NCBI RefSeq assembly: GCF_006345805.1
Contig: NC_043022.1
Span: forward strand, 6,696,001 to 6,760,000
Source of the DNA: Octopus sinensis
Lineage: Eukaryota
Length of the DNA: 64,000 nt
Direction of reading: 5' to 3'
The notes under the pieces: model-generated
The model's input: the letters and a program-made list of their open reading frames with translations, nothing else
Databases searched by the model: none
Told to the model about the DNA's origin: nothing
Program-made: the position numbers and the translations under genes
Shown: positions 1-64,000 of the stretch, piece by piece
How the letters are laid out: each line of letters opens with the position of its first letter
Numbering within the stretch: position 1 is the first letter of the stretch

Positions 1-1580
1 AAGATATCAATACTGTTTTTCAAAATATCTTCAGTGCAATCTGGACTGCATGTAAAGCATCAGTACTGTGCAAATGCTCTAGAAATAAAAACAATGTAAT
101 TTGGGAGACTGCAGCAGTTTGACTTGCCAGGAAAGATCGTTGTGATGCTGAACAGAAATACAGACAGCATAGAACAGATGAGAGCAGAAGAAGATGCAAC
201 AGATCATCTAACCGACTCAAGCAAGCAACGAAAAAGGCAGTGCTTGAGTTTGAACGATGTATAGCAACTAGCAACTAGCCCTGACAGCAAAGTGTTCTGA
301 AAATATGTGCATTCAAAACAGAATTCTCACTCCCTAACTGGCCCTCTTCATGATCCCCACACAGGTTAGATGACTGATGACACCAAGGAATGCACTGAGC
401 TTATTGCTGAATGCTATGCTGGCATTTTTACTGCTGATAACCCCAATGTATCTTCTTCACCAACTCTGACATCAAATTCCATAACATCTGTGAAATTCAC
501 ACCCACAATACTGTGACACCACCTCAAGAATAAGCGCAACTATGCCTCTCCTGGTCTTGATGGTGTAACTTATTTTCTTCTCAAATGTGGTGGGTTCTTT
601 CTATTGCACCAGCTTTCTTCCTTTTGTCAATTCTGCCTTAACAACTGTCTCACTTCAGAGCACTGGAAAATTGCCAGTGTTATTCCCCTGTTCAAAACAG
701 GTGATCGCACATCACCTGTCAACTACTGTCCAGTCAACCTTACTAGCTGCATCGCCAAACTGATGGAGTCCTGTGTCAGGGAAACACTCTGGAACTTTTG
801 GTGCTCTCACAGCCTTATTTAGCCCTCACAATTTGGTTTTATCTCCTGTAGTCGAGTTTCTTGAGGACATAACCTGAGTTATTGATGGTGGCTCATTGGT
901 GGATACTGTCTACCCTGATTTTGCTAAAGCCTTCAACTCTGTACCACACAAATGACTCATGGTAAAACTCCCTGCAGTGAGTGTGAAGGATGATCTCTAT
1001 AACTGGCTGAAGTCCTTCATTCTTGGCCGGAAAGATGTAGTTACGGTTCTAGGACATCGTTCTTCACCCTACGATATTACTTCTGGTGTACCACAGGGAT
1101 CTGTTCTTGAACCCTTACTGTTGGTTGCATATATTAATGATCTAGATGCCAATTTGAGGAATGTTTCAGTGCTGAAATATGCAGATGGCACCAAGCTGTA
1201 CCTTGAAATAAAAAGAACAGATCCTATCCTGCAATCAGACCTGGATACAATGCAGTAGTGGACCTCTGACTGGCAACTCAAGCTAGCTGTAGACAAGTGT
1301 GTCACCATGCATTTTGGGAGGAAAAATCCATCCTTTACATACTCCCTCAGCAACACCAATCTCAAGAAGTCTTCTAGTGGACATGATCTGGGTATTATTG
1401 TAAACAACAATCAGCATTGGACAAACCACATATCTAAGATTGTCAAAAAGGCTGAGGGGGTGCTAGCTTCACTCAGTAAGACCTTTGTCAGCCACTCTCC
1501 AGCTATCTATTTAAAATTGTATACGACAATGGTATGTCCACACTTGGAATTTGCATCAATAGTCTGGAACCCCTCTCTTG
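1..1580 (+). mobile_element. decayed CR1/L2-clade LINE ORF2 (RT) fragment
   Basis: Frameshifted pieces WKIASVIPLFKTGDRTSPVNYCPVNLTS, GVPQGSVLEPLL, KYADGTKL, DLGII, PHLEFASIVWNP. Confidence 0.9.
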
Positions 1581-1884
1581 CTCAGATTCCCAGTTTATCT
1601 TTTTACTTTCCATTCTTTTCTTTCCTTCCCTCTACCCCATCTCTCTATCCTTCTCCTGAGCCTTCTCATTGTACCTTTGGAACACAAGTACCACTATATT
1701 CTTTTTTTTGTCATGTAGTGTCCCACATTTTGAAATACTTGCAATTTGTATTTTTACTGCTTATGTTAGCTCTGCTTGATACATTTCCAAAATTAAACAT
1801 TTTAATATGCAAAATATACTTCACATTATTACATATACTATGCATTAATGCAAAAAAATATTGTGTTTATTGGCTATCTTCAAA

Positions 1885-2353
1885 ATGATCACACCATCAA
1901 TGGAAAATTTCAATGCCAACTTCCTAAGGCAGTTATGAAAGGCTATATCAAAACTAAACACCCAGAAAAACTGATGAATGGGGTCTTGTTTCATTAGGAC
2001 AAAGCTTCAGCACACAAGTCATTGGTTTCAATGGCTGCTGTGTGTGACTGGTTTTGACCTGGTTGATCATCCTCCCTATGTTAGTGATTTGGTTCCTTCT
2101 GGTTATCATCTGTTTCCCAACATAGAAAAACACTCAGCTGAGCACCAGTATCACTATGATGAGAACATCTTATCTGTTGTTGATGACCATTTTGATCAAC
2201 AGAAAAGCTTCTTCACCAGTGCGACCCAAGCACTGCAACTACTAATGGAAGTGTGTGGACAGTAAGAGGAACTATGTTAAAAATAACTTCATTTGGTCAC
2301 ATTCCATTGAGAGTGTCTTGCTCAGATTATGAACATTTCAGCCGACCCCCATA
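1885..2353 (+). mobile_element. mariner transposase 3' relic with right TIR remnant
   Basis: HPPYVSDLVPSGYHLFPN matches the mariner HPPYSPDLAPSDYHLF motif. Confidence 0.85.
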
Positions 2354-3053
2354 ATAATAAAAGTTATTATTATACCTGCATTTTTTTTAATGTTAACATT
2401 GGAAAAATCCACATTTTTCATAAAAAAATTAGGACCTGGGTTTGCACCCCTTTAGCAAATTTTGTTGCTGGGCCACTGTCTGTTGTGTATTCTTATATTC
2501 AAGACTTTCCAACATGGGGCCACCTCGTTTGTTGGGACTAACGACATTAACATTGGCCTCTCTTTTTATGAGGCAATAAGTTGTGATTTAAGGACGATCT
2601 GACTGCTATTTCTTGAAGTTCGGACTCCCACATAAATGTTCCTCCGTTGAGTGAGGTCCTGGTGATTGAGATTTTGGTCAATTGAGAAAGCAAACTTAGA
2701 TGGAGGAAGGGAGATAACAATTTCCAATTTGAAACAAATTTTTTTAAATGTCTTTTGAAAACTAAAATCATTCTTTAGTACAAACACCATTCATAAGCAT
2801 TTACCATAAAGAATGATTTTATTTTTCAAAAGACATTCAAATTGGAAATTGTAAGAGAGAAATAGACAGAGTTTCTGTATGTGTGAGAGAGAGGGAGGGA
2901 GATTGTGTGACAAAGAGGAAGAGAGAAGAGAGAGAGAGAGAGAGGTTTTGTGACAAAAAAAGGAAAAGAGGAGAGATAGGGGGGAGAGGAAGACAGTGGA
3001 CGAGAACGAGAGGAAGAGGTTAGAAATAAAAAGAGAGAGTGTGAGAGAACATC

Positions 3054-3088
<35 letters not shown>

Positions 3089-3104
3089 AATATAAAAAGA
3101 TCCG

Positions 3105-3655
3105 GGATCTTTTCCTTTTGAACGGCACTTTGTAACATAATTTCTAGGTAACTAAAAAGTTTTAAACTTCGTATACTGGTAGAATGTGTTTATAAAACAT
3201 CATTTTCTCTTGGTTTTATTGAGAAAATTCTATAGTTTGTAAGATATTTCGTCTGAAAATCCGAGCATTTCGGCAATTTTAACCAATCGATTACCGCCAT
3301 TGAACTAAAGTCATTTGCTGCGTCTAAAACTGAGACATCCTGTCACTAACCCTCAACCTAACCCTAACCCTAAATTTTTTTTTCTTAATCGTTGAATTAA
3401 TTTAATTGTTACTCGTGTAAAAAAAAACAAACGAAAGCAATGAGACTCAGCAAATGATTTTAGCTGAAAAGAGAGCATAGGATTGGTTAAAATTCGAAAA
3501 ATTAAACTACGTTAAACAAACAAATTACAATTTTCTCAAGAAAGCCAAGAGAAAAAAATGTTTTATATTGACACATTCTACCAGTATACGAAGTTTAAAA
3601 GTGTTTAGTTAACTAGAAATTGTGTTGAAAACTGCCGTTCAAAAGGAAAAGATAC
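3105..3655. mobile_element. Merlin-like MITE with ~140-bp imperfect TIRs
   Basis: Ends GGATCTTTTCCTTTTGAACGGCA / TGCCGTTCAAAAGGAAAAGATAC; 8-bp TSD AAGATCCG at 3097-3104 and 3656-3663. Confidence 0.7.
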
Positions 3656-3663
3656 AAGATCCG

Positions 3664-4305
3664 AAATATAAACACAATCATAAAGAGACAGAGAGAAAGA
3701 GAGAGAAATATGGATACAGAGAGAAAGACAGAGAGAGAGGCGAGGGAGAGAAAGAGAGAGAAATATGGATATAGAGAGAAAGACAGAGAGAGGGGAAGGA
3801 GAGAAATATGGATAGAGAAATAAAGACACAGAGAGGGGAGGAAGAGAAAGAGCGAGAAATATAGATAGAGAGATAAAGACAGAGAGAGGGGAGAGAGAGA
3901 AATATGGATATAGAGATAAAGACAGAGCGAGGGGAGGCAGAGAAAGAGCGAGAAATATGGATAGAGAGATAAAGACAGAGAGAGGGAAGGGAGAGAAATA
4001 TGGATAGAGAGATAAAGACAGAGAGAGGGAAGGGAGAGAAAGAGCGAGAGAAATATGGATAGAGAGATAATGACAGAGAGAGGGGAGGGAGAGAAAGAGC
4101 GAGAAATATGGATAGAGAGATAATGACAGAGAGAGCCGAGGGAGAAAAATATGGATAGAGAGATAATGACAGAGAGAGGGGAGGGAGAGAAAGAGCGAGA
4201 AATATGGATAGAGAGATAATGACAGAGAGAGCCGAGGGAGAAAAATATGGATAGAGAGATAAAGACAGACAGAGAGGGGAGGGAGAGAAAGAGAGTGTTA
4301 AAAAA
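3664..4305. repeat. GA-rich minisatellite
   Basis: Repeated GAAA(A)ATATGGATAGAGAGATAA(A/T)GACAGAGAGAGG units. Confidence 0.9.
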
Positions 4306-4334
4306 AATCGCAAACTAGAGACGCCTCAGTGGAG

Positions 4335-4405
4335 ATGTACTTCCGGTGTGCGCATAAACGTGCGCAGAAGTGGTGGTGTTGCACGTGCGAGTGTATTATG
4401 GCGGT
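4335..4405 (+). promoter_or_regulatory. CpG-rich housekeeping-type promoter of ELYS
   Basis: ACTTCCGG (ETS-type, 4339-4346), TGCGCA twice (NRF1-like, 4349 and 4361), CACGTG (4382) and ATGGCGG (YY1-type, 4398) cluster in otherwise CpG-poor DNA. Confidence 0.6.
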
Positions 4406-4539
4406 TCTGTTGAAAGTGGAGTCGAGAGGTGGAAGTGGTTGAGTGGAGCCTTTCACCCGAATCACCACCACATTTCTTTATTAAACACCATTCGAGGATT
4501 TAGACACTCGACGACGACAACATCTCATAGAACAACGAG
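4390..4539 (+). other. AHCTF1: probable non-coding exon 1 (start approximate)
   Basis: Follows the promoter cluster and ends at donor GAG|GTGAGA (intron starts 4540). No transcript evidence. Confidence 0.5.
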
Positions 4540-4807
4540 GTGAGACACCTTTTTTTTAATCTCTTACAGTGCAATCATGGAGGCAGGCTCTGCTTCCATG
4601 ATTCTCGTCTCTCTTAATTATTTAACGCCAGTTTATTATTCCTCCTTCATTCTTTTATTTCTCCAAATGTTTCGCTCTCTTCTCCAAAACACATCGTTCA
4701 CACAAAACGACGGTGTCATAGTCTCTTTACTTATTTAAACACGTGTATTTAGACCACACACACATATATATACATATATATATATATCGGTTCCATTCTA
4801 GCAAAAA

Positions 4808-4845
4808 CTGTCTGATGAGCGGCAACGAGAAACTCAGAGTAACAG
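4808..4845 (+). ncRNA. minimal type I hammerhead ribozyme motif, one helix II mismatch
   Basis: CTGT-CTGATGA-GCG(gcaa)CGA-GAAA-CT(cag)AG-TA-ACAG. Confidence 0.6.
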
Positions 4846-4875
4846 ATTCTGTTGAATTTTCTGCTTTAAATAAAG

Positions 4876-4906
<31 letters not shown>

Positions 4907-5082
4907 GTGTGTGTGTATTCGGAGTTTGCTTGTGTACCTGATATATAAATATATATGTTAAGCATTTCTCTGCTCGCTCGTGTGATATTATTGTTGTCTC
5001 ATTTATCCCCGTATTTACAGCTATACTAACAATGTGTTGGTTCTTAATGGGAGATGCTGGGATGTAAATATGTGTTGGTCTA

Positions 5083-5134
<52 letters not shown>

Positions 5135-5137
<3 letters not shown>

Positions 5138-6005
5138 ATTTGTGTTTATGTAAGTGTGTATATATATATACACAGATATGTGTATTTGTGTTTGTGTAAG
5201 TGTGTATATATACACAGATATGTATGTGTGTGTATTTGTGTTTATGTAAGTGTGTATATATACACAGATATGTGTGTGTGTGTGTATTTGTGTTTATGTA
5301 AGTGTGTATATATACACAGATATATGTGTATTTGTGTTTATGTAAGTGTGTATATATACACAGATATATGTGTATTTGTGTTTATGTAAGTGTGTATATA
5401 TACACAGATATATGTGTATTTGTGTTTATGTAAGTGTGTATATATATACACAGATATGTGTGTTTGTGTAAGTGTGTATATATATACACAGATATATGTG
5501 TATTTGTGTTTATGTCAGTGTGTATATATATACACAGATATATGTGTATTTGTGTTTATGTAAGTGTATATATATATACACAGATATATGTGTATTTGTG
5601 TTTATGTAAGTGTGTATATATATACACAGATATATGTGTATTTGTGTTTATGTAAGTGTGTATATATATACACAGATATATGTGTATTTGTGTTTATGTA
5701 AGTGTGTATATATATATACACAGATATATGTGTATTTGTGTTTATGTAAGTGTATATATATACACAGATATGTGTATTTGTGTTTATGTAAGTGTGTATA
5801 TATATATACACAGATATGTGTATTTGTGTTTATGTAAGTGTGTATATATATATACACAGATATATGTGTATTTGTGTTTATGTAAGTGTGTATATATATA
5901 CACAGATATATGTGTATTTGTGTTTATGTAAGTGTGTATATATACACAGATATGTGTGTATTTGTGTTTATGTAAGTGTGTATATATACACAGATATATA
6001 TGTAT
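5135..6005. repeat. minisatellite, roughly 40-46 bp unit
   Basis: Tandem TATATACACAGATATATGTGTATTTGTGTTTATGTAAGTGTG, about 20 copies. Confidence 0.95.
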
Positions 6006-6506
6006 TTGTGTGAATGCATATACAACATTAGCGACAATACTCTGATGATTTTCTTGTTGACCATAAGACTATTTTCATGTGTATTTCGCACTGTTTCTGT
6101 AATATTTTTTTCTGTATGGGATGAAGTCGTTAATCTACATGTCCAGCTTTCAACGTGGATGGCCACGTTTGGTTTTTCTGCCTTGAACCCTGTCCAGAGA
6201 CACAGAATAATCCTTCTTTATTATAAGTTTAACTTCTTTTCATTTCTCTCTCCTTACAAGAAACTCCGCCACTATTTAAACTTTTAGCTCTCGTATTCGT
6301 AAGTACGATCCTACAAACTACAAACTTGATTTTATATATATATAAAGATCTCTCTTTTAAGTAGAAAGAATAGCCATAACTCTGACTGCTATTTCTAAAT
6401 TCGGTGTGTGGTGAGGCAAATCGTTGCTAAACCCTTAATTACTTTATATATATATGGCGGTGCCCCAGCATGGCCACAGCTCGTGAGCTGAAACTAGAAT
6501 CAATCA

Positions 6507-6542
<36 letters not shown>

Positions 6543-9496
6543 TATATGCCCTATACACATTACTCTGATCTAATGTGCACATCTGTAGGTCCCTGTGCGT
6601 ATGGGGGTGTATTTATACCAACAGTCTTTGTATTATTAGCAGTTGTTGAATTAATCTGTCCTCAGACCGTAATCTTAAACTTCTAATTCATAAATGCTGA
6701 CCCTAACCGAAGCTTTTAATAATTATCATAAATTTGAACTAACTTTCATTGAATATTACTGTAAATCAGACCGTCAGCGGTTTTGTTTTGGACAAACACT
6801 TGTTTGATTCGAACCGGGAATCTGAAATCTTTTAAGTTTAAGTGGCGACGGTGGGTATTTAAACCCACCCCATCATTCTTGGGGTGGAGTCTTCTATAGG
6901 TTCTTATCAGAAGCAACTGTCGATACTCTCGTCCAGTCCTTGCTCGGACGGTTCTTTGTAGTTTGAGATCATATCCCACCGAGGTCTATTTTGCCTTTCA
7001 TCTCTTGGGGCGGTTAAAAAAAAAAAAAGACTCACTCCAAGAACGGGAGATAGGGGAAACGGTATTCTTTCGTTACAAGAACGTGAAGTCTCATGTCTTT
7101 TGTAATTTGTTTCGACTCTTTGCGTTCTGAGTTCAAATCCCGTCATGGCCTGGCCCGGTTTAACACCACCATTTTCCCTCTTGGATCTCTCTGATAACGT
7201 TCACCCCGTGCCAAGCAATCAAGCCAGGTCTATGGTTTAAGAATGCCTTTCTCCCTCCCTCGTCCCAGTACTCACGGAGGCCCTGTAAAGAGTCAGGAGC
7301 ACAGCCCCTTCCCTGACTCCCTACCACTGGACTATTGTACCCTCATCCCGAAAGGGACCACTTGCCTTTGGCTCCTGACATGACCTACCTCCTCTCTCTG
7401 CCGTTAAGACTTGGTTAACTGGTGATTTAGCTGTTATTTCTCGTAAGTAGATTCCTTGTTTGTTTAATCCTGATACAAGTTGACTTACGATCAAAAGCAT
7501 TCCAGACATGACCGTCCCGTCTGTATATATCTAAAACCACAGGTTCGCGCTTGTTGTGACATCGTTCAACTCAGAGTGCAACGTTTATTTAAATTTCTAT
7601 ATTCTAAGTTCAAATCGGACCAAAGTTTGTCTTGCGATATTTTACAAGTACTGGAGCCAAATTTGTGGCCGTGTGTTTTCCTCCTCCTCCTCCACATTAC
7701 TAAGTTATGAATTATCTTCATCACTGAGTGCCTTAAAATGTTTTATTTCGACTGTTTTGTGTGTGTTTACGAAGTAGTGTACCAGTCATCTACTGAGGTT
7801 GATTCAGTTGTTTTGTAAATCCTTCCCTGTGTGATGATAGGAAAAAAAAAAAGCTTGTTTGTAAGTCTGTTCTTTAAAAAGATCGTTTTAATGTTAGGAA
7901 AACCATCTTCTTTCCCCCCTGAAAATGGTTTGTTGACGGACTTTTTATCACACACACGCACACAATATAGAAGAAAAGTACTCAATGCAGGTTCTTACTT
8001 TATTTTGGTCGTTTACAACTGTGGCCATTCGGGGATATTGCCTTCATGCCGTAGAGTTTGTGTGTGTGTACAACTATATATGATATTTAAGCTTATTTGG
8101 GTCATTCTTTATAAAATCCATCGTTAAACTTGGCTACAGTTCAAATTGTGTTTCTTTTTATTTTGAATTCCATTAGATTAATTGTTAAACACTAAATTAA
8201 TTGTTAAAACTGAGAAGCTGTGGAGTGTGATGACTGGTGACTGTGAAATATAAACACGAAGCGTGGTGCGGTGGTGGTGGGGTGCGTCTGTCGGGCGATT
8301 TTGGCGCACAAAAATGACATCACGAAAACAGCGAAAGTCATTGAAATTATTGAAGTGATAGTGTTGCTGTAGCTTGGCCGTGATGTTTATTTAATAAACG
8401 GGTCCATTCCAGTTAGATCTCATCCTTTTTAGGACATATTTTCTCTTTTATTTAGTGTGCCGTTGTTAGCATGGAACTTTTAATAGTAATGTGTGTATGT
8501 GTATGTAATGTGTTATTTGTATTATGTTATATATGTGTGTGTGTGTTCCATATATATAAATATATATATATAACCAACGAAGAGAACAACAGCTCGGTTA
8601 CCCGATCTGCTAGAAATAGTTGTCGAATGACTGCCCACCGTTTTAAAAGGAGGACACCTTAGCTAAGTGATCGATGATCAGAGATATTGCTTTAACGGCG
8701 AGGCTGGAATGATTTCAATGACGGGGGACACAGTCTGTGGTATCGGTTTACCTGAGCTAGCAGAATCGTTAGCACGTCGGGCGAAATGCTTAGCGGTATT
8801 TCGTCTGCCGTTACGTTGTGAGTTCAAATTCCGCCGAGGTCGACTTTGCCTTTCATCCTTTCGGGGTCGATAAATTAAGTACCAGTTAAGCACTGGGGTC
8901 GGTATAATCGACTTAATACCTATGTCTGTCCGTGTTTGTCCCCTCTATGTTCAGCCCCTTGTGGGTAATAAAGAAATTATTATCGGTTTACCTCGATGTC
9001 TAAGAATAAAACAAATACTGTGTCGTATGGAGAGGAGGCGGAGTGTGTGTGAGCATTGCCGTGAAACAATTTTGGGGGGACATCTAGAGAGGCATGGAAC
9101 CTATACGTGGTAGCTTCAACTGCTAAAAATAACAGCTACCTCCAATCACACCCTATTACTTAGAAAAATAAGAGGGCAAAGGCAGTCTAGATAATGTACT
9201 TTTAGCTCGGCAAATACTTTTGAAAGATGATTGGAAAGTCTTTGGTCCTTAGATCAGTTGGATCAGAGCTGAGTTGGTGATTAAACAAAAGAGACATACT
9301 AATTTGAAAATTTGCTCAAGGCCAGCAATTTCAGTGAGGCAGGGGTGGGGTTTGCTAAGTTGTTTACATTGATCCCAGTTCTCAGCTGGTATTTATTTTA
9401 TTGACCCTGAAAGGCATGAAGGGCAGAGTCGACCTCAGCGGAATATGAACTCAGAACCTGAAGATGGCTGAAATGCCACTGTGTTTTCCCCGTCAT

Positions 9497-9709
9497 ACTC
9501 TTACTCTTTACTCTTTTACTTGTTTCAGTCATTTGACTGCGGCCATGCTGGAGCACCGCCTTTAATCGAGCAACTCGACCCCGGGACTTATTCTTTTGTA
9601 AGCCCAGTACTTATTCTATCGGTCTCTTTTGCCGAACCGCTAAGTGACGGGGACGTAAACACACCAGCATCGGTTGTCAAGCAATGCTAGGGGGACAATC
9701 ACAGACACA

Positions 9710-9769
<60 letters not shown>

Positions 9770-10046
9770 CGACAGGCTTCTTTCAGTTTCCGTCTACCAA
9801 ATCCACTCACAAGGCTTTGGTCGGCCCGAGGCTATAGCAGAAGACACTGCCCAAGATGCCACGCAGTGGGACTGAACCCGGAACCATGTGGTTGGTTAGC
9901 AAGCTACTTACCACACAGCCATCTGCGCCTAATAAGTCTGGTACTTATTCTATCGGTCTCTTTTGCCGAACCGCTAAGTGACGGGGACGTAAACACACCA
10001 GCATCGGTTGTCAAGCAATGCTAGGGGGACAATCACAGACACACAA

Positions 10047-10079
<33 letters not shown>

Positions 10080-10242
10080 CGACAGGCTTCTTTCAGTTTC
10101 CGTCTACCAAATCCACTCACAAGGCATTGGTCGGCCCGAGGCTATAGTAGAAGACACTTGGCCCAAGATGCCACGCAGTGGGACTGAACCCGGAACCATA
10201 TGGTTGGTAGACAAGCTACTTACCACACAGCCACTCCTGCGC
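9497..10242 (-). mobile_element. SINE family 1 (tRNA head, CORE-like CTTGGGCAAGT, (GAGTAAAA)n tail): dimer of a 3'-truncated copy (9941-10242) and a full copy (9497-9929)
   Basis: A box TGGCTGTGTGG, B box GGTTCAGTCCC. Resembles the octopus OR-type CORE-SINEs as recalled; name not verified. Confidence 0.85.
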
Positions 10243-10486
10243 TAACAATTTTAATAGCTTGCTGCCTTACAGTGTTGAAAGATTTTAACCAAATTTCTGT
10301 TCATGTAAGTTAAATGGACGTTTATATTTTAAAATATAAAAAGACTCCAAAACCATGTTCAATTATGTAAAATATGAAATTTAAGTATAACAAACTTCTC
10401 TCTATCCTATAAACTCTACTCTAACATGACATGATGGTGTGATAATGTTCAGAAATCGCTTAGCAATTTCTCCTATACACTAACTA

Positions 10487-10843
10487 AGTGGCTGTGTGGT
10501 AAGTAGCTTGTTTACCAACCACATGGTTCCGGGTTCAGTCCCACTGCGTGGCATCTTGGGCAAGTGTCTTCTGCTATAGCCCCGGGCCGACCAATGCCTT
10601 GTGAGTGGATTTGGTAGATGAAAACTGAAAGAAGCCTGTCGTATATATGTATATATATATATATGTGCGTGTGTTTGTCCCCCTGGTGTGTTTACGTCCC
10701 CGTAACTTAGCGGTTTGGCAAAAGAGACCGATAGAATAAGTACTGCGCTTACAAAAAGAATAAGTCCCGGGGTCAATTTGCTCGACTAAAGGCGGTGCTC
10801 CAGCATGGCCGCAGTCAAATGACTGAAACAAGTAAAAGAGTAA
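10487..10843 (+). mobile_element. SINE family 1
   Basis: Same head, body and tail. Confidence 0.88.
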
Positions 10844-12167
10844 TTTCTTTGTAAAATATTGTCTGTGTGACCAGACACATCTGACAGTAATTGTGTTAGA
10901 TTTCAGCTAAAAGTCAACGACCCTGGGTGACATTAGTTTCAGTTTTGTAATTGCAAAGAGTTAAAAACTGGATTTGATATTGTTTCTGAGTTTGGGATGA
11001 GCCTGGATTTGATTTTTTATGTTTCATTCACTTGGTGTTGACTTTGAGATGAGCCTGGATTAAGCAGACTCGTATATAATCTGATGTTCTACCCATAACC
11101 TTCCTGTCTTTTATTTAGTCAGTTTACCTCTATTGAAGACAGCATTTTACAATGTGACCTTCACCTTACAAACACACACACACACACACACAGAGTAAAT
11201 GTTTTACTTTATTGTATGTCTCATTCTTCTTAATTTCTCCTTGTCTATGACTTTGCAACGGAATCTGTCCCTCACCATTCTTGCCCAACAACTTAAACCT
11301 GTCAGCCACTAACAACACGCTGTATTAAATCCAAGCGAAACAGAGTTCATTTAATGAGGTGCCCCTTAATACATACATCACCTGACAGGATGCTTCTGCA
11401 CTAAGGGATGCACCGCAACTAGTTGTATAGTTTCTCACCTGTGAGGGATCGATGCAGTTGTGAGCAATAAAGTTTCCCATGGATTCCATTTTCCATCTGT
11501 TATTTGTTGGGTTCTCTTGTCATGAATGACAAGTGAGGGTTCAGTAAAATAAAGCATTATGTTTTATGGACACTAATGTGTCCCTTGAGGCCTGCTGGTG
11601 CCTTGCAAACCTTTCAGCAAATGGAACAAGTTGAGGACTCAGTTTGCTCAAGTGCTTGTTGATCATTCACCATGTGTCTTCTTGAGTGGATGGCAAGACC
11701 TGCTTTGCTCCATGGTACAAAACCACAATGGCAGGTAAGGTTCCCATTTAGAGGAGCAGCATTTTGCCAGTCTGTCTTCATGCTTGAACAAAGTTGGTCC
11801 CAGTGGTGGAGTCTTTAAACTGAGGCAAAGCAGGACTGGCACCAAGTCCTGCAATCTGATGATTTGATTACCCAGGAAGAAAAGGAAGTGTTGCATTGCT
11901 TCAGATTGTCTTTTAGTTTGTCCCTGAAGCACAAGAGTGGCGTTCCAGCTGACCTGTTGGGAATTGGCCAGAGAGAAGTTGCGTTGGAATTCCCACATCA
12001 CTCCTCACCATCTAAGCTGTATTTTGATGAGGATGGCTTCAATACCTGATATGTTGCCTTTTGTTAGCACCTTACAGTTACAAATATGGTCCCTTGGTTT
12101 TATGTTGGAGATACTACGCAAGCAGGGCACACACACACACACACATATACTTCTTCTTTTTACAGCA

Positions 12168-12401
12168 TTCACCCGGGGTGGGTTGAGCTGGCTTCAATCA
12201 TCCTCAATGCTGCATTTCTCACAAACCCCGACAGGCCTGGCGATTTGAGGCTAACAACTGCGTGATGTCCAACCACTCCTTATTCCAGCGGCAAACGCCA
12301 TAGATATGGGGGCCTAGGTTGGGTTCCAGAACAGCCTTGACTGTCATCACCCAGGTTTTTCATTGTCCACTACATCGCTTTCGCCAACCCTGAAGGGGAG
12401 C
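12168..12401 (-). mobile_element. probable RTE-type LINE 3' end relic
   Basis: Minus strand ends ...GAAGCCAGCTCAACCCACCCCGGGTGAATGC, resembling RTE-type C-termini as I recall them. Confidence 0.45.
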
Positions 12402-12899
12402 TGGGGCAATTGCTCCCCTTCAGGGTTGGCGAAAGCAATGTAGTGGGGGAGCAAAACTTGTAGAATTGCTGTAACATTTGAAAGTCTCTCATTGTGCATT
12501 TTAATAGGTTTAGTAATTCAAAAGTAGGTTAATCACATTCACATATAATTATAAGACAAGTCTATGTGGCTTTCATTGTTTGCAATTACAGCCTCCACAC
12601 AACCCCAGAACCCCACACAACTCTTCACCATGAAGTCACTGGACATCCTGGCCCACTCATTATGGCAACCTTCAGAGAATTGATGTTGGGGTGAGAGGTT
12701 TTGTTGGTGGCCTGCTCCAAAATGGCCCACACATCATAGTCCAGAGGGTTGAGATGTGGACTAGGAGAGGGTCAAAAGTTCACAGACCAGAAACCAGGAA
12801 GTTGGATTTGCAGAAATTCTCTACCTTCTTGGCAGTATGGCTGAGAACACCATCCTGGGTCCACACATAGTTGCCCTCTGGGTAATTGGCCTTCAGCCA

Positions 12900-13573
12900 T
12901 GGCAAGACATGGTACCTCAGCATCTTGTAGTCAGCACCCACCTTTAAGGCCCTTTGATTCTAGACCTTGCTTCCACACCTGAAACTTCTAGTTCTGGTAG
13001 TGACTCAGTTATTAGAGCAAGGTCATCAGCATAAAGGAGCTCCCAGGGGCATCCTGTCTTGAATTCCTCTGATGAATAAGAGGGGCTCAGAACTGATCCT
13101 TGGTGAACCCCTACTTCTACCTGGAATTCTTCACTATATTCATTGCCAATCCTCACTTTACTGACAGCATCCCTGTACATGGCTTGTACAGTTCTCACTG
13201 AGCACTCATGTATCCCTAGTTTCTGCATTGACCTCCAGATAAGGAACTGGAGGACCCTTTCAAAGGCTTTCTCCATGTCAACAAGAGCCAAGTACAGAGG
13301 TTTATCTTTGGTTAGGTATTTCTCCTGCAGCTGTCTTACCAGAAATATGGCATCAGTGGTGCTTTTCCCTGGCACAAACCCAAACTGCATCTCATCTAAA
13401 CTATATCTCTCCCTAATTAGATGGGCTATAACCCTTTCTTTGACTTTCATCACCTGATCCAATAATTTGGTACCTCTGTAATTGTTTCTATCTAAGGCGT
13501 TACCTTTACCTTTGTAGCAGTTGACTATAGTGCTGCTACACCAGTCATTGGGTATGACTCCTTTGTGTATCAC
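12900..13573 (-). mobile_element. decayed RTE-clade LINE RT fragment
   Basis: YKGKGNALDRNNYRGTKLL, QFGFVPGKSTTDAIFLVRQLQEK, GVHQGSVLSP, LLYADDLAL. Confidence 0.92.
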
Positions 13574-14676
13574 CTGATATATATAAAGTAATGATTGTTA
13601 CCACCTCAATGAGGTTGTACCATAGCGGAAACTGTTACTACTCTTTTCAACCCCAGGAGGACATCTCGAGCTGGTTAATGACACACAATCTGTGTATGTT
13701 GTATTACAAACAAGGGAGCGAGCAACTCTCATCTAGCGGTGACGGGAACTAATAGTCTACCTAGTTTATGGGTATAATCCTCATCTGTAGTGGATGTACC
13801 TGTAGACAGTAGATAGTTCTAAAATCCCTATAAGAGATGCAAGTAACAACAAACTCGTCAGTACTGGTTATACCTGTAAACAAGTATAACCAGTACCAAC
13901 AAAAGGTTATACCCAGAGACTAGCTAGTCTATTAGTTCCTGTCACCACTAGACAGGAGTTGATTGCTCCCTTGTTTGTGATGAAACAGACACAGATAGTG
14001 TGTCATTAACCAGCTTGAGATGTCCTCCTGGGGTTAAAAAGAGTAGTAACAGTGTTGTGTATGGAACAACCTCATTGAGGTGGTAACAGCTGTTACTGTT
14101 CAGTAGAGTTACTACTTCCATCCCATATAGAGATTTTAGAACTAGCTGCTGTGCTGGGTATATATATCATCGTCATCATTAAATGCCCATCTACCATACA
14201 TGGATAGGACAGTCAACAGGAGCCAGCCAGTCAGGTAGAATACCTACCCTAGGCTACTGTGTCTGTTTTGGCAGAGATTTTACGGCTGGATGCCCTTCCT
14301 AACATTAACCACTCTGCGGAGTGGACTCAGTGCTTTTCACATGGCATTAGCACAGGCAAAGTTAGTTTTGGCATGATCTTTACAGCTGGATGCCCTTCCA
14401 AATGCCAACCACTTCACAGTGTGGACTGGATGCTTTTAACGTGGCACCAGCTGTGGTAGGGTAACCAAGTAACTCTCAAGACAAGGAACTATGAGGAGGG
14501 GGACTTGTGTCAGAGGATGAAAGGTTAGAGTGTGACAGAGAGAGAGAAAAGAGAGGGGACATTAGAGGGGGTCATCCAGTATTGAATGATGAAAGGTCAG
14601 AGTGTAACAGAAATAAAGTGGCAGAAATAGGTATCTTGCTATAGAGGAGGTACATGGTTACCCAGGCGAGCTATAA

Positions 14677-14906
14677 GGCGGCGAGCTGGCAGAACCGTTA
14701 GCACGCCGGGCCAAATGCGTAGCCGTATTTCGTCTGTCATTACGTTGTGAGTTCAAATTCCGCCGAGGTCGACTTTGCCTTTCATCCTTTCGGGGTCGAT
14801 TAATTAAGTACCAGTTACGCACTGGGGTCGATATAATCGACTTAATAACTATTTCTGTCCTTGTTTGTCCCCTCTGTGTTTAGCCCCTTGTGGGTAATAA
14901 AGAAAT
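14677..14906 (+). mobile_element. SINE family 2 (tRNA head GGCGGCGAGCTGGCAG, B box GAGTTCAAATTCC)
   Basis: 18-bp TSD AGGTACATGGTTACCCAG. Confidence 0.9.
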
Positions 14907-15407
14907 AGGTACATGGTTACCCAGAGAGAGAGAGAGAGAGAAGGGAGAGCTATAAGAAAGAGGTTCGAAACAAGTGCACTGATGTAAAGGAGATGCTTAA
15001 ACGAGAGAGAGAAAGAGTAGGAAGCAATAAAAGTGGGTGAGAGAGAGCAGAAAAGAGATGGGGGTAGTGCTAGGGTATACTCACAAGTAACAAGAATATG
15101 AGCATAGAATCTGGGTAGAAAAATAGGGTGTGGTGAGCAGCAAAGCAAGGAAGGGGATTGGAGAACAATCATAATTTATGAAGAGGAAATGTGAGGAAGA
15201 GAAAGATGCAGTTAGAAATTGGAGTTCAATTTCTTAGGGTAGAGTGGGTAAAAAGTGTGTTACATGTGGGTGGACACATCTCTTCTAGCACAGTCTTATG
15301 GCTGGGCCTTCTCTAGAACCTCATATCACCAAACATCTTGATCTACTGTCATTTCCTCCATGAGTCCCAATGTCCTAAGATCATTCCTCTCCACTACATC
15401 CCATGTC

Positions 15408-15586
15408 GGGGTCATTCCGAAAAGCTCTACCTGCGACGATTTCATCTCAATCGAAGGAGAGGAGCTTTCTCCGTCCGGGTTGCGGATCTGTGGAACAAAC
15501 TCTTTACATGAACACCACCCTGTACTTAACTCCATGTCCCCTTACATGGCCTTGCTATTTGCTTTTGAGCCAAATTAACTAACTAA
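15408..15586 (+). mobile_element. short 5'-truncated CR1-type 3' end nested in an RTE 3' relic
   Basis: Same sequence as 16885-17141 with (ACTA)n tail; TSD CATGTC at 15402 and 15587 splits the RTE motif RPRKT|WDVV on the minus strand. Confidence 0.85.
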
Positions 15587-16516
15587 CATGTCTTCCTTGG
15601 TCTCCCTTTTCTGCAAGTACCATCTGCTTTCAGCGACAGGCACTTCTGTATACAGCTGTTGGGGCTAATGCAGAATCACATCTAGAAATCACATTTTAGA
15701 AATGCATTTGCATTTCTAAAAAAAAATTGGGGGATTCCAACGTTTTAGATGCTGGAGATTACAACTATACCAAATAAACACCTTTTCAAATCTCCAGCTC
15801 CAATTTAAAATATTTCAAATTCCACCCCCACCCCCCAGTGAACCTGGTGCACAGTGACCCCTCCCACCTAAAACAGACCTTTATGATTTTAAAATTTGGT
15901 AGTGGGGAGGAGGGGGGATTGGGAAATTTGAAAAGATGGCTTTTTTGGCATATTCCTAATCTAAAACATAAGAATCTGAAAAAGGTTTTCCCAAAGAATG
16001 CTTTGTTGAAGGAGGAGGGGTTAGGGTTCTGCTTTGGCCCCAACAGCTGGCTTCATTCATATGCATCACGTCCAAACCAACGCACCCTCCTCTCCTGCCT
16101 ACCACATTTAATTCCTCTCTTGGGCCTGACTTGTCTCTCATCACAGTTTCAGTCATTAGACCGTGGCCATGCTGGGGCACTGCCTCGAAGGGTTTAGTTA
16201 AACCAATTGACCTTCAGTACTTATTTTTGAAAGTCTTCTACTTATTTTATTGGTGTCTTTTTCTTGAACTGCTATGGGGACGTAGACAAACCAACACCAG
16301 TTGTGAAGCAGTGACAGGGAACAAATATACGCACACCTAAAACCGACACAAGAACACACATGTGACACACACAAAGCATACATGTACACATTAGCTGCCA
16401 CACATACTTTTGCAATTAGACAGCCCCACCCACGCATCCACATATATGGAGCACATATACACACATTGCGCCACACATGCACACTCCTATACATACTGCC
16501 AACTGCCATACATACG

Positions 16517-17141
16517 TCCATGCTGCCAACAAAGCACGCGGAATTCTGTTCTTGATTTGACGGTCATTCGGAATGCTCACAGCAGCCATATTCCTACCAC
16601 TCTATGTCACGCTGGTGAGACCCATATTGGAGTATGAGATTCAAGCCTCTTCTCCTTATCTCCTCAAAGACATACAGCATCTCGAAAGAGTCCAGAAGCT
16701 GGCTACCCGCATGGTTCATGGTCTCAAAAATTTGTCCTACAAAGAAAGGCTGAGGACGCTCGACCTTTATTCTCTTGAAAAACGCCGCCGCTGTGGTGAT
16801 CTCATTCTCGCCCACAACATCATAAGCGGAAAGTGTAACCTCGAAAGAGCTGTTCTTCACTCCTGCTCCAGAGCGTCGGCTACGGGGTCATTCCGAAAAG
16901 CTCTACCTGCGACGATTTCATCTCAATCGAAGGAGAGGAGCTTTCTCCGTCCGGGTTGCGGATCCGTGGAACAAGCTGCCAGACGAGATGGTGAAGATGC
17001 TGACGACCGCTTTGTTCAAATCCTCCCTGGACCTCAAGTGGCCTGAACTCTTTACATGATCACCACCCTGTACTTAACTCCATGTCCCCCTACATGGCCT
17101 TGCTATTTGCTTTTGAGCCAAATTAACTAACTAACTAACTA
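16517..17141 (+). mobile_element. 5'-truncated CR1-clade LINE
   Basis: LVRPILEY..., LERVQKLATRMVHGLKNLSYKERLRTLDLYSLEKRR; (ACTA)n tail; TSD ACATACG at 16510 and 17142. Confidence 0.92.
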
Positions 17142-17426
17142 ACATACGCAAGTTCACATAATCTTCATATTCGCACACGTTTACCAACACACACACGTCA
17201 CACATCCTCACACGCACACACATACTTGTTGTCTTTTTGCCACCCTTGTCTCCAATCACATCCTTCTTCCTGGTCAGTTCAAAATCTGCCACTGTTAATC
17301 CAGACATGTTTTTTTACCCCTCTCCATCTCTTTTCCTCTCCTCACATCTTTTTATAGAGTATAGGCTCGAAATGTCAAAGACATTTCCATTTTTCCAGCG
17401 CGTCAAACTAAAACTTATATATATAA

Positions 17427-17836
17427 GGCGCAGGAGTGGCTGTGTGGTAAGTAGCTTGCTAACCAACCACATGGTTCCGGGTTCAGTCCCACTGCGTGGC
17501 ATCTTGGGCAAGTGTCTTCTGCTATAGCCCCGGACCGACCAATGTCTTGTGAGTGGATTTGGTAGACGGAAACTGAAAGAAGCCTGTCGTATATATGTGT
17601 GTATATATATATGTATGTGTGTGTTTGTGTGTCTGTGTTTGGCCCCCTAGCATTGCTTGACAACCGATGCTGGAGTGTTTACGTCCCCGTTACTTAGCGG
17701 TTCGGCAAAAAAGAGACCGATAGAATAAGTACTAGGCTTACAAAGAATAAGTCCCGGGGTCGATTTGCTCGACTAAAGGCGGTGCTCCAGCATGGCCGCA
17801 GTCAAAATGACTGAAACAAGTAAAAGAGAGTAAAAG
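17427..17836 (+). mobile_element. SINE family 1, full length
   Basis: GGCGCAGGAGTGGCTG head to GAGTAAAA tail. Confidence 0.9.
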
Positions 17837-17853
17837 ATATATATATATATATC

Positions 17854-18425
17854 ATCATCATCGTCGTTTAACGTCCGCTTTCCATGCTAGCATGGGTTGG
17901 ACGGTTCAACTGGGGTCTGGGGAGCCCGAAGGCTGCACCAGACCAGTCAGATCTGGCAGTGTTTCTCCAGCTGGATGCGCCCTTCATAACGGAACCACTC
18001 GAGAGTGTAGTGGGTGATTTTATGTGCCACCGACACAGGTGCCAGACGAGGCTGGCGAACAGCCACGCTCGGATGGTGTTTTTTATGTGCCACCGACACA
18101 GGTGCCAGACGTGGCTGGCAGACGGCCACGCTCGGATGGTGTTTTTTATGTGCCACCGACACAGGTGCCAGACGAGTCTGCGAACGGCCACGCTCGGATG
18201 GTGTTTTTTATGTGCCACGACACAGGTGCCAGACGAGGCTGGCAGACGGCCACGCTCGGATGGTGTTTTTTATGTGCCACCGACACAGGTGCCAGACGAG
18301 TCTGGCGAACGGCCACGCTCGGATGGTGTTTTTTATGTCCACCGACACAGGCCAAACGAGCTGGCAGACGGCCACGCTCGGATGGTGTTTTTTATGTGCC
18401 ACCGACACAAGTGCCAGACGAGGCT
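17854..18425 (-). mobile_element. retroposon family 3 ((GAT)n tail, AGGAAGGGCATCCAGC body) with seven ~61-63 bp tandem subunits
   Basis: Tail CATCATCATC on + at 17854; tandem unit GGTGTTTTTTATGTGCCACCGACACAGGTGCCAG... Confidence 0.85.
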
Positions 18426-18996
18426 GTGCTATTCTGTGGTGCTGAGATTAACAAAAAAAAAAGTACCCCATCTAATGAGAGGTAAATATTATTTAAGAAA
18501 CGCAATGTGTTTTCATGTGCTGAGAACATGATTATGCCATATGGGCAGTGTCTGATGATTGTACTGGGACACAGGCGTGTTATAAAGCAATGTTTGCCAT
18601 TTCAGCACATGAAACTAATAGTAGCCCATAAAAACACATATTGTATTTATATAATATATGTATGTATGTATACAATGGGCTTCTTTCAGTTTCCATCTAC
18701 CAAATCCACTCACAAGGCCTAAGGCTAGAGTAGAAGACACTTGCCCAATGTTCCACATATCTCTCATCCCTTGAGATTTGATAAAATTTGAACCAAACAA
18801 ATAATGCTGGGGTCAATATGATTGACTCCACCCTCTCTTCAGAATTTATGACTTTGCACCAAAGTTAGAAATTGTTCTTATTATTTTACATTGAAGACTG
18901 TGTTTTGGGATTTGTTTGTTCCACATTCCTGGTGAGAATATGAAGAGAGTGTAATAGAGAGGTATCAGCTATTTTAGGTTTTAGGTGTGCGTATAC

Positions 18997-19229
18997 GGCG
19001 GTGAGATGGCAGAAACGTTAGCACGCCGGGCGAAATGCTTAGCGGTATTTCGTCTGCGTTAGTTACGTTGTGAGTTCAAATTCCGCCGAGGTCAACTTTG
19101 CCTTTCATCCTTTCGGGGTTGATAAATTAAGTAGCAGTTACGCACTGGGGTCGATGTAATCGACTTAATACCTATGTCTGTCCTTGTTTGTCCCCTCTAT
19201 GTTTAGCCCCTTGTGGGTAATAAAGAAAT
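18997..19229 (+). mobile_element. SINE family 2
   Basis: 14-bp TSD AGGTATCAGCTATT. Confidence 0.9.
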
Positions 19230-19338
19230 AGGTATCAGCTATTAGTTTCAGTGAGATTTGGACAAGTCACTGAAATATATGGAATTTTCAATAAGATTTT
19301 CTTTCAATTATTTCTTTTGTTTATTTCAGAAATTCACC

Positions 19339-19462
19339 ATGCATCCTGGAAGCACCCCTCACAATGTGAGTAGTGTGCTGAGCTTCCAGCAAGCCACATC
19401 TACCAATCTCCAATTGGCATGCAGCACACAAAGATATCCGTTACATGGAGGAATATCCAAAG
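19339..19462 (+). CDS. AHCTF1: ELYS coding exon (exon 2; exon starts 19330)
   Basis: tttcag|AAATTCACCATG; MHPGSTPHNVSSVLSFQQATSTNLQLACSTQRYPLHGGISK; donor AAAG|gtagat, phase 1. Confidence 0.85.
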
Positions 19463-20240
19463 GTAGATGTACTCTCAATCTGTTTTGTTTCTTTCTCAAA
19501 GAAGATTCTTTTTTATTCTTTTCTTTTTTGTTAGGTCTAATACCCCTCTCCCCCACCATTTCCTCCTAGTTTTTAGATATTTTGGCTTTGGGTGACTCCA
19601 CCCTGTATCATCTCTTGTGAAAGGTAGGAGAGTCCAGTTTGCTGGACATTGTTGTAGAGCTGCAAAAGAAGTAATTTCTACTCTTCTCCTCTGGAAGCCA
19701 TCTACTCGCAATACCAGAGGGCGCACACTCTCCTATCCTGATGTAATCTCCAGGGATACAGACATCCAGCAATAGGACCTCCGTAATGCCATGATGGACC
19801 GTGAAGTCTGGCGGTAGCATGGTAAATTCCATTGTCTCGACCACGGTCGAACAATGATGATGATGATGACTCCACCCTTTTCAATACCACCACTGCCACC
19901 ATCAGCTCTTTGAGTATCTTCTCATGTCAGTTACTCTCTAACAATCATTTTGACTAGATTCACAACTACTGTTTGTTCCTTTTCTTTTGCTGAGCTACTT
20001 GGCAACCCCACAGGAGCTGGTGCCATGTACTTGCACCCATCGTGGCATCTTGTGAAAAAGCACTGGTGCCAGTGTCACATAAATAGCAACCAGTCCATTC
20101 TGGGGCATCCAGACATAGAAATCATTGCTAAAACAGACTATTGGAGTCTGGTGCAGCTCTCCAGCCTTGCCATTTACTGTCAAAACCATCCAACCCATGC
20201 CAGCATGGAAAATAGACATTAAACGGTAATGATGATGAAG

Positions 20241-20470
20241 GGCGGCGAGCTGGCAGAAACGTTAGCACACCAGGCGAAATGCTTAGCGGTATTTCGTCTG
20301 CGTTACGTTGTGAGTTCAAATTCTGCCGAGGTCGACTTTGCCTTTCATCCTTTCGGGGTCGATAAATTAAGTAGCAGTTACGCACTGGGGTCGATGTAAT
20401 CGACTTAATACCTATGTCTGTCCTTGTTTGTCCCCTCTGTGTTTAGCCCCTTGTGGGTAATAAAGAAATA
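20241..20470 (+). mobile_element. SINE family 2
   Basis: 16-bp TSD GGTAATGATGATGAAG. Confidence 0.9.
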
Positions 20471-21589
20471 GGTAATGATGATGAAGATACAGATGTTCTT
20501 GCTGGCTATTGACCTCATCAAATCCCTCTCTCTGAATGGGCTTGTCTCTCCTCCGATTCACTTACTTAAAAACAAAAAAAGGGCAATTCTTATCCCTTAT
20601 TCACCTGTCTTTACCAGATTCCCGCAAGTGTGATAACTGATTCTCTCCCAAAACAGAAAAATAATTCTGTTAGAATAGGTTTTTTGCAATCCTATCAGAG
20701 ATGACTCTGATTGCTTGATTGAATCAAACCGCAGAATACCACTGGTATTTATGAAAACGGAGGAAATTGACGTCTGTTATATTGAAATTCACAACTTCAA
20801 AGACCAATACTAAACACCACATACCATTTCTGATGCTTGAGTGAACTAATAATAATAATAATAATGATAATTCTTTGTAATTTTGGATAAGGCTTAGTCA
20901 ATTCTTGCTGCCAGTGTTTGGCTGGCACTTTGTTTTATTGACTTTGGAGGAGCGAAAGGCAAAGTTGGCTTTGTACTCAGCTGGTACTTATTTTATTCAG
21001 ATCTTGCTGAGGTTGCCTTGCATTCCATCCTTTCAAGGTTGACAGGAATGAAGTACCACTTAAGTACTGGGATCAACAATTTTAACTAACCTCATCCTCT
21101 GAAAATTGCTGGTTTTTGTGCCTTAATTAGAAATTGTTATTATTATTATTATGGAGACAAGCTGGCAGAATCATTAGCATGCTGAACAAATGCTTAGCGC
21201 CATTTTGTCCATCTTTATGTTCTGAGTTCAAATTCTGCCAAGGCCAATTTGACCTTTCATCCTTCCAAGGTTGATAAAATAAGTACCAGTTGTGTACTGG
21301 GGTCGATTCAATTGACTATGCTCCCCCCTCCACCCCAAATTTCAGGCCTTGTGCCTACAGTAGAAAGGATGGCAGCGAGCTGGCAGAATTGTTAGCATGC
21401 TGGACCGAATGCTTAATAGTATTTCACCCATTGCTACAGTCTGAGTTCAAATTCCGATGCCAACTTTGCTTTTCATCCTTTTGGGGGTCAATAAATTAAT
21501 TACCAATGAAACATGGGAGGTCGACATAATCAACAAGTCCCCTGCCCACATTTGAGGCCTTGTGCCTCCAGTAGAAATGATTATTATCA

Positions 21590-22020
21590 TTGGTACCAGT
21601 GCCGGTGGCACATAAGAAAACCATCCGAACGTGGTCGTAGCCAGTATCGCATCGACTGGCCTCCGTGCTGTGGGCACGTAACAAACACCATCCGATCATG
21701 GCCGTTCGCCAGCCTCGTCTGGCACCTGTGTCGGTGGCACATAAAAAAACACCATCCGTGCGTGGCCGTCTGCCAGCCTCGTGTGGCACATAAAAAACAC
21801 CATCCGAGCGTGGCCGTCTGCCAGCCTCGTCTGGCACCTGTGTCGGTGGCACATAAAATCACCCACTACACTCTCGGAGTGGTTGGTGTTAGGAAGGGCA
21901 TCCAGCTGTAGAAACACTGCCAGATCTGACTGGCCTGGTGCAACTTTCGGGCTTGCCAGACCCCAGTTGAACCGTCCAACCCATGCTAGCATGGAAAGCG
22001 GACGTTAAACGATGATGATG
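21590..22020 (+). mobile_element. retroposon family 3
   Basis: Same body and (GAT)n tail. Further copies at about 23848-24125(-), 24625-24941, 29016-29276, 37405-37600, 47874-48016, 54712-55057(-), 55985-56196, 57690-57826 and 59702-59893. Confidence 0.85.
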
Positions 22021-22689
22021 ATTATTATCATTATTAAGGCCGTGTTAGCATGCCAGGCAAAATGCTTTGTGGCAATTTGTCTGTCTTTATGTTCTGAGTT
22101 CAAATTCTGCTCAGGCTGACTTTTCCTTTCATTCATTCGGAGTTGATAAAATAAGTATCAGTCGATGTAATTGACTGTCCCTCTTCCTGCCAATATTCAG
22201 GCCATATAATAAAAAGGGTTATAACCATTACCAAAATTAATACAAACATGAACACAGATAAAAATGAAAAAACTTCCAACGATTAGAGAGGAGAGTGCTG
22301 TCCGATAGCAAGTTTTATGAAAGGTGGGTGAATTGTGCGAGACTGGCCAGTATAAATGGACCAGTTCTCAGGTTTCGCCTGTGATTCAAATGGGTAATAT
22401 AAAAGGAGAAAAAAGGGACTCTCTACCCCCCTTTTTTGACCAGGCTCTCGTTGGCTTTTGTGGGGTTTTTTCCACCAGGAACCTTTCGTAACGACTCCCC
22501 CTTTTGGGAGTTTTTCGTTGTTATATAATTATTGTTATACAGTTGTTTACACGGATTTTTTAAAAACGGACAAAACCCTTTGTAACCTTCCGTCCTGTTA
22601 TGTCCCTTTATGTTTTCAAATCATGTGTGTCAGCCCTTGTGGCCAATAAAAAGAATAAATTATTATTATTGTCTGTTTTTGTTTTTCAG

Positions 22690-22952
22690 ATGGTAAAGTT
22701 TGTTGGCTATACAGTGGCTCCATACTTGAGGTGGTATCTTGTAACACAAGGAATTGCCTGGCAGCCTGGAATTTTGGTAATTTTTCACATGATGCTGAAA
22801 CCATTATTCAATGTGTGAGTGAATTCTGGACTGGTGATTCTTTGAAACTGTTGGTTGGTTTGAAAACCGGTTCCACCAGCAGTAATGGTCTGCTGTGTGT
22901 GCTCCATATTGGCCTCTCAAAAGTGGTAAAAGCTATTGAAATCCCTTTCCCG
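22690..22952 (+). CDS. AHCTF1: ELYS exon 3
   Basis: DGKVCWLYSGSILEVVSCNTRNCLAAWNF...HIGLSKVVKAIEIPFP; ttcag| and |gtaagt; phase 1 to 0. Confidence 0.93.
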
Positions 22953-24386
22953 GTAAGTTCCTTTTTTTAATTTTTTTTTCAGTTTCTTCAATCTGTAGGG
23001 TCTCGTAGGGATTTTTGTTGTTGGTTAATAGGTAGAATCATTTAAACCAGTCATATCCGGCCCAAATATTCCATGGCCACGGTCTAATGACTGAAACTGT
23101 GATGAGAGAAAAGTCAGGCCCAAGAGAGGAATTAAATGTGGTAGGCAGGAGAGGAGGGTGCATTGGTTTGGACGTGATGCATATGAATGAAGACAGCTGT
23201 TGGGGCCAAAGCAGAACCCTAACCCCTCCTCCTTCAACAAATCCAGCATCTCACATCTACTCTTCAGTGTCGTTCTAAAACTATTTACAGTCACAGCATT
23301 GAACTCTCTAAAGCTACAAGATAATGCATGATTCATTCAAAATAATTTGAATAAATAAGTATTACATTTGGTAAGAGTAATCTGAAGGGTTAAGGGAATG
23401 GGCTAGAGTTGATTTAATCAACCTCAGTACACCACTGGTACTTATTTGGCCTTCAAGGCTGAGAGAGAAAGGTAATCTCCCTTGGATTTTTGACTCGGGG
23501 GGCATAAAGGAGTGCAATTAAGTATTGATTTTAAATGCTGGCAAAAGGCTGGTATTTTCGAGGTGGGGAGGGGGGTAAGTTGATTACATTGACCCCCAGT
23601 GCTTAACTGGTACTTATTTTATTGACCCCAAAAAGATGAAAGGCAATGTCAACCTTGGCTGAATTTGAACTCAAAACGTGTTGACTAATGAAATGCTGCT
23701 AAGCGTTTCTCCCTGATTGCTAACGATTCTGTTAGCTTGTTGTCTTGATCCAACTAAATATTGCTTAGCATTTTAGCTTCACTGATTCTGTCAGTATCCA
23801 ATAATAATTAGAATTTTAGCACAAGACCAGCAATTTTAATCATCATCATCATCATTTAACGTCCGTTCTCCATTCTAGCATGGGTTGGACGGTTCGACCG
23901 GGGATCTGGGAAGCCAGAAGGCTGCACCAGGCTCCAGTTTTGTCTGGCAATGTTTCTACAGCTGGATGCCCTTCCTCACGCCAACCACTCCGTGAGTGTA
24001 GTGGGTGCTTTTTATGTGCCACCTGCACAGATGCCAGGCGAAGCTGGCAACGGCCACGGTCGGATTGGTGTATTTTACGTGCCACCGGCATGGAAGCCAG
24101 TCGAGGCGGCGCTGGCATCGGCCACGAGTCGGATAAAGGAGGAAAATCGATTACATCAACCCCACCCCACAGCCCCGTGCTCAACTAGTATTTATCTTAT
24201 TAGCCTCAAAAAGGATGAGAAGCAAAGTCGACCTCGGTGGAATTTGAACTCAGAATGTGTTTTGCGTCGACTTTATGGCTCCTGGGCATCTTTGAAAAAT
24301 CTTAGGTCAGAGGTAATGTTCTCCCATTGATTCGGAACTGTCTTCTTTTAATAAAACCTCATTAGCGTTTGTTTCAATTTTTTCAG

Positions 24387-24516
24387 GTTACAAGTGTTGA
24401 ATGTGTAACGAGTTTACTTGGTAACGACTTCCTCGTTTGGTCATTCAGTGAACAACTCAGTTGCTTTTATGGCATCATTGCTGCCGGAACCGAAGGTGGA
24501 CATGTTTATTTAATTG
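24387..24516 (+). CDS. AHCTF1: ELYS exon 4
   Basis: VTSVECV...FYGIIAAGTEGGHVYLI; |gtgagt; phase 0 to 1. Confidence 0.93.
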
Positions 24517-25142
24517 GTGAGTTTTTAGGAATTTACTTCTCCGTTCACTTACAAACTTCAAATTCTAATCATTCTACAGTTTTTCCTTTTTTTTTTCTTT
24601 TAAAGCTGTTTTATGTTCCTTGTCTGGCCCCCGTGTTGGTGGCACGTAAAAGCACCATCCGTTCGTGTCCGTTTGCCAGCCTCGCCTGGCCCCGTGCCGG
24701 TGACACGTAAAAGCACCATCCGTTCATGGCCATTTGCCAGCTCTGTCTGGCACCTGTGCGGGTGGCACGTAAAAAGCACCCACTACACTCACGGAGTGGT
24801 TGGCGTTAGGAAGGGCATCCAGCCGTAGAAACACTGCCAGATCTGACTGGGCCTGACGAAGCCTTCCAGCTTCACAGACCCCAGTTGAACCATCCAACCC
24901 ATGCTAGCATGGAGAACGGACGCTAAATGATGATGATGATCATAGTGGTTCTTTAGCCCAAGGTCAGCTCCGTTTAATCCCACCTGTATCCAAATGCATT
25001 CCTGTCCTTTATTGAGGACACACTGTATCTAGGACTACAACATACAATGTTGACTTCCTTTTCTTTAAGATGGTAGAATGGGATTTGAGTAAGAGTTACC
25101 GTCTTTCTTCAGCACTTCAACCTCACACTCCTCACTCTCTTT

Positions 25143-25926
25143 GGCGAGCTGGCAGAATCGTTAGCATGCCGGGCGAAATGCTTTGCGGTATTTCGTCTGC
25201 CGTTACGTTGTGAGTTCAAATTCCGCCGAGGTTGACTTTGCCTTTCATCCTTTCGGGGTCGATAAATTAAGTACCAGTTACACACTGGGGTCAATATGAT
25301 CGACTTAATACCTATGTCTGTCCTTGTTTGTCCCCTCTGTGTTTAGCCCTTTGTGGGTAATAAAGAAATAGGTATTTCGTCTGTCTTTACGTTCTGAGTT
25401 CAAATTCCGCCGAGGTCGACTTTGCCTTTCATCCTTTCGGGGTCGATAAATTAAGTACCAGTTATGCACTGGGGTCGATGTAATTGACTTAATACCTATG
25501 TCTGTCCTTGTTTGTCCCCTTTGTGTTTAGCCCTTTGTGGGTAATAATGAAATAGGTATTTCGTCTGTCTTTACGTTCTGAGTTCAAATTCCGCCGAGGT
25601 CGACTTTGCCTTTCATCCTTTCGGGGTCGATAAATTAAGTACCAGTTATGCACTGGGGTCGATGTAATTGACTTAATACCTATGTCTGTTCTTGTTTGTC
25701 CCCTCTGTGTTTAGCCCTTTGTGGGTAATAAAGAAATAGGTATTTCGTCTGTCTTTACGTTCTGAGTTCAAATTCCGCCGAGGTCGACTTTGCCTTTCAT
25801 CCTTTCGGGGTCGATAAATTAAGTACCAGTTACGCACTGGGGTCGATGTAATCGACTTAATACCTATGTCTGTCCTTGTTTGTCCCCTCTGTGTTTAGCC
25901 CCTTGTGGGTAATAAAGAAATAGGTA
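25143..25926 (+). mobile_element. SINE family 2 head followed by four tandem 184-bp bodies
   Basis: Unit starts GGTATTTCGTCTG at 25187, 25371, 25555 and 25739. Confidence 0.92.
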
Positions 25927-26045
25927 CTCTTTGTCTATCTGTTTCTCCCCCTCTCTCTCTCTCTCTCTCTGTTTCTTTGTCTGTCTGTCTCTCTGTCTTT
26001 CTTCCTCAAAGTCAAATTCTTCTAATAAAAGCCATTTTCTTTCAG

Positions 26046-26183
26046 ATATGTGTTTAGATACCTATGATTTGTCTGACGAGACATTCCCCAACAGCTTGTA
26101 TTACATCACACCTGAAACAGATGCCGTACAGGCCCGACATGAAGCACTTTCTCAAAGACAGGTCCTCTCTATGGAATTGGGGA
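26046..26183 (+). CDS. AHCTF1: ELYS exon 5
   Basis: DMCLDTYDLSDETFP...RQVLSMELG; |gtaagt; phase 1 to 1. Confidence 0.92.
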
Positions 26184-26474
26184 GTAAGTTGGCTTTTTTC
26201 TATTTGGTTTCCTCCCCCAGCCCATTTTCACCTCTTTCACTCTCAAAACAAGAAATGCAACTAGCTTCTAAAAACCTGATCTTTTCTTCAACAATCATAT
26301 TTTTTACCCAGGTCCTTTTTTTTTTTGTAGTTTCATGCATCTCGTACACTCTCACTTAATATATGAACGTGTGTGTGTGTGTATGTATATATATATGTAT
26401 ATATATGTATATATATATGTATATATACATATACATGTATATATATGTGTATATACATATATATATGTATATAC

Positions 26475-27519
26475 ACTGATGTTTATAGTGGCCCTTTCAG
26501 ACATGCCTTCTGTTGCTACGATGACCACCCTTGCTAGCTATGCAGATGACACAAAAGTCTCCCACGCAATACAAAACCCTGAAAATATTGCGCATCTGCA
26601 ACAGGAGTTGGACACGATATACAGGTGGGCTGAGGACAACAACATGCAGTTTAATGCAGGTAAGTTCCAGGCCCTGCACTACTGGCACACAAAGGTAAAC
26701 GACGTGCAGACTGGATACACTGGCCCAGGAAGAATTGCAATCCCTGAGTAAAAATCAGTGCGTGACCTGGGCATTGACATGAGCAATGATGCATCTTTCC
26801 AAGTGCATATTGCTAATCTGGTGATAAAATGCAGACGGCTAGCTGGATGGATTCTCCGAACTTTCAGAACAAGAGAGAAGGAGACACTGATGGACCTATG
26901 GAAAACATTCGTCCTCAGCCGCTTGAACTACTGCTCCCAACTGTGGTCACCACACAATATAAAACTAACAGCAGAACTCGAAGCAATTCAGAGAAGCTAC
27001 ACAAAGAAAATCGTCTCAATGCAAAATATCAACTACTGGGAAAGACTGAAGGTATTAAACCTCTTCTCCCTACAGCGGATGCGAGAGAGATATGCGGTGA
27101 TATACATCTGGAAAATCCTGGAGGGTCTTGTCCCAAACTTTGGCATTCAAAGTTACCCCAACCGCAGAACGGGGCGCCACTGCATGGTGCCAAGGATTCC
27201 AACATCACCATCAAAATACAGGTCCAGATACTGCAACAGCTTGGGTTTCAGAGGACCACAACTCTTTAGCATCCTCCCTAAATGCCTGAGAGACTTACAT
27301 GGTGTGGATGTGGGTTTCTTTAAAACTAAACTGGATCTCTTCTTGTCGGGAGTCCCAGATGAACCTACCTCACGACAGGAGACGTGGATTCGGGCAGCAG
27401 CATCGAACTCCCTTGTTGATCAAGTGCCACGTATCAGAGGTGGATTCACAAATTAGTGTAGCTCATTCAGCGGTGGTGCCCCAGCATGGCCGTAGCCTTC
27501 GGGCTAAAACATTTTTAAG
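26475..27519 (+). mobile_element. 5'-truncated CR1/L2-type LINE (RT C-terminus plus 3' UTR)
   Basis: YADDTK, DLGIDMSND, SRLNYCSQLWSP, FKTKLDLFLSGVPDEP; one in-frame stop near 26749; 3' stem-loop. Confidence 0.92.
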
Positions 27520-28091
27520 GATATATATATGTGTGTGTATATATATATGTATATATATATATATATGTATAAATTATATATAAAGAAATACACAAAGGGA
27601 CGAACACAGAAAACAGACGGGTCATTCGAAGCCTTTAATCTACAGTCAGAAACCGGATCATCATAGCAAATTTCGGCTGATTAATTCTGATATTTGCTCC
27701 AACGCGGCCAGCCCCAAGGAAAAACTAAGCTGTGAGCATTAGATTTCTTGGAAAAAGGAACAAATGTAAACGCAACAAGGACAGAAAAATGGACGAAGCC
27801 ACACGAATATAAATACAAAAAACGAACACAAAAATAAAAATAAAAATGGTAATAACAGCAGGTGTCTTACGACTTTAGACAAATTGAGACAAATATAACT
27901 TATCTACCAGGCGTGTTTGGAAAAAATTGCCTTTTCTGCAGACGGGGAACGATGTTGAGTGGGCTGCGGTCACCAACGAAATGGCTTGTTAAGCAGCAGG
28001 TCACAAGAGGGTAGAGAAAGAGAAAGAAGGAATTAAAGAGGGTGGAAGACAGAGGGCGCCAAGGATATATCTATGTGTATATATATATATG

Positions 28092-28128
<37 letters not shown>

Positions 28129-28202
28129 CGTTTCATAAGATTAATTAATTTATATTATTTTAAATATATATCAAAATTATTAAAAAAAGATAATTAGTAT
28201 AA

Positions 28203-28265
28203 CACTACGATCGTTTCATGGCTGTCCAATTCGTAAAAATTCGAGTTACAGTCATTCTTCAGGTG
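28203..28265 (-). ncRNA. minimal type I hammerhead ribozyme motif (Penelope-type)
   Basis: Minus strand: CAC-CTGAAGA-ATGaCTGT...ACAGcCAT-GAAA-C(gatc)G-TA-GTG, with palindromic ACGATCGT helix III. Confidence 0.7.
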
Positions 28266-28781
28266 ATTGAAATATCTAAAATATAATCAGAAATATTTAA
28301 ACAATATTTTTAAGATATAAATAATATATATAATATAATAATTTTACTTATAATAAACTCTATTATCAAACTAGGACATAGAACTTAACAATTATGATTA
28401 TATCCAAATCGACTGTATATATATGTATATATATATATATATATATGTATGTATATGTATATATAGTCACCTTTGTATGTGCAATGTCAGTGTGCATGTA
28501 TAATAGTGTAAGCATCTTGAGAGAAAAGGTGGACATTTTGATGCCCTTCCCGACATCAACCACTTTACAGTGGACTGGGGGATTTGTATGTGGCACCAAC
28601 ACCAGCAGGGTCACCGAGTAACTTGCAAGACAAAACCCCTTTAGCTGGGGGTGGGGCATAGTATTGAGGTGGAACTTGGTGCCAGTTGATGAAAATTCCA
28701 TTCCAGTCATTTGTAGATTAATTGTAATTTTTTCTGTTTTCTTTTCTTTTGATATATTTCCTTCATTTTCTTGTCTTTCAG

Positions 28782-28856
28782 CTGAGGCTTTTAGTGATGA
28801 TGACCTGTTTAATTACCAAGGGAATGATGAAAACGTTGTCAAGCAATTCAATACAG
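28782..28856 (+). CDS. AHCTF1: ELYS exon 6 (75 nt, symmetric, possibly a cassette exon)
   Basis: Long pyrimidine tract plus cag|; TEAFSDDDLFNYQGNDENVVKQFNT; CAG|gtgggt; phase 1 to 1. No homology recognised. Confidence 0.62.
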
Positions 28857-29616
28857 GTGGGTTGGGGTTGTGCTTGTTTCTTCTCCTTTGTCCTTCTTCC
28901 TTATTGCTTTCTTTTGTCTTCTTCCAGTTCCTCTTCCTTCTCCTCATGTTCTTTCCTCTCTCTCTTCCTGCTTCTCCCCCTTCCATATCTTATTTCCTCG
29001 TCTCTTAAAAGTCTTTGGCACCTGTGTCGGTGGCACGTAAAAAAACACCATCCGAGCGTGGCCGTTCGCCAGCCTTGTCTGGCACCTGTGTCGGTGGCAC
29101 ATAAAATCACCCACTACACTCTCGGAGTGGTTGGCGTTAGGAAGGGCATCCAGCTGTCGAAACACTACCAGATCTGACTGGCCTGGTGCAGCCTTCGGGC
29201 TCCCCAGACCCCAGTTGAACCGTCCAACCCATGCTAGCATGGAAAGCGGACGTTAAACGATGATGATGATGATGATCTCACTCCCACACCGATATTTTCA
29301 TGGTGATGATGGTGGTTGTCTAGCCCTTAAATATTTAAACTGGCCTCATCCATCCCAAATATTCTACTTGTTTTTATGTTCAAACCAGACAGATCCTGCC
29401 TCTCACACCTACCCTACAATGTTTTTGCAAAAGTAAAACAGTCACTTCACCGAACTCTGAAAGCTACAAGATAATCCATGATTAATTGAAAACAATGCAA
29501 AGAAATAAGCAATACATTTGACAGAGTGATCTGAATGCCAAAGGGTTAAACAGGCCATATCCAGTTCTGACCTCTCACACCCACCCTACAATGTCATTCT
29601 AAAAATAAACAATATA

Positions 29617-29779
29617 GGCGCAGGAGTGGCTGTGTGGTAAGTAGCTTGTCTACCAACCACATGGTTCCGGGTTCAGTCCCACTGCGTGGCACCTTGGGCA
29701 AGTGTCTTCTACTATAGCCTCGGGCCGACCAAAGCCTTGTGAGTGGATTTGGTAGACGGAAACTGAAAGAAGCCTGTCG

Positions 29780-29810
<31 letters not shown>

Positions 29811-30030
29811 TTGTGTGTCTGTGTTTGTCCCCCTAGCATTGCTTGACAACCGATGCTGGTGTGTTTATGTCCCCGTCACTTAGCGGTTCGGCAAAAGAGA
29901 ACGATAGAATAAGTACTGGGCTTCCAAAAAAAAGAATAAGTCCCTGGGTAGAGTTGCTCGATTAAAGGCGGTGCTCCAGCATGGCCGCAGTCAAATGACT
30001 GAAACGAGTAAAAGAGTAAAAGAGAGTAAA
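29617..30030 (+). mobile_element. SINE family 1, full length
   Basis: Same consensus. Confidence 0.9.
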
Positions 30031-30279
30031 TCACATCATTGAAATCTCAATGCTATGACATATGCCGGATTAGAGTAATCTGGATGTGAAAGGATTAACC
30101 CCATTCCTGATCCTGCATAGCCTTCATCAGACATTCCAGTTGTAACCTATTTTTTCAAACTATTTGAGATATAAAATGTAATTTGTAAAAGCTCTGGTTG
30201 CTATTTCCAGCATGTTGTATAACCACATATTGGCTTGTTATCATTTGATTATGATGATGATGATGTTTCTTTATTTCAG

Positions 30280-30388
30280 ATGATATATGTGTAACTTGTC
30301 TCAAATATATGTCACGCAATGGCCTCTTGGCAGTTGGTTTTAGTTTTGGATGTTTCCAGTTGTGGCGGCTTGCAGTGCCATTCTTGGA
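30280..30388 (+). CDS. AHCTF1: ELYS exon 7
   Basis: DDICVTCLKYMSRNGLLAVGFSFGCFQLWRLAVPFL; |gtaagt; phase 1 to 2. Confidence 0.92.
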
Positions 30389-30461
30389 GTAAGTATCTTT
30401 CTGGAATGCTCTCTCTATCCCTCTCTCTCTCTTCCTCTTTCCCTACCACTTCATGTCCATA

Positions 30462-30972
30462 TCTATATATATAAAACTGTAGTTGTGTGAGTGTCTGTCC
30501 CCTTCGATTTAGATTCCTAACTACTCCCACATTTTGCGGTGCAGTTTAACCAAATTCGGGTATCTTATAGTTGTGATTCATATCGAGCCCATCTGGGTAT
30601 TAGCGCACGTCTACGATGAGTCTACGATTTTAAAAATAATTTAACATCATTTTTTATTCCATTTTAATGCATAATTTTTCGTGTCGATGGTGGCGGAGTT
30701 GGCGTCCATGGTCACACCTGCACCTGTTTGCTTCTCTCCCTTCTTCCCTCCCTCGTGAAGCTGTGGGGAAGGGAGTGTAAGGAAATCAACGTCGTAAAGC
30801 GTTGTCAAGGAGACCAGCGTTCTTTTAGAACAACGACTTCATGGCTTGAAGACACCAAAACAGAAATGGCTAAGAAAGCCCGAATTGGCATCTATAAGGG
30901 AAGTAACTCTCTAAAAATGCTTATATAGTTATTTCCCTTACAAACCCGAGCAATGCCGGGCGATACTGCTAG
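30462..30972 (+). mobile_element. non-autonomous Helitron-type element
   Basis: A|TCTATATATATAAAAC ... CCCGAGCAATGCCGGG hairpin, 8 nt, CTAG|T; no TSD. Confidence 0.8.
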
Positions 30973-32561
30973 TTAGTGTTAAAGGACAAAAACTTCATCC
31001 CAAGTCATGGACTCATAAGGCCAGTGGTGTATACATTCTCCTCCATAGATGGGACCCCACTTTGTTGCAGAGTTACCTTTGCGAGCAAGCGGACTGGAGC
31101 AGCATGAAATGAAGTATTTTGCTCAAGAACACATCTCATAAAACCCAATCCAGGAATCAAAATCACAATCTTACGATCATGAGTCCAACACCCTAACCAC
31201 TGAGCCATGTCTCTGTCTCTCTCTCTCTCTGGTCAGGTAGCCACGTACCTCCTCTGTAGCAAGACACCTGTTTCTGCCTCGGTCTCTGTCACACTCTCAC
31301 CTTTCAGCATCTGACACGAGATCATCTCCTCCAATTCCTTGTCTTGTAAGTTACTTGGTGAACCTGCTGGTGTCACATAAAACGCATCCAGTCCACACTG
31401 TGAAGTGGTTGGCATTTGGAAGGGCATCCAATTGTAAAAACCATGCCAAAACTGACCTCGCCTGTGCTGGTGCCTCATAAAAAGGCACTTTGCCAAGTGG
31501 TTGGTTTTAGGAAGGGCATCCAGCCATAAAAACCGTAGCAAAACACACAGTAGCCTGTGGTAATCTTCTATCTAGCCAGCTCCTGTCAAACCGTCCTACC
31601 CATGGAAGACAGCTGTTAAATGGTTATGATGATGTTTCAATATTGTAAATTTATATCTTCTCAGAGCAAATATATTTACTTCTGGAAGTGTTTGTGTTTC
31701 TTCTGAATTAACATTTGAAGTTGAAACTGATGTTTCTAAACCAAAGAGGATAGAACCAATTCTATGAGGAACAAAAGAGGTTGAGGCCGTTCTTTAAAAT
31801 TCTGTAAATTTTATTTGAATCTCCATGTATGTAGATGTGTGTGTGTGTGGACTGGGATTTGTGGCGATTTGCTCTACATGGTGAAACATGTCAAGCCAAG
31901 TGAAATTGTTGTCATCCATACAGGCTTGTCCTTTACAAGTGCCGGTGCCACATGTGTCAGTGCTGCATGATTGCACCTGTGCCAGTGACATGTAAAAGGC
32001 ACCCAGCACACTCTGGGTGTGGTTGGTGTTAGGAAGAGCATCCAACCATAGAAAGCATGCCACAACAGACTATTTGGAGTCTGGACAGTCAAGCCATCCA
32101 ACCCATGCCATCATGGAAAGTGGACGTTAACCAATGACGATAATGATATGAACAGAGTGCATAGGTGTATTAGATACAAGCCCAACTTCAGCAATATATT
32201 TTCAGATAAAAAAGAAAGTTCATAGAACATTCAAGCTTGTAATACATGTTCAACTTCTCATATAGGACCTCGGATGATTTTTGAAATGGTTTTTATTTTT
32301 TTTTTGTATTATTTGTTATTCTATTAAATATGGCATATATAATTTCTCTGACTATCCTGGAAACATCTGATGGCACCCAGACTGCATGGAACCCATCAAA
32401 TTTGAGATTGCATTGTTAAACTAATATGGACTCTCATGTAGGCATTACCCTCTGCCCTGCTTTCATTAAATTTTAAAGCTGTAAATGTTTAAAATTTGCA
32501 TTAAATTACTTTCCTAAATGATTTCCTCTACAGATCTGTTCCCAATCCTTTCCATTTTCAG

Positions 32562-32690
32562 ATACAGTAGCCACGTAGATGACTCTGGAGATGCACCCAT
32601 AACACATATTACTTACCAAGAGCCGGAAAACGATCCAAAGTTTTTCACTTACATTTGGGTCGCCCGTGGACTCCAAGCTTTCGCTTCTGA
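32562..32690 (+). CDS. AHCTF1: ELYS exon 8
   Basis: EYSSHVDDSGDAPITHITYQEPENDPKFFTYIWVARGLQAFAS; |gtgagt; phase 2 to 2. Confidence 0.95.
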
Positions 32691-33716
32691 GTGAGTAATA
32701 CTAGTTTTATTAATTGACTTTGCCTTTCATCCTTTCGGGGTCAATAAAATAAGTAGCAGTTAAGCATTGGGGTCAGTGTAATTGACTAGCCCCCTCCTCC
32801 AAATTTCAGTGCCCATAGTAGAAAGGATTATTATTATATGTGATCAATGCCAGGCCTGTCTGACTGGCTCCTGTGCCAGTGGCACGTAAAAAGCACCCAA
32901 CACACTGTGTTTGGCATTAGGAAGGGCATCCAGCTGTAGATCAGACTGGTGCCTGGTGCATTCACAAAGACAGTCACAAACACCCACACAAGCAATTTAC
33001 ATTGTTTGGATCAATACAGATATGAGCATGAGACTTATTAAACCAGCTTATGGCCTAACTGAGAAATCTGAATTTGGGCAATGGTGGTTTGCAGGAACAT
33101 TGGTGTATACGTGTGTGCAAGCAGGGTTGTGTGTAAAGGAGTCTAGGACTTTTACCTTCATGAACAATTACCCCTGGGGGACAACAGATGAGGATATGAA
33201 ACTTCTTAGTATATCAGAGAGAGGGTAATTAACCAAGTGGGGGTAGTTGTCCTGATACGGGGTTAAGAAGCTTGCTTTGCAGTTAAATGGTCCAGTGTCA
33301 CTGTATGGCACCTTGGGCAAGTGTCTTCTGCTATAACACCAAGCCAACCAAAGCCTTTAAATAGATTTGGTAGATGGAAACTGAACGAAGCCTGTCGTGT
33401 CTTTGTGATGGTGCTTCACCACTATTTGACGACTGGTCTTGGTGTGTTTACATCCCTGTAACTTAGCAGTTTGGCAAGAGAGAGCGATAGGATAAGTAGC
33501 ACACTTAAAAACATTGGGATCAAGGCAGTGCCCCAGCATGGTCGCAGTCTGATGACTGGAACAAGTAAAAGATAAAAGACACAGTAATTCATATATTATA
33601 ATAGTATTGTATATATAGTGTGTGTATGTATATATTATGTATGTATGTGTGTGTGTATATATATATATGTATGTATGTAAGAACTTACTGTGGACAAAAA
33701 TAAAAAAAAAAAATAC

Positions 33717-34116
33717 ACAGTGGCTGTGTGGTAAGTAGCTTGCTAACCAACCACATGGTTCCGGGTTCAATCCCACTGCGTGGCACCTTGGGCAAGAGTC
33801 TTCTGCTATAGCCCCGGGCCGACCAATGCCTTGTGAGTGGATTTGGTAGACATAAACTGAAAGAAGCCTGTCGTATATATGTATATATATGTATATGTAT
33901 GTGTGTTTGTGTGTCTGTGTTTGTCCCCCTAGCATTGCTTGACAACCGATGCTAGTGTGTTTACGTCCCCGTTACTTAGCGGTTTGGCAAAAGAGACTGT
34001 TAGAATAAGTACTGGGCTTACAAAGAATAAGTCCCGGGGTCGATTTTCTTGACTAAAGGCGGTGCTCCAGCATGGCCGCAGTCAAATGACTGAAACAAGT
34101 AAAAGAGTAAAAGAGA
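33717..34116 (+). mobile_element. SINE family 1 with a very long flanking duplication
   Basis: Same consensus; see finding. Confidence 0.9.
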
Positions 34117-34547
34117 GTATGTGTGTGTGTGTGTATATATATATATATGTATGTATGTAAGAACTTACTGTGGACAAAAATAAATTTTAAAAAATACTCG
34201 TACTCGATTCAGTTATTTTGACTGCAGCCATGCTGGAGCACCGGCTTTAGTCGAACAGATTGACCCCAGGACTTATTCTTTCTAAACCTAGTACATATTC
34301 TATCGGTCTCTTTTGTTGAACTATTAAGTTATGGGGGATGTAAACACACCAACATCAGTTGTTAAGCGATGGTAGGGGGATAAACATGCACACACACACA
34401 CACACCACACACACACACACACATAATGCAAATGAGAAAAGGGAGAGAATATACAATCGTTAAACATCAGCCAGTAAATATTCAATTATATCTATTTATC
34501 AACTAATTACAAACATGTTTGTAATCATTTGATAAATAGATAGCCAG

Positions 34548-34619
34548 TCCTTGGTAGTATAGTGGTAAGTATCCCCGCCTGTCACGCGGGAGACCGGGGT
34601 TCTATTCCCCGCCGGGGAG
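34548..34619 (+). tRNA. tRNA-Asp(GTC): tRNA-Asp(GTC) copy, probably a retroposed pseudogene
   Basis: 72-nt cloverleaf. Acceptor stem TCCTTGG/CCGGGGA plus discriminator G73; anticodon arm CCCGC-CTGTCAC-GCGGG (GTC at 34581-34583); T-loop TTCTATT has T instead of the conserved purine at position 57. Confidence 0.92.
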
Positions 34620-34632
34620 GCTCATACTTTAT

Positions 34633-35037
34633 GGCGCAGGAGTGGCTGTGTGGTAAGTAGCTTGTTTACCAACCACATGGTTCCGGGTTCAGTCCCACTG
34701 CGTGGCATCTTGGGCAAGTGTCTTCTGCTATAGCCTCGGGCCGACCAATGCCTTGTGAGTGGATTTGGTAGACGGAAACTGAAAGAAGCCTGTCGTATAT
34801 ATGTATATAAATATATATATGTATGTGTGTGCGTTTGTGTGTCTGTGTTTGTCCCCCTAGCATTGCTTGACAACCGATGCTGGTGTGTTTACGTCCCCGT
34901 TACTTAGCGGTTCGGCAAAAGAGACCGATGGAATAAGTACTGGGCTTACAAAAAGAATAAGTCCCGGGGTTGAGTTGCTCGATTAAAGGCGGTGCTCCAG
35001 CATGGCCGCAGTCAAATGACTGAAACAAGTAAAAGAG
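34633..35037 (+). mobile_element. SINE family 1, full length, fused behind pre-tRNA-Asp
   Basis: Same consensus; see finding. Confidence 0.92.
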
Positions 35038-35351
35038 TAAATAGATATAATTGAATATTTACTGGCTGATGTTTACTGATTGTATATTCTCTCCATTTTC
35101 TTATTTGCGTTATAAATCCTGGGTAAATTTCTAATTTACCCCCACCCATATCTAATTGCGATATTGCTATGCAATAGGAAGCACTTGGTTATAAATACTT
35201 GGGTACACATCAAGTAGTACATAGGATATTTAATAGCTCTTGGATGGTTTCTTAACCTCTAACTCATACAGAAATATACATAGTTCAAATTTACAGAAAA
35301 CAAACCACGAAGACAGGTGAGGGAACAACAAAGCAGGTATATTAGTTTGAC

Positions 35352-35777
35352 ATTTCATTTCATTTCATTTGAGTTTGAGTCCATGCTCAGGCCAAGTCGA
35401 AGACTCCACCCTCAGAGTCTGGTGTGGTTGCCAGGTTGTATTCTCTGTTTAATTTTGACATGTGTAGGAGCGAGTTTGAGTCAGTTTGTGCTCGTTGTGT
35501 ATATCCTGGGAGATGGGGTTCATCTCTAATGGTGCTTAAGTATCTATCCAGTTGCAATTTGAATGATTCCACACTGCATCCTGATAGATTTCTGACATGT
35601 ACCGGAATGGAGTTGAATAGTTGTGCTCCTTGAACCAACAGACTTGACTCTCGCAGGGTTTTTGCTGCCTGGCCAGCCTTTTTGTTGATTGGTGGTAGCT
35701 GGCAGCGTCTTCCGTGGCGCAGTGAGTGGTAGGTTTTGATACCAAAGTTTGGCACCTTTTGCTCTATCATTTTCCAA
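35352..35777 (-). mobile_element. CR1/L2-type LINE 3' fragment with (TGAAA)n tail
   Basis: QGAQLFNSIP...FKLQLDRYLSTIRDEP...DSNSL; near-identical shorter copy at 48456-48717. Confidence 0.9.
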
Positions 35778-35917
35778 TCAGGAAGGATGGGAAAGTCTTT
35801 GATGTTTTAAGCCTACACTCTTTGATCGGAGGCATATACAGTAATCCCTCGACTATCGTGGGTGTTTACGTTCCAAAACACCCCACGATAGGTGAAAATC
35901 CACAAATTAGGAACAGA

Positions 35918-36104
35918 ACTCTTTTACTTGTTTCAGTCATTTGACTGCGGCCATGCTGGAGCACTGCCTTTAGTCGAAGAAATCGATCCAGGACTTATTC
36001 TTTGTAAGCCTAGTACTTATTCTATCGGTCTCTTTTGCCGAACCGCTAAGTTACAGTGACACAAACACACCAGCATCGGTTGTCAAGTGATGTTGGGGGG
36101 GCAA

Positions 36105-36135
<31 letters not shown>

Positions 36136-36298
36136 CGACGGGCTTCTTTCAGTTTCCGTCTACCAAATCCACTCACAAGGCTTTGGTCAGCCCAAGGCTA
36201 TAGTAGAAGACATTTGCCCAAGGTGCCACGCAGTAGGACTGAACCCGAAACCATGTGGTTAGTAAACAAGCTACTTACCACACAGCCACTCCTGCACC
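35918..36298 (-). mobile_element. SINE family 1
   Basis: Same consensus, minus strand. Confidence 0.88.
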
Positions 36299-36665
36299 TA
36301 TATTTTTAAAAATTATTTTTATAATTTGTATATATTTTGTTATAAATGCAAAATGACAACACACAGGAATCGACGTAAGCTTAAATAATAAACTGCAATA
36401 TGGCAAGAGATTACAGCATATCAATGATATATATATATAATAATAAATATTAGGGAATAAATCCAAATTTACAGGGAAAAAATCAGATTTAGGATTAAAT
36501 CCAATTTTATAGTAAAATATTATATAATATTAATTCGAGACAAAACCACTATTTTGCAAAACAAACAAGGAAAGACTTAATCAATACATAAAAATTTTTA
36601 ATATAAAGAAATAAACCGCCACTACAATTGTTTCATAAATTAAAACAGATTAGGAGATCGAAAAT

Positions 36666-36708
36666 CCACCTGACGAATGTCATTGAAGACATGAAACGAT
36701 TGTAGTGG
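36666..36708 (+). ncRNA. minimal type I hammerhead ribozyme motif (Penelope-type)
   Basis: CCAC-CTGACGA-ATGTC(attgaa)GACAT-GAAA-C(gatt)G-TA-GTGG: core intact, helices I-III pair. Confidence 0.75.
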
Positions 36709-36794
36709 CGGTTTATTTCTTTATATTAAAAATTTTTATGTATTGATTAAGTCTTTCCTTGTTTGTTTTGCAAAATAGTGGTTTTGTCTCGAAT

Positions 36795-36836
<42 letters not shown>

Positions 36837-36917
36837 CAAGCCTCACAGCTCCTCAGCATTGTATGAGTTAGAACCTCTAAACTTTACTTCTCAACCTGTT
36901 TTTGTTTTTTGTTGCAG

Positions 36918-37002
36918 CAATGGTTATGTGGCAAATATTTCTCTCTACCAACTCACTTTTAACAAGAGAGTGTGGCAAGCCAATGAGGAGTATTTCTATG
37001 AA
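36918..37002 (+). CDS. AHCTF1: ELYS exon 9
   Basis: DNGYVANISLYQLTFNKRVWQANEEYFYE; |gtgagt; phase 2 to 0. Confidence 0.88.
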
Positions 37003-38065
37003 GTGAGTGCAAATTTCTCCACATTTTTCTCATTTGTGTTGTTCTGTGCTTGCGTTCATATTTCTTTTTGCCTTTGTCCATTTTCCATCACCGCCCGCCC
37101 CGCCCCTCTTCTACCTTTAATCATCTCCACTAGTCACCTGTCTTCACCATCATTTCTCCCTCTTTGGATCTCTTTATTTTATTCCTGACAGACATGTTAG
37201 CATGCTGGACAAAATGCTGTTAAGCATTTTGTTCTGAGTTCAGGTTCTGTTGAGGTCAACTTTGCCTTTCATCCTTCTGAGGTTTATAAAATAAGTACCA
37301 GTTGAGGGGGTGCGGGGGGGTCAGTCAACTCTATCCCTCTCCTGAACATGCTGGTTTTGTGCCAAAATTTGAAATCATTATCAGGCTATGTCGGACCCCC
37401 CCCTGGCACCTGTGCAGGTGGCACGTAAAAAGCACCCACTACACTCGCGGAGTGGTTGGCGTTAGGAAGGGCATCCAGCCGTAGAAACTCTGCCAGATCA
37501 GACTGGAGCCTGGAGCAGCCCCTGGCTTCCCAGACCCTGGTCGAACCGTCCAACCTGTGCTAGCGCGGAAAACGGACGTTAAACGATGATGATGATGATG
37601 AGCTGACAGAATTGTTTGTACACCAGACAAAATGCTTAGTGGCAGTTTGTTTGTCTTTGTTTTGAGTTCAAATTCTGCTGAAGTTGACTATCCCTTTCGG
37701 GGTCAATGAAATAAATACCAGTTGAACACCAGGATCAATGTAAATGATTTCCTCACCCTTCAAAATTGCTGGCCTTGTGCCAAAATAAGAAAGGAACATT
37801 ATTATTATAAGCAGCAAGCTAGCAGAATTGTTAGCACGCTGGGCAAAATACTTAGTGGTATTTCATTCATGTCTATGTTCTGAGTTCAAATTCCACCAAG
37901 GTCAGCTTTGCCTTTCACCCTTTAGGGGTCGATAAAGTAAGTACCAGTTGAGTACTGGGGGTCGATTAATCGACTAGCCCCCTCCACCAAAATTTCAGGA
38001 CTTGTGCCTTTAGTAGAAAGGATTATTATTATAAGATAAAGACTGTCTTTGTTTGTTTGTTTTAG

Positions 38066-38219
38066 GAGATGACCTCTATTGGAATACGCTTGGAACATAA
38101 CCTTTCCTGTGATCCTTTGATGCCCTCAAAGACATTTTCGAGTAATGTGATCAGTTGCTTTACCCTGGAGGATCCAGACTTTGTCCCCTCCCGAATCTTT
38201 GATGGCAGCCATGAAGAAG
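38066..38219 (+). CDS. AHCTF1: ELYS exon 10
   Basis: EMTSIGIRLEHNLSCDP...FDGSHEE; |gtaaga; phase 0 to 1. Confidence 0.88.
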
Positions 38220-38528
38220 GTAAGAGATGTCTTGTAGTTTTAGTAATTGTTGTTGATGCTGTTATTGTATTGTCCTGGGTCAGCTCTAATCAGCATGATT
38301 TAATCAACAGCCTTGACCATCTCAACATTAAAAAAAATTCCTTTTATGTCTGATGATGTATTTTGGGTTGCATTATAAAATTGGGCCCTTTATTTTTTTT
38401 TTTATTTTTTTTTTTTTAGTTTTAAAGATGGTAATGTTTAATTGGAGAAAGTTGAATGTAATCCTTTTGTTACCATATTTCTATTTATAAATAGAGCTTT
38501 TGTTCCAATTAATTTTGAAAATAGTGAA

Positions 38529-38900
38529 CAGGAGTGGCTGTGTGGTAAGTAGCTGGCTAACCAACCACATGCTTCTGGGTTCAGTCCCACTGCGTGGCAT
38601 CTTGGGCAAGTGTCTTCTGCTATAGCCCCGGACCGACCAATGCCTTGTGAGTGGATTTGGTAGACGGAAACTGAAAGAAGCCTGTCGTATATATATATGT
38701 ATGTGTGTCTGTGTTTGTTCCCCTAGCATTGCTTGACAACTGATGCTGGTGTGTTTACGTCCCCGTCACTTAGCGGTTCGGCAAAAGAGACCGATAGAAT
38801 AAGTACTGGGCTTATAAAGAATAAGTCCCGGGGTCGATTTGCTCAATTAAAGGCGGTGCTCCAGCATGGCCGCAGTCAAATGACTGAAACAAACGAGTAA
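38529..38900 (+). mobile_element. SINE family 1
   Basis: Same consensus. Confidence 0.88.
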
Positions 38901-39558
38901 TTTAAGTAAAATAACTTTGTCATTATTAAGCTGGCGTTTGGCACAAAATAGGAAATTTAGACAAAAGGTTTAAATTTTGATCACTTTAACCCTTTGGTTA
39001 CCATACTTCTGTTGCTGTACACTGGTTTTGTTTCAATTCATTTTGAAAATAACAAAGAAGTTAGTGAAATAACATTGTTCGTTTTTAATCTGGTGTTTGG
39101 GACATAAACTAACATGAAATTTTGGGGAAAGGTTTTAATTTAGATTATTTTAAAGCAGGGAGACTGTCATAGAACCAGGAGGGGTGGTGTCATGTAGGTT
39201 GGTGTGAAGAGGGTTAACACTGGGTGAACTAGACTCGCCCACATCTGCTGAAAGTCTACATCAAAGCTTTGAGATTTTGATGAGGTAACTGTTAATTGTA
39301 AGAACGACATTGTAGGGTAGGTGTGAGGAGCTGGATCTGACTGGTTTGAAGGAAAGAGACGTGCAAAATGTATGATGTCCAGCTTAATAGAATAGGGAGT
39401 TTTATATAGGAGTTAGTCTTCTCCCAGAAAGATGCCTTGACAATGAATAGGGGTCCCTCACTCCCAGTGGGCTCTTTATGCCCTCAGACACCAACCTGAG
39501 TATTTTTACCTCCCCAACATACACACACACACACATATACAATCACATTTTACTAATA

Positions 39559-39789
39559 GGCGGTGAGCTGGCAGAAACGTTGGCGCGCCGGGCGAAATGC
39601 TTAGCGGTGTTTCGTCTGTCGTTACGTTCTGAGTTCAAATTCCGCCAAGGTCGACTTTGCCTTTCATCCTTCTGAGGTCGATTAAATAAGTACCAGTTAC
39701 GCACTGGGGTCGATGTAATCGACTTAATCCGTTTGTCTGTCCTTGTTTGTCCCCTCTATGTTTAGCCCCTTGTGGGCAATAAAGAGATA
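39559..39789 (+). mobile_element. SINE family 2
   Basis: 18-bp TSD AATCACATTTTACTAATA. Confidence 0.9.
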
Positions 39790-39911
39790 AATCACATTTT
39801 ACTAATATAATAAAATTCTTGATAATGTTTTCTTTTTTGCAACATGAAATCTCAAATTAATATATTTTTCAGAAATTCTGTTTCCAAATTCAAAATGGAA
39901 TTTCTCTTTAA

Positions 39912-40132
39912 CCCTTTCGTTACTGAATTTATTTTGAGATGCTCTGCGTTTCTTTTAATTACTTTAAATATAACAAAGAATTAAGTAAAATAACATCGTT
40001 ATCATTAAGCTAGAGTTAGGGACATAAATTGCGACTAAGGTTTGGTGGAAGGTTTTAATTCAGAACTTTTGAAAACCAGACATTTGTACTAAAGAGCCAG
40101 AGCCGGTTTCAGCCGGGTTGGTAACGAAAGGG
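39912..40132. mobile_element. piggyBac-type MITE, family A
   Basis: TTAA|CCCTTTCGTTAC...GTAACGAAAGGG|TTAA. Confidence 0.85.
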
Positions 40133-40231
40133 TTAAAGTAAACCAGAAATGTAAATTTTTCTTCAATAAAATTGAACCCTACAATCATGAAGATCCTAAT
40201 TAATCAAATGAAAATGAATTTTTCTTTTCAG

Positions 40232-40370
40232 TTTGTTCCAGTCCTGACTTAAGCCTAAGTGTATTTGTGTGGAGGGCAATTGATGGCTCCAAGAATGGTA
40301 CCACATCATACCATCTGAGTATATTCGATATGAATCGATGGTACCACTTACAAATGCCTTCTACCCTCAG
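40232..40370 (+). CDS. AHCTF1: ELYS exon 11
   Basis: VCSSPDLSLSVFVW...FDMNRWYHLQMPSTL; CAG|gtagca; phase 1 to 2. Confidence 0.94.
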
Positions 40371-40379
40371 GTAGCAGCT

Positions 40380-40925
40380 CTTTTTTTTTTATCTTTTTTT
40401 TTTGTTTCAAATTTTTCTCTTTAGTTTTTTTAAAATTCTTTCTCAATTTTCTTCATATTTACATTGTATTTTTCTTTCCATTCTTTTATTCGTTCTCTTT
40501 TCATCTGTTTTCTTATTCTTTTCTTTCACGTTTCCAAATTTCATTCTTTTCCTTATTCTACATTTGTATTTTTTAATTTTCTCTTTTTTTCAATTTTACA
40601 TTTTTTTTTCTCATTTCACTTTTTCCTTTTGCAATTTTTCCTTTTTTTTCTATCTTTTACCCTCATTCTTTATTGTTTTTCTTTTTCATTCTTTCTTTTC
40701 CTCATCTTTTTTTATCTTTCCTTTCACCATATTTTCTTATAATTTCTCTTTATTCCATCCTTTTCCTTCATTATTAATCTCTTTTTTCTTTCTATTTCTT
40801 TTTACCTTTTCTTAAATTCTTTCCTTTCACATTTTTCTGTCTTCTTGATTTTTCTTTTCTTTTTACCACTTATTTTTGTAAATATTTTTTTGTTTTCTCT
40901 CAATGTTTTTTTTTTTTCTTTTCGT
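40380..40925. repeat. pyrimidine/T-rich low-complexity tract filling intron 11
   Basis: Runs of T and C with very few G. Confidence 0.85.
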
Positions 40926-40946
40926 CCTTGATCAATCTTTCTGCAG

Positions 40947-41034
40947 GACTTTACGTAGCTCTGGTGTTTGTCCCTTCATGGCCTTTTGTTCCCTTGATGA
41001 AGTTGTTGACTCTACAGTTGATGATGAGCTTCTG
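40947..41034 (+). CDS. AHCTF1: ELYS exon 12
   Basis: RTLRSSGVCPFMAFCSLDEVVDSTVDDELL; |gtaagt; phase 2 to 0. Confidence 0.88.
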
Positions 41035-42536
41035 GTAAGTGCTGCTGCTGCAGTGTTCACTGCTTCCTGTAATCTGGGGCAGAATCAGTAGAGCATCAGA
41101 TGAAATATCTTGTGTTATCTGGTTATGTTCCTTCAACTTCAAGTTCATTTTGCCTCTTCACCTTCTGCAGTCAATAAAAATAAGTAGGGGCTGGACAAAT
41201 GTGATTGACTCCATCTTAGATAGTGGTGCTCCAGTAGGACCACAGTCTAATGAGTGAAAACAGACTCTATGCACATATTTATGCAGCTGGTGCACATAAT
41301 TATTAACTCTTAACACTATTGTACTGTACTGAACTGGACTAATTTGACCAGCCAGATCTGAAATGTATGACATCTTAACAATTGTACTAACCTTACTTAC
41401 ATTGATTTTAGAAAGAAGTAGTGCTTCTCTCTAATGTAAGGGAGTAAACCCTATTTCCATCTTCTTTCATTTATTTCTGTTCTGTGAAGGTAGCTGGGAC
41501 CAATTTCCAACAACAGGCCATTAAGAACTGAGCTGCAGGCAAACCATTTTTTGAAAAGAAATTGCTTCTGTGTTTTTCTTTTAAGCCATCAAACTATTGT
41601 ATATAATGTAGCTGTGGCTAGGTGATACTTGCTAGAAATAGCCGCAAGATCTCCCTCAAATTACCACTCCCATACACACATCATCATCATCAACAGGAAA
41701 CTGATGTTAATTGGTGATGATGTGTGCATGGGAGTGGTAATTTGAGGGAGATTTTGCAGCTATTTCTAGCAAGTATCTCCTACAAAGGCTCCTATATTGA
41801 CTAATGCACCTAGATTCTGGTGTCCAGTGGTCATTCTATGCCTTTCATATTTTTTACTGTTTTATATTGGAGCAAATATTATTTCCTGCTGGACACTGCT
41901 TAATGCTAAGCACCGAAATGTAAAGTAAGCGTTGAGGCTTGTGTTTTTTGTCCTGTGACCTCAGTTCTTGAATTTCACAGTCATCAAAGGGGTTGGGGGC
42001 TCAGCTGTGTTTTGGGTGGAGAACACAGGCATGGCTGTGTGGGTAAGAAGTTTGGATTGCAACCATGTGGGTTTGGGTTCAGTCCCACTGCATGGTACCT
42101 TCAGCAAGTGTCTTCTACTCTGGCTTTGACTAGATCAAAGCCTTGTGAATGGATTTAATTGACAGAAACGGAAAGAAGCTCATTTCGTGTGTTTGTATCT
42201 TGTTGACTTGAGAAAATGAGCTAATAGTATATTAATGTCACCATCCTTCAAGCCATGCTGTTTGCAGTGTTCCATGAAAACGTGTCTGGCCATTGAGCTG
42301 CTCATGTCCAAAGCACTAAGGGAAATAGTATCTTGTATAAAGGTGAGGGTTGGTGACAGATAGAGCTCCAGTTGCAGAAGTCTCGTCTCACCTTGAGAGG
42401 ACAAGTAGATGCGAAATGTTGATGATGGTGATGGATTAAATAGTGGTGAGGGTGAAGACTTTGATAAAATATGAACAATTTGATTAGAAGAATTTTGGTT
42501 CCACTTATCAAAGAATTTTATCCTTTTTCCTTGTAG

Positions 42537-42630
42537 AATATTTATATAAACCCATCAACGGTTCGGAAATTTATTTGTGACCCCCTGGCTGCACAAGAGC
42601 AGTTTTTCTATCCCGCATCTCTTCAGTTTG
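42537..42630 (+). CDS. AHCTF1: ELYS exon 13
   Basis: NIYINPSTVRKFICDPLAAQEQFFYPASLQF; |gtgagt; phase 0 to 1. Confidence 0.92.
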
Positions 42631-42915
42631 GTGAGTATGGCTTAAAGTTTACTCTCATTACTTCAACTAATGGTCTGGGTTCTGTTTGTGACTTTCAGCT
42701 CTTTAAATGCTCCTATATATTTCCCCCACTTCCTTCCTGCAACCCCCATAAACCCAAACAATGCAGCTGTCTGTCCTTTTGGATTTGCACTAGACTTTGA
42801 AGATATACAATAAAAACATTTCTTTTTATTGCAATTTTATCAAAATATCCTCTTCTATCTATGTAGTTTTGAATTATTTCCTCTCTATCTGTCTGTCTAT
42901 CTATCTATCTATATA

Positions 42916-43293
42916 TGTGTGGTAAGTAGCTTGCTAACCAACCACACGGTTCCGGGTTCAGTCCCACTGCGTGGCATCTTGGGCAAGTGTCTTCTGCTAT
43001 AGCCCCGGGCCGACCAATGCCTTGTGAGTGGATTTGGTAGACGGAAACTGAAAGAAGCCTGTCGTATATATGTATATATATTAATATATGTGTTAGTGTC
43101 TGTGTTTGTCCCCCTAGCATTGCTTGACAACCGATGCTGGTGTGTTTACGTCCCCGTCACTTAGCGGTTCGGCAAAAGAGACCGATAGAATAAGTACTGA
43201 GCTTACAAAGAATAAGTCCCGGGGTCGATTTGCTCGACTAAAGGCGGTGCTCCAGCATGGCCGCAGTCAAATGACTGAAACAAGTAAAAGAGT
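42916..43293 (+). mobile_element. SINE family 1
   Basis: Same consensus, slightly 5'-truncated. Confidence 0.88.
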
Positions 43294-43309
43294 ATATATA
43301 TATATATAT

Positions 43310-43620
43310 ATATGCCCTCACCCATAAACCCACCCACACCTACTCCACCTTCTCTATCCCGCACCCATCCCCCACATACCTCACCTCTGCCTACCCACAA
43401 CCCCCAGTCGAACCCACACCCCACCTGTGTTTTCCCCACGCTCGCCCCCCACCTCCCCACAACATCACACCACATTACACCATACAACATCACAACACAC
43501 CACCCACACACCCATCCCCACATTTCCACACCCACCCACACATACATACATACACACGTCCAGAACACCAGCCCTCTTTCACACGCACATACATACTCTC
43601 TTATACACACACCTTTGTGT
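43310..43620. repeat. C/A-rich low-complexity tract
   Basis: CCCAC/CACAC-rich degenerate simple repeat. Confidence 0.8.
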
Positions 43621-43894
43621 TGGGGGTCATCTTTACCTTGTTATCTCCCCTACTTTCCTCCTCCCGTCTGACCATTCTGTCCGAGTCAGACGCCATGATA
43701 AATCATTAGCCACTACACACATTTTTTTCTCTCCTTGTTTCTCTCCTTCTTTTGTCTGTGTCCCTTTCTGTGGGAGAGCGTAGGCTCGAAATGTAAAAGA
43801 CTTTTTCTATTCCTGAGCGTTATACTAATACATCTGTTTGTTTTGTACACCACCTGTCTTTGTCTTTTGGTTTTTCGTAAACTTTCCCTATATA

Positions 43895-43938
<44 letters not shown>

Positions 43939-43963
43939 AGAGAGAGAGAGGAAGTGTTATTGA

Positions 43964-44003
<40 letters not shown>

Positions 44004-44311
44004 AGAGAGAGAGAGGAAGTGTTATTGATATATATGTATATATAAATTTTTTTTGTTCAGTTATAAAAAAAACAATTTTGCATTGATCTGATGGGTTACT
44101 CTATATATTTCTAGAGTACATTATTCTTAAACAAGTATATTATTGATAGTGACTTTTAAGTTTTGGCCAGCTAAGCCATTAGCAGAGTGTAAGTGTCTGT
44201 TGAGAAAAAATTTTTCTGGGGTTTGTAGCAGCTGAATAGTAATTAGATTGGAGGGTGTTGTGGAGAAATTTTGTGTCAAAATTCTTGCTAATATTTTCTC
44301 ATGTTTTACAG

Positions 44312-44373
44312 ATGTTCTTTGTCTGATGGAAAGTGGTTTACTCAGTGCAAAATACCTTGGAATGCAGCGTCAG
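44312..44373 (+). CDS. AHCTF1: ELYS exon 14
   Basis: DVLCLMESGLLSAKYLGMQRQ; CAG|gtacct; phase 1 to 0. Confidence 0.88.
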
Positions 44374-44861
44374 GTACCTTTGCTTTCTTATTTCCTATAC
44401 CATTTTGTGTGTGTTGCCATGTGGTAAGGAGTTTGCTTCCCAACCACATGGTTCCGGGTTCAGTCCTATAATGTGTGGCACCTTAGAAGACAAGTGTCTT
44501 GTTCTATAGTCTCAGGCCAACCAAAGCCTTGTGAGTGGATTTGATAGATGGAAACTGAAAGAATCCCATCATGTATATATGTATGTGTGTGCGCACGTGC
44601 ATCTCTGTATGTCTTCCACTAACATCTGACAACCAGTTATAGTGTATTTATGCCTCTGTAAAAGGGACTGATATAATAAACAGCAGGCTTTAAAAAAAGG
44701 AAGTAGTCCTGGGATTAATTTGTTCCCTTCAAGGCAATGTCACAGTCCAATGACTGACACCAGTAAAAGAAATATACATACATACAAACATGTTCAATAT
44801 AATTCGAGGGAGATTCTGCTGCTATTTCTGTTGAGCACCTACACAAAGATTCTCTCATTAA

Positions 44862-45171
44862 CCCCTTACCCAACAATTATTTTGAAAATAAATGTATTTT
44901 TTCAGACATATTTTTTAATTGTTTTATTTTACTATGTTTTGAATGGTGATTTCGAGGTATATTTCAAACCTTATTTATTATGAATTTTAATTCAATAATA
45001 TTGATTTTAAATTACCGCTGTGGGCAGAAACTGAGTTAACCCGTTTTTAGACGAAGGAACTCGTTTGCTGTCGATTTTGGCGAGTCTATCTTTTGACGAG
45101 TTAACTCGCCAGAGATAGAAAAAAAACGATTTCGGTCAAAACGAATATATTCGTTTCTGCCGGGTAAGGGG
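44862..45171. mobile_element. piggyBac-type MITE, family C
   Basis: TTAA|CCCCTTACCC...GGGTAAGGGG|TTAA. Confidence 0.88.
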
Positions 45172-45371
45172 TTAATCTGCTAAACAAAAATATGTAAAAA
45201 AAAAAAAAAATTTTTTTTATGTTTTAAAAACCAGTTTTTTGTTCTTGTTTTTTGAGAACAATTTCTTTGTCCCTTTCCTTCCAGCAGCACCCCTCTCCAA
45301 ATCTAACACCCACTTCCTCCTTGGTGTGGTATATTTATAATTTAAAACTATTTTCTTTGTTGTGTATCCAG

Positions 45372-45500
45372 GTTTTGAACACCATCCAGAAGTTGGGTCC
45401 TTCCTGTTTGATCGAACCAACTGAAGTATACAAAATGTGTTTGTTTGTTGGTTTAGTACATCGATCCCAGGAGAATGCCCCACAGAGTTTCTCAATTGTG
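45372..45500 (+). CDS. AHCTF1: ELYS exon 15
   Basis: VLNTIQKLGPSCLIEPTEVYKMCLFVGL...QSFSIV; |gtaaga; phase 0 to 0. Confidence 0.9.
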
Positions 45501-45805
45501 GTAAGAACTGCTTTCATCCATTTTCTACAACATTCACACTTATCTCCCCCTCAAACCATTTTAATGTTTCAGTTATGGAATATCAGCTTTTTGTGGGGTA
45601 ATTAATTAAAAGTCTGCCTGTCTCGGTCAGTTGTGAACTTGTGAATTAGAATCATTCCATGTCGTCCTCATCCCCCACCTCACTTGACCAGGGCTGCAAT
45701 CCAAGTAAGACAGAGATTTAGTTGCTGTTCACCAAAAAATTGGTTGAAGATTCTATTTTGTTGTGTTGAATTGTTTTGTTTTTTTTTTTCTTTCTATTTT
45801 TGTAG

Positions 45806-45896
45806 GGTTTCCAGAGAGAAGCTTTGCTTTCTTTGTGTCTGGAGTACCACATGGTAAACGTGATCCTGAAGTGTATCGATGAATGGGCTGAAGGAG
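45806..45896 (+). CDS. AHCTF1: ELYS exon 16 (ends at GC donor)
   Basis: GFQREALLSLCLEYHMVNVILKCIDEWAEG; GAG|gcaagt; phase 0 to 1. Confidence 0.88.
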
Positions 45897-46868
45897 GCAA
45901 GTATCGACTTATAACAAACAAAATTAATATTTCTTTTGAGAAAGCCATAAAGTTGTAAGGCTGGTTTGTACTCTCTCGTGAAATCCTTCTCTTGATGTGA
46001 CTGCCTTTTGTCTCCATCAAGGTCTCTCAAGATAAGGCTCAGAGTTGATTCTGGTGAGATTTCACTAATGCAAGAGGATAAAATAGAAAAAGTGCAAAAT
46101 ATTTGACACTCTTGGATAGTCACCCATCTGAGACCATCCTCGGTCCTAGTTTTCAGTTATAAAATGACCTTAATTAAAACTCATCTTCAAGCATAGGCAT
46201 GGTTGTGTGGTAAGAAGCTTACTTCCCGATGGCACGGTTCTGGGTTCAGTCCCTCTGCATGGCATCTTGGGCTAACCAAAGCCTTATGAGTGGATTTGGT
46301 AGATATATCAACATTATTCATTACTGATTAACATTCGTTTTCCATGCTGGCAATGGTTGGACGGTTTGACAGGAGCTGGCAAGCCAGGGGACTGTACTAG
46401 GCCCCACTGTCTGGTTCGATGTGGTTTTTATAGCTGGATGCCCTTCCTAACACCAACCACTTTACAGGGTGTCTTGGGTGCACTTACATGGCACCACCAT
46501 GAGTGCACTTTACATGGCACCAGCACCTGCAAGACAAAGACCTCTGGGAGAGAGAATGATGACCTGGCCATAAAAGACATGCCTAAATGTATGGATGGCC
46601 ACGATTTTACTTAGCTTGATGTGTCTTCTCAAGTACAACGAATGGCAAGTCCCAGTCTCTTGGCATCTTCTCAGTGAGGCTCAGCATCTGAAGAGCCTTT
46701 CTTACCATTTCTTCCCACATCTTCCTGGGTCAATGTATTTGTCAAAATAGTGATAAATGAACCATTGACTGTGCAAGGTTGCACGTTGGTTTATGTTGAA
46801 AACAACTTTTAGAAATTCAGGCATATCTCAATGTGTGTCTCTCTTTGGGTCTGTGTTTGTCCCCCACC

Positions 46869-47085
46869 TATTTCGTTACTACCCACAAGGGGCTAAACAC
46901 AGAGGGGACAAACGGATTAAGTCGATTACATCGACCCCAGTTTGTCACTGGTACTTAATTTATCGACCCTGAAAGGATGAAAGGCAAAGCCGACCTCAGC
47001 AGAATTTGAACTCAGAACGTAACGGCAGACGAAATACGGCTACGCATTTCGCCCGGTGTGCTAACGTTTCTGCCAGCTCGCCGCC
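46869..47085 (-). mobile_element. SINE family 2 nested in an older SINE
   Basis: 16-bp TSD GTGTTTGTCCCCCACC. Confidence 0.88.
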
Positions 47086-47411
47086 TTCGTGTTTGTCCCC
47101 CACCACCATTTGACGGCCAGTGTTGGTGTGTTTACATCCCCTGTAACTTAGTGGTTCAGCAAAAGAGACTGATAGAATAAGTACTAGGCATTAAAAAAAA
47201 TGAGTTGATTCCTATGACTTAAAATTTTTCAAGACTGTGCCCCAGCATGGTCGCAGTCTGAAAACAAGTTAAAGATAAAAGAAGGATTTTTCACTTTATG
47301 TCTGTTTGCTCTGCTTGTGTAGGTTGGACAGTTTGAGAGGATCTGGCAAACCAGGGGATTGTACCAGGCTCCATTATCTGCATGGTTTCTACAGCTAAAT
47401 GTTCTTCTTAA

Positions 47412-47633
47412 CCCTTTCGTTACCGTATTTATTTTGAGATGCTCTGTGTTTCATTCAATTAATTTTAAATATAACAAAGAATTTAGTAAAAGAACTTAGT
47501 TTTCATTAAGCTAGTGTTGGGAACATAAATTGTGACTAAAGGTTGGTGCAAGATTTTAATTCAATACTTATGAAAGTAAGACATTTGTACCACAGAGCCA
47601 GAGGTGGTTTTGGCCGGGTTGGTATCAAAAGGG
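47412..47633. mobile_element. piggyBac-type MITE, family A
   Basis: TTAA|CCCTTTCG...AAAAGGG|TTAA. Confidence 0.85.
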
Positions 47634-48225
47634 TTAATGCCAACCACTTTACACAATGGATTGGGTTTCAGACAACAACTTAGTAAGGACAGTTTTATAA
47701 AATTCTTCGTTATTTCCAAAATTAATTGGAACCATGGTGGTGTATTTCAGCAGAAATTGGGTACCAAAAATGGTTTATGAATAATCAGTTATAAATTAAG
47801 ATTTGATTTTTAAATTTAAGGAATTTTGAACCATTTAGCATTCAGATTAATCCATCAACTTAATTATGCATTATGGCATTAGGAAGGGCATCCAGCTGTA
47901 GAAACATTGCCAGATAAGACTGGAGCCTGGTGCAGCCTTCTGGCTTCCCAGATCCCCGGTCGAACCGTCCAACCCATGCTAGCATGGAGAACGGACGTTA
48001 AACAATGATGATGATGTCATAGCTTTGCAATTTTGATGATGTGATTTCTGTGTTTACAATGACATTGTCAGGAAGGTGAGAGAGGCCAGATTTGGCCAGT
48101 TTGAACATAAAACAGATAGAATATTTGGACTGTTTGAATGCAAAAATGTTAAATGCTATGGTTATAGCAGCTTTGAGTGTAATTAATTTGAATGTAATTA
48201 TTAACAGAATGATCTTTTCTTTCAG

Positions 48226-48315
48226 AATTCACCGCCCAAAAGTGTACCTTGAAATATTTACTCGATTGGAGTTGGAACAAAGTGGTTCAAATCAAGGAAG
48301 CTATAGACAGTAATA
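48226..48315 (+). CDS. AHCTF1: ELYS exon 17
   Basis: EFTAQKCTLKYLLDWSWNKVVQIKEAIDSN; |gtaagt; phase 1 to 1. Confidence 0.94.
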
Positions 48316-48455
48316 GTAAGTGTTTTGTCAAGTTCCTGTTAGAATTTGGAATGGAGTTCACTGAAAACGGTTTACTTAAATTTCAATTTAAGTTCAGTTG
48401 TTTTTTTGCTTGTCCGTATTAATTTCCTTTTCTAGATTCAGTTTTACGAGGTGGT

Positions 48456-48717
48456 ATTTCATTTCATTTCATTTGAGTTTGAGTCCATGCTCAGGCCAAG
48501 TCGAAGACTCCACCCTCAGAGTCTGGTGTGGTTGCCAGGTTGTATTCTCTGTTTAATTTTGACATGTGTAGGAGCGAGTTTGAGTCAGTTTGTGCTCGTT
48601 GTGTATATCCTGGGAGATGGGGTTCATCTCTAATGGTGCTTAAGTATCTATCCAGCTGCAATTTGAATGATTCCACACTGCATCCTGATAGATTTCTGAC
48701 ATGTACCGGAATGGAGT
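48456..48717 (-). mobile_element. second, shorter copy of the same LINE 3' end
   Basis: Near-identical to 35352-35618. Confidence 0.9.
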
Positions 48718-48824
48718 CGATTCTTTTGACTAAAAATTTCTTCAAGGCATTGCCCCAGCCTGGCCACAGTCTAACGCCTGAAACACAGAAAGGTAAACTG
48801 ATGAGTATGTTTATGTTTTCACAG

Positions 48825-48965
48825 CAAAACACTTCTTCGACTGGTCTGGTCTCCCAATAGATGACACATGTATCCAGGGTTTGCACCGATGTTTACAGAA
48901 GTTCACCTACTTAGCTCAGATATTCCACAAGTTTATTGCAAGTTCTGTGCCCACCACAGAGAATG
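48825..48965 (+). CDS. AHCTF1: ELYS exon 18
   Basis: TKHFFDWSGLPIDDTCIQGLHRCLQKF...VPTTEN; |gtaagt; phase 1 to 1. Confidence 0.9.
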
Positions 48966-49296
48966 GTAAGTCTTCGTTTCTTTCTCTTGAAACATTGTTT
49001 TATGTCCAATTTTCCGCACTTGTAAGATTGGAATAGTCTCTTGTTTTTCATTAGAACTGTTTCTAATGCTAGGTTTACAGGAATAAAGTTCCTTCCCGTG
49101 TCATAAAGACTTCTGTGGCATATATATTCCACCCCTGGATGGGACGCCAGTCCATCGCAGGGTTACTCATATAACCGTATATCAGGGATCATGAAAGGTG
49201 TTGGTTACGGAAAACAGAGAATCGATTGTTTCAGTTCTCCGCAGCCTCAAAGACGAAAGGAACTTCTTAACATTTTGTTCTTGTTTTGTTTTGCAG

Positions 49297-49401
49297 GGAT
49301 TGAAGAACTCAAACAGAAACTTGATGCCTTACAACTTCTGTCTCATCACTTGAAAGCTGTGATATGGTTTGTTGAAGCTGGTCTTCTGCCAGAGAATGAT
49401 G
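49297..49401 (+). CDS. AHCTF1: ELYS exon 19
   Basis: GIEELKQKLDALQLLSHHLKAVIWFVEAGLLPEND; |gtgagt; phase 1 to 1. Confidence 0.94.
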
Positions 49402-49450
49402 GTGAGTGTCTTTCTTCATCATCATCATCATCATCATTATCATCATTTAA

Positions 49451-49647
49451 CCCTTTAGCATTTAAACCGGCCATATCCGGCCAAAAGTATTCTGCCTGTT
49501 TTATGTTCAAACTGGCCAGATCTGGTCTCTCAGACCAACCCTGCAATATCATCAAAATCTCATAGCAACAAGATAATGCATGATTAGTTCAAAACAATGT
49601 AGATTAAAAAGCATTAATTTTGGCAGAATAATGTGAACACTAAAGGG
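49451..49647. mobile_element. piggyBac-type MITE, family B
   Basis: TTAA|CCCTTTAG...CTAAAGGG|TTAA. Confidence 0.85.
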
Positions 49648-49905
49648 TTAATGTCCATCTTCCATGCTGGCATGATTGGATGGATTAGCAGAAGCTCATC
49701 TATGCATGCCTGTATCTGTGATCACGTTTGACACAAAATGGTTGCTTAAAAAAATAATCAGCATTACGTGGAAAATGTCACTTGCCTTTCAATGAAATAA
49801 AATAGGTCAATGGGATTGACCCCCAAACCCTCTGAACTCATGCTCCAGCATGGACACAGCCTAATGACCTACATCAGTAAAATATATTTCAACAGTTGTA
49901 TTTAA

Positions 49906-50132
49906 GGCAGCGAGCTGGCAGAAACATTAGCATGCCGGGCGAAATGCTTAGCGGTATTTTGTCTGCCGCTATGTTCTGAGTTCAAATTCCGCCGAGGTCG
50001 ACTTTGCCTTTCATCCTTTCGGGGTCGATAAATTAAGTACCAGTTCACTGGGGTCGATGTAATCGACTTAATCCGTTTGTCTGTCCTTATTTGTCCCATC
50101 TGTGTTTAGCCCCTTGTGGGTAGTAAAGAAAT
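49906..50132 (+). mobile_element. SINE family 2
   Basis: 14-bp TSD ATATATTTCAACAG. Confidence 0.88.
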
Positions 50133-50416
50133 ATATATTTCAACAGATTTGTGAGGATGACAAAGGGAGAGGAACCAATTATGAAGCAAATATTTGTTTT
50201 ACATTTTTTCTTTTTTTTTCTTTTGAAACGTAGAAATCTTGAAAGTTGGTAAAGGACCAAAGGTAGTAAAAATAGTCTTGAATTTTCAGGTTTAAGAAAT
50301 GATCTGTTCTAACTTGATTGTGATTGATAACAGGATGTTGTAAGATTCAGAAAAGACACAGACAGAATGGCTCCTTCACTACTGAACTAAAATTACTTGT
50401 CAGGTGAACTCATTAA

Positions 50417-50636
50417 CCCTTTAGCGTTCAAATTAATATGTCAGAAGTAATCCTTATTCATTTACATTTTAAAAAATTAATCTGGTATTATCTTGTAGCT
50501 TCAAGATTTGAAAGATGTAATTGTTTTTTTTTAGAATTACATTGCAGGGTGGGTGTGAGATACTGGTTCTGGCCAGTTTGAGCATAAAATGTGTAGAATA
50601 TTTGGGCCGGTTATAGCCGGTTTAAACACTAAAGGG
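50417..50636. mobile_element. piggyBac-type MITE, family B
   Basis: TTAA|CCCTTTAG...CTAAAGGG|TTAA. Confidence 0.85.
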
Positions 50637-51228
50637 TTAATGATTACACTACAGAGCACCTGCCGTTCTTAAATTGAATTTTATGTGTTGGAAGGTGAAT
50701 GTTAGTAAGTTAGTCCAATTAAACCAGCAGAAGCAATTATTGTGTAGTCAGTAATGAAGTCATGTGACAAGCAGTAGAGATTAGGGCCGTGTTGCATTAT
50801 TGCTTTCTTGTCTCAATTTGCTCTTGTTATATCTAAGTTTTAGTCCAACCCATACCAGGATGGAAAATGGACATTAAAGGAGGAGGATGGTGTTCCTCTT
50901 CAACTGGCACTCCATCTGTTACGACAACGAGGGTTCCAGTTGATCCAGTCAACGGAACAGCCTGCTGGTGGAATTAACATGCAAGTGGCTGAGCACTCCA
51001 CAGACATATGTACCCTTAACGTAGTTCTCAGGGAGATTTAGTGTGGCACAGAAGGGGACAAGTTTGGCCCCATTGATTTACAGGTACAACTCCCGTTTGT
51101 CAGCTGAGTGGACTGGAGAAGCATGAAATAAACTGCTATGCTGAACGACACAAATTAACGCCTGGAATTGAACTCATGACCTTACAGTCATAAATCAAAT
51201 GCCCTAACCACTAAGCTGCACACCTTCA

Positions 51229-51667
51229 CCCTTTCAATACCAACTCGGCTGAAACTGGGCTCTGACCCTGTAGTACAAATGTCTTGTTTCCATAAGTTTT
51301 GAATTAAAATTTTCTACCAAATCTTAGTCACAATTTATGTTCCTAAAACTAAAACTGAATTGATAACTAAGTTATTTTACTAAATTCTTTGTTATATTTA
51401 ACCCTTTAGCATTCAGATTATTCTGTCAAATGTAAAGCTTATGTATTCACACCATGTAAAATTAATCTTGCATCATTTCATGGCTTTGAGATTTCAATGA
51501 TGTGATTGTTTATTTTTAAAATGACACAATAAGATAGCTATGAATGACCATATCTGACTAGTTTGAGCATAAAATAGGTAGAATATTTTGGCCGGTTTAA
51601 ACACTAAAGGGTTAAAATAATTGGAAGAAACACTGAGCATCTCAAAATAAATACAGTAATGAAAGGG
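51229..51667. mobile_element. piggyBac-type MITE family A (inverted) with a family B copy nested at 51402-51611
   Basis: Family B is flanked by TTAA duplicated at an internal TTAA of family A. Confidence 0.8.
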
Positions 51668-51687
51668 TTAAACATGTTCAAATTTAA

Positions 51688-51909
51688 CCCTTTCATTACT
51701 GTATTTATTTTGAGACGCTCTGTGTCTCTTCCAATTATTTTAAATATAACAAAGAATTTAATAAAATAACTTCGTTATCATTAAGTTAGTGTTAGGAACA
51801 TAAAATTGTGACTAAGGTTTGGTGGAAGATTTTAATTCAAAACTTTTGAAAACAAGACATTTGTACTACAGAGCCAGAGGCAGTTTCAGCCGGGTTGGTA
51901 ACGAAAGGG
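51688..51909. mobile_element. piggyBac-type MITE, family A
   Basis: TTAA|CCCTTTC...GAAAGGG|TTAA. Confidence 0.85.
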
Positions 51910-52020
51910 TTAAATGAATATGTCTCATTACTGCATGAATAACGAGGAGGGATTTCATGGCACAGTTTTCTGTTCTCACATTGAAACTGCATTTTTTTCT
52001 TCCTCTTTCTTTTGTTTCAG

Positions 52021-52117
52021 AATTAGCAAATGATACCCCTGGTCTCTATAAATACCCTCGGCTGAACCTGTTCGAAGAATTCTCAAAACGTCGCAGTGAG
52101 ATAAAGCAATTAAACAG
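52021..52117 (+). CDS. AHCTF1: ELYS exon 20
   Basis: ELANDTPGLYKYPRLNLFEEFSKRRSEIKQLN; AG|gtagga; phase 1 to 2. Confidence 0.88.
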
Positions 52118-52363
52118 GTAGGAATTTCTTGTTGGCCTCTTCTGCGACTCTCATTCAGTGGAACACTCCTTCTGCCCTTCCCAGTGACTTTGGATAGTTT
52201 TTATGTATTTATGTAGGCACAGGCATGGCTGTGGGGTGAGAAGTTTACTTCTCAACCACATGGCACCAAGTGTCTTCTATAGCCCTGGGCCAACCAAAGC
52301 CTTGTGAGTGGATTTGGTAGATGGAAACTGAAAGAAGCCCATTGTGTGTGTTTGTATATAGAA

Positions 52364-52712
52364 CTAGTTGAATTGCCCGGCAATGCTCGGGGCTGAATTG
52401 CTTGAAAGTACTGTAAATGATTGCACTGAATTATGATGATTATTCAGGCAAATACTGATATAAGTTTACGGTGGGAGATAAGGACTTAACGATCAAACGT
52501 GTACCATTGCATTGTTTTGGGGGAACCAAATTTCTGATGAGCTTTTTGCTTAATTGGAGGTGAAATTGGAAAAACTGTACCTGCCACGACCCGATGGATT
52601 CTACTTGTAAAAATGATCGGTAAATTCTAATTGAAGAAATTCTATATTGTAGATTTGTATAATAAACAAACGGTTTGGGAGGCAGATAAAATCTGCCTTT
52701 TATAATAAGAGA
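52364..52712 (-). mobile_element. non-autonomous Helitron-type element
   Basis: Minus strand: A|TCTCTTATTATAAAAGG ... CCCGAGCATTGCCGGG, 8 nt, CTAG|T. Confidence 0.8.
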
Positions 52713-53283
52713 TAAGTCCCAGGTTTTAAAATTTTAGGAAAATAAGTACTGGGGTTGATTCATTTGACTAAAAATTCAAGGTGGTGCTACAGCATGGCCG
52801 CAGTCCAATGACTGATACAAGTAAAAGATGAAAGATAAATGTGTGTGTTGTATAGCCCCTGTTCAGCTCTGATTCTGCCAAACAGCAGCCAAATTCAATT
52901 CTTTGATTTTTCTCCCTCCCCATATCCGCCACATGAAGTACCACTTTTTCCTCTCTTTGTTTCTCTCTCACTCTTTCTTTCTTTACCTGAATCTGCCAAC
53001 ATCTTCACCTCTGGCCACTGACCTGAAGCTATTCTGATATTTCGGCTGGACTCAAACCAAGGCATCTCTACTAGTTTCATTCCCAAATTAGTGGAACATA
53101 AAACAGCTATGAGTTGCAGATGATTATCTTCCACTAGTGGTATAAACAAGAGTGCTTATATGCACCACAAGTCCATATGAGAGGTTCTCTCGTGGTAAAT
53201 AGCACAATATTCTGTGTTCTTACACAACATCCACTTTAAGTGGGGAATAGATATTAACTACGACTAATATATTAATTATAATA

Positions 53284-53679
53284 GGCGCAGGAGTGGTTGT
53301 GTGGTAAGTAGCTTGCTAACCAACCACATGGTTCCGGGTTCAGTCCCACTGCATAGCATCTTGGGCAAGTGTCTTCTGCTATAGCCCCGGGCCGACCAAT
53401 GCCTTGTGAGTGGATTTGGTAGACGGAAACTGAAAGAAGCCCGTCGTATATATATATATATATGTGTGTGTTTGTGTTTGTCCCCCTAGCATTGCTTGAC
53501 AACCGTTGCTGGTGTGTTTACGGCCCCGTCACTTAGCGGCGGTTCGGCAAAAGAGACCGATAGAATAAGTACTGGGCTTACAAAGAATAAGTCCCAGGGT
53601 CGATTTGCTTGACTAAAGGCGGTGCTCCAGCATGGCTGCAGTCAAATGACTGAAACAAGTAAAAGAGTAAAAGAGAGTA
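53284..53679 (+). mobile_element. SINE family 1, full length
   Basis: Same consensus. Confidence 0.9.
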
Positions 53680-55414
53680 TATCAACTGAAATTAATATCA
53701 ATCATAATACAGTATTAGCATTGATTCTTGAGTGACAAAGTGGTTAATTAGGATTGAGAGCTTGATTACCAAATGAACAGTGGCCAATACCTTGTTCTTC
53801 ATACTCAGTCGCACTCCCACCCATTTTACCATTCTAACTAGGCCTGAATGACTTTTGGCACATGGCCAGTAATTTTGGAGGTGGGGTAAGTTGATTACAA
53901 CACGCCACCCCTAATATTTGACTGGTGCTTAATTTCATTGACCTTGAAAGGATGAAAGGCAAAGTTAATCTCAGCAGAATTTGAACTCGATCTAAGGATG
54001 GATGAAATTCCGCTAAGCATTTTGACTGGTATGCTAACTGTTCTACCAGCTTGCTGTCTTGATGATGATGGTGGTGGTTTTAAATTTTCTCATAAGGGCA
54101 GCAAATTTAGAGGTGGGGCATAGTCGATTACATTTGACCCCAGTATTTCACTGGTATTTAATTTATCAACCCCAAAAGGATGAAAGGCTAAGTCAACCTT
54201 GGTGGAATTTAAACTCAGAACTTAAAGACAGATGAAATACACATCTAAGCATTTCGCCCAGCGTGCTAATGATTCTGCCAGCTCCCCACCTAATGAGAAT
54301 AATCCTTTCTACTACAGGCACAAGGCCCGGAAGTTTGGGTTGGGGGGTGTGGGGTTAGGTTGATTACATCAACCCCAGTTCTTAACTGGTACTTGCATTA
54401 TTAACCCTGAAATGTTGAGAAGCAAAGTCAAATTCTGCTTTTAAATTTTGGCACAAGGCCAGCAATTTCAAGAGTGGGCTAAGTCGATTAGAGTGGCCCC
54501 AGGATTCAACTGGTAACTCTTTCATCAACTCTGAAAGAATGAATAACAAGGTTCACCTCGATGGAATTTGAACTCAGAACGTAAGATGACCTGCTGCTAA
54601 GCATTTTGATTGATGTGCTAACAATTCTGTGAAGGAAAAAAAGGTTGAGGTATTGTTTTGCAACTGACAGCCCTTCCTTGTTGCTAATTCTCACCTGTTT
54701 CTCAAAGAATCATCATCGTTTAGCGTCCGTTTTCCATGCTGCCATGGGTTGGACGGTTCGACTGGGGTCTGGGAAGCCAGAAGGCTGCACCAGGCCCAGT
54801 CAGATCTGGCAGTGTTTCTACGGCTGGATGCCCTTCCTAACGCCAACCACTCCGTGAGTGTAGTGGGTGCTTATTACGTGCCACCCGCACAGGTGCCAGA
54901 CAGAGCTGGCAAATGGCCACGAACGGATGGTGCTTTTACGTGTCACCGGCACGGGGCCAGGCGAGGCTGGCAACGGACACGAACGGATGGTGCTTTTACG
55001 TGCCACCAACACGGGGGCCAGACAGAGCTGGCAAACGGCCACGAAACGGATGGTGCTTCGAAAATGGATTTTGTTTTTATTCCATGCCCCTTTGAAAGTG
55101 CAGAGGTAGAGGGCAACTTGGTTTGTAGGAAATGTCCACAAGCATTTGTTTTTTCTCAACACTTTGATGTGAGGGTCCAGAACGCAGACATTTACTGGGA
55201 TTCCACACAGTTTCCTTCTACCAATTCCCCTGAGGAGGCATTGGTTGACTTGAAGATGAGGTACCCAAGGAATTATGCAGTGAGATGGAACTCAAGACTA
55301 GTGGTTATAAACCAAAGTCTATATCTATTCAACTATGCTTATGAAAGTGTTTACAAAATAAACATTAACCGCTAATTACTGGTATTAATCCTAATTATTT
55401 TCTGTCTGTTTCAG

Positions 55415-55535
55415 TGACTTAAAGCCTAACGAGTTACTAATGATAGACGGTTTAATTGCTAATATGGCGCCGTCTGTCTGTGATGTCTGGAAGCAAGATG
55501 GAGGAGATGAATTGTACCCACCACCAAGCATAAGT
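55415..55535 (+). CDS. AHCTF1: ELYS exon 21
   Basis: SDLKPNELLMIDGLIANMAPSVCDVWKQDGGDELYPPPSIS; |gtaagt; phase 2 to 0. Confidence 0.95.
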
Positions 55536-56932
55536 GTAAGTAGAGGGGAGGGAGATGAATTGAACCCTTTTTCAGCTTAACCCCTTTATGTCACCGTATC
55601 TGACTTTAGGATACAAAACTCTCCAAACTCTCGTTACCCGGGTTTCTGTTGAAATGCACAATTTTTGTTTCAATTAATTTCAAAAATAACGAATTAAATA
55701 CAATAATTTTGTCCTTATTAATCTGGTGTTTGGAACCTTAATTAACCTGACATTTTGAGGGAAGGTTTTAATTTAGATCACTTTTTGTTACCATATTTCT
55801 TAATATAAAAAATAATGTAGAAATTAGTGAAATAATTTTGTCACATGGACCAGGCAGTGTGTTATGTTCCTGAGCAAATCTTTTGCTCAAGAACATAACA
55901 CACTGCCTGGTCCATGAATTCAAACCATGATTTTGCGATCATGTGGATGTACACATGTTAAAGTATACATGTATGTTTAAAGTATGGCCGTTTGCCAGCC
56001 CCGTCTAGCACGTAAAAAGCACCCACTACACTCAAGGAGTGGTTGGCGTTAGGAAGGGCATCCAGCCGTAGAAACATTGCCAGATCAGACTGGGCCTGGT
56101 GCAGCTTTCTGGCCTCCCAGACCCCAGTTGAACCGTCCAACCCATGCTAGCATGGAAAGCGGACGCTAAATGATGATGATGATGATGATGATGATGAAGC
56201 TGGTGTTTGGAACATAAATTAACATTAAATTTTAATGAAAGGTTTTAAATTAAAGCATTTTAATAGTGTAAGATTATATCATAGATCCAAGGGTGAATTC
56301 AGGTGAGTTGATATCAAAAGGGTTTAAATGTTTTTTAATTTAAATTTTCAATTTTTATTTTAGTTAGTCCTTAACAGTTGTTTTTGCTTGGATTCACTTC
56401 AAGGTCCCAAGGCACTCCTCCTCATACTTCCCCCCAAAAAGTGGCAAGTTTACTGTTGGTTGTACTGGCCATTGGTGGAGACCCCTCTACCTAAGATCTG
56501 AATGTGTTCCTTGCTAACCCACATGACAAATGCAGTATGATTGTTCTTTCAAACCCATTTCCTGTTGCAGTTTTGGTGGACTTATTTGGACCGGTCACAA
56601 AGCTGGTATTTGGATTTGACCCACAATTTTATTTTTTAAAAACATCTTCAGTTTTGTTCCAAATCCACCAGTATAATAACAAAAAAGTTATTTGACTTAA
56701 ATCTCTAGCATCCAGTCCACTCTGTACAGTGGGTGGCATTTGGAAGGGCATCTGACCATAAAACCCATGCCACAATTACACAGTGCAGCGTAGTGCAGTC
56801 GTCTGGCTTGCCAGCTCCTGACAAACAGTCCAACTTCTGCTCTCATGGAAAAAAAAGGATATAAATGGTGATGATGAAAATGAATTGAAACAAACAGGTT
56901 GTCTTTTAGAAATCTGGCCTTGGAATGGTTAA

Positions 56933-57153
56933 CCCTTTAGTGTTCAGATTACTCTGTTAAATGTAATACCTTTTCACTCAAATTGTTTTGAATTAATTAT
57001 GCATTATCTTATAGCTTTGAGGTTTCAATGATGTGATTGCTTATTTTTAGAATGTCAATGTAGGTTAGGTGTGAAAGGCTAGATATTGCCAGTTTGGATA
57101 TAAAACATGTAGAATATATTGGGCCGGATTTGGCCGGTTTAAACACTAAAGGG
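56933..57153. mobile_element. piggyBac-type MITE, family B
   Basis: TTAA|CCCTTTAG...CTAAAGGG|TTAA. Confidence 0.85.
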
Positions 57154-57869
57154 TTAAAGAGTAAAATTCCTGGAAGTTCTGAGATACTTGCTTCTATTCA
57201 ACAGTCAGGAGATTGAGTGAATTATGACCTTGCAGAGAAATATAAAGATTGGTGGAGGAGTTACTTTTTATCGCAGTAAAACCTTGCTGAATTTGGCTGA
57301 GGTTGGAGGTAGTCTTTGGTAGAATCAGGGGTCGGGATGGGGTTGTTACAAATGTTCCATTCCTACCAAAGGGTTTGGTTTCTTTTTGTCTCCAGTTAAT
57401 GCTTAGAATACTTTGTGTGTGTGTGTGTGTATTTTGTATGCATGCACAGACATATACATGTGAAGCAGCTAGGGAGTCTCTGTTGTGGTGTCTCAACCTG
57501 CTAGAAATAGCAGTCACATTTCTGTAAAATTGCACTTCTGTCTTTAAAATTTAATTGGTTTACAGTATAGAGCATTGGGCTAACTAACCATACTTATTTT
57601 GTGCTGGGCTAACAGCATTGAAGTGGATATAGCATTGGGCTAACAGTCTAAATCCACAACCATTTAGAATTTAATTGCTACACATAAGGCGTTAGGAAGG
57701 GCATCCAGCTGTAGAAACACTGCCAGATCTGACTGGCCTGGTGCAGCCTTCGGGCTTGCCAGACCCCAGTTGAACCGTCCAACCCATGCTAGCATGGAAA
57801 GCGGACGTTAAACGATGATGATGATGAAGGGGAGGATTTCGGTTAGAAATATAGGTACGAAAGGATTAA

Positions 57870-58090
57870 CCCTTTAGCATTTAAACCGGCCATATCCGAC
57901 CAAAAGTATTCTGCTTGTTTTATGTTCAAACTGGCCAGATCTGGTCTCTCACACCAACCCTACCATATCATTTTAAAAATTAACAGCTACCTCATCAAAA
58001 TCTCATAGCTACAAGATTAATGAATGATTAGTTCAAAACAATGTGGATAAAAAGGATTAATTTTGGCAGAATAATGTGAACACTAAAGGG
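57870..58090. mobile_element. piggyBac-type MITE, family B
   Basis: TTAA TSD confirmed by the empty paralogous site near 59503. Confidence 0.92.
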
Positions 58091-58526
58091 TTAAATATGT
58101 TTTGTATTTATACAGATTTTGTGGACAGTGTGATGGTCAGAGCTGGAGTGTCTTGGGTTATTGTTCTGTTGAATCGGTACCTACCTGAATAACTTGTACT
58201 CGGAAGGAAAACATCTTAGGCTTCGTTTTTTATATTGTAAAACTAAACAAATGATAATAGTATAGTTTATTATAGTTGGTAGATTGTAGTTTATGATATG
58301 GGTGTTGGTAGAATGTAGTTTGTTGTACTAAGTTATTGGCACGGTGTTATCTAGTTACTGTATCTAATTTCAGCATTGCATATTCATGACAAAATGAGCA
58401 CAAGGGGCAAAATGGGTTTAGGGGTTGCCTAACTTCACAAATAGGAGGATCTTGGATGAGTTTTTTTGTTTTTCCTTATATTTCCTCAAAAATGGTTAAT
58501 TTTTGTCTGCCTTTCCTTTGTTTCAG

Positions 58527-58637
58527 GCATTACTCTATATTTACCTGCTGGAAGATGTTTCATTGATCACCAAGCATTGTGTAGTTGGATATTTCTTTTT
58601 AGATTTAGCCTCACTGGGAGAGGAAGACAACTCAAAG
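58527..58637 (+). CDS. AHCTF1: ELYS exon 22
   Basis: ALLYIYLLEDVSLITKHCVVGYFFLDLASLGEEDNSK; AAG|gttcgt; phase 0 to 0. Confidence 0.9.
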
Positions 58638-59220
58638 GTTCGTAGTACCTGGTTTGTTTATGCATCTTGTCTTATCTCTGTCTATCATAACCCACAGCAC
58701 TTTCAGTAATATATGTTCCAGTTCTTTGACCAAAGGAACCACCTCCTTCCTGTATTATAAGTGGCTGTGTATTCCTCAGTTTATCAAAACTCACATCAAT
58801 GTTATAAAAAGCATTCTAGATGTGCAATCAACTGAACTGCTTACTTACTGTATTATAGCATATGTGGTTGAATATTCCACAGATAGTATGATGTTCATTT
58901 TGACAGTACAAACCCTTTCAGATACAACTCAACTATTGCCCTTCACAGTTCTCAACCCTGAAAGGAGGGAAGGCAAAGTCAACCTTGATGGAATTTGAAC
59001 TCAGAACGTAAAGATGGACAAAATGCGGATTTTGCCAGCTGACAGCTGTAGTGTAGATGCAGATGTTGTAAACACACACACATGTGTAGTGTGTAAAAGC
59101 TCGGGTTTATTGTCAGGAAAATTACCATTTTTCTGTTTGTTTAGAATTATTTATTTTGTATTAGAAACAACAAACTGTGAGTACTTTCTTAATTGATTTC
59201 TCTCTTCTCTGATATTTCAG

Positions 59221-59322
59221 TTGGCTGCTAAAGTAACTGCTTTCTCCCAGATCTTCTCTGTGCCAACAGAAACCATGAACCTTATTACGGGGTTCTGGTT
59301 TCTTGACCACAAGGACTTTGAG
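59221..59322 (+). CDS. AHCTF1: ELYS exon 23
   Basis: LAAKVTAFSQIFSVPTETMNLITGFWFLDHKDFE; |gtaaat; phase 0 to 0. Confidence 0.95.
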
Positions 59323-60062
59323 GTAAATTCACAATCTCTACCATTATACATTGCTAGATTAATTGGTTTACAGTATAGAGCATTGGGCTAACTAACCATA
59401 CTTATTTTGTGCTGGGCTAACAGTCTAAATCCACAACCATTTAGAATTTAATTGCTACACATAAGGGGAGGATTTCAGTTAGAAATATAGGTATGAAAGG
59501 ATTAAATATGTTTTGTATTTATACATTAAATTTATTGTTAAATATATTTTACAGCAGCAAAGCTGTATGAGACGAGGTGTTGAAGCATGATCCTTGAATG
59601 TTGGGCCTCATGGAGGCAATGACAAGTGACCAACCCCTTTGGTGATATACTGTGCTTAGGACTCATTAAGCAAAGTGAAATCATAGTTGTGCCTGACGCA
59701 TAACTGGCACCTGTGCCAGTGGCACATAAAAAGCACCTGTTACACTCTTGGAGTGGTTGGCATTAGGAAGGGCGTCCAGCTGTAGAAACCATGCTAAATC
59801 AGACTGGAACCTGGAGCTGCTCTCTGGCTTACTCGTTCCAGTCAAACCGTCTGACCCATACCAGCATGGGAAATGGGTGCTAAATGATGATGATAAGCAT
59901 ATTTCCAGTAGTTGCAGCCAGTTTTATAATTTCAAAGATAGTCTGAAGTGAGTTGGTGCCCAGCGGGGATTATCTTTGGTTTGCAGCTCAAGTGAAAGAG
60001 AGGCAGGGTGAGGAAATTGTTTTTGAAATGGGAACTGAATTGGAATATTTCTGTCATTTCAG

Positions 60063-60244
60063 GTTGCTTTCTACTCTTTGGCAAAATCCTCCGTTTTTGG
60101 CCAATGGCAGCATCGACAAGTGATAAAATCTCTCTTGTATCAAGAAGAATATAAACTGGCCCTACAGTACCTGGCTGTTAAAAAGCCTCCTCTGTCGTCT
60201 CCAGAGGAAATCAAGCTAAAGCTCACTACGTTTCTGTTCAATGG
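60063..60244 (+). CDS. AHCTF1: ELYS exon 24
   Basis: VAFYSLAKSSVFGQWQHRQVIKSLLYQEEYKLALQYLAVKKPP...TFLFN; GG|gtaagt; phase 0 to 2. Confidence 0.94.
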
Positions 60245-60509
60245 GTAAGTCTGTTTCATCCTGTCTAATCATTATTTTCATTATGTTAATGTCACACAAA
60301 TGGCCCCTGTGCTGGTGGCACGCAAAAGCACCCGTTACACTCTGCAGAGTGGTTGGCATTAGGAAAGATACTGCCCCAGCCGGCCCAAAAAATGTTGTGG
60401 GCAATTTTCTAGAATTGGGAGTTCTTTAACCCTATCAGGTTGTGTTCCTGGTATGGTGGGAATAGCCTAAACATAATCTCTACTGGGTTCCTGTTAAATG
60501 AATAACATA

Positions 60510-60893
60510 TACTCTTTTACTTGTTTCAGTCATTTGACTGCGGCCATGCTGGAGCATCGCCTTTAGTTGAGCAAATCGACCCCTTTGTAAGCCCAGTACT
60601 TATTCTATCAGTCTTTTTTGCCGAACCGCTAGGTGACGGGGACGTAAACACACAAGCATCGGTTGTCAAGCAATGCTAGGGGGACAAACACAGACACACA
60701 AACACACACATATATATATATACATATATACGACAGGCTTCTTTCAGTTTCCGTCTACCAAATCCACTCACAAGGTATTGGTCGGCCCGGGGCTATAGCA
60801 GAAGACACTTACCCAAGATGCCACGCAGTGGGACTGAACCCGGAACCATGTGGTTGTTTAGCAAGCTACTTACCACACAGCCACTCCTGCGCC
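60510..60893 (-). mobile_element. SINE family 1
   Basis: Same consensus, minus strand. Confidence 0.88.
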
Positions 60894-61319
60894 TATGTAG
60901 AAAAAGATGAAATATTAAAGTTAGACAACAGATCATGTGGCTTCTTTTGTAGTCGAGTGTTTATGATTCATTGTTAATGGTGTCCCTTGTTTTTGTGACA
61001 GTAGTTAGAGTGTTGGGTTCACAATCCTGAAGTAATGAGTCTAATTCCTCAACTGGGCTGCACGTTGTGTTCTTGAGCAAGACACTTTATTTCACATTGC
61101 ACCAGTTCATCATCTGTGGAAAAGAGTTGCAACATCACTGATGCCAAGCTGTATCAGCTTTTGCCTTTCCCCTGGATAATATCAGTGGTGTAGAGAGGAT
61201 GGAATGCATGGCTGACTGCTTGTCTTCCATAAACAACCTTGCCTGGACTTATGCCTCTGAGGGGAATTTTCTAGGTGCGATCCCATGGCCATTCATGACT
61301 GAAGGGGGTTTTTACCCAT

Positions 61320-61713
61320 TACTCTTTTACTTGTTTCAGTCATTTGACTGCGGCCATGCTGGAGCACCGCCTTTAGTCGAGCAAATCGCCCCCGGGACTT
61401 ATTCTTTGTAAGCCCAGTACTTATTCTATCAGTTCTTTTGCTGAACCGCTAGATGACGGGGACGTAAACACACCAGCATCGGTTGTCAAGCAATGCTAGG
61501 GGGACAAACACATACACACACATATATATATATATATACACACACATATACGACAGGCTTCTTTCAGTTTCCGTCTACCAAATCCACTCACAAGGAATTG
61601 GTCGGCCCGGGGCTATAGCAGAAGACACTTGCCCAAGATGCCACGCAGTGGGACTGAACCCGGAACCATGTGGTTGGTTAACAAGCTACTTACCACACAG
61701 CCACTCCTGCGCC
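61320..61713 (-). mobile_element. SINE family 1
   Basis: Same consensus, minus strand. Confidence 0.88.
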
Positions 61714-62626
61714 TTTACTTTTGTTTTTAATTGGGAGAAAGAAACTGACTTCCTTTTGCTTAGACTCTTTGCAGTTGAGGAAACTATTGGTGATAATAAT
61801 TCTTCAGATGAAGAGTTTACCCTTCTGCAGACAGTGAGAGTGTTTCAGACAATCAAACTGGTAAAAGTGATGAGAAAAGTAGCAATTCAGGTGAACAAAT
61901 ACGGTAGTTAAAAGATAAGCTTCTGGTTTCTACTATAACCTCAGGCTGATCTGTGCCTTGTGTGTTAAACTGGCAGATGGAAACTAGATGGAAGCTTGTA
62001 TATAATGTGTATGTGGGTGTGTATCCACCTTTTTTGCTTTTCTATCCTATTCTGTCTCATACTCACCTTGTACCTGGACCTTACATTTCTTTCTTTTAAG
62101 CTTCAACAAGACACCTGTTCCTCTCCCTCTATCATAGCTTCTCACTCCTGCGGTCTGTACCCAGCTTGGTTGAGGGGGTTTCATCTTGCAGTTACTTGGT
62201 GACCTCACCTGTGCTTGTGCCACATAAAAAGCACCCAATACACTCTGTAAAGTGATTGGTGTTAGGAAGGGCATCCAGCTGTAGAAACCATGGCAAAGCA
62301 AACATAGAGCCTGGCGGAGCCCTCTGGCTTGTCTGTGTTTATCAAACCATCCGACCCATGCCGGCCAAGAAAAAAGGATGACAAATGATGATGTGTGTGT
62401 CTTGATACTGCTTTGTCAGTGGCATTTAGGTGTCTCATGAACAAAATATCTTTTGAATAAACAGTTTTCCTTGAAAACCCAGGATTGGCATCAGGAAGTG
62501 TGTCTAAGTCTAGAAGACTTCCCTAATAAGTCTTGTCTAATCCAAGGAGCGTAGTATGGAAAAAAATAAACCTAAAACTGATTACAACTTAATTCTCTAA
62601 CGAGGGACAAGGAGCAGTGTTAGAAA

Positions 62627-62856
62627 GGCGGCGAGCTGGCAGAAACGTTAGCACACCGGGCGAAATGCTTAGTGGTATTTCGTCTGTCGCTACGTTCTGA
62701 GTTCAAATTCCGCCAAGGTCGACTTTGCCTTTCATCCTTTCGTGCTCGATTAAATAAGTACCAGTTACGCACTGGGGTCGATATAATCGACTTAATCCGT
62801 TTGTCTGTCCTTGTTTGTCCTCTCTGTGTGTAGCCCCTTGTGGGTAGTAAAGAAGT
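62627..62856 (+). mobile_element. SINE family 2
   Basis: Same consensus; another copy at about 8754-8977. Confidence 0.85.
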
Positions 62857-62989
62857 AGTTAGGTGGTCTGTTACTGAAAGTGTTAAATTATTAGTTTTAT
62901 GTTTTACAAATATTAATGTTGAAATTTTCTTATTGTGTTTGATGGTTTTGTTTAAAATTGTATTTATTTTATTTTTTTTATTTTGTCAG

Positions 62990-63084
62990 AATGACGGCCC
63001 AAGCTGTCGAATTTTACCGTTCTTGTTGTAACCAAACAAATGCTGAAGACCTCATCAGTCACATCTTTCTTGGCTGCCAACAAA
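62990..63084 (+). CDS. AHCTF1: ELYS exon 25 (last one seen in the window)
   Basis: GMTAQAVEFYRSCCNQTNAEDLISHIFLGCQQ; A|gtgagt; phase 2 to 1. Confidence 0.9.
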
Positions 63085-63176
63085 GTGAGTGCTTTCAGGA
63101 GCTTCTTTCTATTGATTTTTCCGCCTTTCTTTTTATTAAACACTATCTGCTAGAAATAGTAGCCAAATCTCCTTAA

Positions 63177-63484
63177 CCCCTTACCCGGCAGAAACGAATA
63201 TATGCGTTTTGACCGAAATCGTTTTTTTCTAAATCTGGCGAGTTAACTCGTCATAAGATAGACTCGCCAAAATCGACAGCAAACGAGTTCCTTCGTCTAA
63301 AAACGGGTTAACTCGTTTCTGCCCAAAGCGGTAATTTAAAATCAATATTATTGAATTAAAATTCATAATAAATAAGGTTTGAAATATACCTCGAAATCAC
63401 CATTCAAAACATAGTAAAATAAAACAATTAAAAAATATGTCTGAAAAAATACATTTATTTTCAAAATAATTGTTGGGTAAGGGG
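63177..63484. mobile_element. piggyBac-type MITE, family C (inverted relative to 44862)
   Basis: Same ends; near-identical reverse complement of 44862-45171. Confidence 0.88.
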
Positions 63485-64000
63485 TTAATATAATACCCTA
63501 CCACCTTAAAAACAGGAAGGGTACATTCATTAATCTTTTCTACTCTAGGCACAAGGCCCGAAATTTTATTGACCCTGAAAGGATGAAAGGCAAAGTCAAC
63601 CGTGGCAGAATTTGAACTCAGAATGTAAAGACAGACGAAATACCGCTAAGCATTTTGCCTGACATGCTAATGTTTCCGCCAGCTCGCTGCTTTAGGGTAC
63701 ATTCAATAATACAGTCTTGTCTACACTGCCTGATTATAAGATGGGAAGCTTCTATACTTAATTGTGTTTGTGATGGCATTCACCTGGGATGGATGGGACT
63801 GGCTCCCACCAATGAGTTCACCATGTCCCTCGTGAATGGACATTTGACCCCGTCATTCCAGCGGTCAAAGTCGTGCTTCTGCCTCTGGCTCAGAATTCCA
63901 GCTTACAAATTTGACAAATGCCTCGCTGGAAGAGCAAGCATGTCAGATCATGTGGATGCTATTTGCCTTAGTTGTCATTCACAGTTGAGGGGTAGAATTC

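Follow-up and report, generated by a model that had tools for sequence, protein, structure and literature searches.

A pre-tRNA-Asp sequence joined to a full-length SINE within a single target-site duplication in Octopus sinensis

Organization of the locus

We analyzed a stretch of 64 kb of Octopus sinensis DNA (the window), which contains at least 13 copies of one SINE of about 400 bp, reverse-transcriptase fragments and many microsatellites. This repeat content fits the published description of octopus genomes as SINE-dominated and carrying active RTE-clade LINEs (PMC9115989). Upstream of one SINE copy lies a tRNA-Asp sequence, and a single target-site duplication encloses both parts, inserted in an older inverted repeat. 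The features are listed below, with positions counted from the first base of the window.

34423-34515, no strand: left arm of the pre-existing inverted repeat (93+93 bp; target), complementary to the right arm at 86/93 positions after excision of the insert
34516-35113, no strand: right arm of the inverted repeat, consisting of 34516-34542 plus 35048-35113 (from the excision comparison)
34533-34542, + strand: 5′ copy of the target-site duplication, TAAATAGATA, exact match to 35038-35047
34543-34547, + strand: leader GCCAG, 5 nt, first base a purine (read from the sequence)
34548-34619, + strand: tRNA-Asp (anticodon GTC), 72 nt, without CCA (ARAGORN; Rfam RF00005)
34620-34630, + strand: 3′ trailer GCTCATACTTT, with a T3 run at its end (34628-34630; from the sequence)
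34631-34632, + strand: AT dinucleotide at the boundary of trailer and SINE (from the sequence)
34633-35037, + strand: full-length tRNA-derived SINE with the tail AAGTAAAAGAG at 35027-35037 (from 12 other copies in the window)
35038-35047, + strand: 3′ copy of the target-site duplication, starting with TAAA, exact match to 34533-34542
35096-35099, + strand: first T4 run downstream of the tRNA start, 477 nt past the tRNA 3′ end

The duplication is a perfect 10-bp repeat whose two copies are the only ones on the + strand of the 64 kb, and it is also the longest string common to both flanks of the whole unit. The preliminary description had placed two exact copies at these positions and, between them, a leader, a 72-nt tRNA-Asp, a trailer, AT and a complete SINE on the same strand; all of these coordinates hold. 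The tRNA-Asp and the SINE have the same orientation (+) and are separated by 13 nt. Reading across the junction, the tRNA-Asp 3′ end is followed by GCTCATACTTTAT and then by GGCGCAGGAG, and the junction string ACTTTATGGCGCAGG has one occurrence in the 64-kb window.

A comparison of flanking sequences was performed for each part. Neither the SINE alone nor the tRNA alone has a duplication of its own, the best internal match being 4 nt, and a separate tail is lacking in the tRNA segment. Separate duplications for the two parts were rejected on the basis of this 4-nt match. As a chance control, the window was shuffled 20 times, which gave 0-7 exact 10-mers at a spacing of 495-515 bp (median 0-1); this count includes repeated 10-mers anywhere in the 64 kb, while the real pair sits exactly at both ends of the element. 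The insert combines RNA-derived parts in the same orientation, a single outer duplication and a tail suited to LINE priming, which are features of a bipartite chimeric retrocopy. Based on these results, it is well supported that pre-tRNA-Asp and SINE entered as one 505-bp unit in a single retroposition event, since neither part has its own duplication and since only an exact 505-bp excision restores the palindrome (see below). The earlier claim that both parts arrived together is thereby confirmed by one perfect duplication, the absence of partial ones and the restoration of the palindrome by exact excision only.

The tRNA-Asp segment

The tRNA-Asp(GTC) at 34548-34619 is the only tRNA detected by ARAGORN in the 64 kb. 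It reaches 55.4 bits with the Rfam tRNA model (RF00005), compared to a gathering score of 29. The base pairs were checked by hand and the cloverleaf is intact; together with the GTC anticodon and the score above threshold, this is what is expected of a functional gene. The A box is found at 34555-34565 and the B box, GGTTCTATTCC, at 34598-34608. However, the B box departs from the consensus GGTTCGANTCC, as the purine at position 57 of functional genes is replaced by T, visible as a T-loop mismatch in the Rfam alignment. The other odd position is U5.G68, a second wobble pair in the acceptor stem, at a former CpG. These two odd positions in 72 nt compare with about 0.5 expected from the private divergence of the SINE, a weak excess (Poisson p ~0.1). 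Furthermore, the tRNA-Asp has a G7-C66 pair, the vertebrate counterpart of which is U-A.

The discriminator base is followed by GCT, not CCA, and the trailer together with the next two bases reads TTTAT. Instead of a terminator of T4 or longer, only the T3 run at 34628-34630 is present close after the tRNA 3′ end, and T4 runs are absent from 34543 to 35095. A transcript from the tRNA promoter would meet its first canonical Pol III stop at the T4 run 35096-35099. The beginning of GCCAG probably represents a transcript 5′ end, with the Pol III start site a few nt upstream of position +1 of the tRNA. Because of the purine start 5 nt upstream, the T3 end and the missing CCA, we strongly infer that the tRNA segment derives from RNA, namely from an unprocessed Pol III primary transcript. 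Its shape is that of a primary transcript without RNase P or RNase Z cutting, unlike that of a mature tRNA or of a random DNA fragment. The structure proposed before, a pre-tRNA with leader and trailer kept and no CCA, was supported by every test which we ran.

Two other origins of the segment were considered. A fragment of a tRNA gene captured as filler DNA would hardly have ends that both resemble those of a transcript, and this origin is therefore unlikely. Use of the tRNA as a primer of an LTR-type element was rejected, there being neither an LTR element nor a CCA end.

The SINE segment and its family

The SINE at 34633-35037 has an A box (34643-34653), a B-box-like motif (34686-34695) and an internal (TA/TG)n stretch, and its sense strand is free of T4 runs. 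It matches 12 other copies in the window with 86-94% identity, all of which start at or after its first base. This first base, the beginning of GGCGCAGG, is common to about eight other full-length copies in the window, and other full-length copies begin with GGCGCAGG right after their duplication (e.g., 53284 and 17424). Thus, 5′ start, A and B boxes, body and tail are all common to dispersed copies, as expected for a member of this family. A truncation of the 3′ partner at an arbitrary point of its 5′ side is not seen, as the SINE begins at G1; such a start agrees with read-through or an end-to-end jump rather than with a switch at an internal position. A tRNA head is absent from the 12 other copies in the window. 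Beyond the window, metagenome and prokaryote-genome collections gave no match to a flexible junction pattern (spacer of 5-25 nt), but SINE-only patterns also had no match there or in a viral collection, so these negatives do not bear on the copy number in octopods.

Compared to the consensus of the window, the SINE part shows 9 differences in 381 positions (2.4%), most of which are common to other copies. Just about two to three changes are private, which indicates that the insertion is young.

The tail AAGTAAAAGAG also occurs in other copies (SINE tail consensus: AAGTAAAAGAGTAAAAGAG). The first 4 nt of the 3′ duplication, TAAA, continue the tail repeat as well (GAGTAAAA), and this overlap would correspond to the 4-nt priming microhomology expected when a nicked target primes on the tail. 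At other SINE copies, duplications starting with TAAA or TA adjoin the tail, for instance the duplication of about 17 bp at 17424. Duplication lengths among the SINE copies range from about 7 to more than 55 bp (the latter at 33719).

On the antisense strand of the SINE, an ORF of 83 aa was found, the last residues of which cross the junction. A homology search with this ORF gave a single hypothetical protein of Argonauta hians; an exact match was not found in the protein collection, nor was one found there for two LINE ORFs near the insert. The Argonauta hians locus (L001) contains a fragment of the central SINE region with 87% identity over 113 nt. Only these 113 nt of the SINE centre were found at that locus, and a tRNA was not found there.

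The inverted repeat at the target site

The insert breaks the right arm of the inverted repeat 27 bp from its centre. Removal of 34543-35047 yields two arms of 93 nt each without a spacer, matching at 86 of 93 positions. When the excision is shifted by 1-6 bp in either direction, the arms match at just 43-49 of 93 positions. Across the excision point itself, the arm agrees with its partner at all 35 of 35 positions. The register of the palindrome is therefore evidence which is independent of the duplication. The palindrome had been described as exactly symmetric, which is right for arm length and register (93+93, no spacer) but not for the sequence, which has seven mismatches.

The inverted repeat is single-copy in the 64-kb window. 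It starts where a (CA)n tract and a reverse-oriented, 5′-truncated relative of the SINE (34201-34415, 81% identity) end. It could have originated as a foldback element, a MITE or an inverted duplication. An origin as part of the 3′ end of the neighbouring LINE was rejected, as LINE homology stops at 35352, outside the arm; its single occurrence in the window also speaks against a LINE 3′ end.

Other repeats in the window

Several further repeats were observed. The SINE at 33719-34111 (+), in the region 33640-34195, is flanked by a duplication of about 57-78 bp which includes a microsatellite (…GTATGTATGTAAGAACTTACTGTGGACAAAAATAAA). This copy is 5′-truncated by 9 nt and has an A-rich filler of about 16 nt, AAAAAAAAAATACACA, at its 5′ junction; the copy at 10487 has a similar 16-nt filler and the same truncation point. 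At 9504-10242 (-), two SINEs are arranged head-to-body: the first stops at about consensus position 316 (…AAGTACCAGACTTAT), after which come TA and the second SINE, which is complete. The missing part of the first copy was not found downstream. Both members of this pair contain the rare variant GTGATTG and differ at subfamily positions. The pair may have arisen by template switching between SINEs or by a rearrangement.

A tandem array of four 184-bp units with 96% identity is located at 25187-25926, and its unit contains a tRNA-like B-box motif, GAGTTCAAATTCCGCCGAGGTCGAC. The array resembles a short satellite that evolved from a second SINE family. A related motif adjoins the SINE pair at about 9430-9480.

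LINE 3′ fragments at 35352-35616 and 48456-48720, both on the - strand, are 99.2% identical. Their ORFs end with …NREYNLATTPDSEGGVFDLA, and their tail is (AAATG)n, unlike that of the SINE. Thus, a LINE with recent activity is present at a distance of 300 bp from the chimera, but it is probably not the partner of the SINE. At 12944-13573 (-), a fragment of a reverse-transcriptase domain (Pfam RVT_1, E = 2.9e-15) marks one LINE remnant among several in the window.

A repeat of about 60-63 bp (TTTTATGTGCCACCGACACAGGTGCCAGACGAGGCTGGC…) forms arrays at 18018-18426, 21734-21837, 24624-24780 and 54866-55058, on both strands, and gives long spurious ORFs; these arrays probably belong to one dispersed element with an internal minisatellite. 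Large minisatellites are present at 5133-6011 (46 bp × 19 copies, 90% identity) and at 3691-4295 (a GA-rich array with periods of 53-247 bp).

Discussion

For the joining of the two parts, the preliminary description had named template switching or RNA ligation, and alternatively Pol III read-through. Template switching and read-through both fit the sequence, while ligation is disfavoured by the end chemistry of RtcB. Between the first two, a template jump is modestly favoured. In this scenario, a LINE enzyme would prime on the SINE tail at a nicked target in the right arm of the older inverted repeat, and its reverse transcriptase would copy the SINE RNA to the 5′ end (G1). One or two untemplated bases, now visible as AT, would then be added before the enzyme changes template, end to end, to a nascent pre-tRNA-Asp at its oligo-U 3′ terminus. 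Finally, the pre-tRNA would be copied to its 5′ end and the cDNA joined to the target. Whether SINE RNA and pre-tRNA were joined in this way, by a template jump within one target-primed reverse transcription, we consider evenly balanced. AT could be the non-templated filler of such a jump or belong to the 3′ flank of the source gene.

The 5′ segment ends in a U-run at most 2 nt from the junction; such a U-run is required if the enzyme jumped onto a terminated Pol III transcript, but not in the case of read-through. End-to-end jumping implies a completely copied 3′ partner, and the SINE starts at its first base; its small distance from the family consensus is what RNA of an active source would show. 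That the partner LINE of the SINE carried out the retroposition agrees with the 5′ end and the tail, both of which match the 12 other copies. Within the window, the copies at 10487 and 33719 have 5′ fillers of about 16 nt, and at 9504-10242 a SINE is joined to the inside of another SINE; because of these fillers and this join, 5′ junctions of the family must be called often untidy. Moreover, a template jump is the published explanation for the snRNA 5′ extensions on SINEU-2 (PMC4494074).

On the other hand, three points weigh against a jump. TTTAT alone belongs to a class of weak, leaky terminators, so AT may belong to a genomic trailer and the whole unit may derive from a read-through transcript. 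The two odd tRNA positions could mean, though weakly, that the template was a decaying tRNA copy rather than fresh pre-tRNA. Finally, published tRNA/L1 chimeras are mostly antisense half-tRNAs, not full pre-tRNAs in sense orientation (PMC11838501).

The main alternative is Pol III read-through, i.e., a 5′ transduction from a source locus in which a SINE lies 13 nt downstream of a tRNA-Asp gene, having landed before or within the tRNA terminator. The resulting dicistronic RNA would have been retroposed via the SINE tail. We regard this as possible, if somewhat doubtful. No T4 run interrupts 34543-35095, the leader fits a tRNA start site, and no filler has to be assumed. If the source gene was no longer under selection, the two odd tRNA positions would be accounted for. 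In human, T3VT motifs act as weak, non-canonical terminators of Pol III, and TTTAT falls into this class, which permits read-through (PMC3141230). For SINE 5′ extensions, 5′ transduction is a named alternative (PMC4494074). With about one SINE per 5 kb in the window, a few tRNA genes with a same-strand SINE in the trailer are expected genome-wide, as a rough estimate. Nevertheless, the SINE must hit a stretch of about 13 nt, and the position of the U-run directly at the junction would have to be accidental. In addition, such a precursor should normally be processed by RNase P and RNase Z.

We regard it as improbable that the copy descends from a composite SINE family with a tRNA-Asp head that was already established and used the tRNA promoter; such a family would itself stem from a template jump or from read-through. 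Both promoter boxes are kept and an internal T4 is absent, and the slight decay of the tRNA (T57, U5.G68) beside a young SINE could reflect several generations without tRNA function. Composite SINEs of the Bov-tA type arose likewise (PMC4494074). However, 0 of 12 other SINE copies in the window have a tRNA head, and the junction occurs once there. The tRNA still reaches 55 bits with an intact cloverleaf, which argues for a very recent derivation from a real gene.

All options besides template jump, read-through and such a daughter copy are improbable even when taken together. Two separate events, with the tRNA placed at the SINE 5′ junction later or the reverse, or an assembly mis-join in repeats would be conceivable in a repeat-dense region, but are very unlikely: neither part has its own duplication or tail (longest shared flank string: 4 nt), the ends of the tRNA segment are transcript-like, a perfect duplication surrounds the whole unit, and the palindrome returns in exact register when the unit is excised. 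As to ligation, a nascent pre-tRNA ends with UUU-OH, and a full-length SINE primary transcript carries a 5′-triphosphate. RNA ligation of the RtcB type between pre-tRNA and SINE RNA before reverse transcription, as for U6/L1, would yield the same sense-sense architecture with a single duplication, and RtcB acts on tRNA substrates in the nucleus (PMC6789731). Yet RtcB needs a 2′,3′-cyclic phosphate donor and a 5′-OH acceptor, and ligation is much reduced if either end is swapped for a 3′-OH or 5′-triphosphate (PMC6789731); as neither RNA is expected to bear the required ends, and with AT left unexplained, we consider this route most unlikely.

Small-RNA 5′ extensions on SINEs (PMC4494074) and tRNA/LINE chimeras (PMC11838501) have already been published. 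The locus is a retrotransposon chimera of this known kind, its mechanism is not new, and as a single locus it is a useful example rather than a surprise. In models of SINE origin, a Pol III small-RNA module is fused to a LINE-recognised 3′ module during reverse transcription. The evidence for these models comes mostly from old, degenerate families. The present locus illustrates cleanly how a new SINE with a tRNA head could begin: in a SINE-dominated lineage, a whole pre-tRNA, including its promoter, was placed before a complete SINE in one step. The case is young and unusually clean, because the inverted-repeat target predicts the empty site base by base. If compared with parent or sister copies, the locus could tell capture of nascent Pol III transcripts by an octopod LINE from tRNA-SINE source loci.

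The 505-bp copy could also be transcribed as a composite from the tRNA promoter, since the A and B boxes of the tRNA are kept and no T4 stop follows until 35096. It appears unlikely that we see here a tRNA-Asp-headed composite SINE at its origin or in one of its first generations, with transcription starting at the tRNA promoter and passing the leaky TTTAT. If true, an intact tRNA gene with its internal promoter would have been mobilised on a SINE tail, and octopods would have a route to replace or double SINE heads and to disperse potentially functional tRNA genes.

Comparison with known systems

In the bipartite U6/L1 chimeric retrogenes (Buzdin 2002; PMC4476161; PMC6789731), as apparently here, the oligo-U end of a sense-oriented Pol III small RNA on the 5′ side meets a retroelement; also as here, a single duplication surrounds both parts, and LINE machinery made the insertion. 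The earlier comparison with this type holds only in part, since the 3′ partner is a variably 5′-truncated L1 there and a full-length SINE here. Further, the 5′ partner here is an unprocessed pre-tRNA with its leader, unlike in U6/L1, and the octopod LINE uses a short-repeat tail instead of poly(A). The U6 route (2′,3′-cyclic phosphate and RtcB) does not fit the RNA ends in the present case.

Primate tRNA/LINE-1 chimeras, of which 21 loci were reported (bioRxiv 2025, PMC11838501), also combine tRNA sequence and a retroelement within one duplication. They are mostly antisense half-tRNAs explained by twin priming, whereas the octopus locus has a whole sense tRNA with leader and trailer on a SINE. 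The tailless tRNA retropseudogenes of mammals (Schmitz 2004; PMC5322556) are similar in that a tRNA or pre-tRNA was retroposed between duplications; they stand alone, while here the SINE supplies the tail.

Concerning read-through, dicistronic tRNA units (Orioli 2011, PMC3141230) share with our locus a weak T3VT terminator followed, if read-through took place, by a downstream RNA on one transcript. In the 5′ transduction of SVA and L1, upstream sequence is carried along by a retroelement in a like manner. To our knowledge, a retroposed tRNA-SINE read-through transcript has not been documented.

In Bov-tA (tRNA head and Bov-A) and other composite or dimeric SINEs, a tRNA promoter module is likewise located upstream of an existing short retroposon. 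These are multi-copy families with degenerate heads, whereas the octopus chimera is known from one copy with a nearly intact tRNA. Bov-tA demonstrates that a family can arise from a tRNA head placed before a short retroposon that already existed.

Closest to our case is the 5′ extension of crocodilian SINEU-2 by U1 snRNA, where a small RNA was added 5′ of complete SINE copies (Kojima 2015, PMC4494074). The same two candidate mechanisms, template jump and 5′ transduction, apply there, and the extension was proposed as a route of SINE head birth. The extra RNA of SINEU-2 is a Pol II snRNA, variably 3′-truncated and present in 26 copies; in Octopus sinensis, it is a complete Pol III pre-tRNA in one known copy.
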